A stretch of DNA of 63,915 bases, the filler included, from Bigelowiella natans CCMP2755 (taxonomy: Eukaryota; Protista; Cercozoa), in NCBI GenBank assembly GCA_000320545.1. It is 6 parts of 6 records of this genome, joined end to end, with 100 filler letters (N's around TTAATTAATTAA, not from the genome) between each part and the next. Parts side by side here need not be neighbours in the genome. Positions count along the whole stretch, not along the records: positions 1 to 14,888 come from ADNK01001351.1; 5 more parts are not named here. One strand, given 5' to 3'. The notes under the pieces are model-generated. The model saw nothing but the letters and a program-made list of their open reading frames with translations, was not told the DNA's origin and ran no database searches. This document shows positions 1 to 63,915 of this stretch, in pieces; positions within the stretch are counted from its first letter, which is position 1, and each line of letters begins with the position of its first letter. The position numbers and the translations under genes are program-made.

Positions 1-324
1 GTGCTGACGTGACGTGGCATGATAACCCATTTAATCCCCAAACACAGATGGCTGCCGGGGGATATAGGCAATATCAACGGCAACTCGCGAACGTATGTGA
101 CAATCACGTGCCGCAAGAACGCCAACTACCACGCCTGCAATGCATTCGTGGGCAGTGTTCGTCTCCCGCGCTGATGTTTTTGACCGTGCTCTGATGTTTC
201 ATCGTAGAATGTTTTGCCAGCCGCGTATGAACGGCAGGTGGTGACGGAACGATGGTGCGACGATGATGATGATGACGATGGTGACGATGGTGACGATGGT
301 GTTGTTGTTCTGCATTGCTACCAG

Positions 325-641
325 CTGGAAGTGCCCTCTGGAAAGCGTGCACTGCGTCTTCAACCACAACAGCTTCCTGGCGAACATCCAGCCTGTGGAC
401 CTGGTATCTTACCTGCTCGAGTTGTGTAGTAGGAGAGGCGTTTTTGTAAGGCCTCGTCACATCTTCTGACACTGGTGTGTGTGTGTTTGTGTGTGTGCAC
501 GCGCGTTTTGTTTGTGCGGCAAAAAAGACGGATGCGGTGAATTGGAACTTCAATAATTTGCGAAAGTGGAAGGCCTTCAACCCACAGGCCATTGAGGTCA
601 TTGCCAACGCGAGCACAACGGCGGCACGGCAGCAACATATC

Positions 642-677
<36 letters not shown>

Positions 678-943
678 CATATATCGGCTGTTGATCTGCT
701 ACAGATAGACACATTAGACACCGTTTTTGATAATTTTTATGGCATTCCTTCCGAAGGATCCTCCGCATTGCGACCAGCATCGTCCTCATCGGCACTGTCG
801 TCGTATTGCGTCCATGTAATCAATGCGATGTCGATCTTACTAGGTTTTGCCAGAGATTAGCCGTGCCGTAGCACTCTTTCCGTACAGCGGGAATAGGGTT
901 GCTCAGGTAATATGCACACGATGATATTCATAAATGATGAAAT

Positions 944-980
<37 letters not shown>

Positions 981-996
981 TATTTGTGCGAGTGTG

Positions 997-1038
<42 letters not shown>

Positions 1039-1464
1039 TGTGTGTGTGTGTGTGTGTGTGTGATATATAAATGTTATATCTATTAACTCTTTTGCCTCTC
1101 TCTTTGCACGTGCACACAGGAGGCTATGCTAGAGTCCCGATTGAAGGTTTATCAAAAAATGCACCATGACAGCCATCATAAGACGAATCATCTTTAAAAT
1201 CGCCAATTGCACTGTGCTCAGCCCCCCCCCCCTCCTTCCTCTGATGGAGAAAGGGAGTGTGCTCTTGTGCAGATGGACACGCATTGTAAAGCCCTCCTTT
1301 TGTCAATTGATGCCCCCTCCCTCTTCTTCCCTACACCAGGCGCTCGTTGCTCAGTACCGGAAGGATGAGTGCGGGTAGCACGCATTTCACTAAAAACCCT
1401 GTCGTCATATCGTCGTCGTATTTGTCTGCTAGTAAATCCCCCCCCCCCCCCTCCTTCCCCATTT

Positions 1465-1511
<47 letters not shown>

Positions 1512-1513
1512 CA

Positions 1514-1544
<31 letters not shown>

Positions 1545-1679
1545 CCTAAGATAATATATAAATATATATATATATATATATGAACACGTACTTATATTTT
1601 GTTGTGATCAGCTTAACAACAGTCTGGAGCGAGGACCTTGCGTAGGATTATTACCAACCATATCCCATCTCACACATCC

Positions 1680-1717
<38 letters not shown>

Positions 1718-1759
1718 TCAAAACACACACACACACACAAACAAACACATATACACATA

Positions 1760-1808
<49 letters not shown>

Positions 1809-1957
1809 GTGTATGATTATTTCTGGTTTCCTCTTCTTCGTCTTCTTCTTGTTCTTCTTTTTGAAGCTATCGTCTTTGCCCTGCGCTATCATCCTACGAG
1901 TCGGAGAGGTACTAAACATGGATTGGATTATTATGCGAATATCACCGTGTGCTTCAC

Positions 1958-1993
<36 letters not shown>

Positions 1994-2412
1994 CACATGC
2001 TTGCATATGCTGATGTTCATATATAATGGCTCGATGTGGTCAATGTTCGTCGCTATCCCCGTTGTTGTCTTGTTGGTGGTGGTGGTGGCCGCTGCTGACG
2101 TGCGTGCTCGTATGATTTGTGAGTCATCGATCATGATGATGACGACGACGACGACGACGACGACGATGATGATGATGATGATGATAAATCAATTTTGTTT
2201 TTGGATCGTTTAGGCTGACCGGGAGAACACATGGGAATGCTGAGTTCCAACAGGCGGTAGGTGTTCAGAGAGAGAAGCCGTATTCGCCATGGCCAGTGCG
2301 AACATAGCTCAAAATCAACAAACAGCCTCGCACATTTGCGGCGCCTTGTACGGTTTTCTTATGGAGCATTAAGGCCTTCCTTTTTCCTGTGCGGATCTGT
2401 GTGTGTGTGTGC

Positions 2413-2454
<42 letters not shown>

Positions 2455-3374
2455 ATGTTTTCCTTGGCCTGGTGAAACGGCTTGATCACTGCTGTTTTTC
2501 TGTTTTTATCCGTGGGCGGAGTAGATTAAGAGACACATCCCTGTTGGCCACGTGTTTAAGGCTGTACCGTTCCTCTTCAACCATCGGTAGTAGTTGTTGT
2601 TGTTGTTGTAGTAGTAGTAGTAGTAGTATTGTCCTTGCCAGCCACTCACCAAAAGAGTTTTCTAAGGAGGAAAACACGCTTACAGAGAGAGGGGGGGGGG
2701 CGGGGGGATTATTACTTATATATTGTGATAGGTTTATATGGCATTCTTATGCGCACGATTGGCAGTTTGTTTTTGTGCGGTGTCGTGATGATCGCGACTA
2801 TCTAATTGCCTCTGCTGCGCCGCCCTCCACAGAGATGCAAGAAAGATGGCGGTTTCGCTATTTGGGGGCGTCCACAATAAGAGCGACAAAAAACACAGCA
2901 AGGTGCTTGCACGAGCGTGTGTAGTATTTTTAATCATTTTTCTTCTTATGTTTGGTGTTTACATTGGAAATTACGTAGAAATGTTGTCCTTCGCGTTCTC
3001 TCCTCTTTGCGCCCTCTTCTTCGAGCCGTTTCCCCCACAATCTCTTTTCCTTTCAACCGGTTGCATATTTTGCCTCCTTTTCCTGACGTTTCTTGGTCGG
3101 TTGCTTTCTCGCCGTCGGCATGCCTCTGCTTCGTTCTTCAGGCCAAAACTACCCCGAGTAGCAGCAAGCTCTCCCCCCCAGCAGGTGCGTGCTTAGAAAC
3201 GACATTCTGGCCTTATTTCGTTGAGTTTCTCTTCCAGCTGATTCCCTCCTCCCCCCCACCTCTTCTGATGATTGCCTACACAGCGATTGACTTGATCCGG
3301 TCGCGAGGCGATTCGATGCGATTTGCCGTAAGGGTGAGGATGCGAGTTTTGTCTAAGAAAACGCGTGCATATAA

Positions 3375-3436
<62 letters not shown>

Positions 3437-3552
3437 TATATTAATATATGTATATCAACTATACTTTATGGCAGGTGAGAGTGTTCCCCTACCCGGAAGA
3501 TGTGTGTGCGACCTGGGTAATCCTAGCGGTGAAATACAGGGATGTGACGTGA
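325..3552 (+). CDS. CEP76: Centrosomal protein CEP76, C-terminal exons (gene continues upstream of 325)
   Basis: Spliced exons read WKCPLESVHCVFNHNSFLANIQPVD / AVNWNFNNLRKWKAFNPQAIE / LVAQYRKDE / LTTVWSEDL / YRLCPALSSYESER / LTGRTHGNAEFQQA / IKRHIPVGHVFKAVPF / IDLIRSRGDSMRFAVR / VRVFPYPEDVCATWVILAVKYRDVT* (stop 3550-3552). These are collinear with the conserved CEP76 C-terminus as I recall it. Confidence 0.92.
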
Positions 3553-4276
3553 ATGATGGTTACGACAACATCAAGGAACTGTATGTGTGCGGATCGAACG
3601 TATGGCGTTCGCAGCGCAGGATTGGTGCATTTGAGGCTATATATGTGCGCTGTCAGCACACACGGGAGCCTAGCTAGCTAGTTCTCGTGCAAGATGTGTA
3701 AAATAAAGAGAATTACAGCCCTTAACAATCTGACCCGCCTAACTGTTGTTCTCATTAATGATGCCGCTTTGAACCATGCTACGTGCCATTGTCTAGCTAC
3801 CCTACACCGCTAGACCGCGAAATCACGCACAATGCATGGCGGATGCGCAGCTCTGCTTAATGTGTCACGGCATTGTATAATGACACACACACACACACTA
3901 CACTGCATAGATTGTAGTCTTGTGTGCGCTTTAGCCTTGCTGCGCGCTTGTAGTCACATAGATCATGTGGCGCAATACGTCACTGTACGTATACGTTGTC
4001 GCTGAGTGTGCGGTCCCTTTTCGTACACGTACGTAAAACAGTACAAACGTGTATGTACTAGTATTGCATGCATGCTTACATCATACGCTGCATGAGTCTT
4101 TTATTACTACCCCACGCATACATCGATTCAAAAAAGAAAGTATAGGTACCAAAAACGATACATGACATATCAGGCTGTGGACACGACGCACGTATTGCAT
4201 ACTGCGTACACGTCAATATGTAATTTTCCGTTATTTATTTCAATTTTGAGATGCACCTAGATTTGTGCACAGCTGA

Positions 4277-6802
4277 TCATCCACTCATTTCATACCCCAT
4301 TGCCTTCCACTGACTCGACGAACGTGGACATCTCCATTCCTCTTCAACGTCGCAGCAGTGGCCTGTGAGAGCTTCCTCCACAGTGTCCCTCATCACCAGC
4401 CGAATGACTTGGACGACTTGGTCCTGACCCTGTCTGTGGACGCGGCCGATTGCCTGAGTTTCCACCACTGCCCTCTCCTCCGGAGAACCGGCAGGTTGGT
4501 CGAGGAGAATCACATGTGTTGCGACGATCAAGTCCAAACCCGAGGCCGTGTTGTCTAGCGAGAGAAGCATTACACGGACGCACTCCGCGTCATCCTTGAA
4601 GCGCCTCACGGACTTGTTCCTCATTTTCACATTTCCTTTCAACGGAACGAACCGCAGCTCGATCTGCTCGAGGGCGAGAGACACACAAGCGAACTGCCTC
4701 GGGTACTGGGTGAAGGTGATGACCCTTGCCTGGGGATCTCGCAACACCTGCTGCAGAACATCGAGGAGGCAGCAGATCTTCGAGCCAAAGTGCTTCCAAC
4801 GCCAATGCGGCCGGGTCGGTTCTAACTGCTCGAAACGACGGCAGATGCTCCGCTCAGCCTGTAAGCGCTTGCGCGCCTTCACGTGTGCGAAGGATTCTTC
4901 ATGCTCCGAGAGCGGCTTACGCGCATCCGTGATTTCCCTTTGCAGCGTTGAGCATCGAAGTTTTAGACCGTTTTTCCTGTGGAGATGACCCTTCAGTTTT
5001 TGAAGCGCGTCGCTCCTCTCTGCGAAGGTGCGTCCAGAGGTGGATTTCTTGCGCTGCTCTGAGATCTTCTTTTCTATCGCGGCGAGTTCTTGCTTCGCCA
5101 CTTTGAGTTTGCGCCGTAGCTTTTTCGACAGTCTCCGGATTGTTTCCACGAGGTTCCACTTCACACGGTACAGGTCCCCACGCCGCCTTGAGTGCAGAGC
5201 TTTGTCCAAGACTGCAGCGTTGTTGATTCGCGGGAGGATTTCGTCCCCAATGTAGTTATTCACAAAAGGATGTGCGCAGAGGCGTAGCAGCTGGCTACGG
5301 CAGTTATCATAGGCGCCGCCCCTTGCAATGCTTTCACAGTGTCTGTAAATCCAGGCCTCGATTGGGTGCATGGTAACAAAAATGACCTTCTCTCGCCTCG
5401 GCGGAAGGCTCCAGGCCGTGTCTTTCAGCGTGAATCTACAATAAAAGCTCCTCATTATGGACCCCTCTAGATAGCGTCCCAAAGGCGAATGCAGCACGCT
5501 ATTTGGGAGAATTCGTGTAGCGGATGCTGCCTGCTTCTCTTCCCAAAGGTGGATGCGGTGATCGCTCATCTCGTTCTTGAAGATTTCGGACTTGAAGAGA
5601 TACCGCATGGCCCCTCGGGGAGCGAAGAAGTTATCGGGGAACGGAGTTGCGCTCAGAACCAGCCTGAAAGCAGAGCGTATTTCGAGCAGGTTGCAAAAGG
5701 AATACGCGCGACGCTCTGCTATAGACTTCAAGGAGAACATCTCATGGAACTCATCTACCACGACCCGTTTCCAAAAAAATGCGCCCAGGGGCGGCGTCCT
5801 GTTCTTCTTCAGACCTTGGAGCATTCTGCTATTAACGCACTGAAAAGCCATGGGATCTCTCATAATTTCCAACGCGAGACTATCGAGACCGTCCAGCCTG
5901 GAGCTTCTCTCGCTCTGAAGAAGCTGCACCGAGGCAACGACAACGTCGCAGGTCGGAAACTTCATAAAGTGCCGCTGGAGATCTCGCCGGGATGTCACGC
6001 ATAGCGCCCGGAGCTTCGCAAACGTAGCCGGCCGCATGTGGAGCTCAAACTGGGCTCTCCACTGCTCCACCACGTGCGACGGGCACACGATCAAAGTCGC
6101 AGTCGTCTTTATTCTTCTAGAGGATGGATGGATTTTGAACGATCTAACCTTCGGCACTCCTCTGCCAAGGCTGCGGCCCTCCAGACGCACTATATGAGAC
6201 TCCCCTGAGGGGCAGCGACTGATGCCGCTCACGCGCATCTCACGAAAGCTGTGGATTTGAGAGTCGAGGAGTATGTGTCCGATTGCAGTGAGAGACTTAC
6301 CCAGGCCAACATCGTTCGCCACTAAACAACCATGAGGCTTGAAGGCCCAGGGCTGAATCTCATCATCGAGCAAAAACCGCTCATTTGGCCAATCAACTGC
6401 CAAAGGCGAGTTTCGGAAGATGGGAGGCTTGAACACCGTCGCTGGGATTTTATATTCGCATTCGCTTGTTACAAGCCGCTCCATGCGCCGAATGAACAGT
6501 ATCGTTTCTTGCTGGTACCCGTGCAGCTTCGTCCGGAAGATTTCATCCAAAGCGCTGCCGTCCAACGTTTCCCTGCCCCCCCGCCCACTTGGTTTTACGC
6601 TACGTAAGTACTTCCTCGCAAGGGGCTCTTTGATACTTGGCGAGGATGCCTGGTGAAGAAGATGATAAATGGTGACGAGGGGTGGCGGTGAATGATAGTC
6701 ATCAGCCCATGCTGCTGCTGCTTGAAAGCGCTGCTTTTGGATGCAGGCGGGGAAGAAGGGAAGGGGGGGGGGTTTTACAATGATTACTTGTACAAAATTC
6801 AA
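4277..6802 (-). CDS. SNF2-family ATPase/helicase, RAD5/RAD16-like; large terminal exon, with probable upstream exons at about 6884-7380
   Basis: Motifs: GCLVANDVGLGKS (I), TLIVCPSHVVEQW (Ia), WKRVVVDEFH (II), LSATP (III), GSKI..L, VMLLSLDNTASGLDL (V), ETQAIGRVHRQGQ (VI). The ORF start is probably intronic. Confidence 0.9.
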   Translation of the reverse strand: MNFVQVIIVKPPPLPFFPACIQKQRFQAAAAWADDYHSPPPLVTIYHLLHQASSPSIKEPLARKYLRSVKPSGRGGRETLDGSALDEIFRTKLHGYQQETILFIRRMERLVTSECEYKIPATVFKPPIFRNSPLAVDWPNERFLLDDEIQPWAFKPHGCLVANDVGLGKSLTAIGHILLDSQIHSFREMRVSGISRCPSGESHIVRLEGRSLGRGVPKVRSFKIHPSSRRIKTTATLIVCPSHVVEQWRAQFELHMRPATFAKLRALCVTSRRDLQRHFMKFPTCDVVVASVQLLQSERSSRLDGLDSLALEIMRDPMAFQCVNSRMLQGLKKNRTPPLGAFFWKRVVVDEFHEMFSLKSIAERRAYSFCNLLEIRSAFRLVLSATPFPDNFFAPRGAMRYLFKSEIFKNEMSDHRIHLWEEKQAASATRILPNSVLHSPLGRYLEGSIMRSFYCRFTLKDTAWSLPPRREKVIFVTMHPIEAWIYRHCESIARGGAYDNCRSQLLRLCAHPFVNNYIGDEILPRINNAAVLDKALHSRRRGDLYRVKWNLVETIRRLSKKLRRKLKVAKQELAAIEKKISEQRKKSTSGRTFAERSDALQKLKGHLHRKNGLKLRCSTLQREITDARKPLSEHEESFAHVKARKRLQAERSICRRFEQLEPTRPHWRWKHFGSKICCLLDVLQQVLRDPQARVITFTQYPRQFACVSLALEQIELRFVPLKGNVKMRNKSVRRFKDDAECVRVMLLSLDNTASGLDLIVATHVILLDQPAGSPEERAVVETQAIGRVHRQGQDQVVQVIRLVMRDTVEEALTGHCCDVEEEWRCPRSSSQWKAMGYEMSG

Positions 6803-7795
6803 TAGAGCTCTATTCTCCTTCGTTGTGAGCGTCCTCCTGATGTGTGTTATTTTTGCGCATTCGTTCAGACCCCCAAACTAATCTCACACAGGCTCGTCCA
6901 ATGAGAGTCTCATTTGATACCTATGGTTGACCAGATGTCTCTCCACGATGTGCAACGACATCCTAGATCGCCCGAAGTATGGAGCGGAAGGAACATAATC
7001 AAGGATTATGCTCGCGACGCTTCCGCTGAGTCCAGAGGCGCAGCATATTCTGTCTGCAGCAACATCAACAAGAGGCATGACTCCCACCTTCATCACCTGT
7101 TTATCGAGGACACCTGAAACGTCACGCATTCACTCAGTCCCCGTTACATTAACGTTTTAAGATGACACGAAATGCAACCTTCGAGGCCCCCGTCATATAT
7201 GCTTTTCGGTATGTAGGCGTTGTTAACCAGGTGGCGAACTGTGCGTATATCGCTGCTCACTTCAAAGCTTGCTAATTCGATGAGGCGGTCCCCCGTCTGG
7301 TTGGAACTCGAGGATTCCTCTTTCATAGGTAGTTTTCTCCTTTTCCCTACTCTTCGTCTTTTAGAGCATGTTTGTGACAACCCGCACAGTGGCGTTTCCC
7401 GGTCTCCTTTCCCCGGTGCCTCGAGGGCGCTAATAATTGGAGCACAAAAACGTGAAGCTTCCTGTAGCCTCCTCCCAGGGAGGGATGAATTTTCTGATAA
7501 CCATCGCTCACCGTTTCTGCATCGTCATGCCTTTTCTAGCTGAAAGAAACCAGGGGCGCGCCCCAACCGAGCATCGTCCTCTTCACGTGCCGGCTTCCCT
7601 CTTCAGGACGACAAGGAACGGCCTGCATTTCCGAGGCTCTCCGGAGAACCTCGAGGTGCACACCTTCGGACACTCCGGACATTTAGGTAATCCCCTGAAT
7701 TTGTTATTGCGCGACAACATTTTTTACATTGTCGCACTAGGGTGGGGGAAAACTCGGACCAGCATACACCCGACCACCTTTGCTCGGATGCTCTG

Positions 7796-10700
7796 ATGGG
7801 AGGAGCTCTGATGGGAGGAAGCAACATATCCAAAGCAGCCGAATATGGAGATTGGCCCAGGGTACAGCGGATGTTGGACAGGCGTGCAGACGTCAATCAA
7901 GCTGAAACAGGTGTTGCACTTGCGCGCGTGTGGGGGTTTGTTTCCATTCTCACAGACGGTGTCATCGTTGAAGTTGCAGCATCACGATCTCCGAGAGTGA
8001 GCTAGTGAGATGGGGATAGCAATTGCTGTTGTTTCCAGCGAGGGAAATGCTATTCTGTTAGAATGGAAGGAATCGGGATGCATCATTTCTTCATTTTTGT
8101 TGCAGGATCAGAAAAAAAATTCTCGATTGACATTTTCTCAATTCCATCTGTGCCCGCAAATTCTCTGATTGTTCCATTTTTTTTTCCGCGTTGTTGTTGG
8201 AATCTGTGTTACCAAAGGTCGTAGTCCGTTGCATTATGCATGTCGAGAGCGTCGCTTGGACATGGTGGAGATGCTTTTGGAGAAGAAGGCCAACATCAAT
8301 GCCGCCGATAAGCACGGTATAGTGTCATGTTGTGAATTGTGAGCAGAGCTCTTGGTGATTGGTTGTTATGGTCCATGTTGTTGCTGTAGATGTTGTAGCA
8401 TTTTGGGATTATTTCTTTGATACTATTGATTTAGAGAAAGAGCAAGATAGAGTGAGAGAAAGGAAAATAATGAGTGAAACAGACGGAAAAAGAAAAACAG
8501 AGAGAGGAGGAGAGCGGTGATTGGTGTAGTTTGACAGCGTAGGAGCTGTGGCGGGGGATGTTTCGGGAGAGATAGGATTGTCTTGTTCATTTCATTGTTT
8601 TTCATTGATTTTGTTGATTGTTCTCAGTTTCGGCTGCATGCGTATACGTTTTGATTGTTCACTTTTTTGTTTGCGTTATTATTGTAACCTGTGTGTGTGG
8701 GAATGTTGGACTTCACATGATACTAAAGGTTGTACTCCGTTGTTCTCGGTGTGTAAACATGTTTATGGCCCTCACGACCAATCGGAGGTGCTGTTGAGAA
8801 GAATAATGTGGTGAATTGTGAGCAAAGCTGTTGGTGCTTAATTGTTAAGGTCCATGTTATTGTTGTAGCACATGAAATTAGTGAATACGCTAATAAAGGG
8901 CAAGGCCGACATCGAGGCCACCGATCCATATGGTATCCTGTCATGTTGTGAATTGTGAACAGAGCTGTTGGTGCTTGGTTGTCATTGTCTGTGCTGTCGC
9001 TGTATTTGTTGTAGCATCATGCGATCATTTCTGTTGGACTGCATACAATACCAAAGGTTGGACTCCGTTGACCTTATCGATTGACAAAGGTACCACCTTA
9101 GTGGTGGGTTTGCTATTGGAGAAGAAGGCCAACATCAATGCCGCCGATAAGCACGGTATCGTGTCATGATTGAATTGTGAGTAGAGCTTTTGGTGATTGG
9201 TTGTTATGGTCTATGTTGTCGCTGTAGATGTTGTAGCATTTTGAGATTATTTCTCTTTTGTCACTAATGAATCATAGAAAGAGCAAGGCAGAGTGAGAGA
9301 AAGAAAAATAATGAGTGAAAGAGACGGAAAAGAAAAACAGAGAGAGGAGGAGAGCGGTGATTGGTGTAGTTTGATAGCGTAGGAGCTGTGGCGGGGGATG
9401 TTCGGGAGAGATACGATTGTCTTGTTCATTTCATTGTTTTTCATTGATTTTGTTGATTGTTCTCAGTTTCGGCTGCATGCGTATACGTTTTGATTGTTCA
9501 CTTTTTTGTTTGCGTTATTATTGTGACCTGTGTGTGGGAATGTTGGAACTAAAGGTATGACTGCATTGACGCATGCGTGTGAGTCTTGGGATAAACCAAT
9601 AGATAGGGCGTGGGCGTCTTCGGAGACCCGCCCTAATTTTGTGCGGTTGCTATTGGAGAAGAAGGCCAACACCGAGGCCGCCGCTGACGAGGGTATCATG
9701 GCATGTCATGAATTATGAGCAGAAGTAGTGGTGACCGGCTATACCCATATATGCTCTGATTGTTCATTTTTTTGGTTTGCGTTACCATTGGAACCTGGTG
9801 TGGGAATGTTGGACTGTGAATGTACCACAGGTAGGACTCCGTTGCACTATCTTTGTCGAGGCGGTCACTTGGACGGGGTGAAGATGCTTTTGGAGAAGAA
9901 GGCCTACATCAATGCCGCCGATATCTACGGTATAGTGTCATGTTGTGAATTGTGAGCAGAGCTCTTGGTGATTGGTTGTCATGGTCTATGTTGTCGCTGA
10001 AGTTGTATAGAACTGTCATGTTCATTTCATTGTTTTTTATTGTTTTTGCTGATTGTTCTCAGTTTCGGCTGCACGCGTACACGTTTTGACCGTTCAATTT
10101 TTTTGTTTGCGTTATTATTGGAATCTGTGTGTGGGAATGTGGAACTGCACATTTACTAAAGGTCAAACTTCGTTGCACTTGGCGTGTCGAGAGGGTCGCT
10201 TGGACATGGTGGAGATACTTTTGGAGAAGAAGGCCAACATCAATGCCTTCGATAAGCCTGGTATCGTATCATATTATGAATTGTGAGCAGAGCCTTTGGT
10301 GATTAGTTGTCATGGTCTATGTTGTCTCTGTAGTTGTTGTAGCATTTTGCGATTATTTCTGTTTTGTTACTGTAGAAAACAAGGAGAGAAAGAGATGGAA
10401 AAAGAAGAACAGAGATAGGACGAGAGGGGTGATTGGTGTAGTGGTAGCATAGGGGCTGTGGCGGGGGGTGTAACGGGGGAGTTAGGATTGTCTTGTTCGT
10501 TTCATTGTTTTTCATTGGTTTTGTTGATTTGTTCTCAGTTTCGGCTACACACGTAACGTTTTGATTGTTCATTTTTTTGTTTGCGTTATTGTTGCAACCT
10601 TTGTGTGTGGGAATGTGGAATTGAACATGTACCAAAGGTGACACTCCGTTGCACCCGGCGTGTCGAGAAGGCCGCTTGGATGTTGTGGAGATGCTTTTGG

Positions 10701-11110
10701 AGAAGAAGGCCAACGCCAATGCTCCCGGTGGCTATGGTATCGTTTCATGTTATGAATGTGGCTATGCTGATGTGTGACTTTGTAGAGATCCATTGGGTTC
10801 ATTGCTGTTGTTGTTTTTTTGATATCGTGTCTCAACTGTTATCATCGTGCTTCTTAAAACTTTTCCAGGGAGGACTCCGCTGGATTGGGCGAAACGCAGA
10901 CGCCACACAAAAATCGTTGAAATTTTGGAAGGTGATGAAATTCGAAAAATCCGAAATTTCAGCACCAGCAGCAGCAATCCACAGCAGCATCAGCAGCATC
11001 ATCAACAGAGAGAAAGAAAATGGGTTGGGGAAGAAAGAACAATTAGCTTGATATTTCAAGTGCAGCCGCGTTTGTTTCTTTTTCTTTCTTCTACGTCAGC
11101 CATCGCTTAA
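7796..11110 (+). CDS. Ankyrin-repeat protein, one repeat per exon
   Basis: Exons 7796-7910, 8218-8316, 8729-8787+8869-8932, 9057-9155, 9555-9692, 9831-9929, 10162-10260, 10638-10736, 10869-(11110). All are GT..AG bounded and splice in frame; each encodes GxTPLH...LLEKKAxINAxD. The 3' end is uncertain. Confidence 0.9.
8150..10760 (+). repeat. Tandemly duplicated intron+exon units of the ankyrin gene
   Basis: Intron blocks such as GTATxGTGTCATGTTGTGAATTGTGAGCAGAGC and TTTTGATTGTTCAxTTTTTTGTTTGCGTTATT...GTGTGGGAATGT recur in most introns. Introns 8317-8728 and 9156-9554 are near-identical. Confidence 0.9.
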
Positions 11111-12305
11111 TTTCTGTCATTTTCTTTTCTCCCCTTTTTTTCCAATGGACACTTTCCTCTGTTACCATCACTCGTTTCTAATGTTTTGTTCTGCTACTCA
11201 TCCTTTATTCCAAACCCCATGGCACTTGTTTACAAATGATCATGTTGTCAAATCATCAAAGGGTACAAACCCTCATTGAAGTCAGAACCAGTCCACACAC
11301 TCGCGCGACAGGTTTCTCAAATAGTAGTTGTGGTAGCTTGTAGATGAAAGTCGGAGCATGCACGGTGAGGAGTAACAAAGTAGCGTTCTCCATCGCCTCC
11401 CTGCCCCACCCTTTGAACGGAGGGGGAGACCAATCGCCTTTCGATTGACATGGCTTTGTGTGGAAGAAACTGGTCTAGAGGATGTGTTGTGGGGCAAAAT
11501 TTACATTTGGCCTGAGAGATGCTATGGGATGGAGTCACACCTGCATGCAATTTGAAACATGATTTTTTGTGTTTCTTCGAAAAAGGGAGGAAGCCCCCGG
11601 CAAACCAAAAAACCAGAAAATCCCGAAGTGCAAACCCAAAAATCAGAAAATCTCGATGTGGAAGTCATCAATCCAGATTGACATTCTGGACATTAGGGGC
11701 AGAAAACTCAAATCACCACCTCGACAACACTCGCTTTCATGCATCATCAGCGAAAGAACACTTCAAAAGTGCACAATGTCATGGGACCGGCCAATTCTGG
11801 AATTGACACGTGGGTGCACACGCACACATTTCATCTGCATGGCTTGATGCATTGTGGACATGCAACACCATGTGCATGCCATGGGGATGCTCATCATGGA
11901 CATGCAATGCCACACATGTGCTGCATGTGATGTCACTGTGTCCATCATGTGCGGATCACTTGGTGAGACCTGTGCATGCTAGCATGGCCAACTCATGGAG
12001 AACGTGCACGTGCAATGTCTGTTTTGCACGTGCAAAATGCACGTGTCGTCTATTGGATTCACGCGTGCATGCACGCATGTCAGTGCTGATGTTTTCAATT
12101 GCATGCGCAAGTTTGCTGAAGTTTGGTAATGTGAAAATGAATGAAATGGTCATGCCGCCAGGCAGTTGAGGCTCAGGTTCTGTTGGCCACCGTGTGTTGT
12201 TGGCCGACCACACCACACTTGCATGGAAATTCATGCACACGTGTGCAAGCGGTGGCATGAGCACGTCCACATCCACGTGAAAATGCGCATGGAAAAACAA
12301 TCAGA

Positions 12306-12352
<47 letters not shown>

Positions 12353-12364
12353 GGAGAGAAACAC

Positions 12365-13250
12365 CTCCGTGCTGAACTTGAAACAAAGTTTCAACAACGA
12401 CTTCATCTCCTCATCGAGGTCTTCAGATGTCCAATGCATGGTCGATGACATTTTTGGGGGGGGGGAATTGCTTGAGGGATCGCCAAAGACACTTGTGCTG
12501 CTGCATGAATTTCATCTCAAAACAACTCTTTCCCTCTTTGAGCTCTGATGCGATTTGGATTGGCCCAGTCCCACATGCGGTTTCTGCCCTTCGCGGAGAA
12601 TCTCACGAACAGTCACCCCAAACATCCAAATGTCGGATTTCTGGCTGAACTGCATTTCTAGTAGGCTCTCCGGAGCACTCCAAGCCCAAGGAATCCTCAC
12701 TTTCTTGTCCATTCATTTGCTGCGCCGTGGCTTGCCGTGGCTTCCCCTCTGCGCAGCACGATGACAACAGAAAAGGAAATGAGGGGAATTGCGTGACAGT
12801 GGATGAATCACTGGCGCATTGTTGTGGGAAATGGATGCTTTGTTTTTCAAAACAGAAACATTTTCATGCCGACGTCTTCTCTGTGTCTGGGCTTCACTTG
12901 TCCAATGACCAATTCGCACAAGAACAACACAGTCGGAAGATGGTTGCAGACAAGGAGTTTCAGGTCGAATCACGATGATGATGATGATGGTGACAACCAC
13001 CTCAATGGGAGAAGCACAGCCGCAGTCTCCAAGAACCACGGTCCCACAAGCCTTCATGAACAAGTTTCGGCAAGCGACATCTCGATGAACTGGTCCAACT
13101 GCATTGTGGAGGAAATGAATGGGGGTTTTGAGGCAAGGGGCCACGGGACAGCGGGGAATCAACCCAACATTTCATGTGCATCATCTTGATCGTGAAATCG
13201 ACCAATTCCATGCATGAAAGCATCTCCCAACAGCAAAAATGGCAGCAAAA
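12365..13250 (-). pseudogene. Degenerate protein tyrosine kinase (TK-like) domain
   Basis: Fragments IHFLHNAVGPVHRDVACRNLF..VVLGDCG, IPWAWSAPESL..FSQKSDIWMFGVTVREIL..GQKPH and EEMKSLLKLCFKFS. Frames are broken and conserved residues substituted. Confidence 0.8.
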
Positions 13251-13380
13251 ACACACCCCACATGAACCTGCCGTCTTCCCAGGCTAGCAGGAGGGAAGAG
13301 CAGCCTGTGTTCCGAGAAATGGCACGCTAGCACGTGGTGAATGAGGGATTCGTTGGAACGCCATCATCATGAAAACGCAC

Positions 13381-13385
13381 AAAAA
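13381..13385 (-). terminator. Putative Pol III oligo-T terminator of the tRNA pair
   Basis: TTTTT on the minus strand about 11 nt downstream of the tRNA-Leu 3' end. Confidence 0.45.
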
Positions 13386-13396
13386 CGTCTAGAACA

Positions 13397-13480
13397 TGCG
13401 AGCTGTGGGATTTGAACCCACGAAGCATCACGCACTCCGGCTTGAACGAAGCCCAATTGACCAGGCCATGGGAAGCTCGC
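13397..13480 (-). tRNA. trnL-CAA: tRNA-Leu(CAA), type II, possibly degenerate
   Basis: Minus strand GCGAGCT TC CCA TGGCCTGGTCAAT TGG G CTTCG TT-CAA-GC CGGAG TGCGTGATGCTTC GTGGG TTCAAAT CCCAC AGCTCGC A. Perfect 7-bp acceptor stem, canonical T-arm, long variable arm, discriminator A. The D-arm is atypical. Confidence 0.8.
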
Positions 13481-13492
13481 TGACAACGTGTT

Positions 13493-13564
13493 CGCCCCCA
13501 CCCAGATTCGAACTGGGATTGACGAGTTAACAGCTCGCCGTCCTGACCATTGGACGATGGGAAC
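13493..13564 (-). tRNA. trnN-GTT: tRNA-Asn(GTT)
   Basis: Minus strand GTTCCCA TC GTCC AATGGTCA GGAC G GCGAG CT-GTT-AA CTCGT CAAT CCCAG TTCGAAT CTGGG TGGGGGC G. 72-nt cloverleaf with G73 discriminator. Confidence 0.88.
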
Positions 13565-14762
13565 CTGTCATTTGTTGCTTCTCTTGCTAAGAACATGCCT
13601 CCGGCGCACCCCCGATTGCGAAGAAAGCTTTCCGTGGAAATTGCTCGGAACTCGGAGCCACAGCGCCCAATGTCGAGCACATCCGAGCATTCCGAGAAGT
13701 TTCCGGTAAATCTCAGATGAATTGTCGGTTCTCCTGGAAAAAGGGCTCATTTTGTTAAGATGTGAGTCCGATGTTTTCTGACTATGTTATCAGCGTCGGT
13801 GGTAACTTCATCAACAATCAGAAGAGCAACTTGATGTCAAACAACAACGGGGTTCAATTCCCCTCCGATGCTTTTTTTGCCTAGAATCAGGCGATGACGG
13901 CCGTTTTTGGATTTCCTGTTCCGAATGGCCTTGTCGCCTGGGGAAAACCTAGCTTCGACAAATGGACGTTTTTCGGTGGATATGTCTCGCATGCTCGGCG
14001 CCGGGGCTCGACTCGACTCCGCGGGTTCCCATTGCTTTTTTCATGTCATCAATTTTTGGTTTATGATTAAATGGATACTTTCTACGATATTACCGGTGTA
14101 ATTATTCTCCTAAACGAACACACTGATCGTCTTGAGCCGGATTGCGAGAATTTCACGAACGGGCACGGCCCACACCGGTACACGATCCACTTCGGGCAGC
14201 ATTCGAAGAGGCCTACGGCAGGTGCAGCAGTTGCCCCCCTAAACCGGTAGGAAGGGAGTGGGGATTTAGCGGGAAGGCGGATCGTGTAGAGGAAGGAAAA
14301 TCGTGTGGAGGTGGCGGCGAGGAGCTTTTATCTAGAGAGCACGTGTCTGGAGATGGAGGGGAAAGCGCGACGGAGAGACTCTATTGCCAGCGTTGCCAGA
14401 AAGGAGTCTTCATGCTCCGAGCGTTGTTATAGGACTTCAGCTGCTGCAGTATGGATACTTGTTTCGATATACCTTTGCTGTGCAGATACGGCAGCAAGGA
14501 GTGCGACGCATAGGTCAAAGTTCCGAAGAAAAAGTGTTTTATGCATGCAAATACGTTCATAAATTTATTTTGTGTCTCACCTTTAATTGCTAACAGCGGG
14601 GGAAGGCCCTTGTCCACAGTCTTTGATGTGAACCGCCGGTGGAAAACTAACAATGGATTTCCTGAAGGGAGAATGCGTGTTTTAAGGTTAGGGCGAAGCT
14701 CTTTTTCGTAACGGCCGCGACGTTAATTTATGCTGTCTTGCTCTCCCCCCCCCCCTCAAATA

Positions 14763-14824
<62 letters not shown>

Positions 14825-14888
14825 TTCATGATGCAGTATGCGTTTGATATAAGCAAACCAACCTCGGTGTGTAGGGGCGGGGGAGAAA

Positions 14889-14988
14889 NNNNNNNNNNNN
14901 NNNNNNNNNNNNNNNNNNNNNNNNNNNNNNNNTTAATTAATTAANNNNNNNNNNNNNNNNNNNNNNNNNNNNNNNNNNNNNNNNNNNN
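14889..14988. other. Artificial contig linker (N44-TTAATTAATTAA-N44)
   Basis: Six-frame stop spacer of 100 nt, identical at five places. Confidence 0.98.
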
Positions 14989-15054
14989 CCCCCCCCTTCT
15001 TCCCTCCCTCCACCCCCCTCCCCCCCCCCCCCTTAACACAACATCGACATACAC

Positions 15055-15405
15055 CTACGTTGTGATGATAACTTGGAACTTGAAGGCTTGTGTCGGAGCA
15101 AACCCGTCGCGAGGCCGAAGACGAGGGACAGGGTTTCTCCGCCCACTCGACGCTTCTAATCCAGTCTCTTGTATCTGCATTACCGTGGTACACGACGCAG
15201 CGCATATCCGTCCATCCCTCCACCTCACGCTGCCAGTGGGCGATCGTGGAGAGAGGCACCACGACGAGGAACGGTCCAGGGATCTCTGCAACGCATAAGT
15301 CGACACGCACTCAGGGATTACTGCATAATGGCTCCAGAACGAAGAAACCAATGCCATCGCTGTTCGATGTGAAAGCACCACGAGAGAAAGGTATATATGT
15401 ACGTG

Positions 15406-15463
<58 letters not shown>

Positions 15464-16754
15464 ATATTGACGACCCATTTCGCGCTGGAGATACCGGAGG
15501 AGCGACACGGTTTGCACAGTCTTCCCCAAGCCCATTTCGTCCGCCAGAATCGAGTTCCTACGGTTATGCCAGCTATAGGCGAGCCAGTTCAAACCTTCTA
15601 ATTGGTAGTCGCGTAGCTTTCGGCCGCCCCCGAAATCGGGCGACTCGGTAAACTCGGTGAAGCTCTTCCGTCGCCCGATACGTGTCGCGACACGCGCTGC
15701 CTTGCGCGCCTTCCGTATTCTCTCGCCCTTTTCACTCACGTACGTCAGGTACTCCGCCACCTGTGTGGGAGGGGAGGGGGGTTCGGGGGTGGGGGGCATT
15801 CCGAGTAAGTCCAAACAGAATTTGTTGCAATGTGAACATAGGGGAATCAAGGAGGGTTTGTTTCAAAGTCAAATTGAACTGGTTATCCCCAATCATCGCG
15901 GTAACTTCTATGATGATTTCACTTGGAACGCGCTCCAAACACGAGGGCGTACTCGTTGGAAAATGGTGTGATTGTGCCGGCTCTCAACCGCCAGAGAGAT
16001 GGGCGAGGTGCTACCTTGCGCGGGCCATTGTTAAGTTTGGAGGCGACTTCCCACGTCATCTGATCGTAGGGGATTTTCATCCATTTCACTAAGTACTCGT
16101 AGTTCTTGATGTCGTCTTCGCTGGGGACAACAAGTCCTCCGAACTCGGTCTCTTCATGCACCTTCGCCTCGTTAGCTGAAGCACTGTTGGAAGACTCAGT
16201 GGTTTGCTCTCCTCCCTTCATATCCATCTCAGCGCTTGCACCAGCTTCATCATCCGCCTTCTTCTCATCATCTGCTGCTAGATCACTTTCAGACTTTTCC
16301 TTCGACTTAGCGCTGCCATCGGTCTTCGTCTCTGGCTGCTCTCCCCCCTGCTGCAAGGCTGGCTTCTTAGTTTCTTCGAGGTTGTCGGCCTTTCCATTTT
16401 CCTTCTCTTGGCTGTCATCATCAGCAGCAGCAGCATCGTTATCATCGTCGTAGTCGTCGTCAAAATTGGTTCTCGGCCTCCTGTCCAAAATCCGCTCAAT
16501 AACAACGTAATCAGGATCGAAATATGAGCCGTCCTCCGCCTTGCCCACTAGCCCCTGCTTCTCCTTTTTCATGAATTCAGAGAGCCTCCGCTTGCTCTGC
16601 CCAAGTCTCTGGAGAGCCTGCAGAGATTCGAAACGACAGTCCGGGTTCATGCATTATTCTCGAAGAAGAAACCACTTTAAGAATAGTATGGCTTGTGTGC
16701 GCGAATGTTGGGTAAGCATTTGTGCGTTGTGCGTTGTGCGTTGTGCGTTGTGCG

Positions 16755-16795
<41 letters not shown>

Positions 16796-18714
16796 TGTGT
16801 GTGTGCGCGCGCGCAATTGTGTTGGAGGTTCTGTGTTCTGTGTCGTTCATAAATCCATCAAGTTCCTCTCACATCGTCTTTGGAGATCCATTCAGTGTCA
16901 ATGTAAGGCCAGTCTTTCCACTTTACAAGGACCTCAATCTCGGCTGCGTCGCCTGAATAGTCAAGTGCGTAAGTGTGTGTCTTAATCAGCTATTTCCAGA
17001 AAATGCCAAATGCATTATCAAAAACCAAACTGCTATGATTAGGAAGATTTTGTTAAATCGAACTAGGTTTTTCTGGCCGAATTTCATCTTCACTTTGTTG
17101 AGTTGATCTATATCATGATGTTTGATTCCGTGTGCGTTGCGATTTCTATCGACCTTCGCCGGCTCGCCTGGTACCAAGAATCTTATCGATCTTCAATCCA
17201 TCATCTACGACTTGGTTTAAATCTTCCTCCTCCTCCTCGCTATTTTCTCCTGCATCGGAGTCGCTGCTCTCTCCCTCTCCCTGCGACTCGCTTTCCTCGC
17301 TCTCATCGTCTGAGAAATCGTCGTCGGCTTCTGTTGGCTCCTTATAGCAAACTCTTCCCTTCTTCTGTCGCGAAGCTTGGACGCGCACAGGCTGCAACTC
17401 CGACCATTTTAAACCTTTATTATTGGCCCTTGACCCTCTCCCAGTCTTTTTCCGCCTGCTTCTGCGCCTACTGCTATCGTCGCGCTGGACAAGAGGAGAG
17501 AGCCGTCTTGATTCGTTATAGTTCACTCGCTTTTGGGATCGAGAGCTTCTCCGAGCGCCTTTCGGGGACGGGAGATTCACATCGTCCACAACTTCGTCGT
17601 CTTCGGAATCGCTTTCCATATCCGCTGCTCCATCATCGTCTTTTCCACTTTTCTCGCTCTCGCCTTCGATATCTCTCCAATTGTTCTTGTCGTTGTTTCT
17701 CTTATTCGTTCGTGACAGCGATGATACATTGGGGCGCTTCTTCTTTACGCGAGAACTTCTCTTTCTGCTAGTACCTAGTGGAATATGCATATATGTAGAT
17801 ATGTGATTTGTGGAATTGTTGCGATGAATCCCAGTGAAAATATGACTGTCTATCGAAGATAATTACTACCGGCACGTCCTCCTTGGCTGAGCTTAGATTG
17901 TGGCCCGTACCGAGAAACGCCATTTTTTGCGTCGATTCCGTCATACTTGAATTTCTCAAAAAAGGAGTGCATTTGGCTGCTGGTGTTCAGATAATGGAGA
18001 CGTATCTGCCTTTTTCTTCATATTCCCTTTTCTACCTCCGACGTGATTTTCATCTGCCTCGTCTTGGACATCTTCTTCATCATACTCGATTTCATCTTCT
18101 GTGAAAAGAGAAAGAGAAGGAACTTAATTTAAGAACAAAGGAACGTTTAGAGGGTGCTGCGCGTTGTGTGTCGTCTAAGTCAACTTTACCGGAAAAGTCG
18201 CTATCTTGATTCGTTTCGCGATAGCTAATTCGAGATTTAGATCTCCCAGAACGTCTCAACCTGCCAGCTGAGATAGATTCCTCAACTTCCCCATCCTCTT
18301 CGTCTTCTTCCTCATCTTCCTCCTCATGTTCGTACTGCTCGTCGTTGTCATCATCTTCGACAAAATCTTCATCCATCATTTTGTAAGAGACTTTCTTCGT
18401 CGCTGCTCTACGCGATCTCCGGAGACAATGCTGCTTTTCGCTCTGGTCTGCAAAATCAACGCCATATTTGTTAATCTGCTGTCTACATATTCGAAAGGGA
18501 CGACGTACAAGTTTAAGAGGGGTCATTTTTCAAAAGCAGCCGGAGACCTTTGGTCGTTGCCATCAATAGTGGTTTAGAAACAAGAGAACCATTTAAAGTT
18601 CACTATGCTACCTTCGCCTTCGTTATCCCCGTCAATCTCCACTGACTCGTCCACTTTTGGTGAATCTGGCATGGCTGTCTTCTTGTCCTGGACCTCTGCC
18701 TCAACAACGTCCAT
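15055..18714 (-). CDS. CHD-family chromodomain helicase, 5' part (truncated by contig end)
   Basis: Acidic/basic N-terminus from ATG 18714 ([10 protein letters not shown]). Chromodomain pieces [18 protein letters not shown] and [21 protein letters not shown]2 motifs [54 protein letters not shown] and FKFQVIITT. Confidence 0.93.
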
Positions 18715-19727
18715 TATCCTGATTTTTCAGCACATACAAACCCAATAATTGAATGGACGAAATAACGCGGTAGTAATCAGTCGAGTAGGGGATAGGTAAC
18801 TCAAAATACCTGTTGCAAGAGCCTTCGACAATGAAAGCTCACTCCGGCTCCGGAGAGGGTTTTAGTTCTCAGACGCTTAACACAGAGATTCAGATATTCA
18901 CCCAAAGATGCTCAGAATATCACATAAAAACATAAAATTCCCTGTAAATATAAACAATTATTTGTTTCAGAGCCTGTCTCATCGCATAAAGCTACGCCAT
19001 CTTTAAACGAAAAAGCGCAGTCTTACAAATGGCAGGAATCCAAATTTCCACGAGACTACATCGAAACACAGGAAGAAATTACCTTGAGATATCAACTTAG
19101 TGTTGTCGCATGATGGCTTACGGATCAGGCATAGACTTCTCGCGCTGTTCTTTCGAATAAAATCCGACAAAACACCTTCGCGCGTGTTTGCAATCCGCTT
19201 TATTACATTTGTGGTCATAATTTTATATTTCCATGGATTTCTTCGGCAATATTCTAAGACCAATCCCTTACGAAAAACCATTCTATTTGTAGCCACATTT
19301 CAAATGGCCATATAGCAACGTTCTATTTTTTCTTGAGACGAGTGCATGAAACTGTCTACCGAAATTGCGTTACCGTTCTGGCGTTTTTGCGCAATTTATT
19401 ACCTGGTTTGCAAGGTAACTACATGTATTGATTGCACCCATTTTTCCAAGTGTGGCAACTCAAAAAAACGGCTTTTTATTTTAATTCAAGTAGATCTAAT
19501 TACGGTTATTCGGAGAATTATTTCGTAGTCTACATGAACCAAGCAAAGGTGCATAACCTCCCGTGGCATAAATCCTCGCATTTTTTTGTTTCATTGTCTG
19601 TCGCATGATCATTCGCCAACATTGCCCCTGCGTATGTCGAAAAAAACAAATATAATGGTGATGCATTTGGATGGTGTAACGACCATCATCAGCCCACGCA
19701 ATTGTCACGCAGTTGCAGACAGCTCCG

Positions 19728-22319
19728 ATGATCAAGCCATGTGCAAGTGCCTTTACATCTGCCCTTCTTCTCCTTGCATGCGCAGTCCAAGTCTCAGCGA
19801 AATTCAGTCTAAATCCTGACTTGTGCTATGATGTCGCATCCGATGTCGAGGGCTCTATGTACCCAGCAGGAGTGATGAGAGGCAATATAGACCCCTCTCC
19901 CCTTCCATATTGGCAATGGGGCATTAGGACAGCCTGGGTGGCCAAAGTCGACTCCTCGGGACAACATGTTTGGGGGAAATCACTTAATACATCGAACGGG
20001 AACGCGAAATCTCTGTTTTCTACCGTTATATATCACAACGGAATAGTTATCGCCGGCGGCTATTGTGAGGCCGGGGACAGAAATGACGAAATAGCTGTAC
20101 TTGGTGGAAGTCTAAATTGTTCATCTAAATTCTCTAGAGGTGGAGTAGTGGAAATTTTGGTTGCTTACAATGCTTCAACTGGAGAACAGAATTGGATAAT
20201 GACTCTCCCGGTTGACAATACCTTACCAAGTCAGCAAAATGAATTTGCAGTGAGAAGGCTAAGGATGATAGACACTGATAAAATACTGGTGGCCTCCGAA
20301 AACGAAGACACATATAGCAGATATATTAAGTACTCAATAATTGATACCAGCGGCAACCTCATACCTTTCTACGACACCGACGATGTTAGTCAAAGCGGCA
20401 CGATGGTCAACAATTCAGTCATTGAACTTTGCCCTCTAGTGAATTCCGTTTCCAACTGTGTTGCGCAAAGTCTCGAGGGAGTCCTCATGGACACTTACAA
20501 CAACGAAGTTTACGTTATTGCTACTTTTCCTAATGGCTCCAACACCGATTCGCTGATGGCAATGAGGATGGACTATGCTTCGAATGGATTCGAGATAAAA
20601 TGGACCTGGACCTTAAATAGTGTAGTCTCGAATGCCGGCGATGGAGTTTCTTTTCGGGACGTTGCCGTGGGCAAAGGCGGACTGTACACCACGGTCTACT
20701 CGAAAAATTTAAACATGTTCGGAAGTACCGGGACCGTAGGCCCTTATTCTAATACTAGAGCATGGGTCCTAAAGGTTAGCAGAAACGGGACATTCGAGGC
20801 CGCCATTAACCGCACAGGCTTGGACCTCGATAATACTAATGCTTACGATGTTATAGTGATTGAACCCTCAGATGAGAACTCTGACGTCTTATTTACCTTC
20901 GGACGTACTACTTTTTACACAGTAAGACTAGATAAAAACATCGACCAGCAGGTTTGGCTGGAGTCAGGTCTAGACCCCCTCTCCGAGCTCAGCAGACGTG
21001 TCACTAGCACAATGGCAAATGGCCAATATGTCGTTATGGGCCACAACTACATTGAACCACGTATTAATATCTATAACGATCAAACCCAAGTCGGTGGTAA
21101 TATAGATTTCGGCAGATGGTACTTTACGGGTAGTCCTACGACCAGATCACCTTCTCAAGCTTCTCAAGCCCCTTCAGGGGCTCCCAGCGCCGCTCCCGTG
21201 ACACTCGCACCGACTGCCACGAACCACCCAACGACAATCAGTCCCTCCATATCACCCACGACAACCGCACCCACAGGCAGTCCCTCCATATCACCCACAC
21301 TGGCGCCTTCATACTCACCAGTAACAGCTGCGCCAACAGGAACCCCTTCAACAGGCAGTCCCTCCATATCACCCACTCTGGCGCCTTCATCCACACCAAC
21401 AACAGCTTCGCCGACAGGAACCCCTTCAGCCTCACCACTAACAGATTCGCCAACAGGAACCCCTTCATCCACACCAACAACAGCTTCGCCAACAGGAACC
21501 CCTTCATCCTCACCAACATGCACTCCCAGCACTCTGTCGCCATTAACCGTCGCACCCAGTGTTTCCCCTGTCACCACCACACCAACAGCAGGGCCAACAG
21601 ACTCACCCTCCATGACACCCACAGGCTCACCCTCCACGTCACCCACACTGACGCCCACGACTCTAGCGCCCACAACAGCGTCGCCGAGCACAATATCTCC
21701 CACAATGTCGCCGAGCACAATATCTCCCACAGAGTCGCCGAGCACAATATCTCCCACAGGCATGCCGAGCATAACCCCGGGGGCGAAAGCGATGCTAAGA
21801 GGAAGATTCGTTACCGACTACGACAGTCTCATTGGCGACGCAGGCAGGTTGGCTAGCTTCAAACGAATGTTGAGAACTGCAGCTGCATATTCTGCAAGGT
21901 GCAACCCGGCTCAAGTAAACATCATTTCCATTCGTCGAGGAAGTGTGGTGGTGGAAGTCGAGGTTCCATTCAGGTCGACTGAAGTAAGGGACACATCTCT
22001 GACACTGCCTGCCTTGCAGTGCAACAGCATATTCTCGCTCCAATCAGGCTTCAACACCACCGAATTCCCACCAGATTGCAGTGCCAGTGCCTTCTCTTTT
22101 GTGGGCATTGACGAGGAGGAGGAGGAAGATGACGAAAAGTGGGTCATTCCTGTCGCCGTGGTGCTTTCTGTGATCGGCTGCTGCTGCCTTGCTGCTGCAG
22201 GGTATTTTTGCAGGAATTGTTTCAACGTGCAGAAAAATGAGGAGCAGGAACCGGTGCAGATGGCTTCGGTGGCTTCCTTGCAAATTATTTCTGGAAAGAA
22301 TACGATGAATGCAATCTGA
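19728..22319 (+). CDS. Type I membrane mucin-like protein: signal peptide, beta-rich ectodomain, P/T/S stalk, SEA-like module, TM helix
   Basis: Intronless ORF. Signal MIKPCASAFTSALLLLACAVQVSA, (S/T)PT repeats, IISIRRGSVVVEVEV, TM WVIPVAVVLSVIGCCCLAAAGYF and a short tail. Confidence 0.88.
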   Translation: MIKPCASAFTSALLLLACAVQVSAKFSLNPDLCYDVASDVEGSMYPAGVMRGNIDPSPLPYWQWGIRTAWVAKVDSSGQHVWGKSLNTSNGNAKSLFSTVIYHNGIVIAGGYCEAGDRNDEIAVLGGSLNCSSKFSRGGVVEILVAYNASTGEQNWIMTLPVDNTLPSQQNEFAVRRLRMIDTDKILVASENEDTYSRYIKYSIIDTSGNLIPFYDTDDVSQSGTMVNNSVIELCPLVNSVSNCVAQSLEGVLMDTYNNEVYVIATFPNGSNTDSLMAMRMDYASNGFEIKWTWTLNSVVSNAGDGVSFRDVAVGKGGLYTTVYSKNLNMFGSTGTVGPYSNTRAWVLKVSRNGTFEAAINRTGLDLDNTNAYDVIVIEPSDENSDVLFTFGRTTFYTVRLDKNIDQQVWLESGLDPLSELSRRVTSTMANGQYVVMGHNYIEPRINIYNDQTQVGGNIDFGRWYFTGSPTTRSPSQASQAPSGAPSAAPVTLAPTATNHPTTISPSISPTTTAPTGSPSISPTLAPSYSPVTAAPTGTPSTGSPSISPTLAPSSTPTTASPTGTPSASPLTDSPTGTPSSTPTTASPTGTPSSSPTCTPSTLSPLTVAPSVSPVTTTPTAGPTDSPSMTPTGSPSTSPTLTPTTLAPTTASPSTISPTMSPSTISPTESPSTISPTGMPSITPGAKAMLRGRFVTDYDSLIGDAGRLASFKRMLRTAAAYSARCNPAQVNIISIRRGSVVVEVEVPFRSTEVRDTSLTLPALQCNSIFSLQSGFNTTEFPPDCSASAFSFVGIDEEEEEDDEKWVIPVAVVLSVIGCCCLAAAGYFCRNCFNVQKNEEQEPVQMASVASLQIISGKNTMNAI
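21130..21780 (+). repeat. Coding minisatellite-like Pro/Thr/Ser repeats
   Basis: Recurrent ACAGGCAGTCCCTCCATATCACCCAC, ACAGCTTCGCCxACAGGAACCCCTTCA and three copies of TCGCCGAGCACAATATCTCCCACA. Confidence 0.85.
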
Positions 22320-22775
22320 GGACAACTCCGGCATCCCTCTTTGTGCCCTTGAACAGGATGACATCGTGTATTGGACACCGTGACCACATGATGCACATGT
22401 CTTTTTACTATGTCCACAATGAACATGTTTGTGATGGACAACATGACATCATACATGCAATGTGCACTTCACATCACCATGTCTACAATGTCTCTTTAGG
22501 CATGCTAGCATGTTGTCCAACACAATGCACATTTGCATTAATTGCATCTCCATTCATCCTTTGCAGCATTTTGGAAATGCAGGCCATTGATTGTCATGCA
22601 TCGTGCGCAGCTAGCGCTATGTGACAGCGTCTAGACCGTGCTGCGCGTTGCAACTGCTAGATTGCGCACATGTGCACTTTGCATATGTATTTGTACTTGG
22701 TGAAAACTGACAATAAATAAGGTTGATTTGCGTACGTTGCGGGTTGCGGATGGTTGCGCTCACATGCGCTGCATG

Positions 22776-22907
22776 ATAATAGACACAGCAACACACTATA
22801 TATATTATATATATTGTGTATTGCATGTCTATCATAACCATACTTATAATAGACACAGCAATACACTATATATATATTATGTATATTGTGTATTGCATGT
22901 CTATCAT
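22776..22907 (+). repeat. Two-copy tandem repeat, about 70 bp period
   Basis: ATAATAGACACAGCAA(C/T)ACACTATA...TTGTGTATTGCATGTCTATCAT at 22776 and 22846. Confidence 0.85.
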
Positions 22908-23539
22908 CATGTGGTCAATCAATTGCGACATGCAGCTAACAATTGCAAACGTCCACAAATACAGGCGAATTATTGCGCATGCAAGTGCACGTTCTGGCGG
23001 CTGCGAAGCGAGCAAAATGAAATGACAGAAAATCATTTCACGCAAATGATGCCGGTTACACAGACGGTACGTGCGATCGCGATCGTATCCATGACGACAG
23101 CGTTACCATCTAGCTACAGTCGTGCGCGGCCGCCACACGTACGTAGACACGATCAAAAAGTGATTCAAATAAACATGAGCCGCTGCACGGCCACCACACA
23201 GCAGCCGCCAGGCGCGGGCGTGGCCTGTGATCCCGGATTTTCGTTGCAAAATCCATCTTGCGCGCGCATGCGTTACTTCGATTGCTTTCATCATTGTGCA
23301 TTGCTAGATTGCATATATGCCCTGCATGTCTTTCATTTCACATGCACATTGTGTACGTCTGATTGCGATGTCGGTTGCATGTGCGCTCACTGACAATGCG
23401 AAAGCACAGGCTGTTTTTTGGGTAGCTCATAGCATTCCGCTGTTGCGGCCGCGCATGGCCGGCGCGCAGCCCAGATAACAGACGTGGTAATAGCATATGT
23501 AACATATATATATGACATTACGTGTCTATAATAAATAGC

Positions 23540-23593
<54 letters not shown>

Positions 23594-24099
23594 ATTACGT
23601 GTCCATAATCCAGCGTCCTATGTAGTTATAAACACACATAAATGAAGATAAACTTTTGGTTGAAGTGAGGAACACGCGCACAATCAGTACCTTCGACATT
23701 GATGGCGGCGAAGACATGATGATTCCACGTTTATTTGTCGAGCGCAAGTGAGGGACTCGGCACCATAAAATATTCTCTTACAACACCCTGCGTCGTTGAA
23801 CGTGTTTTCTCCTAATTTTGATAAGTAGCAGACGGCAGTATTCGAATCGGATGTAAGCCGTATTCACTACGGAAGGAGGGGGCAGGAATACGTACTCCAC
23901 TAGCTTAGCAGAAATTGGATAAATGCATGCATTTTGCACGTTGCGACATGAGAATATGCGTTCCTTATTTAGAAACAGTCCTAAATCTGCGCCCCTTTTT
24001 CTTAGCTTTTTCCCGACACACCATGTGTCTTTATTATTTTATTACATGCATTTTTTGATTATTGTTTTCATAGTTTGTCATAAGTCTCATACTTGCATG

Positions 24100-24507
24100 T
24101 CGCAGCATGACCCCTCACCAAAATTCTCGAGAATTGATCACGTTCACTCACTCTAGTTGCTAGCTCATCACAGATGGCTTGCTCATGCCAGCATGCTCAA
24201 ACGCTCATTGAGGCTCATGAGGATTGGTGTCATAGTTGTGATGTGGAGTAGCAACATTGGAGATGTCCATCTGCAATCATCAGTGAGGTTTCGATTTGCC
24301 ACAGTGTCCAGAGACCCTCATCATCGTTCTCGCTTGTTCTCATTGTTCCCCACATCCACAATCAGTTCTTGTTGAGCGCTGCTGCGCGTGCACACGCCTG
24401 TCTCCCATGTGGTTCTGGCGCATGTGGATTTGCATCAATGCTTCACTCATTGTTCATTGTTCATTTCTGGGTCATTGAGTGGTTCTCGTCACAGCCAGAG
24501 CAGGAAG

Positions 24508-24587
<80 letters not shown>

Positions 24588-26420
24588 CACACACGTGTCA
24601 CACCCCCCGCTCATCACTGCTCGTCTGGATTGAAAGTTGTGATGCAGAGCAGCAATGTCAGAGATGTCCACTGGTCCATGCACACTTCATCACTGCATGG
24701 CAAGCTGGTGACGTGGTGAGGTCTCCAGTTGCCCAAGCTAGCAAGTGTGGAAGTGTCCAGAGATTCTCTTGATCACAATCAGTTGTGCTCATCGCACAGG
24801 AGGAAGCTCGCACACCTGCCACCGTGCCTGCCCCCAGTAGCCAGCTCATCACTGCTGATCCAGATGCGGAAAGTGGGATTGTGACGCAGAGTGACAATGC
24901 TGAAGGTGTTCACACGCACAGTTCGCACTTCATCACCAGCGAGGTCTCGAGTTGCCCAAACATGCAGACTGGCAGACTTGACGTCTTCTCACTGTTTTCT
25001 TTGTTGCATTGCACTGTGGCACTTGAGTCATGGAAAAATTGAAGCTTGCATGCTGCACCAAACTTTTTCACCCATCAAACCATGCTGGCATGCCAGCACG
25101 ACCACAAAATTCCTGACAGCACTGCAAGTTGCATTTCATCAATCAATTTGCTGCTTGCCAATCATCTTTGTGTCGTGCGTGCTGGCATGCATGCATGCTC
25201 AAGTCGTGCCTGCATGCCAACATGGCCAGATGGGTCAAGTGTGGCACCATTCTCAATGGTGCTTCAGAAACTCTGATGAGTGAAGCCATGCAAGCATGTG
25301 CCACTGACTCCAGGACTGGTCATCTTTGCAGCTGTCACAGGTCGAGTCTGTCGTGATCATCGTTTTTGTTGTTCCTGAGTCATCGGTCCGCATGCGGCTT
25401 CTCTGGCTAGCTGGTTCTGAGAGTGGAAAAAGGGCTCGTTCAAGGCCAAGAAAGGGTCCACAAGATCTCTTGCAATGACACTGAAAAACATGAATGATAA
25501 CTAGCTAGCTAGGCGATGGAATTCCCTGTAAAAGCCCACCGGATGGCATCGAAACGTTGTCTTCAGTCTTCAACGGAACTCCACGAAAGTGTTTCAGAAA
25601 GTGCAATCAACTTCACAGAACAGTCTCAGGGAAAAAACGCGCACACGTTGACCAAACCCCCGCAGTCTGACACAAAAGCTTCATGGCAAACGCGTTTCGA
25701 ATTTCAGGAAAAATGCGACGGCATCACACGAGATGAAGAAAGAAGAAAGTTTCATGAGCACTTCGGGGTGCACTGCGCCGCCAGCTTGTCTGGTGCACAC
25801 GCCAGCACGTCTAGACTTGCAAAAGCGTCATCGCAAAAATGTCATTGCCAAATTGAAATTTCTGGGCGCCACGCTGGACAAGCACAAAACAACACCAGAA
25901 CACTGGAACAGCTTCATTCACAACAGCACAACAGACCAACGTTTCCAATCTAAGACGGTGCAAGGTGGTCGTTTGCACAGGGTGAGTGAGTTGTCACAAC
26001 GCCCTGCATGATTGTGCAGGCTGGCAGGGCGAGTTGGCCATCGATGTCACATCCCAACACAATTTCCAGATTTGTGTCAGTGCGTAGGTGAGTTGATTTC
26101 AATCACTTCATCTAGTCATTGTTGCATCCGATGATTCCGCCACATGATGAACAGCTACAGACAGACACACAGTTCTCGCATTGCATCATGCAAGATTGGC
26201 TAGTCGTGTATGAGCTCATTGGGACAGGCGTCATGAGCAATGCTAGCTGTGAGCCGGGGCGCGAACAATGTGTGGCTCAAGATAGGAGGAACCAGTGCCC
26301 CACTCAATCACGTAAAACTAGGCGACGTACATTTCACGCACACACACACACACACACACATGCACACACACACATGCACACACACTAGGCGCTAGCATGC
26401 ACACATGCACACAAAGCCAC
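24100..26420. other. TpA-depleted tract containing three diverged repeat copies (possible TPR-gene relic on the minus strand)
   Basis: Very few TA, mostly in CTAG/TAG. Related units at about 24235, 24636 and 24878. Confidence 0.75.
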
Positions 26421-26539
26421 GCACACGAACCCACACACCACCGTACAGTGGGTGGCTTAATTTCTGTAATCAGCAGAACAATTGACACCTTGGACAGGAG
26501 ATGAAGCATTCCTAAAAAACGCATAGACCAGCTCGGAAT

Positions 26540-26656
26540 CTAGAAATCGCACAATCCCCAGGCACGCGGGAAGGGGATGACATCCTTGATATTGCTCATT
26601 CCAGTCACAAGCATCACCAACCGTTCGAAACCAAGGCCGAATCCAGCGTGTGGCAC
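26540..26656 (-). CDS. asnS: Asparaginyl-tRNA synthetase, last exon
   Basis: cag|[38 protein letters not shown]: class II motif 3 with the AsnRS-typical NIxDVIPFPR. The upstream part is lost at the linker. Confidence 0.9.
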
Positions 26657-26665
26657 CTGAGTGTG

Positions 26666-26765
26666 NNNNNNNNNNNNNNNNNNNNNNNNNNNNNNNNNNN
26701 NNNNNNNNNTTAATTAATTAANNNNNNNNNNNNNNNNNNNNNNNNNNNNNNNNNNNNNNNNNNNN
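26666..26765. other. Artificial contig linker
   Basis: N44-TTAATTAATTAA-N44. Confidence 0.98.
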
Positions 26766-26790
26766 TTATATATATATATATATATATTGT

Positions 26791-26821
<31 letters not shown>

Positions 26822-27329
26822 TCAGTTTGTCCGGATAACTTGTCGCTGCTCTTTGCTCCTTCAACTGCTGGTGTGTGGATGCTAGCATCATCATCATGCC
26901 TTCCCTTTCTCCGCCCCGCTATGGCACTGCACGCGTTGCTTTTAGTACGCTGGGTTATGCGTGTGTGCGTGTGTGCGTGTATGTGTACGTGTGTGTACGT
27001 GTGTGTGTGTTTTGTGTTTATTGTATCCTCTACTTCGTATTATCGAAACCGATACGCATTTCATCATGCGATGGTGACTGCTCAGGATCGGAGCAGCAAA
27101 GCATTCGTGTGCAATCCGTGGTAATTAGTAGTTAAGCAGTTGGTAGCTTTTGGTTGTTATAGTCGTGGTATTCGTTGTAATAGTTGTGCTGGTAGAAGCC
27201 AGAATAACAGCAGCTCAGTTGTGTCGCATGCGTTTTTGCGCGCGCGCGCGCGTGTGCTTGTAAGTGTGTGTTTGCACGAGTATATGGTTAGTCTTTGTGC
27301 GATGTCGTGCTGTTTCACCGCACCGTGAA

Positions 27330-27704
27330 GAACGATTGACATCTGATGGCTACTATTCCACCACAGGTTAGCGTGTGCCTTGGTTACGTCGTTTTGCAGC
27401 AGTTCTTTGATGGGCTGAAGGAGGTCGTTTGAGAGAGCGTGAGAGCGTCGTGTCTTTGTGTTGCGTGCATGCCAAGGATGGTGCTGCGTGGTAGCGCCAA
27501 TGCGCTGACGAGGAAGGAGCATCTCCACCTCAGGGCATGCCTGTTGGTTGAAGGGTTGGCATTGTTGCTGTGCTTCTCTTAAAATGGGCAGATATTCAAC
27601 GGGGCGATAAGGGGATGCGGCAGGCAGTCGATCGGAATGGTGCGTACGATTTTACCGATGCAGCGCTTGCTCTGTTTTGTGCCTTCTGGTGAGAGGAGAG
27701 TGTC

Positions 27705-27775
<71 letters not shown>

Positions 27776-28218
27776 GAATTTATATTCTCAATAATATATA
27801 TATATATATATATACCTCTTCCAAATGATCGTTCATCAATGAATAGGGAACCTCCTTCGTGTCATACTTCATGCTCTGCCTCCCCCTTGCTTACTGCCTG
27901 GCATTTGGCAAAATCCAGGTCACCTTCGATTAATAGCCACACCGGTGTTGTGTAACAGAACTTAGAGGGAAGGGGCGGAGAGGGGGGGGGGGGGGGGGGG
28001 GGGGACACACGTGATTCGAATATATCACTGAGAATTAGTTATTGGTATTGCTATTGCTAGTGTTGTGCTTAATAGAGCGTGTGTTGTGGTGGTATAATGA
28101 GCATATTTGCATGTGGTTTTCCTAGACTCGCTGGTCAGGAATCGAAGGACTGTTTGTTGCGACAGTATGCGCTTCTTCGGTATTTCGCCGAGACACGCTC
28201 ACAGAATTTTATACTAAG

Positions 28219-28252
<34 letters not shown>

Positions 28253-28278
28253 GTAAATATTAAAAGCTCATTGCGTGC

Positions 28279-28325
<47 letters not shown>

Positions 28326-29048
28326 GAGTTTTGCGTCTGTATTTATGTTTTGTGCTGCTGATGATACACGCTGAATTTTGTGCTTATTTCCTGCACCAGA
28401 CGCATGCAATCCTCAATGGGTGCGTAATCGCTAGCACGGATTGGAGACGAGTGGTAATTCATATTTGTATAATACATACAAACAATATATATATATATAT
28501 ATATATATACATATTCTAATATGCGTGCGTGCGTGCGTGTGTGTGTGTGAGAGTGGTTATAAGTGTGTATCATCACATACACTTGCGCGCATGCCTGCAT
28601 CCCTGCACGTATTAGATTCAGAAGAATACCAGTGATAAGTGTATTCATTGTGAAGAATGAAGCACATATGCTTTGAGTGCGTGCCGTCGTCGTTATTTGA
28701 CGCTGACTCCATTCTCGTGTGCCTATGTGAATGGCGGGTAATGATATAGGTTGAGTCTTGTTCGCATCTGAACCTGATGACGAGACAGCAAAGCCAACGA
28801 ACCGTAATTCAAAACAACGTGATTCATCGTATTTTGAAGCAAACATTTTGTTGTATTTTGTCCTGAAGAGGACGGTGACTCGTATTTGGCTTTTCCATGT
28901 GATCTCGCATCGTCGGTTGTTCTAGGTAATTAGCCCGAAATCGGCCATATCGTCTGCTAGAGTGAGCGGCAATGGCGGATACGTTGATAGCAATGGGGCC
29001 CTTCTTCCCCTGAACGACAACAACGCAAATAATCGCAAGAACAAGCAT
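27330..29048 (-). CDS. Hypothetical spliced protein with N-terminal hydrophobic/signal segment
   Basis: MLVLAIICVVVVQG start and coding-like exon fragments (IEDCMRLVQEISTKF, FCYTTPVWLLIEGDLDF, DLLQPIKELLQNDVTKAHANLWW) between microsatellite introns. No family recognised. Confidence 0.35.
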
Positions 29049-29665
29049 TACGACTCGTTCAAATCCTCAAGCGCAGTTGATGTGCATGTTACCTTACCCC
29101 CTGGCGAGTGGAAGTGCGTTCGAATTTTATGATACTATAGAGGCCGGGCAAGGGCTGGAGGGGAGGAAGGGGGGGAGGCCATTATGATTGTTTATTTGTT
29201 TTCATCAATCTGTCGTTAATTTTTAAGCTTTAAGAGATCGGCGGAGAACATAGATGAGAAACTTGTATATATGTATATATATATAAATATATACGAAATA
29301 ATTGAAAATTGAATAACATCGTGAGTTTGGATTGCTTTGCCCCCTCTCCTCTGCCTCTCCTCCATCCTCTCCTTTTCATTAGGCTGAACGATGAAGGCGA
29401 CGACTACGAGCTGCCATATTCCCCGACATTTCCACGATGGAGCAATGTCGGAGGCTCGGAGCGGCCGACGCTGACGCCAAAATTGTCATCTATGACACCC
29501 ACAAAAGGATCGCCGATCTTATTCCCAATGCCCATTCTTCCTCCTGACCTGACGCTGGCACGTACAGGTTGAATGATTCGAATTGACGATGACTTTAGTC
29601 GGTGCAAGATTTCTTCAACCGTTTTGTAGGAATCGACCTCCGCATAAATGCTGGAAAATCTTGCT

Positions 29666-29715
<50 letters not shown>

Positions 29716-30049
29716 CTCTCTTTCTGTATGTGTGTGTGAGTTTGCGTGCATGAAACTGTAAGATGGAAACTAACATTAGTACAAAAATCCAGACATTGAC
29801 CTCGTTTTCGCCTAGATTAGAGGATGATGTGACTGAGCAATCCAATTTTGAACGTCAATTTTTTGTGTATTTGTTCTTGATAGGCCCGCGTGGCGCGTCT
29901 TCCAATGCAGATCCTAGCAGCTCGAGCCATATTCCGACTGCCACTCCACTTGAGATTTAGTGTATGATAACGGTGATGGTGACGGTTAGAAAAATGTCAC
30001 AATGATATCGACGTTATCGGTGTGTTGAACGTATGCATCATAGCACCAG

Positions 30050-31250
30050 TAGCTGCCATGTTTGGTGTTTGTCATCAAGTCGTCAAGGCACATCTAGTCA
30101 TCTAGACTCGACCCAATTTTGTAGAGAACTGAGTAGAACATCATGCATTTCACCCTGCTGGTTTGGCATGCGCCAAGCTAGCAAGCGCTAGAGCGGCCTT
30201 TCTGGCTTTGTCGTGAGGTGGAATGTGGCAATCAATCATGATGAATGAGATCATCTGAATGTCTACGCTAGTACGTAGTACATCGATTTCTAGAGTTGCG
30301 CCATCATCGCGTCGTGGTGTTTCAGACGTTGCGTGCGCAATCTAGTGATCGTAGCTAGGCTGCATAGCACACTGCTAGACTGCTACATGAGCCCATTTAC
30401 ATTCCGTCTGACTATCGCTGGCTAGCTCGCAAATCACCAAAATGACTAGCTAGCTAAATGACACGACTGAACGATTTGCTTCTGTGATTCTACTGTCTGG
30501 GGCACGTTGCTGTGCAATCTAGCTAGCTTAGCAAGACATGACGGGATGTGCGCGCTACATCTTGGCATACGTTCGACATGGTGCTAACGTGCACAGTGCA
30601 GAGTACAGAACCATGCTAGCACTCCGCCAGCATGAATTGTCTGAGCGAGTACATGTTGGTGAGGCAAGATCGCCTCGCCACTGCCGTTCTAGCGTTGTTT
30701 AGGCAAGCGAAGCGCAAAAACATGCCGAGTCGGGGAAATTTAAAAATGCGAACACAAACGCCCCTTGTAGCCGTACAACGTTCTGCAAGCTGATCTAGTT
30801 GGTCTAGTAGCCTGCTAGATCCGAAACGCAATAATGGCAAAATGCTCAATCTCGAAAACAGAAAAACAAAACGACAACGTGCTGGAGGAAGCATGCTAGC
30901 ATGAGCATGATGACAAATGTCTAGATGTGTCTATGTTGAACCAAACGACGCGCGCGCGAATTCAAAATTCATCCGATGTGCACATTGCATAAGCAAACAT
31001 CAATGAGAAACATGGCGTCATGCAAGTTTGTTGGCCATCAAAATCGCCTCCACAGCAACATGACATTCTTCACTTTCGTCACAATTGATGCTGAACACCA
31101 TGAAACTTGCACTCACAGATTTAATGGAAATGACGTTCCATTAGTGATTCTCACAAGACTCACACATGGACAAAAACATCACAACCCCTCCCACGTGTGT
31201 GTTCGAATAGGTTCATCATCATCCCTTCACTCGGTCCCTCGTCCTTCTTC
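30050..31250. other. TpA-poor, CTAG-rich degenerate tract
   Basis: Dense CTAG/GCTAGC (e.g. GACTAGCTAGCTA, TCTAGCTAGCTTAG) in a CATG/TGCA-rich background. Confidence 0.65.
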
Positions 31251-31274
31251 TCCTCGTGACAACGCAGCTTATAC

Positions 31275-31430
31275 TTAGAACCAATCTTTATTCATTCCAA
31301 GGAAGAAATTGTGCTTCCTTGCCTTTTCGAGAGCTTTCAAGAAGGCTTTTTCGCTCTTGCCTTTAGGTGCGGGACAACAAATTGTTACGAAACGATGGAG
31401 AGACTAAAATCGAGCATGTTATTGCTACTC

Positions 31431-31473
<43 letters not shown>

Positions 31474-31524
31474 GTGTGTGTGTGTGTGTGTGTGTCTGTC
31501 TGTCTCTCGTCCTCCCTCCTTCAC

Positions 31525-31591
<67 letters not shown>

Positions 31592-32996
31592 AATACACAG
31601 ACACGCACATACAATCACACACATACACTTGCGCATAATGTGTAAGACGTAATTGTGACATGAGATGTATTTAAACAGGAGAAAACCACTGAAACCAAGA
31701 GGGACATTTCACAGAAACGAAAGGAGGAAACACGCCTTAGGACACGGAAAGAACATGCAAATTAAAATTACGCTTTGCTTTTTGTCGCAGCCACTCCTCA
31801 TCCGTCTTGGCCCCCATCTTCTCATTCTTATCCATTATGTACCGCATCAAGGCACCCTTATCTCGTAGGCCCTGCCGTCCGCACACGTCGGCCTCGAAGA
31901 GGTCCTCCCGCAACGTGTCCTGGTGCACGTGAGGGGCCAGGCATTTGGAGGACACTTTGAACATCTCTGAGTATGTTCCTGAAGCGAGGGGGTAGCAGAG
32001 CGTGTGCGAGGGATAATGAAGAAGATTTATATCAAATACGGATTTGCATATCGTTGGAAAGCATGCGACGTGAGCACATTCATGCAGCAAGACTTGATTC
32101 ATTGCGTATTTATCGTTGGGGGCATGAGGTGCTAGCCATGTGGGAACCATCTCCTCACCCTTGAGCTCATCAACAGCCTCGTCGATCGTAGCCTTGACGT
32201 TCGGGTTGACCTGCAGGCAGCAGCAATAGCACGCGCCGTTGATTTTCACATGCACGATATGTATGAGGCCAGATGGTGGAGGGGTTACGATGACGACGAT
32301 GATGGCGATGAACGGCAGCAGTGGGGGTAGATAAGACGCTGTTGGTACAGCGTATCTCTTCTTCATTTGTTATGATCTTCCTTCACCTCTCCTGGCATGT
32401 CAATGCTTTTTACAGGCTCGGCTTTATTGATTTCTATGAAAAGACGATCCGCCTAGAATGCGATGATGGGTGATGATGATGATGATGATGATGACGACGA
32501 CGATGGTTGCCAAAAAAAAATAGCTTTACATGTGGTCATTATTGTATGAACGTGTCTATAACAACGACTCCAGCTACCTGTTTGCCGTCATTTAACTCGA
32601 AGACCTCTATCAGGACGTTCTTTTCTTTCGGGTCACAGAGACCTGTCAATGTGTCGCAAAATAAACACGCGCGCGCACAGAGAGAGAGAGAGAGAGATAG
32701 AGAGTTAATACATAATTCATGTCCATCACAAATTAATTCCCTCCCTTTTTTTGGTGATGATAACCGCCTCTCTTCTTGTTACTTCTTACTTACCATTCTT
32801 GGTCATGTGTTTGAATGCCCCCAGTCTATGCTGGCCATCAAGAAGGCCTATCTTCTGCGTTTGCTTGAATCGATACGCCGTTAAGATACCCGGGAATGTG
32901 TTCTTGACTACCGAGTTTTTCTTGTCACTTGCTATAGCTCTGATTGCAGCACACAATGCAACTATGATGGGGCCAACGTAGTATGTGTGTATATAT

Positions 32997-33035
<39 letters not shown>

Positions 33036-33366
33036 GATTATTTTTAGGTGTGAGAATTCGTATATGTTGCGTGCGCGTAGACAAGCGCATGCATTCGTTC
33101 ATATTACTTGGCCCTTTCGTCGCGAAAAGCCCTCTGTTTTTCCCACATCGGTATTTCTTGCAAGGTCTCCACGGACGCCAAGTATAGCTTCTTGTCCCCC
33201 AAATCCGCGATCATTTTGCCCAGAATCTAAAATTTACGCATCACATGGGGAACCCGTGCCGCAAAGGGCACGTCAATTCAATTAAAGTCCTTCCAGAGTG
33301 AGCCACCATGTGGCCATCACTACTGTAGAATCATCACTACCTAGCACTATTAACGATGATCGAAAC

Positions 33367-33399
<33 letters not shown>

Positions 33400-34091
33400 T
33401 CCTCCTACTGCTGCTGCTACCGGGTCGTATGTGGATGCCTCTGCCTTCTTCGCAGCCTCCTCCTGTTGCTCTTGCTCCAAACGGATGCTCTCTATTTCAC
33501 TTCTCAGAGCATTAGCTTCGTCTCGTTCAGCCTGGAGAGCGCCCTCCAGTGACTTCAGACGAGGATCAGGCCCTGGTTAAATGAAAAACATAAACAATGT
33601 AAAATGGTCTCGTGAGAGAAAGATTTTGACAAAAGTTTCAATATCCTTCTCCCTCCCCCCTGCCCGTCTCCTCATAGACCCTTCCCGAGCGGAAAATATA
33701 TAAAATATGTTTTTCCATACTCTGGAAAAAAATAAACCGCCGTGCATGTTTTCCTCTTCCCACACCCATATACCGACTCGCTGGTGAGTGAAATGGGCAA
33801 TGGAGGGAGAGAAGGAAGGAGGCAACGATCCAATATAATCAACAATCCCATAATTGACCAAAGACAAAATGACGCAAGAATAGGCGCGTTATATTCGGAA
33901 GGGACACAATGCATTGATAATAGTGACGACCGGGTAACATCGCTCGTAGATTTGTTTTTTATAGTGTAAAGCTCATCACCTGCAAACTCTCTCAGAGCAC
34001 CAAACGTCGTTTGAGATATGTTCGTGAAGATAGTAGACGTTGTTAGCCTCCGTCGAAACCGCAGCGATGATGACCGTAGCATACGACGCAT
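31275..34091 (-). CDS. DGQHR-domain (DndB/ParB-Srx-like) protein with N-terminal transit-peptide-like sequence and coiled coil
   Basis: Exons IPMWEKQRAFRDERAK / FPGILTAY..KIGLLDGQHRLGAF (DGQHR at 32825-32839) / NVLIEVF / LFIEINKAEPV / IDEAVDELKGTYSEMFKVSSKCLAPHVHQDTLREDLF / KALEKARKHNFFLGMNKDWF*. N-terminus MRRMLRSSSLRFRRRLTT. Confidence 0.8.
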
Positions 34092-34810
34092 CTGAAAAAA
34101 CGAGGTGGCGGAATGGCGGGATAAAGTTGCAGGATTAGAGCGTCTGAATTGATCCTTTGATTCTGCGAAGAAAAACTTTCCTTGCCCCGGATAACGTAAT
34201 TATGCTTTCATAACTCATGGAACATTGCAATGGAACATTACTTCAATTGGTCACGGATGCGCCTCAGCTTGCTCCGGGTTGCTTGGTGGGGCTGACTTCG
34301 AGACGCGATGCGTGTGCAACAATCAATACTTGGTTGCTACTGTCCGGGATTTACCAGATTACCAGAGAATGCAGGGGATTTCAGCATTATTCGAAACGCA
34401 ATCTCGAGCTCCAACATCGCAAATCCCATGTTCGATGCTCCGAGGATGAACGAGTGTTGGAAGATTTCTTGGTCATTTGTGGAAGTATGCCGTTTCAACT
34501 CATTTCTGAAGAGTTATCTCGCATTTTGGAGCAAATTCTACGTCATTTCCAGAAAGAATTCGCGCGGGAAGGCAATCGCATCAAGTTTCAGCCTAATATT
34601 TATAATAAAATGTAGGCTATTTTTTGCGTTTTAAGGAAAGAGAAGTAGAAGAGGCTTAATGGTGAAAATTCTACCAAATCTTCGCTTCCAAAGAGAGGAC
34701 AACAGAGTTCTTCTAATCATGATACGCCTTTCATTCTTTATCGATAAATACTGTTTCTATTGTCGCAGGTAAGAAACATCAGGTCAACTGAGTTGTCGCA
34801 TAAGCTGAAA

Positions 34811-36984
<2,174 letters not shown>

Positions 36985-38111
36985 TGCCTCTTCACGGACA
37001 TTTGTTGAGCCGTAAAATGAAAGAAGGCCATGAAAGATACAAGATCACCTCAATTGTGTGATAGAATCGTTCGTTGATAAGCTGGAGGCAAATCTAGCAT
37101 CAATAAATGTTTCTTCCACTTCGGGAATGACTTTCTCGAAATCGATCATTGGCAGTATGTATATATGTACATGTATGTATATTATATAACATATGCTGTA
37201 TACACCTTGTCCATTGTAGCACATCCTGGATTGAACTGACATGGCACATCACACACCACAAGCACCAAGTGGGGCACCATGGTTCTGTGCACATGGCAGA
37301 TTATAGATTATTGCGGGTTTTCCTTGTGCATGCTAGCTACATGTAGCTGATATGTACACATACATATCGCGTATATACGCAGGACATGCTAGCATGGATG
37401 CTTTCAAATGTGTGTTAATAGATAGAACATGCTATGAGCGCTGTGGCCGTCTGCCTTGCATGCTAGCATGGCTACATTGTTCGGATGACCATTGAACAGA
37501 TTTGATCACTTCATGCTACTACTAGAACTATGGATATAGGGACATGACACAGTATATACTATATTGTTAGACTAGGCTAGCATGCTGCATCCGCGTCTCA
37601 TGATCTGACGATGATCGAGATGTAGTTGATGAGCAGACGAACATGTGCGCGACGATGATAGTAGACAGTAGACGTCGAGACTAAACGGATGAAATCCTTA
37701 CGGCCATTCATAGTCCTAATGTTGATCGAAGCAGATGTGGAATCGCTGTTGTGGTCGTTGTCTTGCGCATCATGCGATCGCATCGAAGCAGCGGCTGACC
37801 CTCATCATTTTGGATCAGTTGTAATTGCACGCAGTTCATGATTTTGTGCCATGCCACGTATCGCATCAGATTTCTGTTTCGATCATGATCATCACGGACT
37901 ATCAGATTGACAAACGGAGGTCTGTAGGTCATTGATGAATCACATCTTTTCAGCCGGTCACTTGAGCCTGCTTGTGCACTTGGCGCACCGCCGAAAACGC
38001 AGCTCTAGAGCTGCATGTGCGGCGATTTGCGGATGTGATCGATGATGAAAACATGCGCAAAAACACTCAACCTAGACCTATACATAGAGGGTGGTGCGCG
38101 AGCTAAAGTTA

Positions 38112-38969
38112 TTATCCAATTGATGGACGCATGTGAACAACCCAGTAGGACTCCTCCACCAATGAAGATCCTTCTTTTTTACTGAGCATCTTCTTGACAT
38201 CGAAATCCCAGATCCCCGGGCCAACCTTCTGCAGCTCATTGAGGTCAAACGATACCGGAACTCGAAATGCAATGTGTTTGCAACCGTTCTCAACAGCAAG
38301 GCTGACAAGATGCTTGCCATCAATCCCAAAACTGCTCCACTTGAAACTGTGGGCTTGTTTGCTATAACTGACTCCGCCCCACGGAGGATCAAAGTGAATA
38401 GCATCAAACGTGCGACTTGTGTTTGCTAGGAAATTTTCCACATCACTGTGTACGAATTCAATGCGATTCTCGACTCCATAGAGTTTTGCATTGTGGCGAG
38501 CCTTCTCCAGCCTCTCCAAGCAGTTGTCGACAGTGACCACTGTTTTGCCGGCGCGCGCAAGACCTATTGCATTGCCCCCGACACCACAAAACGCGTCCAG
38601 TACGTAGGTTTTCCCATTCGGAATGTCAAAACCAAGCCGAAGTGCGTCGACCTCTGGGGCTACGGAATAGAGACCTTCTTTGTCCACAGCTATGCCGTGG
38701 TCGAACAGTTGGAAATAGGTATGCCTTTTCTTCCAATATTTTTCTACTTCTGGACCAAACGGGTTGGGGACATCAGAATTCGTCTCAACGGTTTGTTTCT
38801 CCTTTTCCTCTGCCCGCGATCTTAGACTACAAGCGACGCCATTGCAGCACCCAATGCTCCCCCACAACGCGAAAGCGCCCGTGGCTGTTTTGACGGACGG
38901 AGAAAACCGTCTTCTGCCGGCGGAAATTGCTCGCAGGAGACGGGCAGAAAAGTGTACAAACGTCGGCAT
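38112..38969 (-). CDS. TGS1: TGS1-like RNA cap guanine-N2 methyltransferase, intronless
   Basis: KYWKKRHTYFQLFDHGIAVDKEGLYSVAPE, VLDAFCGVGGNAIGLA, ARHNAKLYGVENRIEFVHSD, DAIHFDPPWGG. Confidence 0.88.
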   Translation of the reverse strand: MPTFVHFSARLLRAISAGRRRFSPSVKTATGAFALWGSIGCCNGVACSLRSRAEEKEKQTVETNSDVPNPFGPEVEKYWKKRHTYFQLFDHGIAVDKEGLYSVAPEVDALRLGFDIPNGKTYVLDAFCGVGGNAIGLARAGKTVVTVDNCLERLEKARHNAKLYGVENRIEFVHSDVENFLANTSRTFDAIHFDPPWGGVSYSKQAHSFKWSSFGIDGKHLVSLAVENGCKHIAFRVPVSFDLNELQKVGPGIWDFDVKKMLSKKEGSSLVEESYWVVHMRPSIG

Positions 38970-39049
38970 TCGATCGCTGTTTCTTGAGACGTATCGCTTA
39001 TGCGAAGTGAATCGCTTTCTTGTTACTGCGTGGGAATGAAGGTCCAGTC

Positions 39050-40650
39050 GTCCACATTCGGCTCAGCTTGAACTAAAAGAAAAGGAGGCGATTTTTCCCA
39101 AAAACGAATGTCATCTCACAAGTAGCGTAAGGAATCTCGCCACCAACCCTAGCCTAATGACGACATGATTACTACAATGATGAATGTGCGTTTGCACCAG
39201 TTTCTAGAAAACTGCGCTCACCTGCAGGGGGAACATTTGTTTTAGGGTATATCTAGTACAAACAGATCGAAACCCTTGTCGAACTATCAAAAAATCCTGG
39301 ATAATTTTCGCTTGTTCTGTGCGAACTCACACCCACTCTGCGCAAACAACATGGAAGTGACGTTGCCGATGGCAGTGAAGTCCAATCCAAAGCAGATGCC
39401 TCGTGGAGGCGGCTGCGGATGACAAGTGTTTGCAAAGCATGGGTGCAAGTGGCTTCCGCGGGGCAACTTCTGGAATTGGCCAAAGTGACAAAACGAATGG
39501 ATGCCATCAAGCCAACTGCGGTGAGCGTTGAACGCGTCAACAAGCACAATCACCGAATCATGCCCAAGGAACGTTCATGTTCCAGCTTGGGCATGGAGAA
39601 GGTGAGGAAATCTCTGTGTTGTCACGTGAATCTGCGAATGTTGAACTCCACCATGCACACACCTGAGGCCTTTTTGGACGGGTTGGTGAGTTCAGAGAGC
39701 ACCACCGAAAATCGTGTTGAAACGAACCGTTTGATCACAATTCTGCACGATCCCGTGGTGCCTGACCACGTGGACAAACCGCACTCCAAGAGATATGCAA
39801 AAAATGATCATGGAATTGTTGCCACTGCATGATGGCGTTTCCACATTGTCACCCTCCTCCTCCTCCTTCTTCTTCTTCTTCTTCTTCTGATGTGGCCGCT
39901 GTTGCCTTGCCGCAGTTGCATCAAAATGATCATCGTCATCATCGTCATCATCATTGTCATTGTCATTGTCACCAGTAGCAGCAGCCGCAGCAGTGGCAGC
40001 AGCCGCAGCAGCAGCAGCAGCCGCAGCAGTAGCAGCGGTAGCAGTAGCATCATCATCATCATCATCATCCTGACAGCTACTGCTCCCATTGGTGGTGCTA
40101 GCATGATCTGATGATGAGTCGTGCCCAGCACCATTCTCATTCAGCACATGTGGTGCAGCACACATGTGATGTTGCATGTCCATGATTGAAATGATGACAA
40201 ATTGCAGTGGAGGACAATCAAAACTCAAGGGATCCAGACAAAGTGATGTCAGGTTGATGACAAGTCAGCACGCGTACGTGCGTGCAAGTTGTAAATGCAC
40301 ATCATGTGAGCAGCACAATGTGCACACATTGCATGCTAGCATGGCACAACACCCAAAAATGCAATGACACATTGTGTCCATTGATCGACATGCAACTAGT
40401 GTGCACTAGTGCATGTAGGTCAAAGAAATGCAGGGAAATAATGAATAAATTAATGTGCCATCATCACAACCTACTGACTGACACCGCGCTCGCTTGTTGT
40501 GCAGAGCAGAGCTAGAGTGCTGAAACGTGATTTGCATGTCTATGCGCTGGCGTAGCTCTGCTAGAGCTGCACATGTTAGCACACACACACACACACACAC
40601 ACGTCTGCTCAAAGCAGTGCACATTAGCAATGAGTATCACAAAGCAAAGG
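39050..40650. other. TpA-depleted tract spanning the hAT relic and trinucleotide repeats
   Basis: TA is scarce apart from CTAG/GTAG; CATG/TGCA-rich. Confidence 0.7.
39250..39830 (+). mobile_element. hAT transposase relic (C-terminal dimerisation region)
   Basis: AW.......ELAKVTKRMDAIKPTAVSVERVNKHNHRIMPKERSCSSLGMEKVRKSLCCHVNLRML matches the hAT pattern W...L.K.A.R...I.PTS.S.ER......I....R..L....V.KL.Y...NLR. Upstream frames are broken and no TIRs were identified. Confidence 0.7.
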
Positions 40651-40733
40651 ATACATCATACCACAAGATGCAGGTAGTAGGTTTACAATGCCTATTTTTT
40701 TTAAATTTTGTGTTCGCGATCTCTAGATTTTTG

Positions 40734-42050
40734 TTACACTGTACTGGCGTCATCTTTGATCGTTGCAATTTTGTGATTATCTTCTACTCGTTGACACGCA
40801 GCTGCGTAGTCATCAGAAAACTTCACAATTTCTTGAATGATCGGAGACACACGGTGTATCACAGTATGGCATAAAAAATGGAGTAGCCCTCCCAGTAACA
40901 TCGGGCAATCGTACCTAACGACATCCCCAAAAAGCACCAAACGATTCGAAGCCGTAGGATTTACAACTCCATGCGTGAAGGTATCATCAAACAAGAGGTC
41001 ACTGCCGTTGAACCATCCCAATCTTATCCTACTGTTTTCGTTGTCACCTCCGTCGTGATTGTCGTGTTTCTCAAGTAGACTGCCATCAGGACCGCACGTT
41101 GTGTTCTTGATAAAAAGGGATGGCTGTCCTCTATGATGATCTTTTCTTGGCAAGATGGGGCGGTCTTCATTGTTGGTGTTATTATTTCTAAACTCCTCTC
41201 TACTTTTGCTGCCGCCTCTCATCCCGCGCCCATCCTTCCCTCCCGCCGGAATCTGAATCCCAACGTGATACCGGAGTATACCGTTAAAATACCCTTCATG
41301 CCATCGCACGCCATGGCGCGGTTGCAGCAACGATAACATAGCCGTTGACAAGGGTGTCTTCCGTATGGCAGCCATTGTACGCGGGAAGAAGCGCCTACCC
41401 ATTTCCGTTTCTTTACCCCACGCTTTTAGCCAAATAGCGTTCCAAACGCTGGATATGTTGGACCTTGTTCGCTCCTTACTGTAGTCATCGTCTCCTGGGT
41501 CAGTGTAGTGCTTATATTCGTGAAAGTAAGGAAACTTGTGCCCACGTTGGAGAAAGTCTTCATATTCTTCTTGCATCACGATGTACTGTCCTCGTAGCTC
41601 CCGCATCCATTCAAACTAGAAAGTGGTGAGTTCATGGCGCAACACATCTTTGGTTAGTTATACCTTGAAATGTATTTGTTTGAGTGCTATTTGGTGTCGA
41701 AGCCACGTGTGATACAGAACATCGAATTGACTACTATGAAGCTCAAGTATATATTTGCGTAATGGCTACGCACATCAATTATCAAAAAATTATAACATCA
41801 CCTCTTCTGTGTTGTGGACTGGGTGGCAGCCGCGCTCGCATTTCCTTCGTATAAATCTATTAAACTCATTGGTGAAATCTGTGAGCTTTGCTTGGCTGCT
41901 ATGACTGTTGAGAAGGCTCCCAATAGCACGAAAGCCGAATACCAAGGTATCCAGCTCTCTTGTGATATTTTCGCCGCCTAGGAATGTGGCGAACAGAATG
42001 GGAACCACAATCCAAATAGTAGCTCGAAGCAAGATGTTTCTATTCAGCAT
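40734..42050 (-). CDS. Membrane-anchored aspartyl/asparaginyl beta-hydroxylase family (Fe/2OG) protein
   Basis: Exon 1 has a TM segment (ATIWIVVPILFATFLG); intron about 41616-41801. Exon 2 has AMLSLLQPRHGVRWHEGYFNGILRYHVGIQIP...WFNGSDLLFDDTFTHGVVNPTASNRLVLFGDVVR. Confidence 0.9.
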
Positions 42051-42459
42051 CGACGATATTTCTACGCGCCGCTGTTGGAGCTTTGCATGAAAATGTACCA
42101 CCACAGCCTCCTAGCGTCTCACATTAAGGTCTTACACATCTTCTGTTTTGTACGTGCGAGGTAAGGTCATAGTACAAGATAGTCGCAAGCGGTGGCTCTC
42201 CCTCCCATCCTTCCGGAAGAGAAAGCTGGTTGTGGAGCTTACCAAGAGGTGTTGACACAAAAACACGGGCGTTTTTACTCTATATCTAAGTATGATTTTT
42301 ATGTAGTCGTTCCAATGAAATGCAGTCTCATTTCTCCGTCTTCTTCTATCCCGGGCAAATCCCAATGTTTACAACGTGTGCGACATATATATTATCATGT
42401 CGCACCATGAAAACCCAATGATCAACCTGGGATTTGTCTCGGGATAATAAATAGCCCAG

Positions 42460-43994
42460 CAGTGCTCGCTCTCCCCGAAGCCGTCCTACTGCGCCAGAGA
42501 GGCCTGGGCGGTCTGAAGAGGGGAGAAAAGGGGGCCATTGTTATGAATGACGATACAAGAGTCATTCGACTTCCGTTTGGAACCGCCTACATCCCGAAGA
42601 AAAAGGGGGGGGTTGCGGGGGAAGAGCATTGCGACGACTACGTGGAACACAGACGAGGAGGCAAAAGCTGCTGCACATGCGCGCACGGCCTCTCAGTCCT
42701 TATAGACTTTGCGACTGCTATAATGGTAATTGCTCATTATCTTGCATGATGACTCCCCCGTTTGCATGCTCTTTCGATTTTAATTCGCAGAGCTACTGAT
42801 CGGCCATAGCATAGCAGTCCGCACGCGTTCCTCGTCGAGAGGGTGGGGAAGATGGGTCGAAGGATATCCTTGGTCGAGGGAGTGGGAAAATGAATAGGAA
42901 GGGCAGACAACACATGTTGCATGGCGGAATAAACTTGTACGAATCCCGACTTGGGATATATTCGAATAATTTCTCTTGCAGCGCAGCGTCTGATTCTCAA
43001 TCGTCCCTTATCACCCCGTCATCATCGTCATCATCGTCGTCCTTCTCTTCCTCTTCCTCCTCCTCCTCCTCCTCAACATCATCTATGGTATCCACATGAC
43101 AGGTAGTTGCTGTCGCATTGACTATGGCACAAAACACTGAGTTTCAGACTGTCAGCTCCAAGGCATATTGGAGAATTCAAGAGGCGATAAATACACACCT
43201 CTGGTTGTTTCCTCGCCCCCCCCCCCCTCCCTAACTCTGATACGTTTAAAATAAAATAACAGCGATTCATTCATTCACAACTGAAGTCCCGTTTATTATT
43301 CTGTTTCATGCTTTAACGAAATTGCTATATTCTCTCGCATCATAATGTTCAGGAACGCTACGGTTGCTTCAGAGCCAGGGACCCCCCCCCCCTCCGTCCT
43401 GGAGAAAGATCGTGTGATCATAGCATCGGCTCTGTTTAGCCCCGAAATCATTGGAGGTAACAGTGGTCAATCCACGGCGGCGCATGTACAAAACACACAT
43501 GCGCCTCATATCTAATGTACACGTACTCACATACAATAAAAAACAAAAAATCATATTTTGGAAACACATATGCTGTATGCTGTCTGATAGTTGTGGATTA
43601 GTGTGAAGCCATACAATCTACCGAAACATACAATACGCGTCCACCCCTCTGCAGCATCGAATTTCAGTCAGAGCTATCAGTTGGCGTCGCCGCCATTATT
43701 TGAGCTGAGAGGAGAGCCTCTACGGGAAGCTGTGGTACTTTCTTCCCCGACTTCTCACTATCTGCTAATCCTGGAACTGCCTTTCACGCTGATGCTGCAT
43801 CATCATCATCTCCACACAGGCAACTCAGCACATCAAGAAAGGAGAGAATATAGTTGAGCTACCGATAACTGCGCTCTATGGTGGGATGTTAGAAAGGACA
43901 TATTTTCACTCACATTTCGGCTTATTTTCACCACATCGAATCAACATGCGCGTGACGTTCATACACGTCAGTGCCTGTCCTACTTCTTCATCTT

Positions 43995-44035
<41 letters not shown>

Positions 44036-44314
44036 TTCAGGTTATCGAAATGTGAGTGCTGATATCCAAAAAGCTACCAAAATCCTCCTCAACGAAGGCC
44101 ATGTATGCATCTTCCAATCGGCATATAGCTAGTTATTAGGAGGAAGATATATGCAGAGTAGCAGTCTCAGAGATTTTAAGTATTATTCACATACCGAATT
44201 ACGCAATATTTCACTAACGGAGAAGTCAACGGTGCTTTGCCGTGAAGCACAGAAAAAAATGCATTTTAGTCGCTTTCTCTCTCTCCCGCCCTCTCTCTCT
44301 GCATATACATATAC

Positions 44315-44357
<43 letters not shown>

Positions 44358-44692
44358 GATATTGTGCACATCAGGTTGATAAGATACTTCCTCACGAATT
44401 GCTTGCTCTTGGTGTGCCGCCGTTTGCTAGAAATATGCTAAATCATCCCATGTACATGAAAGAAGCCAGAAGCCACCAAAACATGTATTTCTGTACAGAG
44501 CATTGCGGATAAGACCATAAATCACAATCGAGGATGGCGATAATAATGATAATAATGATAATAATGATTAAAATAATAATACGGTTGCTATGTGGTCAAT
44601 CCCCCCCCCCCCTCCTCTTCCCCCTCAGGAATACTACATCAAACCCGAAAACCAAGCAGCGCCTTCATGGCAGCGTAACAATCTCTTTCTCA

Positions 44693-44727
<35 letters not shown>

Positions 44728-45333
44728 CATGCATGCATGCATGCATATATACACACACGTGTGCAATGGAAGTAATGGCGCGTCGCTAGCTACAATTCAT
44801 AACAGCATTTTGAGCAGCTGCAGCTGTGTTTCTTCAACGTCAATTCTTGTCGCGAAATCACGCTGATTGGCGTGCTGCCGGACAAGAAACGACGTCTAAA
44901 TGCTTCATGGGAACATCTCCACTTGCTACGAATGGTGATTTCTTGCAGATATGTGTATGAGCTTCCTGAAGAAGGACTTGGCTTTGCCGCATTTGATGAC
45001 CAGCAGCGAGAGGTATTTACATGTACACAGCAATGGCTTCACCATCGTCGAGAAAACCGTCCCATGTTTTTCGATGATGCTACTTCTTTGGGTGGGTAGG
45101 AGGGGGTATTTAGTGACGAATTCGCATTGCAAAGATTCGTCTGTCTGTCCTCATCTTGCTGCCTAGCGTATAATGCCGCCTCTTTGCTGCTGTTGTAGCT
45201 GTACGACTCCGTCGGACATTTGAGGAATCTGAAGTAAATCAATGATCTTATGCATGAGCACTTATGGGGCCAGGGGAGAGGGGGGGGGGAGGGAAGAGGA
45301 AGAGAGAGAAAGAGAGAGAGAGAGGGAGAGAGG

Positions 45334-45383
<50 letters not shown>

Positions 45384-45863
45384 ACGCTGCGCACAAACGC
45401 ATGAATACAAACCCCGCAGTTTATGAATCACTTTGTAAGCCGTCTATTACTCTCATATCCTCTTTAGACTGGGCACGAATCAACAGCGTTTTCTACAATT
45501 GGTACGCCACCGACGATAGTTGCGAGTCTAGCACAGGAAGGCATAGACAGTTCTTTCTTCGCGATAACAAATGCCTATATGAAAGGTGGAGCGAGTGCAG
45601 AGGCGCTTTCCATCCCTCTTCGGCGAGGACATGGTCGTGACGAGAGAGGAGGTGATCACAGTGCCAAACGCATAGTAATGGTGCTTAAAGCATGAACGTG
45701 AGCGGTGGTAGGATAAGAGTAAGGTTGTCATTGGCAGAGAGGGTGCGACCGGGTGATGATGATGATCCACGCCGATTTTTTGTCTATTCTTAACGCATCG
45801 AAGCAGCATTGTATGCATACATGTCGTGCTTAAAACACCTCTCTCTACATCTCTCTCTCTACA

Positions 45864-45920
<57 letters not shown>

Positions 45921-46542
45921 CTGTCTCACACGTATACTTACGCACATATGCTCAATCTGTGTGCGCGCAACAAGCTGCTCCTTGATGGTTCCTTAAGTTT
46001 ACTCTTTATGATGCCAAATAGGCGCTATGGGCGCAATTCGTCGTAACATCGCGGTAGTAGTCCTCTGCTCCCTCCCCTTTCCTATTATCGTCACTTCCAC
46101 AACCCCGCACACCACGGAGAGAGCATCAATTGCAGCCGACGAACAACGCCTGAACGCGCACAAACCGAAATGCATCTTGAGATCTGGGGGTTAACCCGTC
46201 GGAATGTAGGTATTTTGACCTCGGGGAAGACCCATTCGTACGAGATGGTGCCAGTGGCGGCCACCTGGATTTTCAGTATCATTCTTCATACCTTATTCCC
46301 TACATCGATATGCTCAATCATCACTGGAATAGCACGGTAGCAATCACAAATGGGGGAGAGAGGAGCAGGCTGTGTGCTAGGCCCTTTGGTGGTACTGTGC
46401 GTGCGTTACTTGTTTTTATGCTGGTTCTCTCGTCGCCTTGTGCGGAGATGCGAGGTGAGCAATGATTGTTCCACGCAGATGGTTAATGTAGAGAAACAGC
46501 TCAAAGATGGAAAGTGCTTCCTAAAGGCATGTTGAATAATAC

Positions 46543-46582
<40 letters not shown>

Positions 46583-46621
46583 TTCCAAATCGTCCCATGC
46601 ACATTAACACATGCGTCCATA

Positions 46622-46656
<35 letters not shown>

Positions 46657-47070
46657 TTACATCATCTCGATGTCGCATGTGATTATTATCGATTTTGTAC
46701 ATAAGCCTCATAAAACGTGCATGAGTGCCACGGAGAACAAAGCCCTTTCAGTGGTGTTGGTTGGAGTGGCCTTCTGTCCAAACACTTGCACGATGCGAAA
46801 GCATCATCTCCACTGCAGCATGTTTCTACTCGTTATACTGATGCTAGCACATGGTGCCACTAAACACACACACACACACACACACAGACACACACGCATA
46901 CACATAAATATGAATAAATAAATAAATATATATATATGTAATATGTACGATGTAGGCAACAAAGAGCATTAATCAAGGAGAGGCACTGCGGCTATCGTAC
47001 GGAAATTGGTTGTTCGTCGCCCACTCACATTCAAGCAAGAACACGCACGCGCACGCGTACACTCTCTCTT

Positions 47071-47119
<49 letters not shown>

Positions 47120-47478
47120 TTCACACACAAACACACATACACTTAAGAGAGACTATTCTTAAGTCTTTGATTTCAGGTCCAATCTCGAGCTTCTTGCTGT
47201 GTACGGGTTTTCAATTCCAGACAATCGGAATGGTAGTAGATACATCCCGCTCTTATCAACTCCCTAGCCCTCCTCTCTGCCCCCCCTCCCTAATTCTCTT
47301 CTTCGCGTGGACGTGAATATTATGCGTATCATTCAAAGGGCCAAAGCTGTGGGGCATAAAATCGCGCTCTTTCCCCGAACTATCATGCGACTTGCAGCTC
47401 TCGAGCCTTGAGGTTAAGCTGTGCGGCCTTTAACTGCAAAATGGTGTGCGCGTGTGTGCAGTTATGTGTGCGTATGAG

Positions 47479-47511
<33 letters not shown>

Positions 47512-48517
47512 CTGTATTTGTGTGCGTACGTGCTAAAAATATAACTTAAAGCAGTAGGTTATTGGCACATTGTCTCACATGAAAACATATCACGTATATG
47601 CATGTATGCACAATGATAGGACTCATACCGCACTGGATATGTGTCTGAAAAGTCTTTGCAATGCATTCGAAAGCTTGCATATACCACGGTACGGTGGTAG
47701 TAGTAGTACTAGTAGTACTAGCAGCTGCATACACTGCTTTGGTGCACAAAATGAGTAGTCAGTATACGACGGCCAATAACAAAACTGCGAAATTCTGATA
47801 AAGACTTTGCCGTGGAGATCTTTTATCTTATTAGAAGGCGTATTTCCGTGAGGCCGGCGTCTGAAATATCGACTTTCTAAACTTCTCGCCGTCTGTATGC
47901 GCGTGTGTGCTTGTGTGCTCGTGTGCGTGGATATGATCATAGGAGACGTATCACCATGCTGCAGCTGCAGGGCACATGCTCCGCTTACCCGGAATACTGG
48001 TCTTATACACTATTATGACTTGTTGCGGATATTACGTGGGGGAGGAGGGGGGGGGGGGGGGGATGCAGGGTAGGGTTCCTACGCACATTACCGTTTTGTG
48101 CGTGCATATTCTCATCAAAAGACATCTGTAATTCAGGAAGAAGTACCTCGTACCGTTCATCATGACGTCGCTGTTTGGCTAGCCAGGGATATAGCCGGCT
48201 ACGGATACGTGAAGGTCTTGGATCGATTCTTATCAACACCAGCACGTGGAAAAAACCAGATTGATCCAAAGCTCTATTTGTTTGACTTTTGTTCGTATAT
48301 GCAAATGCAGCTATCCTGCTGTAACACGAATGAATGTGTGTTATGATTCCTAGGATTTCTGCGAAGCGATGGAGAAAGAGCTCAAAACGCACGCTGTTTT
48401 GGCTACGATTATTCAGCTTGAATCGCGTCCTTCCTCGGATACGCTTTCTCATCAGGTGTTAGTGCTGCCTACATGCATGATGAAAGATTAAGATATTCAC
48501 CCTACCCTAAAAGCGAT

Positions 48518-48565
<48 letters not shown>

Positions 48566-49144
48566 TGTGTGTGTGTGTATGTGTGTGTATAATGCTCATA
48601 TGTATTGATGGTATGCTCAGTAATCTGATGCACTTTCAGACAAATATGATTGTTGGAGACTTATATCTTACCATTAGCGTTGTTTCTCTTTCCCTCTCTT
48701 CCACCCCTTCCCCCTCCCCCCCTTTCTCTTTCCCCCAAAAGTATTACGCAGCATACATCACACGTAGATATAACATGATAAATAATCTCCAACTATGCTC
48801 AGCTGGTGAACGGGTGGCTATCACACCTAGAGCTTAGTGAAAAGTGCGCCTCGTGGTGGAAGGACACGTTGAGAGGGGTACGAGCATAGTTTGAGGTTTT
48901 CGCACTGACAGAAGTCGATGTGACACCCACGAGTGAGCTATTGCTCCCATTTTAATGAAACGGTCCTTGTGGGGAAAGAGAAAGGGTCCTCCTCATGATA
49001 AGACTTGGCATCTGCTATCTCTTATTCTCACATCATTCTGTGATAGAACGTAAGCGTTTCATGGGAATCGCCCGTGCATATCTAAAGCACCAGCGAACAT
49101 CATCGAAACCATTTTGACGTAGATATCACACAGCACACACACAA

Positions 49145-49194
<50 letters not shown>

Positions 49195-49640
49195 CATATA
49201 ACTCTCAAATTCAGCTCCAGACTGTGTACACCGACCTTCATATTTCCCAAGACCCGAAATTGCGGCCACGCCCTTCCATTCTACGCAAAGCATCGAGCAG
49301 CGATAACAACAAAAAGCAGAAGCAGAAGCTGCAACTAAAGCGAGTTGGTGTTGGACATGAAGGCTCTCAGAACCCCAGCCATAAGGAAATAGATAACGGG
49401 GGACAACCGAAGACAAACAATAGACAACGAAAACGACGGCAGCGCAAATCGAAGTCAAAAGATACAGGCATAGGTAGCGATGAGAGCAACCGGAAACGTA
49501 AAAGTCGCCACAAACGTGAGCCCAAAGTTACATTCCTGAATGATCTAGACGAGGGCGATAGTAAGAAGAAAGCTGGTAGGAGCGATGCCATTGAGCAAAT
49601 AGAGCAGCAGCAAGGGGTCATCCGGAGACTTTCAACGTAG
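42460..49640 (+). CDS. SET-domain lysine methyltransferase, Rubisco-LSMT/SETD3-SETD6-like (boundaries approximate, many short exons)
   Basis: Core exons about 46025-47230: WAQFVVTSR, LFPYIDMLNHH, ATKSINQGEALRLSYG, SNLELLAVYGFSIPDN. Basic low-complexity last exon ends at 49640. Linking the flanking exons to the core is inferred. Confidence 0.75.
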
Positions 49641-50673
49641 GCGGCTGTCTAAGCTGTGAAGCGCTTTTGATGCACCGAAGCTCCTCAGTTTGCAATCACG
49701 TGTAGTGTGCTAGTCTGGGCTAGTTGTGATTATGACACATCAACGCTCACTAGCTCATCCTAATGCAAATTTATCTAGCTAGCGATCATGAGCGCGGAAG
49801 ATGGACGACATTGTAATGCTTACGCACACAACTAGACAATAAGCACCATAATGTGCGCAAGCGTGCACAGATGACAAGAAAATGCAGGCACTTTACTAGA
49901 TGTTTTTGAGGCTGCAATAAGGTTTCATCGTTGACACTTGAAGCCGTTTGCAATGACCGTGCATTGTGTTTGAATGCCTAGATGTGCTTGATGTGGCATC
50001 ATCCAACAGGATGTGGCTCAATGACTTGCGGACGCAAGCTAGGCCTGAGTCATGACACGCATGCTGATGGCCATTTATTTTGTTGATTGCAAAATTCAAT
50101 TCAGGCTATAGTGTGTTACAATTACTGTTACAACGTCCACCATTGCCACATACATACGCGGCACTCGCTAGCGTGCTCGGAAGCATTTATTGATGTTAGG
50201 TTTAGTCGCTTGCCTACGTCTATGCTATATGTATTTTGACAAAGCAGAACCCAGTATTTATTGGTATCAAAAGCAGCTGCTCAACAATGTTAAAGTGATA
50301 AGTAACTTATAAGCAACAAGAACGAGGATATATTTTTCTCTAATCCCACATATTTTCGGAATGGAACACAATGAAAACATTGAAGATACATATATAAAAT
50401 AAACCAAAAGATAAGTCTCTTAATTGCAAATTCATGCTGAAAAAAGTATTTGTAAGTAATTTGAATAACAATATCTCTCTAAGGTCACTTCTCCCCACCA
50501 CGCTGAGCATGGTTCAGACTACCCCTCTTTACATTTAGTCGCGTGTTTACATTCGTCGTTATTCATTGCTGTACTATCTCAGTGCTGCGGTAAAACCCTC
50601 CTCCATCCACCCCCCCCCGCCCCTTTTCTTAGTCCAAATAAACAGTGAAGCATGTGGATTTAGCTCCACACAA

Positions 50674-50732
<59 letters not shown>

Positions 50733-51083
50733 ACACTATACAAAACATCCTTGGCTTTTCCCCTACAAAATAGTTGCTTTCCGCTTATACAAATGCCTTC
50801 ACACGTCGATGCCGTTCAGATCCTCACACCCTTTTCCCCCCCTTCTTCTACAAGTATCAAACGAAGGTACGATTCAGCCGCCTCAAGCAGCTGCGAGGTT
50901 GCCAGTCCTTAACAGCTCCTCTCTTTCTATGAACGTCGTCCTGTAAACATGCCACTGCTGTAGCTGCAATGCCTTCGATGGTCTAGATGAGCATTTTCTC
51001 GCAATCGTCACTATTGCTGCCGATTCCTCTCCCAGCAGCAAGCTTCTAGTTGTTTTCAACGCCGCTCTTTGAGCTGCTGCTCT

Positions 51084-51410
51084 CTATATGCAAAGGCGCG
51101 ACATGACCAGTCCGTAGCGTCCCTGCTGGTTTTCGTTGATTCGAGACGGTGATCTATCCTAAGGAACAGTTAGTAATGTCATCATCACCATCATGATTCT
51201 CGCATGTATGCGCGTGTATTTATTGTAACTTGATCTCGCGCACGGCAAGACTTGGACTGTTTAACTACTACTACTTTATGCTAATTCTACAAATGACGAA
51301 TCTATCGAGGCATAAGATATGGGTCATGATGAAAATGGTGGGAAATATGATGATGCTAGTAATGATGATGATGATAATAATGGAGATGATAGTAATGATA
51401 ATGATCACAT

Positions 51411-51444
<34 letters not shown>

Positions 51445-52538
51445 ATGAAATGCACGAAATGGCCATCATTGATCTAATCTACGTTAGGAGCAACAGCAGC
51501 TGACCTCGTGGAATTTATATCCAACTTGCTCCCCGCACCGTCGGCAGAACACATCTGCCATGTCAAAAGAACCTTGGGCTAAATCTCTCCCATGGACATT
51601 CCGAACCTCAAAACCACCCTATTATTGTTATCATTATTTATATTATTAATGATATTAATATTATATGGGAAGCAGCAGCAATCGTGCGAGTGTCACGACG
51701 ATATATAATAAACAATAAATATGTGACCGCAATTGGCTAGCTTTGCAACAACAGTGAAAACGATGATGATGATGGTGATGACGCTGATTCATTGATCTTG
51801 ATAATGATACCAACGAACGACCTTGTCGTCATATCATCAACCCATCAAAATAACCCTCTCACTTTCATGATCCAGCGCAATGAAAGTAGAGGGTAGGTGG
51901 GAGAATATGGTCTCATCTACATCTAGCTATTCATTCGTGCTTGGTGTCGTTCACACATCGACTATTCTATAGCCGAGGAAGGGGAAAGATGTGACTCTTG
52001 AGTAGTAAGTAAGGGGTGTGGGTGTTGAATTTCTGGCATGGTATTTTGCTTCTCGATTCACTCTATTCTCATACTATTTGCCCTGAATAGATCGAATGAA
52101 AAGTGTCGGCTCTTCTTCTTCCCCCCTCTTCTCTTCTTCCAAGACTGATGCCTATCATCATCATCATCATCATTGTTGTTGTCGCTACCCCTATCCTGCC
52201 CCAACCTTCGCCAAGCTATTCATGTAGCAAGCGGGTTCGTTAGGCCCGCTGCCAAATCCCCACCGTCTCCTGATGAATGGTGTGGGAATAATCAAAGATA
52301 ATGCTGTTTGTTCTGGCCTTCTGGCGTTACAATTGATATTTTGATGATTTATCATCACTTCTTCGATGTCGTAAAAAAATGACATAAAAAAGAAAGGGGC
52401 CCGGGTTATTACTAAAAGCACGTCTTCCTTCTGCCCCCTGTCCTCATAGATAGAGTCTCTTTCACCACCACTAGCTACAACGACGTCATAGGTGTCATCA
52501 CCACCATCATCATCACCATTATATTACATCTACTACTG

Positions 52539-52572
<34 letters not shown>

Positions 52573-54427
52573 CCGGTACAAAGGATTTGGTCCGAGTAGC
52601 TTAGAACATTCTCGCATTTTTTACATCTTAGCCGCACACGCGCGTTCTCGTTAACCTCCTCATCCCCCTCTTCCACCAAAGAGATGACGCGAAGATATCG
52701 CGTACCAAGTATCATCTCATCGGTTGCGACGCCGCCGAGGGGGATGGTTGCAGGAAGAGATGAAGAGGAGGAGGAGGAGAAGGCGCCTTGTATCATTGAT
52801 TCTACGTGATTAAACATGGCAAGAAGAAAAGTCACTAAGGAGATATTGTAGTAGGGTCGCCTACACAGACAATACACCAGGATTATTCGTAAGTAAACGA
52901 TGCAGTTATGATGGAGACATCCTCTTCACTGTTAATTTGCGGGGGGGGTAAAGGGGGAAGACGAAACAAAACATAGGATAGTACCACTGCGCGGTAGCTT
53001 CGCATCCCCCTTACCCTCAGAGTAAAGCTGATGATTTTCATTATGACGCAAGATGGGGGCGCTCATCCGCTCGCACCATCCATGGCTTGATATCTCCATC
53101 CAAGATACGAGGTTCGATACGCGCTTCACGTTAAGGCCTGTTGTTGTCGGGGGGGGGGGGGGGAAGTTAGCAACAGGAAGAGGAGACGAGAGAGTACACA
53201 AATTATAATTCATAACAGAGAGAACTCACTAGCCAGCGACGGTAAATACGAGAGAAGACGAAAGCATTCGAATGATTGAATATAAACAATTCTATTGCTG
53301 CTGCTACTGTTGCTCCTCCTCCTCCTCCACCTCCTCCTCCTCCTACTCCTACTTCTGATAGTAGTAACATCTACGACCAAGATAGATCTTGCAGCAAGAG
53401 CAACGAACTGTTTGTACATCATACCTACATTTCATATATACGCACACACTGTTCATATCAGCTATTAATGTCTTAAAGGGGTGAGGGGGAGCATAGCATT
53501 CGTTGCACGCGAACTATGCCTACTACTTCGAACAACTACTAGCAATAGTACTACTTCCAAGTCTCAGTGGTATCGGATTTGTAACGAAGTTGTCCAAATT
53601 GCACATTGCTGCAGTCTTTTACGTTGACAACCTACGAATTGGTACTGTGAGAGGAGTATAAATTCATATCATTATGTACAGCTGTGGGTACGGAGGACAG
53701 GTGTAATATCTTGTGAGCCAGATGCCTTGCGGAGAAAGCATGTAGGGCTCGAAACTCACTACCTCAACGCTATCACTGAGATCTACTTCAAAGTTCTCAT
53801 TGCTTCTTAGCTCGTTGGGGCGAAAGAGCCATGCTCCGCAAGCGCCACAGGTGATAACAGAATCAAACTTGCTCGCAGCAAGCTGAAAGCGGATGTTACT
53901 TCCTCGATGGTGGCGGCGATATATCTTTTTTCGCGGCTTTGAGAGCAGCTCGGAAAATACCCTCTTACGACGCCGATCTGCTTCCTGCTGAAGAAATCTC
54001 AAGTCTTTTCTGTTTTATTGCAGAAACGACATTTTTTACCAAGAGGGATACAAAGGGGTCAACTTGAAAATGAAATGAAGTATCACAATACGCGTGACTA
54101 TTTTCCATCAAAGGCGGGGTAATCTACACTTTATTTTCCTAACAGCCATAAGTCACCCAACAGTCTTATCACCAGCCAAGAAACTTGTTGTTTGTATGAT
54201 TTTCGGTCCATGGACACTACAATCAGATCCTATTTCCTAGTAGATCAGCATACGAAGGTGACGATGGGAAAATACCTTCCAAGGATCTGCCCGTCCGTGG
54301 AAGAGGGCACGTGCCAGATGAAGCGGAAGATAAATGCGCCTATTTGAGACAGGAGGCCTTTGCAAGATGTCATGATGCCCCCCCCTCTTCCAAGCGAAGA
54401 AGGGTCTCCAGCTGCTCGAATCTCCAT
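51084..54427 (-). CDS. Yippee/Mis18-like zinc-binding domain protein
   Basis: C-terminal LRCKKCENVLSYSDQILCT / RRRWGFGSGPNEPACYMNSL / DLAQGSFDMADVFCRRCGEQVGYKF / NENQQGRYGLVMSRLCI*, plus an N-terminal ITCGACGAWLF. Start uncertain. Confidence 0.7.
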
Positions 54428-54606
54428 GTTCTGATTATCTTTCCTATCATTAGGTATATATCATGAGGTAAGTGAGTGTGAGGAAGCTGAATCAAATGGG
54501 GCTCGAAATTTGTCCTCAAGTTGAAGGTCTTTTTGGTAAGATGAAAATAAAGGATGCTTTGTCCCGACGAGTACGTCCAAACTTTCCGAATCCCGGTTAA
54601 AAAAAT

Positions 54607-56182
54607 ATGACAGTGCTTCTTCGAACACGCGCTTTTTTTCGCTTGCAGCCCAACCTTCGAGGCAAAATCAATGCTCTAGAGCGAAGCAATACCGGAAGAG
54701 AGGCTTATCAGGCGGACAAAGATAGACGAAGTCCTGTGGCTGCCAAGGGATGGGGCGATCTTTGATGTTCGAAAAACATCGCCGTTTATTCTTAAGACTT
54801 AGACACTTTGCATGCTAGGCAAGGCTACTTTTGGGCTAAGAACAAGGCCAAAACTTCAATAAAATATGATTTTGCCGTGTACTTCACGGGTAGTACTCAC
54901 CTTTACGAAACTTCTGATCATTTGAAAGACGTAATATACCCCAAAATAGAGTGAGTAAATGCTGAAGTGCAGTCCAATTAATTTGTCTTTTCAGTTTCAT
55001 CTCCAATACAAACGAGGAAAAGCCCACTGCACAGTTGCTGGGCATACTCCTCAAAAACAAACCCCTCATAAAAATACGAGTCATTTAATTCGAATATAGT
55101 GAAATTTGGGATGTCGTTTGCATGTCTAGTCATCATTTTCCTGATATTTATGCGAAGCAACCCTCCATCGGAGCAATTTATTAGCAAAATGCGTTGTACG
55201 GAAGTGACGTCCAAGATAAATGCAGGAAACTACTGGAGCAAGCAAGTTGCAGCCGGTGCTTCTGGAATGTGTGGAACAGATTTCAGGTGAATTTCCCTTT
55301 GCGACAACTATTTTATTTATTATTCTGCTACATAATAAATCTTGCTTGAGCTTTGCTGAAAACATAACCCACACATGCCCAACCTCCCCTGAATCCCACC
55401 CCCCTTCCGAGTTCCGAGCTGGGATCTATGCTGTTTATAGCCATAGTTACCCTGATTTCGTCGGCGGGGAGTTCATCTTCAACTCAGTCATTTTATGCTA
55501 GAATGGTTAAGGGGAATCATTATGCTAAAAGAGTGTCGAGTGCCCCCCCCTACAGCTCTTATTTCGAAACGGCAACGCCAAGACGAACCCGGCAACAACA
55601 GCTATACCAATCCTCCATCCGACGCCATTGTGATGGCAGAAGCGGTTTCACGATTTATTATCTCCTTCAATTTTGAACAAAATCCACTAAAAATTTACCC
55701 TGCTTCCTTCGATGTCTAGGAGCTGGCAGAGCCGGAGAGGAAAGGGAGGGAGGAGGGCGGATGCAGCAATATCTTTCAGGGATTGGCGTTCGTTCGTCGG
55801 CCAAAATCGTGACAAAGTATCCGCAGCAACATTATCATCATCGACGTCGTTGTCGTCATTATCATCATCACCATCATTAATAGCATCGCATTCTTAAAAT
55901 TGTCAAAAATTAGATTTCCAAACATCGGAAAGCTCACTCCCGAAAACGCGGAATCCAAAGTCAAGTTCCTTCGATCCATTGGCATTGAAGAGGCCTACAG
56001 GGCAATTGAGGCAATATATCATAATGCCGCATTTTAGATTTGAACAGTTATTTTTGTGTTCTCATCGTAATTATATCCCTCCTTCTCTTCTCTTCTTCTT
56101 CTTCTTCTTCTTCTTCTTCTTCTTCTTCTTCTTCTGCTTCTTCTTCTGCATTAGGCGTATCCTCAATTGCTCGGACTGAGAG
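54607..56182 (+). CDS. Hypothetical spliced protein, 5' part, truncated by linker (weak mTERF-like segment)
   Basis: MTVLLRTRAFFRLQP start divergent from the neighbouring gene; exon FPNIGKLTPENAESKVKFLRSIGIEE. Confidence 0.3.
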
Positions 56183-56282
56183 NNNNNNNNNNNNNNNNNN
56201 NNNNNNNNNNNNNNNNNNNNNNNNNNTTAATTAATTAANNNNNNNNNNNNNNNNNNNNNNNNNNNNNNNNNNNNNNNNNNNN
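56183..56282. other. Artificial contig linker
   Basis: N44-TTAATTAATTAA-N44. Confidence 0.98.
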
Positions 56283-56356
56283 ACCGGACCGACCCGACCG
56301 ACCGTAACCGTTACCCCCCCTACCCCCCCCCCCTACCCCCCCCCCCTACCCCCCAC

Positions 56357-56393
<37 letters not shown>

Positions 56394-56499
56394 AAGAACG
56401 ACTGTCTACTGATCTCGTAGCTTAGTGTTACAGCATGGGCCTTTTACCACTGCCACCCCCTCCATCCATCATCACCACGTAATAAAGCGACTGCTACCT

Positions 56500-56720
56500 G
56501 CGCGATTCGGTGCCTCTTCGTGTGCGGGAGCTGATAGATGCCCTTTCTATTCATCACCAGGAGATCTACCGACGATAATGATGATGTTGGAGATCGTGGT
56601 AACAATCGCTAGAATGATGATGATGGTGTGTTCTGCAGTGGACGGAGGTTGGCCCGAGGGGGTCGCTTGATTGATGTTGTAGCATCAGTGACACGCATGC
56701 GCGCACACACACACACACAC

Positions 56721-56760
<40 letters not shown>

Positions 56761-56959
56761 GTCTGCGGGTGGCATCTTTTCCTCGCAACGATTCATCAAC
56801 GCTATCAGCCTCCACCACCATCCCAACGAGGTCTTTCCTACCAGTGATGAGGAAGCGCGGCTTCTTCTCCACCACCCCCCCTCCTTTCTCAATGACGTCC
56901 ACAACGAGCTCTCCTGAGGGGAGGCAAGAGCAGATGTGAGAATATGTATGGGTGGAAAC

Positions 56960-56999
<40 letters not shown>

Positions 57000-57169
57000 G
57001 AGTGAGTGTGTGTGAGTGTGTGTGTATATTTCTTAGCAGCAACGTCATCATCACCACCATCGCACCTTTGCACAGCCAACCCCTCAAGCGATCCGTCGTG
57101 TTCTTCCTGAGGGAGGGAGGAGCAAAGAGTGTTGAAAAGATGATGAGTTTGGGGGGGGGGAGGGGTGGT

Positions 57170-57214
<45 letters not shown>

Positions 57215-57395
57215 AGATGGTGATGATGCCGCAGGTGCTGTCGGTCGTCGCATGAAGAAGAAGAAGAAGAAGAAGAAGAAGAAGAAGAAGAAGGAGGGGA
57301 AGGAGGAAGAGGAGAAAGGACCTGTGTCGGAACTCAAGTTTAGGCACGTTGTAGCACGCCAAGCTTTCGTCGACGACGAAGCAGCCCTCCTGAGG
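56500..57395 (-). CDS. Hypothetical gene fragment, possibly BRCT-like
   Basis: Exon-like pieces EGCFVVDESLACYNV and ELVVDVIEKGGGVVEKKPRFLITG. Only loose resemblance to BRCT. Confidence 0.3.
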
Positions 57396-57517
57396 AATGA
57401 TGGAACAACATGCATTTCACATCGCATCACATCATTGTCCTTGATGATGGAACAACACGCATTTCACATCACATCACATCACATCATCGTCCTTACACAC
57501 GCACACACGCACACACG

Positions 57518-57549
<32 letters not shown>

Positions 57550-57837
57550 AATCATCAACCCGCACACGAGAAGCAATAGGAAGGAAAACAAACACAGCGT
57601 GTACAAGCGCAAACACCAGTACGCTAGCATGAGCACCAGCACCCACGATCTAGCAATGGTGCTGCTACTGGCCAAGCGCAAAAGATAGACTGACTGACTG
57701 ACTGACTGACTGACTGGCTACCTTCAAAATCAACAGGTAGAGGCAGGGCGCCTTGGGCAGCCTACAGTTAGCACCATCACACAGCGCAATTGTGTTACAC
57801 TTGCAACGAGGAAAATGAGAGAGAGAGAGGAGGGGGA

Positions 57838-57937
57838 NNNNNNNNNNNNNNNNNNNNNNNNNNNNNNNNNNNNNNNNNNNNTTAATTAATTAANNNNNNN
57901 NNNNNNNNNNNNNNNNNNNNNNNNNNNNNNNNNNNNN
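57838..57937. other. Artificial contig linker
   Basis: N44-TTAATTAATTAA-N44. Confidence 0.98.
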
Positions 57938-58157
57938 AGTCGGTGGGTGATAACGCCTTGCCCCAGCGAGTTAAATTGGGCAAATAGCTATTATACACAC
58001 AGAACCAACTGTGTTTTTTGTAGGAGGAATTGAAGGGCAAATTAAACAGCTAAACCCAGGTTTCTCCAGCGTTGCTGACTCTTGCCGCAAAGATCGCCCG
58101 GCATTTGTTTTTTATTCTGGGCAACCACCCGTTTAAAAAAGGGTTTGGGGTTTAACA

Positions 58158-58189
<32 letters not shown>

Positions 58190-58599
58190 ATATCATTATA
58201 TCATATACTAATGCAGATCCCATCGTGCTTTCCAAGACCAAGAGATTTGGAAATTTTCCCTTTCCCCCCCCCCACCTTGGGAGCAAAACCCCCAATTTTT
58301 TTTTCCCCCTCCTCTCTCCCCCCCCTCCCCTCCCCCCCCCCCCCCCCTCCCCCCCAAAAAAAAGACTCTCTCTCTCTCTCTCTTTTTTGCATCAGCGTGG
58401 CAGCAGATTATTTATGATGTTGATTCGGATCTTTTGGAGGGGGATAAAGGAAGGGGTGCAGTGAGAGAACACAGCATACAGAAGGGGGGTTTTGCCGTCG
58501 TGGTCGCGCTCCTCCAGAAACTCCTAGGAATAACACAAATATTATAATTTAAAAAATATTATCTATTTACATATATATATATATATATATATATATGGA

Positions 58600-58706
58600 G
58601 AAATAATACTCGACGAAATGACCTTTATGACAAGCACGCCTCTCTTTATCACCCCCTCAATCTGCAAGATATTTTCAGTGCAGCAAACGACGAGGATAAG
58701 CTAATG

Positions 58707-58739
<33 letters not shown>

Positions 58740-59393
58740 CACAAACACGCACAATAGCATATGCATTATATCTGTTTCACCTTCTTTGTAGCTTTCTCGC
58801 CGCTGCTAAGGAGGAAGTGCAGGAAGTTTGGGGCTTGCCGCACCTTCAAATAAAAAATCGCGAGAATTCAGCACACTCACACAAGAGCCAGGTACAATCT
58901 CACCATCAACGACGTGACGCATCGAAACCCCTCCCTCACATCCCTCCTCCCCCCCTTCCAACAAACATGAATGATGATAATGATAATAACTGTAGTAGTA
59001 ATAATAATAATAATGATGATGATAAGAACTATAATAGTAATAATAGTAACAATGATGGTGATGATGATGATGATGATGACGCCAACAAGGAGAAGACTTT
59101 CTGTGATCAATCCTTACCTGCGTGTTGGCATCGTCGCCACCCCGATATGCCTTGGTTCTTTCCGCTAGCCGTGTTTGGTCAGCAAGGTACTCTATGCTCT
59201 CGATGCTACACGTACTCTGGTGGTAAGTCACGATTTGGTATTATCAGAGGGAGAGGAAGAAGAAGAAGAAGAAGAAGAAGAAGAGGTACAACGCAAAACC
59301 AGCATGTACTTAATATGTGAAATGTACCGATGAAACTCTCGTTTTCTCTATCCCCTCCCCCCCTTCCTCTCCTATATCTCCTGCTTATTTTTC

Positions 59394-59451
<58 letters not shown>

Positions 59452-59611
59452 CCTCTCGGCTCCCTTTCTTCTCTTTCTCCCGTGTCTTCTTCTCACCTCT
59501 TGGCAAGCGATTTGTAAGGCCGTCATCCCAGGAGACCCCGCGCCCGGCATAGGAGAAGAAGGAGAGGTTCCAACAGACTCCCTCCTTCCTCTCGAAGCGA
59601 ATAACCGTTGA
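58600..59611 (+). CDS. Hypothetical protein, 3' exons (Asn/Asp-rich linker, Cys/His-containing segment)
   Basis: ORF 58817-59320 with FCDQSLPACWHRRHPDMPWFFPLAVFGQQGTLCSRCY. Probable last exon QAICKAVIPGDP..NNR*. Confidence 0.35.
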
Positions 59612-59642
59612 CTTCTCCCAACCCCTGCATGAGGGCATAAAC

Positions 59643-59828
59643 TTAGAACACGCGCTCCGTCGTCTCAGCTTTCAGATCGAAACACACAACACTTCCCGAA
59701 CCTGGGGAGGGCCTCTGGGCGCGAGCGTTAGGAGCTGCGGATGTTTCTATAAGTGCCATTTCAGGATGGCGCTGATGGTTGCGAAGGGACGAGTAGTGAG
59801 AGAATGATGGGGATATTGACGATGACGA

Positions 59829-59859
<31 letters not shown>

Positions 59860-59961
59860 GGTGGTATTATTGAGCGCGAAGCGTCTTCTCTCACTTTGAC
59901 CATATCACACTACGCAGAATGCCGTCAAAGCTCATTTCCACTCCGGCTCCTCCTCCTCCTC

Positions 59962-59993
<32 letters not shown>

Positions 59994-60624
59994 ACTACTG
60001 TTACTCCTAATACTACTACTACTAATACTACTACTAATAATAATAATAATGATAATAATCCGATTACCCGAAGGATTTGCTCTATGGCCAACGTATGGCC
60101 GTTGCTAGCCGCGTAGTGTATTGCGCACCTATTTTCAAACCCGATCCACGCAAACACGCAAACAGGCAAACACGTTAAAAATTATTACATGTGCTTATTG
60201 CAACGCTTGCATGGGGTTTGTGGGTGTGTTTCCCTTCCCGGGGGGTTTTTGATCCGGGTGCCCTGACGCCCCATCTTCCCCATCACATGCTTTCAATGAA
60301 TTGAGAAGGAGAGGAGAAGGAGGGGGGAGGTCCGTGCAAGACAGGGAAAGTCATCAAAATTGTCCATTTTATACCACTCATTACCCCCCCCCCCCCCCCT
60401 CTAACACACACACACACACACACACGCTGCATATGTTCTTCCGAAATCACGTATATTAAATAATGTCGTATTAATTCATAGATCGATAGATATTATAATT
60501 AGCGAACAAAAAATAACACATGTACATTTCAAGGATATATGGAAATGTACCCACCATTTTTGCAGATCTCAGTTTGCCTCTCTTCTCCTCTATATACAGC
60601 GAGAATGGCAAAACACATACACAC

Positions 60625-60664
<40 letters not shown>

Positions 60665-60670
60665 GTTATA

Positions 60671-60712
<42 letters not shown>

Positions 60713-60847
60713 ATGTGCGCGTGGCCATCAAACATCAGCATCACCGCCACCATCATCACCTTGCTCCGCATGCTCTAATAGCATCCGCACCATCATGCTG
60801 CCTGATACACGGAAAACATCAGTACGATTTTAGCAGAAATTACGAGC

Positions 60848-60896
<49 letters not shown>

Positions 60897-61030
60897 ACAC
60901 ATATATAGTTTTGAACATGAGAATGATGGTTTTTTTTATCCTCGTGACTAGTTGTCATTTCTGCCAATGCGACTTACTTTTGACGGAATCCTGCACGCAA
61001 CACGCCGCATGCAGCGCGGTGTAAACCTAC
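59643..61030 (-). CDS. Ankyrin-repeat protein fragment (3' exons)
   Basis: YTALHAACC (about 61000), MMVRMLLEHAE (about 60780), RCAIHYAASNGHTLAIEQILR (about 60100). Confidence 0.65.
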
Positions 61031-61127
61031 AAAATACACATGTCCATCCGCACATATTTTATACCACATGAAACATTCAGGAGAAAAATAATAAATATAA
61101 AAAATAAATTGAATATATATATATATG

Positions 61128-61164
<37 letters not shown>

Positions 61165-61617
61165 TTAGTATATATGCTTATTTATATATTCTATGGGTGT
61201 GTTTGTGTATAACACGTATATGCTGCATGTTGTGTGTGTATGCGCGTGTGTGTGTTGTGTGTGTTGTGTGTATATGCATGTATGTGGTATATGGCGTCTT
61301 TAGGTTGTAGACAACGAAGGGCGTGAATGATGCCCTGAGTTTGGGTCAATTTATACACATATAGAGGAGGAGGAGGAGGAGGCTCTCACCCTTTTCCTCT
61401 CGTTGGCTGGCCACACTTGTACCACTCTGCAAGTTCCAATGCAATATTGCATATATGCGTATGAATATACGTGTATGTGTGTGTGTGTGCGTGTGTGTGT
61501 GTGTGCTATCACACCCTATCTAGCATCATCATGTACGATCGTCGAGAAAGAGAGAGACACACCGCCTCCCCCCCTTCGAGCCTCCCTTGGTGCTCTCCTG
61601 CTATTATTATTACTATT

Positions 61618-61717
61618 NNNNNNNNNNNNNNNNNNNNNNNNNNNNNNNNNNNNNNNNNNNNTTAATTAATTAANNNNNNNNNNNNNNNNNNNNNNNNNNN
61701 NNNNNNNNNNNNNNNNN
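61618..61717. other. Artificial contig linker
   Basis: N44-TTAATTAATTAA-N44. Confidence 0.98.
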
Positions 61718-62272
61718 CGCCTTTTTTTCCTTTTCCCGACCCCGTTTTTTTTTTTTTTCACAGAAAAAAAAAAAAAAGGGCACAAAAGAAACAAAAGGAC
61801 CAGCCATTTCCGAAAATCCTATTTGCCGGCTCGAAAAATTGGGGGGGAAAGACAAAAGGGAAATTCCTTTTTTCCATTTGCGGTGGGAAGATCCCATAAA
61901 AGGGGGAAGGGTGGGGGGGGGGGGGGGGGGGCACGCAACACTGCTCGTGGCATGAAACGGGCATACATAAACAAACACATAAACACACACAACGTGCATA
62001 CTCGCAGATATGCTTTATTCAATGCTTCTGATAGGGCCTCCTCTCTGTCTCTAACGCTCTTCCGAATAACACATTAGTCTCAGAATGCCGCGCGCGTGGG
62101 GGCATCCGGTGTCTGCCTGGCCTTGGCGCTGCTGTACTACTTTTCACTACTTCACAAGCCAGACCGATCAATATATTAATAATGTTGCTACATTGTCGCT
62201 CGTAGCCGAGCGCACCTTGACGTTGCAACAGAAAAGATAGCGTACTCTGCGACACGCAGCCTGACGGCCATC

Positions 62273-62305
<33 letters not shown>

Positions 62306-62515
62306 GTAGATGATCCGCCCCGTTTGGATTGATTACTAGTTATTCGTAGCGACTTGCCCATATCTCACTGCCTCCCATCACTGGAATGAAGGGGACACTA
62401 ATCTTCTTCTTTTTCCACTACGTCTTCTCCCTCTTCTCCTTGCTACTACTTCCAGCAACAATCTGATTGCGGCACTTGCGGGGCACTCGTTGATTCTGTT
62501 CTCCTCTGTCTTACA

Positions 62516-62804
62516 GATCAGAGTCGTAAATGAGCTCCAGGTGTGTGTTGTTGCTGCTGCTGCTGCTGCTGCCGCCTCCTTTCATGCCGTCTCCCCCATG
62601 TTGTCCTTCTGTCGTTCATGGGAAAGATTGTTTGCGCGAGTGTGTGTCGTGTGCGTGTGTATTTGAGGAGATGTTTGTCTTCTTCTTTTTTATCTACCCT
62701 GCAGAGACGACGCCAAGCTATCTGGGACTCCAAGAGGGCCAGGGGGGAAGAGGTGGAAATTAGCATAGTCAAATAGTATTATGTCTCGACCATAACTGAG
62801 TGAT

Positions 62805-62851
<47 letters not shown>

Positions 62852-63037
62852 AAGGTAAACGAGAGGGAGGACCATTCATGGGCAATAGGTATGTTGCTCG
62901 CTTGTGCTCGTCGATATAGCAGCATTTTGCATGCAGGCTGTTAGCGGCTATGAGATGGGTAAGGCACGACATTTCTATGACGCCATTTTGTGCAGGCCTC
63001 TCCTCCCGGTCAAACTCAGTGGCGACGATGAAGGTAG

Positions 63038-63072
<35 letters not shown>

Positions 63073-63398
63073 ATGTGTGAATGTGTGCGCGTGAGCTTGA
63101 AAGTCTTCGTAGCAATACCCCACCAACAAAACTTGCAATATATACACAGGAAATCTACAAGAAGATGATGATATTCCACGAGATGAAGGATCGCATGAAG
63201 CAGCAAGAGGACAGTGGCTCGGCCGCGTCTATCGAGAGGAGGCGAGCTATGGTGATGATGATGACGAGGGAGTCCATTCGTACAATCCACCATGCGTCCC
63301 ATCAGCAGAAACAGAAGAAGCAGCACCAGGGCCATGAGCAGCGGCTAGCAGCGACGACGATGGAGACGTTCCTGTGGGCCATGTATCGGTACGACTGA
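62516..63398 (+). CDS. Hypothetical helical/coiled-coil protein, 3' exons
   Basis: Short exon-like pieces ending in EIYKKMMIFHEMKDRMKQQE...ETFLWAMYRYD*. Confidence 0.3.
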
Positions 63399-63711
63399 CA
63401 CCAGACTGGAAAGGGGAGTGGGGGAGGGGGGGGGGGGCTGGGAGAGGGATTAAAAAGATGCTGTAGATGCATTTTTAGCTTAAAAATCAGAACCATGTAT
63501 GAAAGAGATATCGTCCAACAAGTGTGTGTGTGTGTGTGTGCGCGCTCACATCGCCATATCTGTTTCGCACTGCCACAGCTTCGTTTGGCGACTATGCGTG
63601 CTACACTCGAACAAGGCCCTTTTCGCGGTGCGTGAGACGATAAATCTTAGTGTATAAGAATTGAAAATAAAAAATTCGTCCGGTGCAACAGGGGGAACGT
63701 CATCATATAAA

Positions 63712-63755
<44 letters not shown>

Positions 63756-63915
63756 TGTATGTGTGGTGTGTTAAATTACATTATATTATTTGTGCATGCT
63801 TCAATCTCCTCGTTCGTTGATTCGTGCCTCCATGTAATACGCAGATGATGTTTTGGGTATCGGCGACGAACGTGTCAATGTACGTAGCACGGGGGGGGGG
63901 CTGAATGCTGTCCGC

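Follow-up and report, generated by a model that had tools for sequence, protein, structure and literature searches.

Does a gene that carries each of its ankyrin repeats on a separate exon generate protein diversity, and does it do so within the cell or over evolution? We addressed this question at a locus of the cercozoan Bigelowiella natans CCMP2755, in a window of 63,915 nucleotides (the whole stretch of DNA analysed, filler included), in which six parts of the genome assembly are joined end to end. A first-pass annotation had described an array of cassettes with one ankyrin repeat per phase-1/phase-1 exon, separated by introns copied from a single unit, and had suggested that it served as a generator of diversity through shuffling or alternative splicing.

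A single transcribed gene of twelve exons

The locus is a single transcribed ankyrin-repeat gene of 12 exons on the + strand (7796/7811-11681, Table 1). Exon coordinates were derived by script and then checked against the joints of RNA contigs from runs X1 and X3, which belong to two studies. All 11 introns were recovered as GT..AG joints, with no mismatches between the contigs and the window. Translation likely starts at the second ATG (7811), which aligns with the start of a paralogue described below. The spliced coding sequence of 1080 nt encodes 354-359 amino acids without internal stops: an N-cap exon is followed by seven internal cassettes, then by a C-cap half-repeat and a brief charged tail. 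The main mRNA includes every cassette in genomic order, and the gene is expressed at a similar depth in both studies. The RNA joints bear out the cassette structure that had been proposed, with five exons of 99 nt, one of 138 nt, and a cassette split in two (59 + 64 nt). All outer cassette boundaries are in phase 1, within a Gly codon preceding a TPL motif, and with this symmetric design cassettes can indeed be swapped without a frameshift. The array had been thought to end near 10940; the transcripts instead place the C-cap in exon 9 and add exons 10 and 11 with the stop codon.

Table 1 Exons and introns of the ankyrin-repeat gene (all + strand; positions along the window)
Feature	Position	Length (nt)	Phase	Description	Match or support
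Exon 1	7796-7910	115	ends in 1	Start codon and N-terminal capping half-repeat	Weak Ank_5 match; joint 7910/8218 (X1, X3, one raw read)
Intron 1	7911-8217	307		Repeated-unit homology limited to last ~75-85 nt	Repeat family D7
Exon 2	8218-8316	99	1/1	Ankyrin cassette	Pfam Ank 39 bits, positions 3-33; RNA joints
Intron 2	8317-8728	412		Full-length intron unit	95% identity to intron 4
Exon 3a	8729-8787	59	1 to 0	5' part of broken cassette; new donor within former cassette	Joints 8316/8729 and 8787/8869 (RNA contigs)
Intron 3a	8788-8868	81		Frameshifted remnant of cassette 3' part plus first 63 nt of unit	D5 repeat copy, 8806-8868
Exon 3b	8869-8932	64	0 to 1	3' part of cassette	RNA joints
Intron 3b	8933-9056	124		Unit copy, shortened	
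Exon 4	9057-9155	99		Mosaic cassette: divergent 5' half, 3' 40 nt as in exon 2	Joint 8932/9057
Intron 4	9156-9554	399		Full-length unit	95% identity to intron 2
Exon 5	9555-9692	138	1/1	Long ankyrin cassette, 13-residue insertion between helices	RNA joints
Intron 5	9693-9830	138		Unit copy, shortened and more diverged	
Exon 6	9831-9929	99	1/1	Ankyrin cassette	Pfam Ank 33 bits; RNA joints
Intron 6	9930-10161	232		Unit copy without GA-rich core	
Exon 7	10162-10260	99	1/1	Ankyrin cassette, 86% identity to exon 2	Pfam Ank 36.8 bits; RNA joints
Intron 7	10261-10637	377		Full-length unit	79% identity to intron 2, gaps included
Exon 8	10638-10736	99	1/1	Ankyrin cassette	Pfam Ank 29 bits; RNA joints
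Intron 8	10737-10868	132		Unit-like in 5' part only	
Exon 9	10869-10931	63	1/1	C-terminal capping half-repeat	Joints 10736/10869 and 10931/11262; Ank positions 3-21
Intron 9	10932-11261	330		Unrelated to unit	Conserved with paralogue
Exon 10	11262-11311	50	1 to 0	Tail exon	RNA joints
Intron 10	11312-11585	274		Unrelated to unit	
Exon 11, coding part	11586-11681			Low-complexity K/E/Q-rich tail; TGA 11679-11681	Joint 11311/11586

Searched singly against Pfam Ank (PF00023, cut-off 21.1 bits), exons 2, 6, 7, and 8 scored above the cut-off, and exon 4, at 20.7 bits, fell slightly under it; every 99-nt exon aligned to positions 3-33 of the model. Exons 3b and 9 gave partial matches. Exon 5, searched alone, had no match because of its insertion. 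Together, exons 3a and 3b encode a 41-residue hybrid repeat (123 nt in total with the distal donor), interrupted by a phase-0 intron; a shorter exon 3a of 32 nt (donor 8761) was ruled out, as the RNA splices at donor 8788. The order of the repeat stack, from N-cap-like exon through seven cassettes to C-cap half-repeat, is read from the splice chain, and a capped tandem stack is the predicted arrangement.

Towards the 3' end, intron 9 is partly retained (depth 16.9 versus 47.9 for the spliced form in X1), which would yield an alternative C-terminus ending at 11110. We rejected this read-through of exon 9 as the main C-terminus, since the spliced form is about three times deeper, and regard it as a minor retained-intron form. 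Intron 10 is also partly retained (12 versus 44 in X3), and read depth increases across 11666-11800, with the 3' UTR extending past 11800. The exon-by-exon Pfam search found no signalling domain in the gene (no NB-ARC, ROC-COR, or other) and no match for the 48-residue C-terminal tail. The product is most likely a cytosolic protein-protein adaptor, a putative assignment. A SNF2-like gene, for which a single relative was matched at 25% identity, neighbours the locus.

Intron copies and concerted evolution

The proposal that the introns are copies of one unit holds for each of introns 2 to 7 and, in part, for intron 1 (its 3' end) and intron 8 (its 5' end), but not for introns 9 and 10. In its full form, as in intron 2, the unit comprises a 5' block of 63 nt, a core rich in GA, and a 3' block rich in T, and the inter-cassette introns descend from one such unit. 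A genome-wide search for sister loci with the intron unit returned one close paralogue, on contig C3314, the matches being confined to that locus and the present one. Because of this restriction to two loci, we rejected a transposon origin of the unit. An intron-hosted small RNA was likewise rejected for now: searched against Rfam, the introns returned nothing at E <= 1, and the conserved 3' block of the unit folded no better as RNA than shuffled sequences (z = +1.2).

The paralogue follows the same plan, with six cassettes versus seven here, and has the same split in a cassette; its open frame is 927 nt long. All exon length differences between the two genes are multiples of 3. Both cassettes and introns cluster by locus. 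Cassettes are 74-86% identical within the gene in the window and 56-68% identical to those of the paralogue, and long introns reach 95% identity within the former (introns 2 and 4) and 98% within the latter (introns 1 and 4), versus 76-79% between loci. Cassettes and long introns are homogenised within each gene, exons 2 and 4 end in 40 identical nt, and recent intragenic conversion or duplication is evident. As judged from these comparisons, cassette turnover over evolution is real, and the gene grew by the copying of exon-plus-intron units. Exons are less conserved than introns between the paralogues when aligned columns are counted (68.9% versus 78.1%); we did not use this as proof of positive selection, as the difference is gone with gap columns counted.

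Several steps could together account for this history. The homologous introns would promote unequal crossing-over and gene conversion, by which exon-plus-intron units may be duplicated, deleted, or overwritten, and the phase-1 symmetry would keep the frame open after every exchange of units. The broken cassette of exons 3a and 3b would have been rescued through new splice sites. Selection, in turn, would maintain both the ankyrin framework and an intact reading frame, and may favour change at the target-binding surface.

A genome-wide cassette family and its predicted binding surface

Scanning the genome for 99-nt phase-1 ankyrin exons with two independent patterns yielded 283 hits (control 0) and 294 hits (control 15). 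The ankyrin gene is a member of a family with about 300 such cassettes in the genome. The recurrence of this exon form some 290 times, against 0 to 15 control hits, together with the transcript-verified boundaries, excludes chance. Elsewhere in the genome, the arrays are regular, their period ranging from about 179 to 650 nt; those inspected lie on contigs C233, C324, C746, C869, C1330, C1421, C1798, and C3665. The large arrays inspected also have N-cap and C-cap exons and are ankyrin-only. Reverse-strand cassettes were found neither in the window nor in the other scanned loci, and the window held no orphan cassettes. Within introns, no inactivated or reverse-strand cassettes were seen in the 10 loci inspected, the frameshifted remnant in intron 3a being the sole trace of one. 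A search of metagenomes for other strains returned only unrelated ankyrin matches at 38-48% identity, and a literature search found no paper linking ankyrin to 99-bp exons, nor one that connects it in protists to the tandem duplication of exons.

The layout had been likened to that of designed ankyrin repeat proteins (DARPins), and the N-cap and C-cap exons and the pattern of variation sustain this likeness. DARPins, too, consist of an N-cap, n internal repeats of 33 residues, and a C-cap, with a constant framework and a variable surface of beta-turn and first helix. Their randomised positions 2, 3, 5, 13, 14, and 33 correspond to exon codons 31, 32, 1, 9, 10, and 29 in the mapping applied here, after the design attributed to Binz and colleagues in 2003. 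At these six a priori surface codons pN was 0.535, compared with 0.215 at the other 26 codons and a pS of 0.286, an enrichment reached by just 9 of 20000 codon sets drawn at random. Surface pN exceeded pS in all eight cassette sets, comparisons that are not mutually independent. These values support the view that replacement changes are concentrated on the expected binding surface, at the six DARPin-randomised positions. Overall, dN/dS was about 1, both within the gene and between paralogues; a value near 1 is also expected under relaxed constraint, and neither the length nor the number of the cassettes suffices for a formal site test. DARPins come from artificial libraries; the variants here are separate germline exons and genes. 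In one study, DARPin repeats are described as removable with the fold kept (PMC5701241).

Origin of the diversity and relation to known systems

We regard it as probable that the locus is a modular binder gene of the germline, ankyrin-only, whose cassettes turn over in evolution by duplication and conversion of units; a within-cell generator is not demonstrated. The diversity seen is germline, between paralogues, and evolutionary. Of the proposed diversity generator, evolutionary turnover is the part that stood, through the seven versus six cassettes and the conversion; no unambiguous skipped or reordered isoform was found for the rest. In that other form of the proposal, the spliceosome would skip varied cassettes, so that one gene yields ankyrin proteins differing in repeat number or combination, which we consider distinctly unlikely. 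The symmetric phases do make the skipping of any cassette frame-neutral, the partial retention of introns 9 and 10 indicates that splicing is not fully uniform, and one source reports that ROCO genes of brown algae, in which each LRR has its own exon, are alternatively spliced (PMC11378527). Contig depth over exons 3a, 3b, and 4 is also about 30% lower in both runs (32.3 versus 43.5-47.9 and 30.9 versus 44.2-46), a dip that a constitutive model leaves unexplained but that could also stem from biased coverage or from an allele with a deletion. No unambiguous skipping or reordering joint was present, however, in the contigs of X1 or X3, and the remaining cassette junctions each had a single partner; the raw reads placed on the locus numbered 53, too small a sample to decide. 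One joint in X3, from 8316 to 9555, was rejected as evidence of skipping: its short side of 27 nt falls entirely within the 40 nt that exons 2 and 4 have in common and is ambiguous between them, and X1 places the same type of contig as 9155 to 9555. These shared end bases make a joint of exon 2 to exon 5 invisible to 31-mer contigs, and since De Bruijn contigs lose rare isoforms and break at this repeat, minor skipping isoforms could escape.

Rearrangement of the DNA itself, with cassettes shuffled or copied into the expressed gene in each cell to give an adaptive-like repertoire resembling that of lamprey VLRs, is extremely improbable. Its sole support is the raw material, namely many homologous cassettes and introns and the signs of past conversion. 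Against it, RNA contigs from both studies match the assembled order with no differences, and the DNA-like contigs of X20 are colinear where they cover the locus, with two single-base differences (bulk contigs). Nor does the window contain an incomplete germline gene with flanking donor cassettes, or cassettes that are orphaned or on the opposite strand. One X20 contig has a loose end of 28 letters at 10789, absent from the genome and uninformative. We also weighed whether the array is a decaying relic, a by-product of tandem duplication that drifts neutrally, is transcribed incidentally, and has no selected function. A dN/dS of about 1 within the gene and between paralogues, and exons no better conserved than introns between them, would fit such a relic, but we hold it to be highly improbable. 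Both paralogues retain open frames and intact GT..AG sites at ~31-36% nucleotide divergence, while simulated drift left an open frame in none of 20000 runs once it reached the observed divergence (p = 0.31) and, with p set to 0.15, in 25 of 20000. The exon length differences in multiples of 3, the conserved framework codons beside variable surface codons, and the similar expression depth in two studies likewise speak against decay.

The germline, evolutionary reading can be set beside several known systems. That each ankyrin repeat has its own exon is in itself no novelty, given the precedent of vertebrate ANK1, ANK2, and ANK3, whose repeats in the membrane-binding domain, in findings attributed to Gallagher and colleagues in 1997, reportedly lie largely on single 99-bp exons, some on 198-bp exons. 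The introns of these vertebrate genes are long and mutually unrelated, their array of 24 repeats is ancient and fixed, and ZU5-UPA-death domains are attached; here, in contrast, the introns are still recognisably homologous and copy number is changing. Lamprey VLR cassette assembly and the mutually exclusive exons of insect Dscam1 generate diversity within the individual. With these the locus shares homologous cassettes that lie in tandem, are compatible in frame, and specify binding surfaces (predicted here), but it differs in the single cassette order in RNA, with no incomplete germline gene, adjoining donor banks, or docking or selector elements seen.

The first-pass annotation also compared the locus with the brown alga Ectocarpus, whose ROCO-LRR and NB-ARC-TPR genes carry one fixed-length repeat of symmetric phase per exon and vary in repeat number among recent duplicates; exon shuffling has been proposed for them, with positive selection at ligand-binding positions (Zambounis et al. 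2012, PMC3341825). The analogy extends to the fixed-length, symmetric repeat exons and to the change in repeat number between paralogues. It does not extend to domain architecture, as a ROC-COR, NB-ARC, or kinase domain is missing from the present protein, and the repeat is a 99-nt ankyrin rather than an LRR (72 nt) or TPR; apart from the intron 3a remnant, the 10 loci inspected also lack inactivated or reverse-strand cassettes in introns. Tetrahymena-type LRR exons are similar in being fixed-length, single-phase repeat exons in tandem arrays genome-wide, in the inferred clonal spread of one exon-intron unit by unequal crossing-over, and in a junction codon common to neighbouring exons. They differ in encoding LRRs on 90-nt, phase-2 exons instead of ankyrin repeats on 99-nt, phase-1 exons, and they number tens of thousands, compared with hundreds here, where no link to a retrotransposon emerged.

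Internal duplication is held to drive the growth of repeat proteins, yet its units seldom remain visible. The present locus clearly illustrates how exons are duplicated together with their introns and evolve in concert, owing to its recognisable intron copies, a broken cassette repaired through new splice sites, conversion tracts that can be resolved to within a single exon, and cassette numbers that differ between paralogues. A broader reading, which we put forward tentatively and as unlikely, is that the family forms a large, fast-evolving repertoire of ankyrin-only binders, built from about 300 interchangeable 99-nt phase-1 cassettes whose framework hardly varies while their target-binding positions are hypervariable. 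Such a repertoire would be the ankyrin counterpart of the LRR and TPR repertoires of brown algae and Tetrahymena, with a role in recognising variable ligands (viruses, bacteria, prey, or symbionts), to which skipping, for example from exon 2 to exon 5, could add isoforms. Some 300 cassettes of the same length and phase that vary at the binding surface would extend the idea of exon-cassette repertoires from LRR and TPR to ankyrin, and would offer a natural test bed for the diversification of binding specificities. Proof of cassette skipping, or of a function in recognition, would make the family a candidate for a non-canonical recognition system of a microbial eukaryote.

Exon plan and transcript support

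The ankyrin gene lies in eukaryotic DNA on contig C2386, and the genome searched was the 91.4-Mb assembly of 3736 contigs. After reading positions 7000–11500, we called candidate exon borders by script and aligned transcripts to positions 7200–11800. RNA-like contigs of runs X1 and X3, which come from different studies, carried GT..AG joints from each exon to the next, with no base differences from the window, and two of these joints also appeared in single raw RNA reads (run X21). Summing phases over the exons gave a frame of 1080 nt without internal stop. Every cassette (an exon coding one ankyrin repeat) from E2 to E9 has phase 1 at both ends, and an internal phase-0 intron splits the E3a/E3b pair. 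The joints thus confirm the one-repeat-per-exon, phase-1 design that the first-pass annotation had proposed. In a paralogue on contig C3314 the start lines up with the second ATG (7811), so 354 residues are more probable for the protein than 359.

Features of the window, the paralogue and example arrays (joint: GT..AG joint to the next exon in X1 and X3 contigs)
Feature	Position	Strand	Length or remark	Joint
E1	7796-7910	+	115 nt	7910|8218
E2	8218-8316	+	99 nt	8316|8729
E3a	8729-8787	+	59 nt	8787|8869
E3b	8869-8932	+	64 nt	8932|9057
E4	9057-9155	+	99 nt	9155|9555
E5	9555-9692	+	138 nt	9692|9831
E6	9831-9929	+	99 nt	9929|10162
E7	10162-10260	+	99 nt	10260|10638
E8	10638-10736	+	99 nt	10736|10869
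E9	10869-10931	+	63 nt	10931|11262
E10	11262-11311	+	50 nt	11311|11586
E11	11586-11681	+	96 nt, including stop TGA 11679-11681	
tRNA Leu(CAA)	13397-13480	-	12 nt from tRNA Asn(GTT)	
tRNA Asn(GTT)	13493-13564	-	12 nt from tRNA Leu(CAA)	
Paralogue gene	L011 4398-8048 = C3314:45397-49047	+	borders by homology only	
Example array L020	C1330:43793-47900			
Example array L018	C869:19216-21118			
Example array L021	C324:13295-14832			
Example array L022	C746			
Example array L013	C233			
Example array L014	C1421			
Example array L012	C3665			
Example array L015	C1798			

Scanned exon by exon against the Pfam Ank profile, the 99-nt exons E2, E6, E7 and E8 matched over profile positions 3–33 with 39, 33, 36.8 and 29 bits, and E4 reached 20.7 bits (cut-off 21.1). 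The exon border therefore falls, in every repeat, in the Gly codon directly before the TPL motif. E1 encodes a half repeat of capping type, E9 covers Ank positions 3–21, and the repeat of E5 holds a 13-residue insertion. The charged tail coded by E10 and E11 matched no family, and the exon-wise scan found no domain besides ankyrin in the protein. The immune-like role previously suggested is unsupported, and the protein has no signalling domain.

Several features of the neighbourhood were also recorded. On the minus strand, 4277–6802 is a single open frame of 841 codons with an SNF2-related domain and a helicase C-terminal domain; since its sole relative in a word search of 5.8 billion proteins is only 25% identical, its lineage is either highly divergent or thinly sampled. 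RNA contigs in the region 7200–7512, also on the minus strand, contain an 82-nt intron at 7430–7511 (CT..AC on the plus strand) that belongs to a neighbouring gene, whose end is some 280 nt upstream of the start codon of the ankyrin gene. Long (TA)n, (GA)n and (CA)n microsatellites lie at about 500–1500, 12300–12345 and 14760–14820.

Splicing and possible shuffling of cassettes in the window gene

The first-pass annotation saw in the array a candidate generator of diversity, by shuffling or alternative splicing. The X1 and X3 contigs gave one chain of joints, which leaves cassette-level alternative splicing in this gene unsupported. The sole skip-like joint, from 8316 to 9555, occurred in X3 only and is uninformative on skipping, because its 27-nt short side lies wholly within 40 nt common to E2 and E4; the X1 counterpart of this contig was placed as 9155 to 9555. 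Owing to the same 40 nt, 31-mer contigs are blind to an E2-to-E5 isoform, and the contig spanning E3a, E3b and E4 (8729–9155) has a depth (32.3 in X1, 30.9 in X3) about 30% below that of the other exon contigs (43.5–47.9 and 44.2–46), as is compatible with such a hidden isoform. A minor isoform skipping 222 nt in frame, an allele with a deletion, or biased coverage could each account for the dip. The raw-read run contributed only 53 reads, mostly from the 3′ UTR. Somatic shuffling of cassettes is likewise unsupported, since DNA-like contigs of run X20 are colinear with the window wherever the locus is covered.

Introns 9 (10932–11261) and 10 (11312–11585) were partly retained in RNA contigs, at depths of 16.9 and 12. 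If intron 9 were kept, the tail would give way to another C-terminus of 59 residues, ending at 11110; the beginning of this read-through frame has a similar counterpart in the paralogue. A low-depth X20 contig departs from the window at 10789, in intron 8, with 28 letters absent from the assembly; either a strain-specific insertion or chimerism of the contig could account for them.

The intron unit and remodelling after duplication

A repeat search showed introns 2, 3b, 4, 5, 6 and 7 each to be a copy, full-length or shortened, of a single unit, made up of a 63-nt 5′ block (7 copies), a GA-rich core (introns 2, 4 and 7) and a T-rich 3′ block. The earlier view that the introns are copies of one unit thus stands for these six, applies in part to intron 1 (common to the unit at the 3′ end only) and intron 8 (5′ end only), and fails for introns 9 and 10, which bear no relation to it. 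The unit had no match in Rfam, and its RNA stability is not unusual (z = +1.2). Over 8001–10500, the cassette array, GC skew is strongly positive (0.26–0.38) because the introns are G/T-rich on the coding strand.

A genome-wide search with this unit had been suggested as a way to count sister loci, and it found one: across the whole genome the unit matches only the window locus and C3314, which rules out a mobile element. The paralogue there has a 927-nt frame with no stop and GT..AG at all homology-inferred borders. It comprises an N-cap, cassettes of 99, 56+64, 99, 105, 102 and 105 nt, a 54-nt C-cap, and tail exons of 41 and 99 nt. Colinearity between the two genes holds at both ends and breaks down in the middle (seven internal cassettes in the window gene, six in the paralogue), and all exon length differences are multiples of three. 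Long introns are nearly identical within a gene (window introns 2 and 4, 95%; paralogue introns 1 and 4, 98% without gaps), whereas identity between the genes is 76–79%. E2, E6, E7 and E8 are 74–86% alike, against 56–68% to any paralogue cassette, and E2 and E4 share identical 3′ 40 nt with strongly different 5′ halves. We read the closer likeness within than between genes, the 40-nt identity and the lengths changing by multiples of three as traces of unequal exchange and gene conversion, which would have remodelled each gene after duplication.

The split cassette has a history of its own. E3a is the 5′ portion of a cassette whose 3′ portion, frameshifted and truncated, now lies within intron 3a, where the first 63 nt of the intron unit come immediately after it; E3b is the 3′ portion of another cassette and begins at a TTGTAG acceptor present inside the unit. 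Because the RNA takes the distal donor, at 8788, the hybrid repeat has 41 residues. The arrangement resembles the outcome of a deletion between two units, rescued through new splice sites. The split also occurs in the paralogue and, being common to both genes, predates their duplication.

A genome-wide cassette family and probable selection on it

When one cassette was used as a protein query and four other loci were then inspected, the same design (AG, 99-nt phase-1 exon, GT) appeared elsewhere in the genome. Genome-wide, a DNA pattern with Leu at codon 4 and K-A-N at codons 23–25 gave 283 matches against 0 in the reversed control, and one with T-P-L at codons 2–4 only gave 294 against 15, counts that depend on the chosen motifs and are lower bounds as to cassettes of other lengths. 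The matches form arrays spread over dozens of contigs, 24 of them represented in the first 100 matches listed, with periods of about 179, 412, 478 and 650 nt. On C1330, one array contains at least 21 cassettes spaced at 179 nt, the sum of a 99-nt exon and an 80-nt intron. Some adjoining cassettes in arrays are identical. The larger array genes have a cap-like exon first and a cap repeat last, and no domain besides ankyrin was found in them. Because most ankyrin repeats of this genome sit in long intronless open frames, the cassette form is a distinct ankyrin subfamily. Evolutionary shuffling, one part of what the first-pass annotation proposed, is supported and extends to a genome-wide family.

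That a single ankyrin repeat fills a 99-bp exon is not in itself new, since vertebrate ANK1-3 show this too. The nearest described systems are the Ectocarpus genes with 72-nt LRR and TPR exons, explained by duplication of exon-intron units (PMC3341825), and the 90-bp phase-2 LRR exon arrays of Tetrahymena, attributed to the same process (PMC6564038). In contrast to both, the repeat here is ankyrin, the phase 1 and the exon 99 nt, with no signalling domain, and the window case is without the reverse-strand or inactivated cassettes of Ectocarpus. Our literature search found no paper on 99-nt ankyrin exon arrays as a family.

dN/dS (Nei-Gojobori) was about 1 in comparisons among cassettes, and also when orthologous cassettes from the window gene and the paralogue were compared. 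This is not simple decay, because random substitution of the coding sequence up to the divergence observed left the frame open in 0 of 20,000 trials at p = 0.31 and 25 of 20,000 at p = 0.15, yet both frames are open and the window gene is expressed. Exon codons 1, 9, 10, 29, 31 and 32, which we take to be the positions randomised in DARPin design, were chosen in advance as surface. Replacement diversity was 0.535 at these six against 0.215 at the other 26 (synonymous diversity, 0.286), and 9 of 20,000 random six-codon sets reached 0.535, for short sequences whose pairs are not independent. Surface-codon enrichment recurred in all seven other arrays tested; the array framework is almost invariant, with replacement changes at the predicted binding surface. 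As an informal comparison of short sequences and non-independent pairs, this fits a conserved framework bearing a diversifying predicted binding surface.
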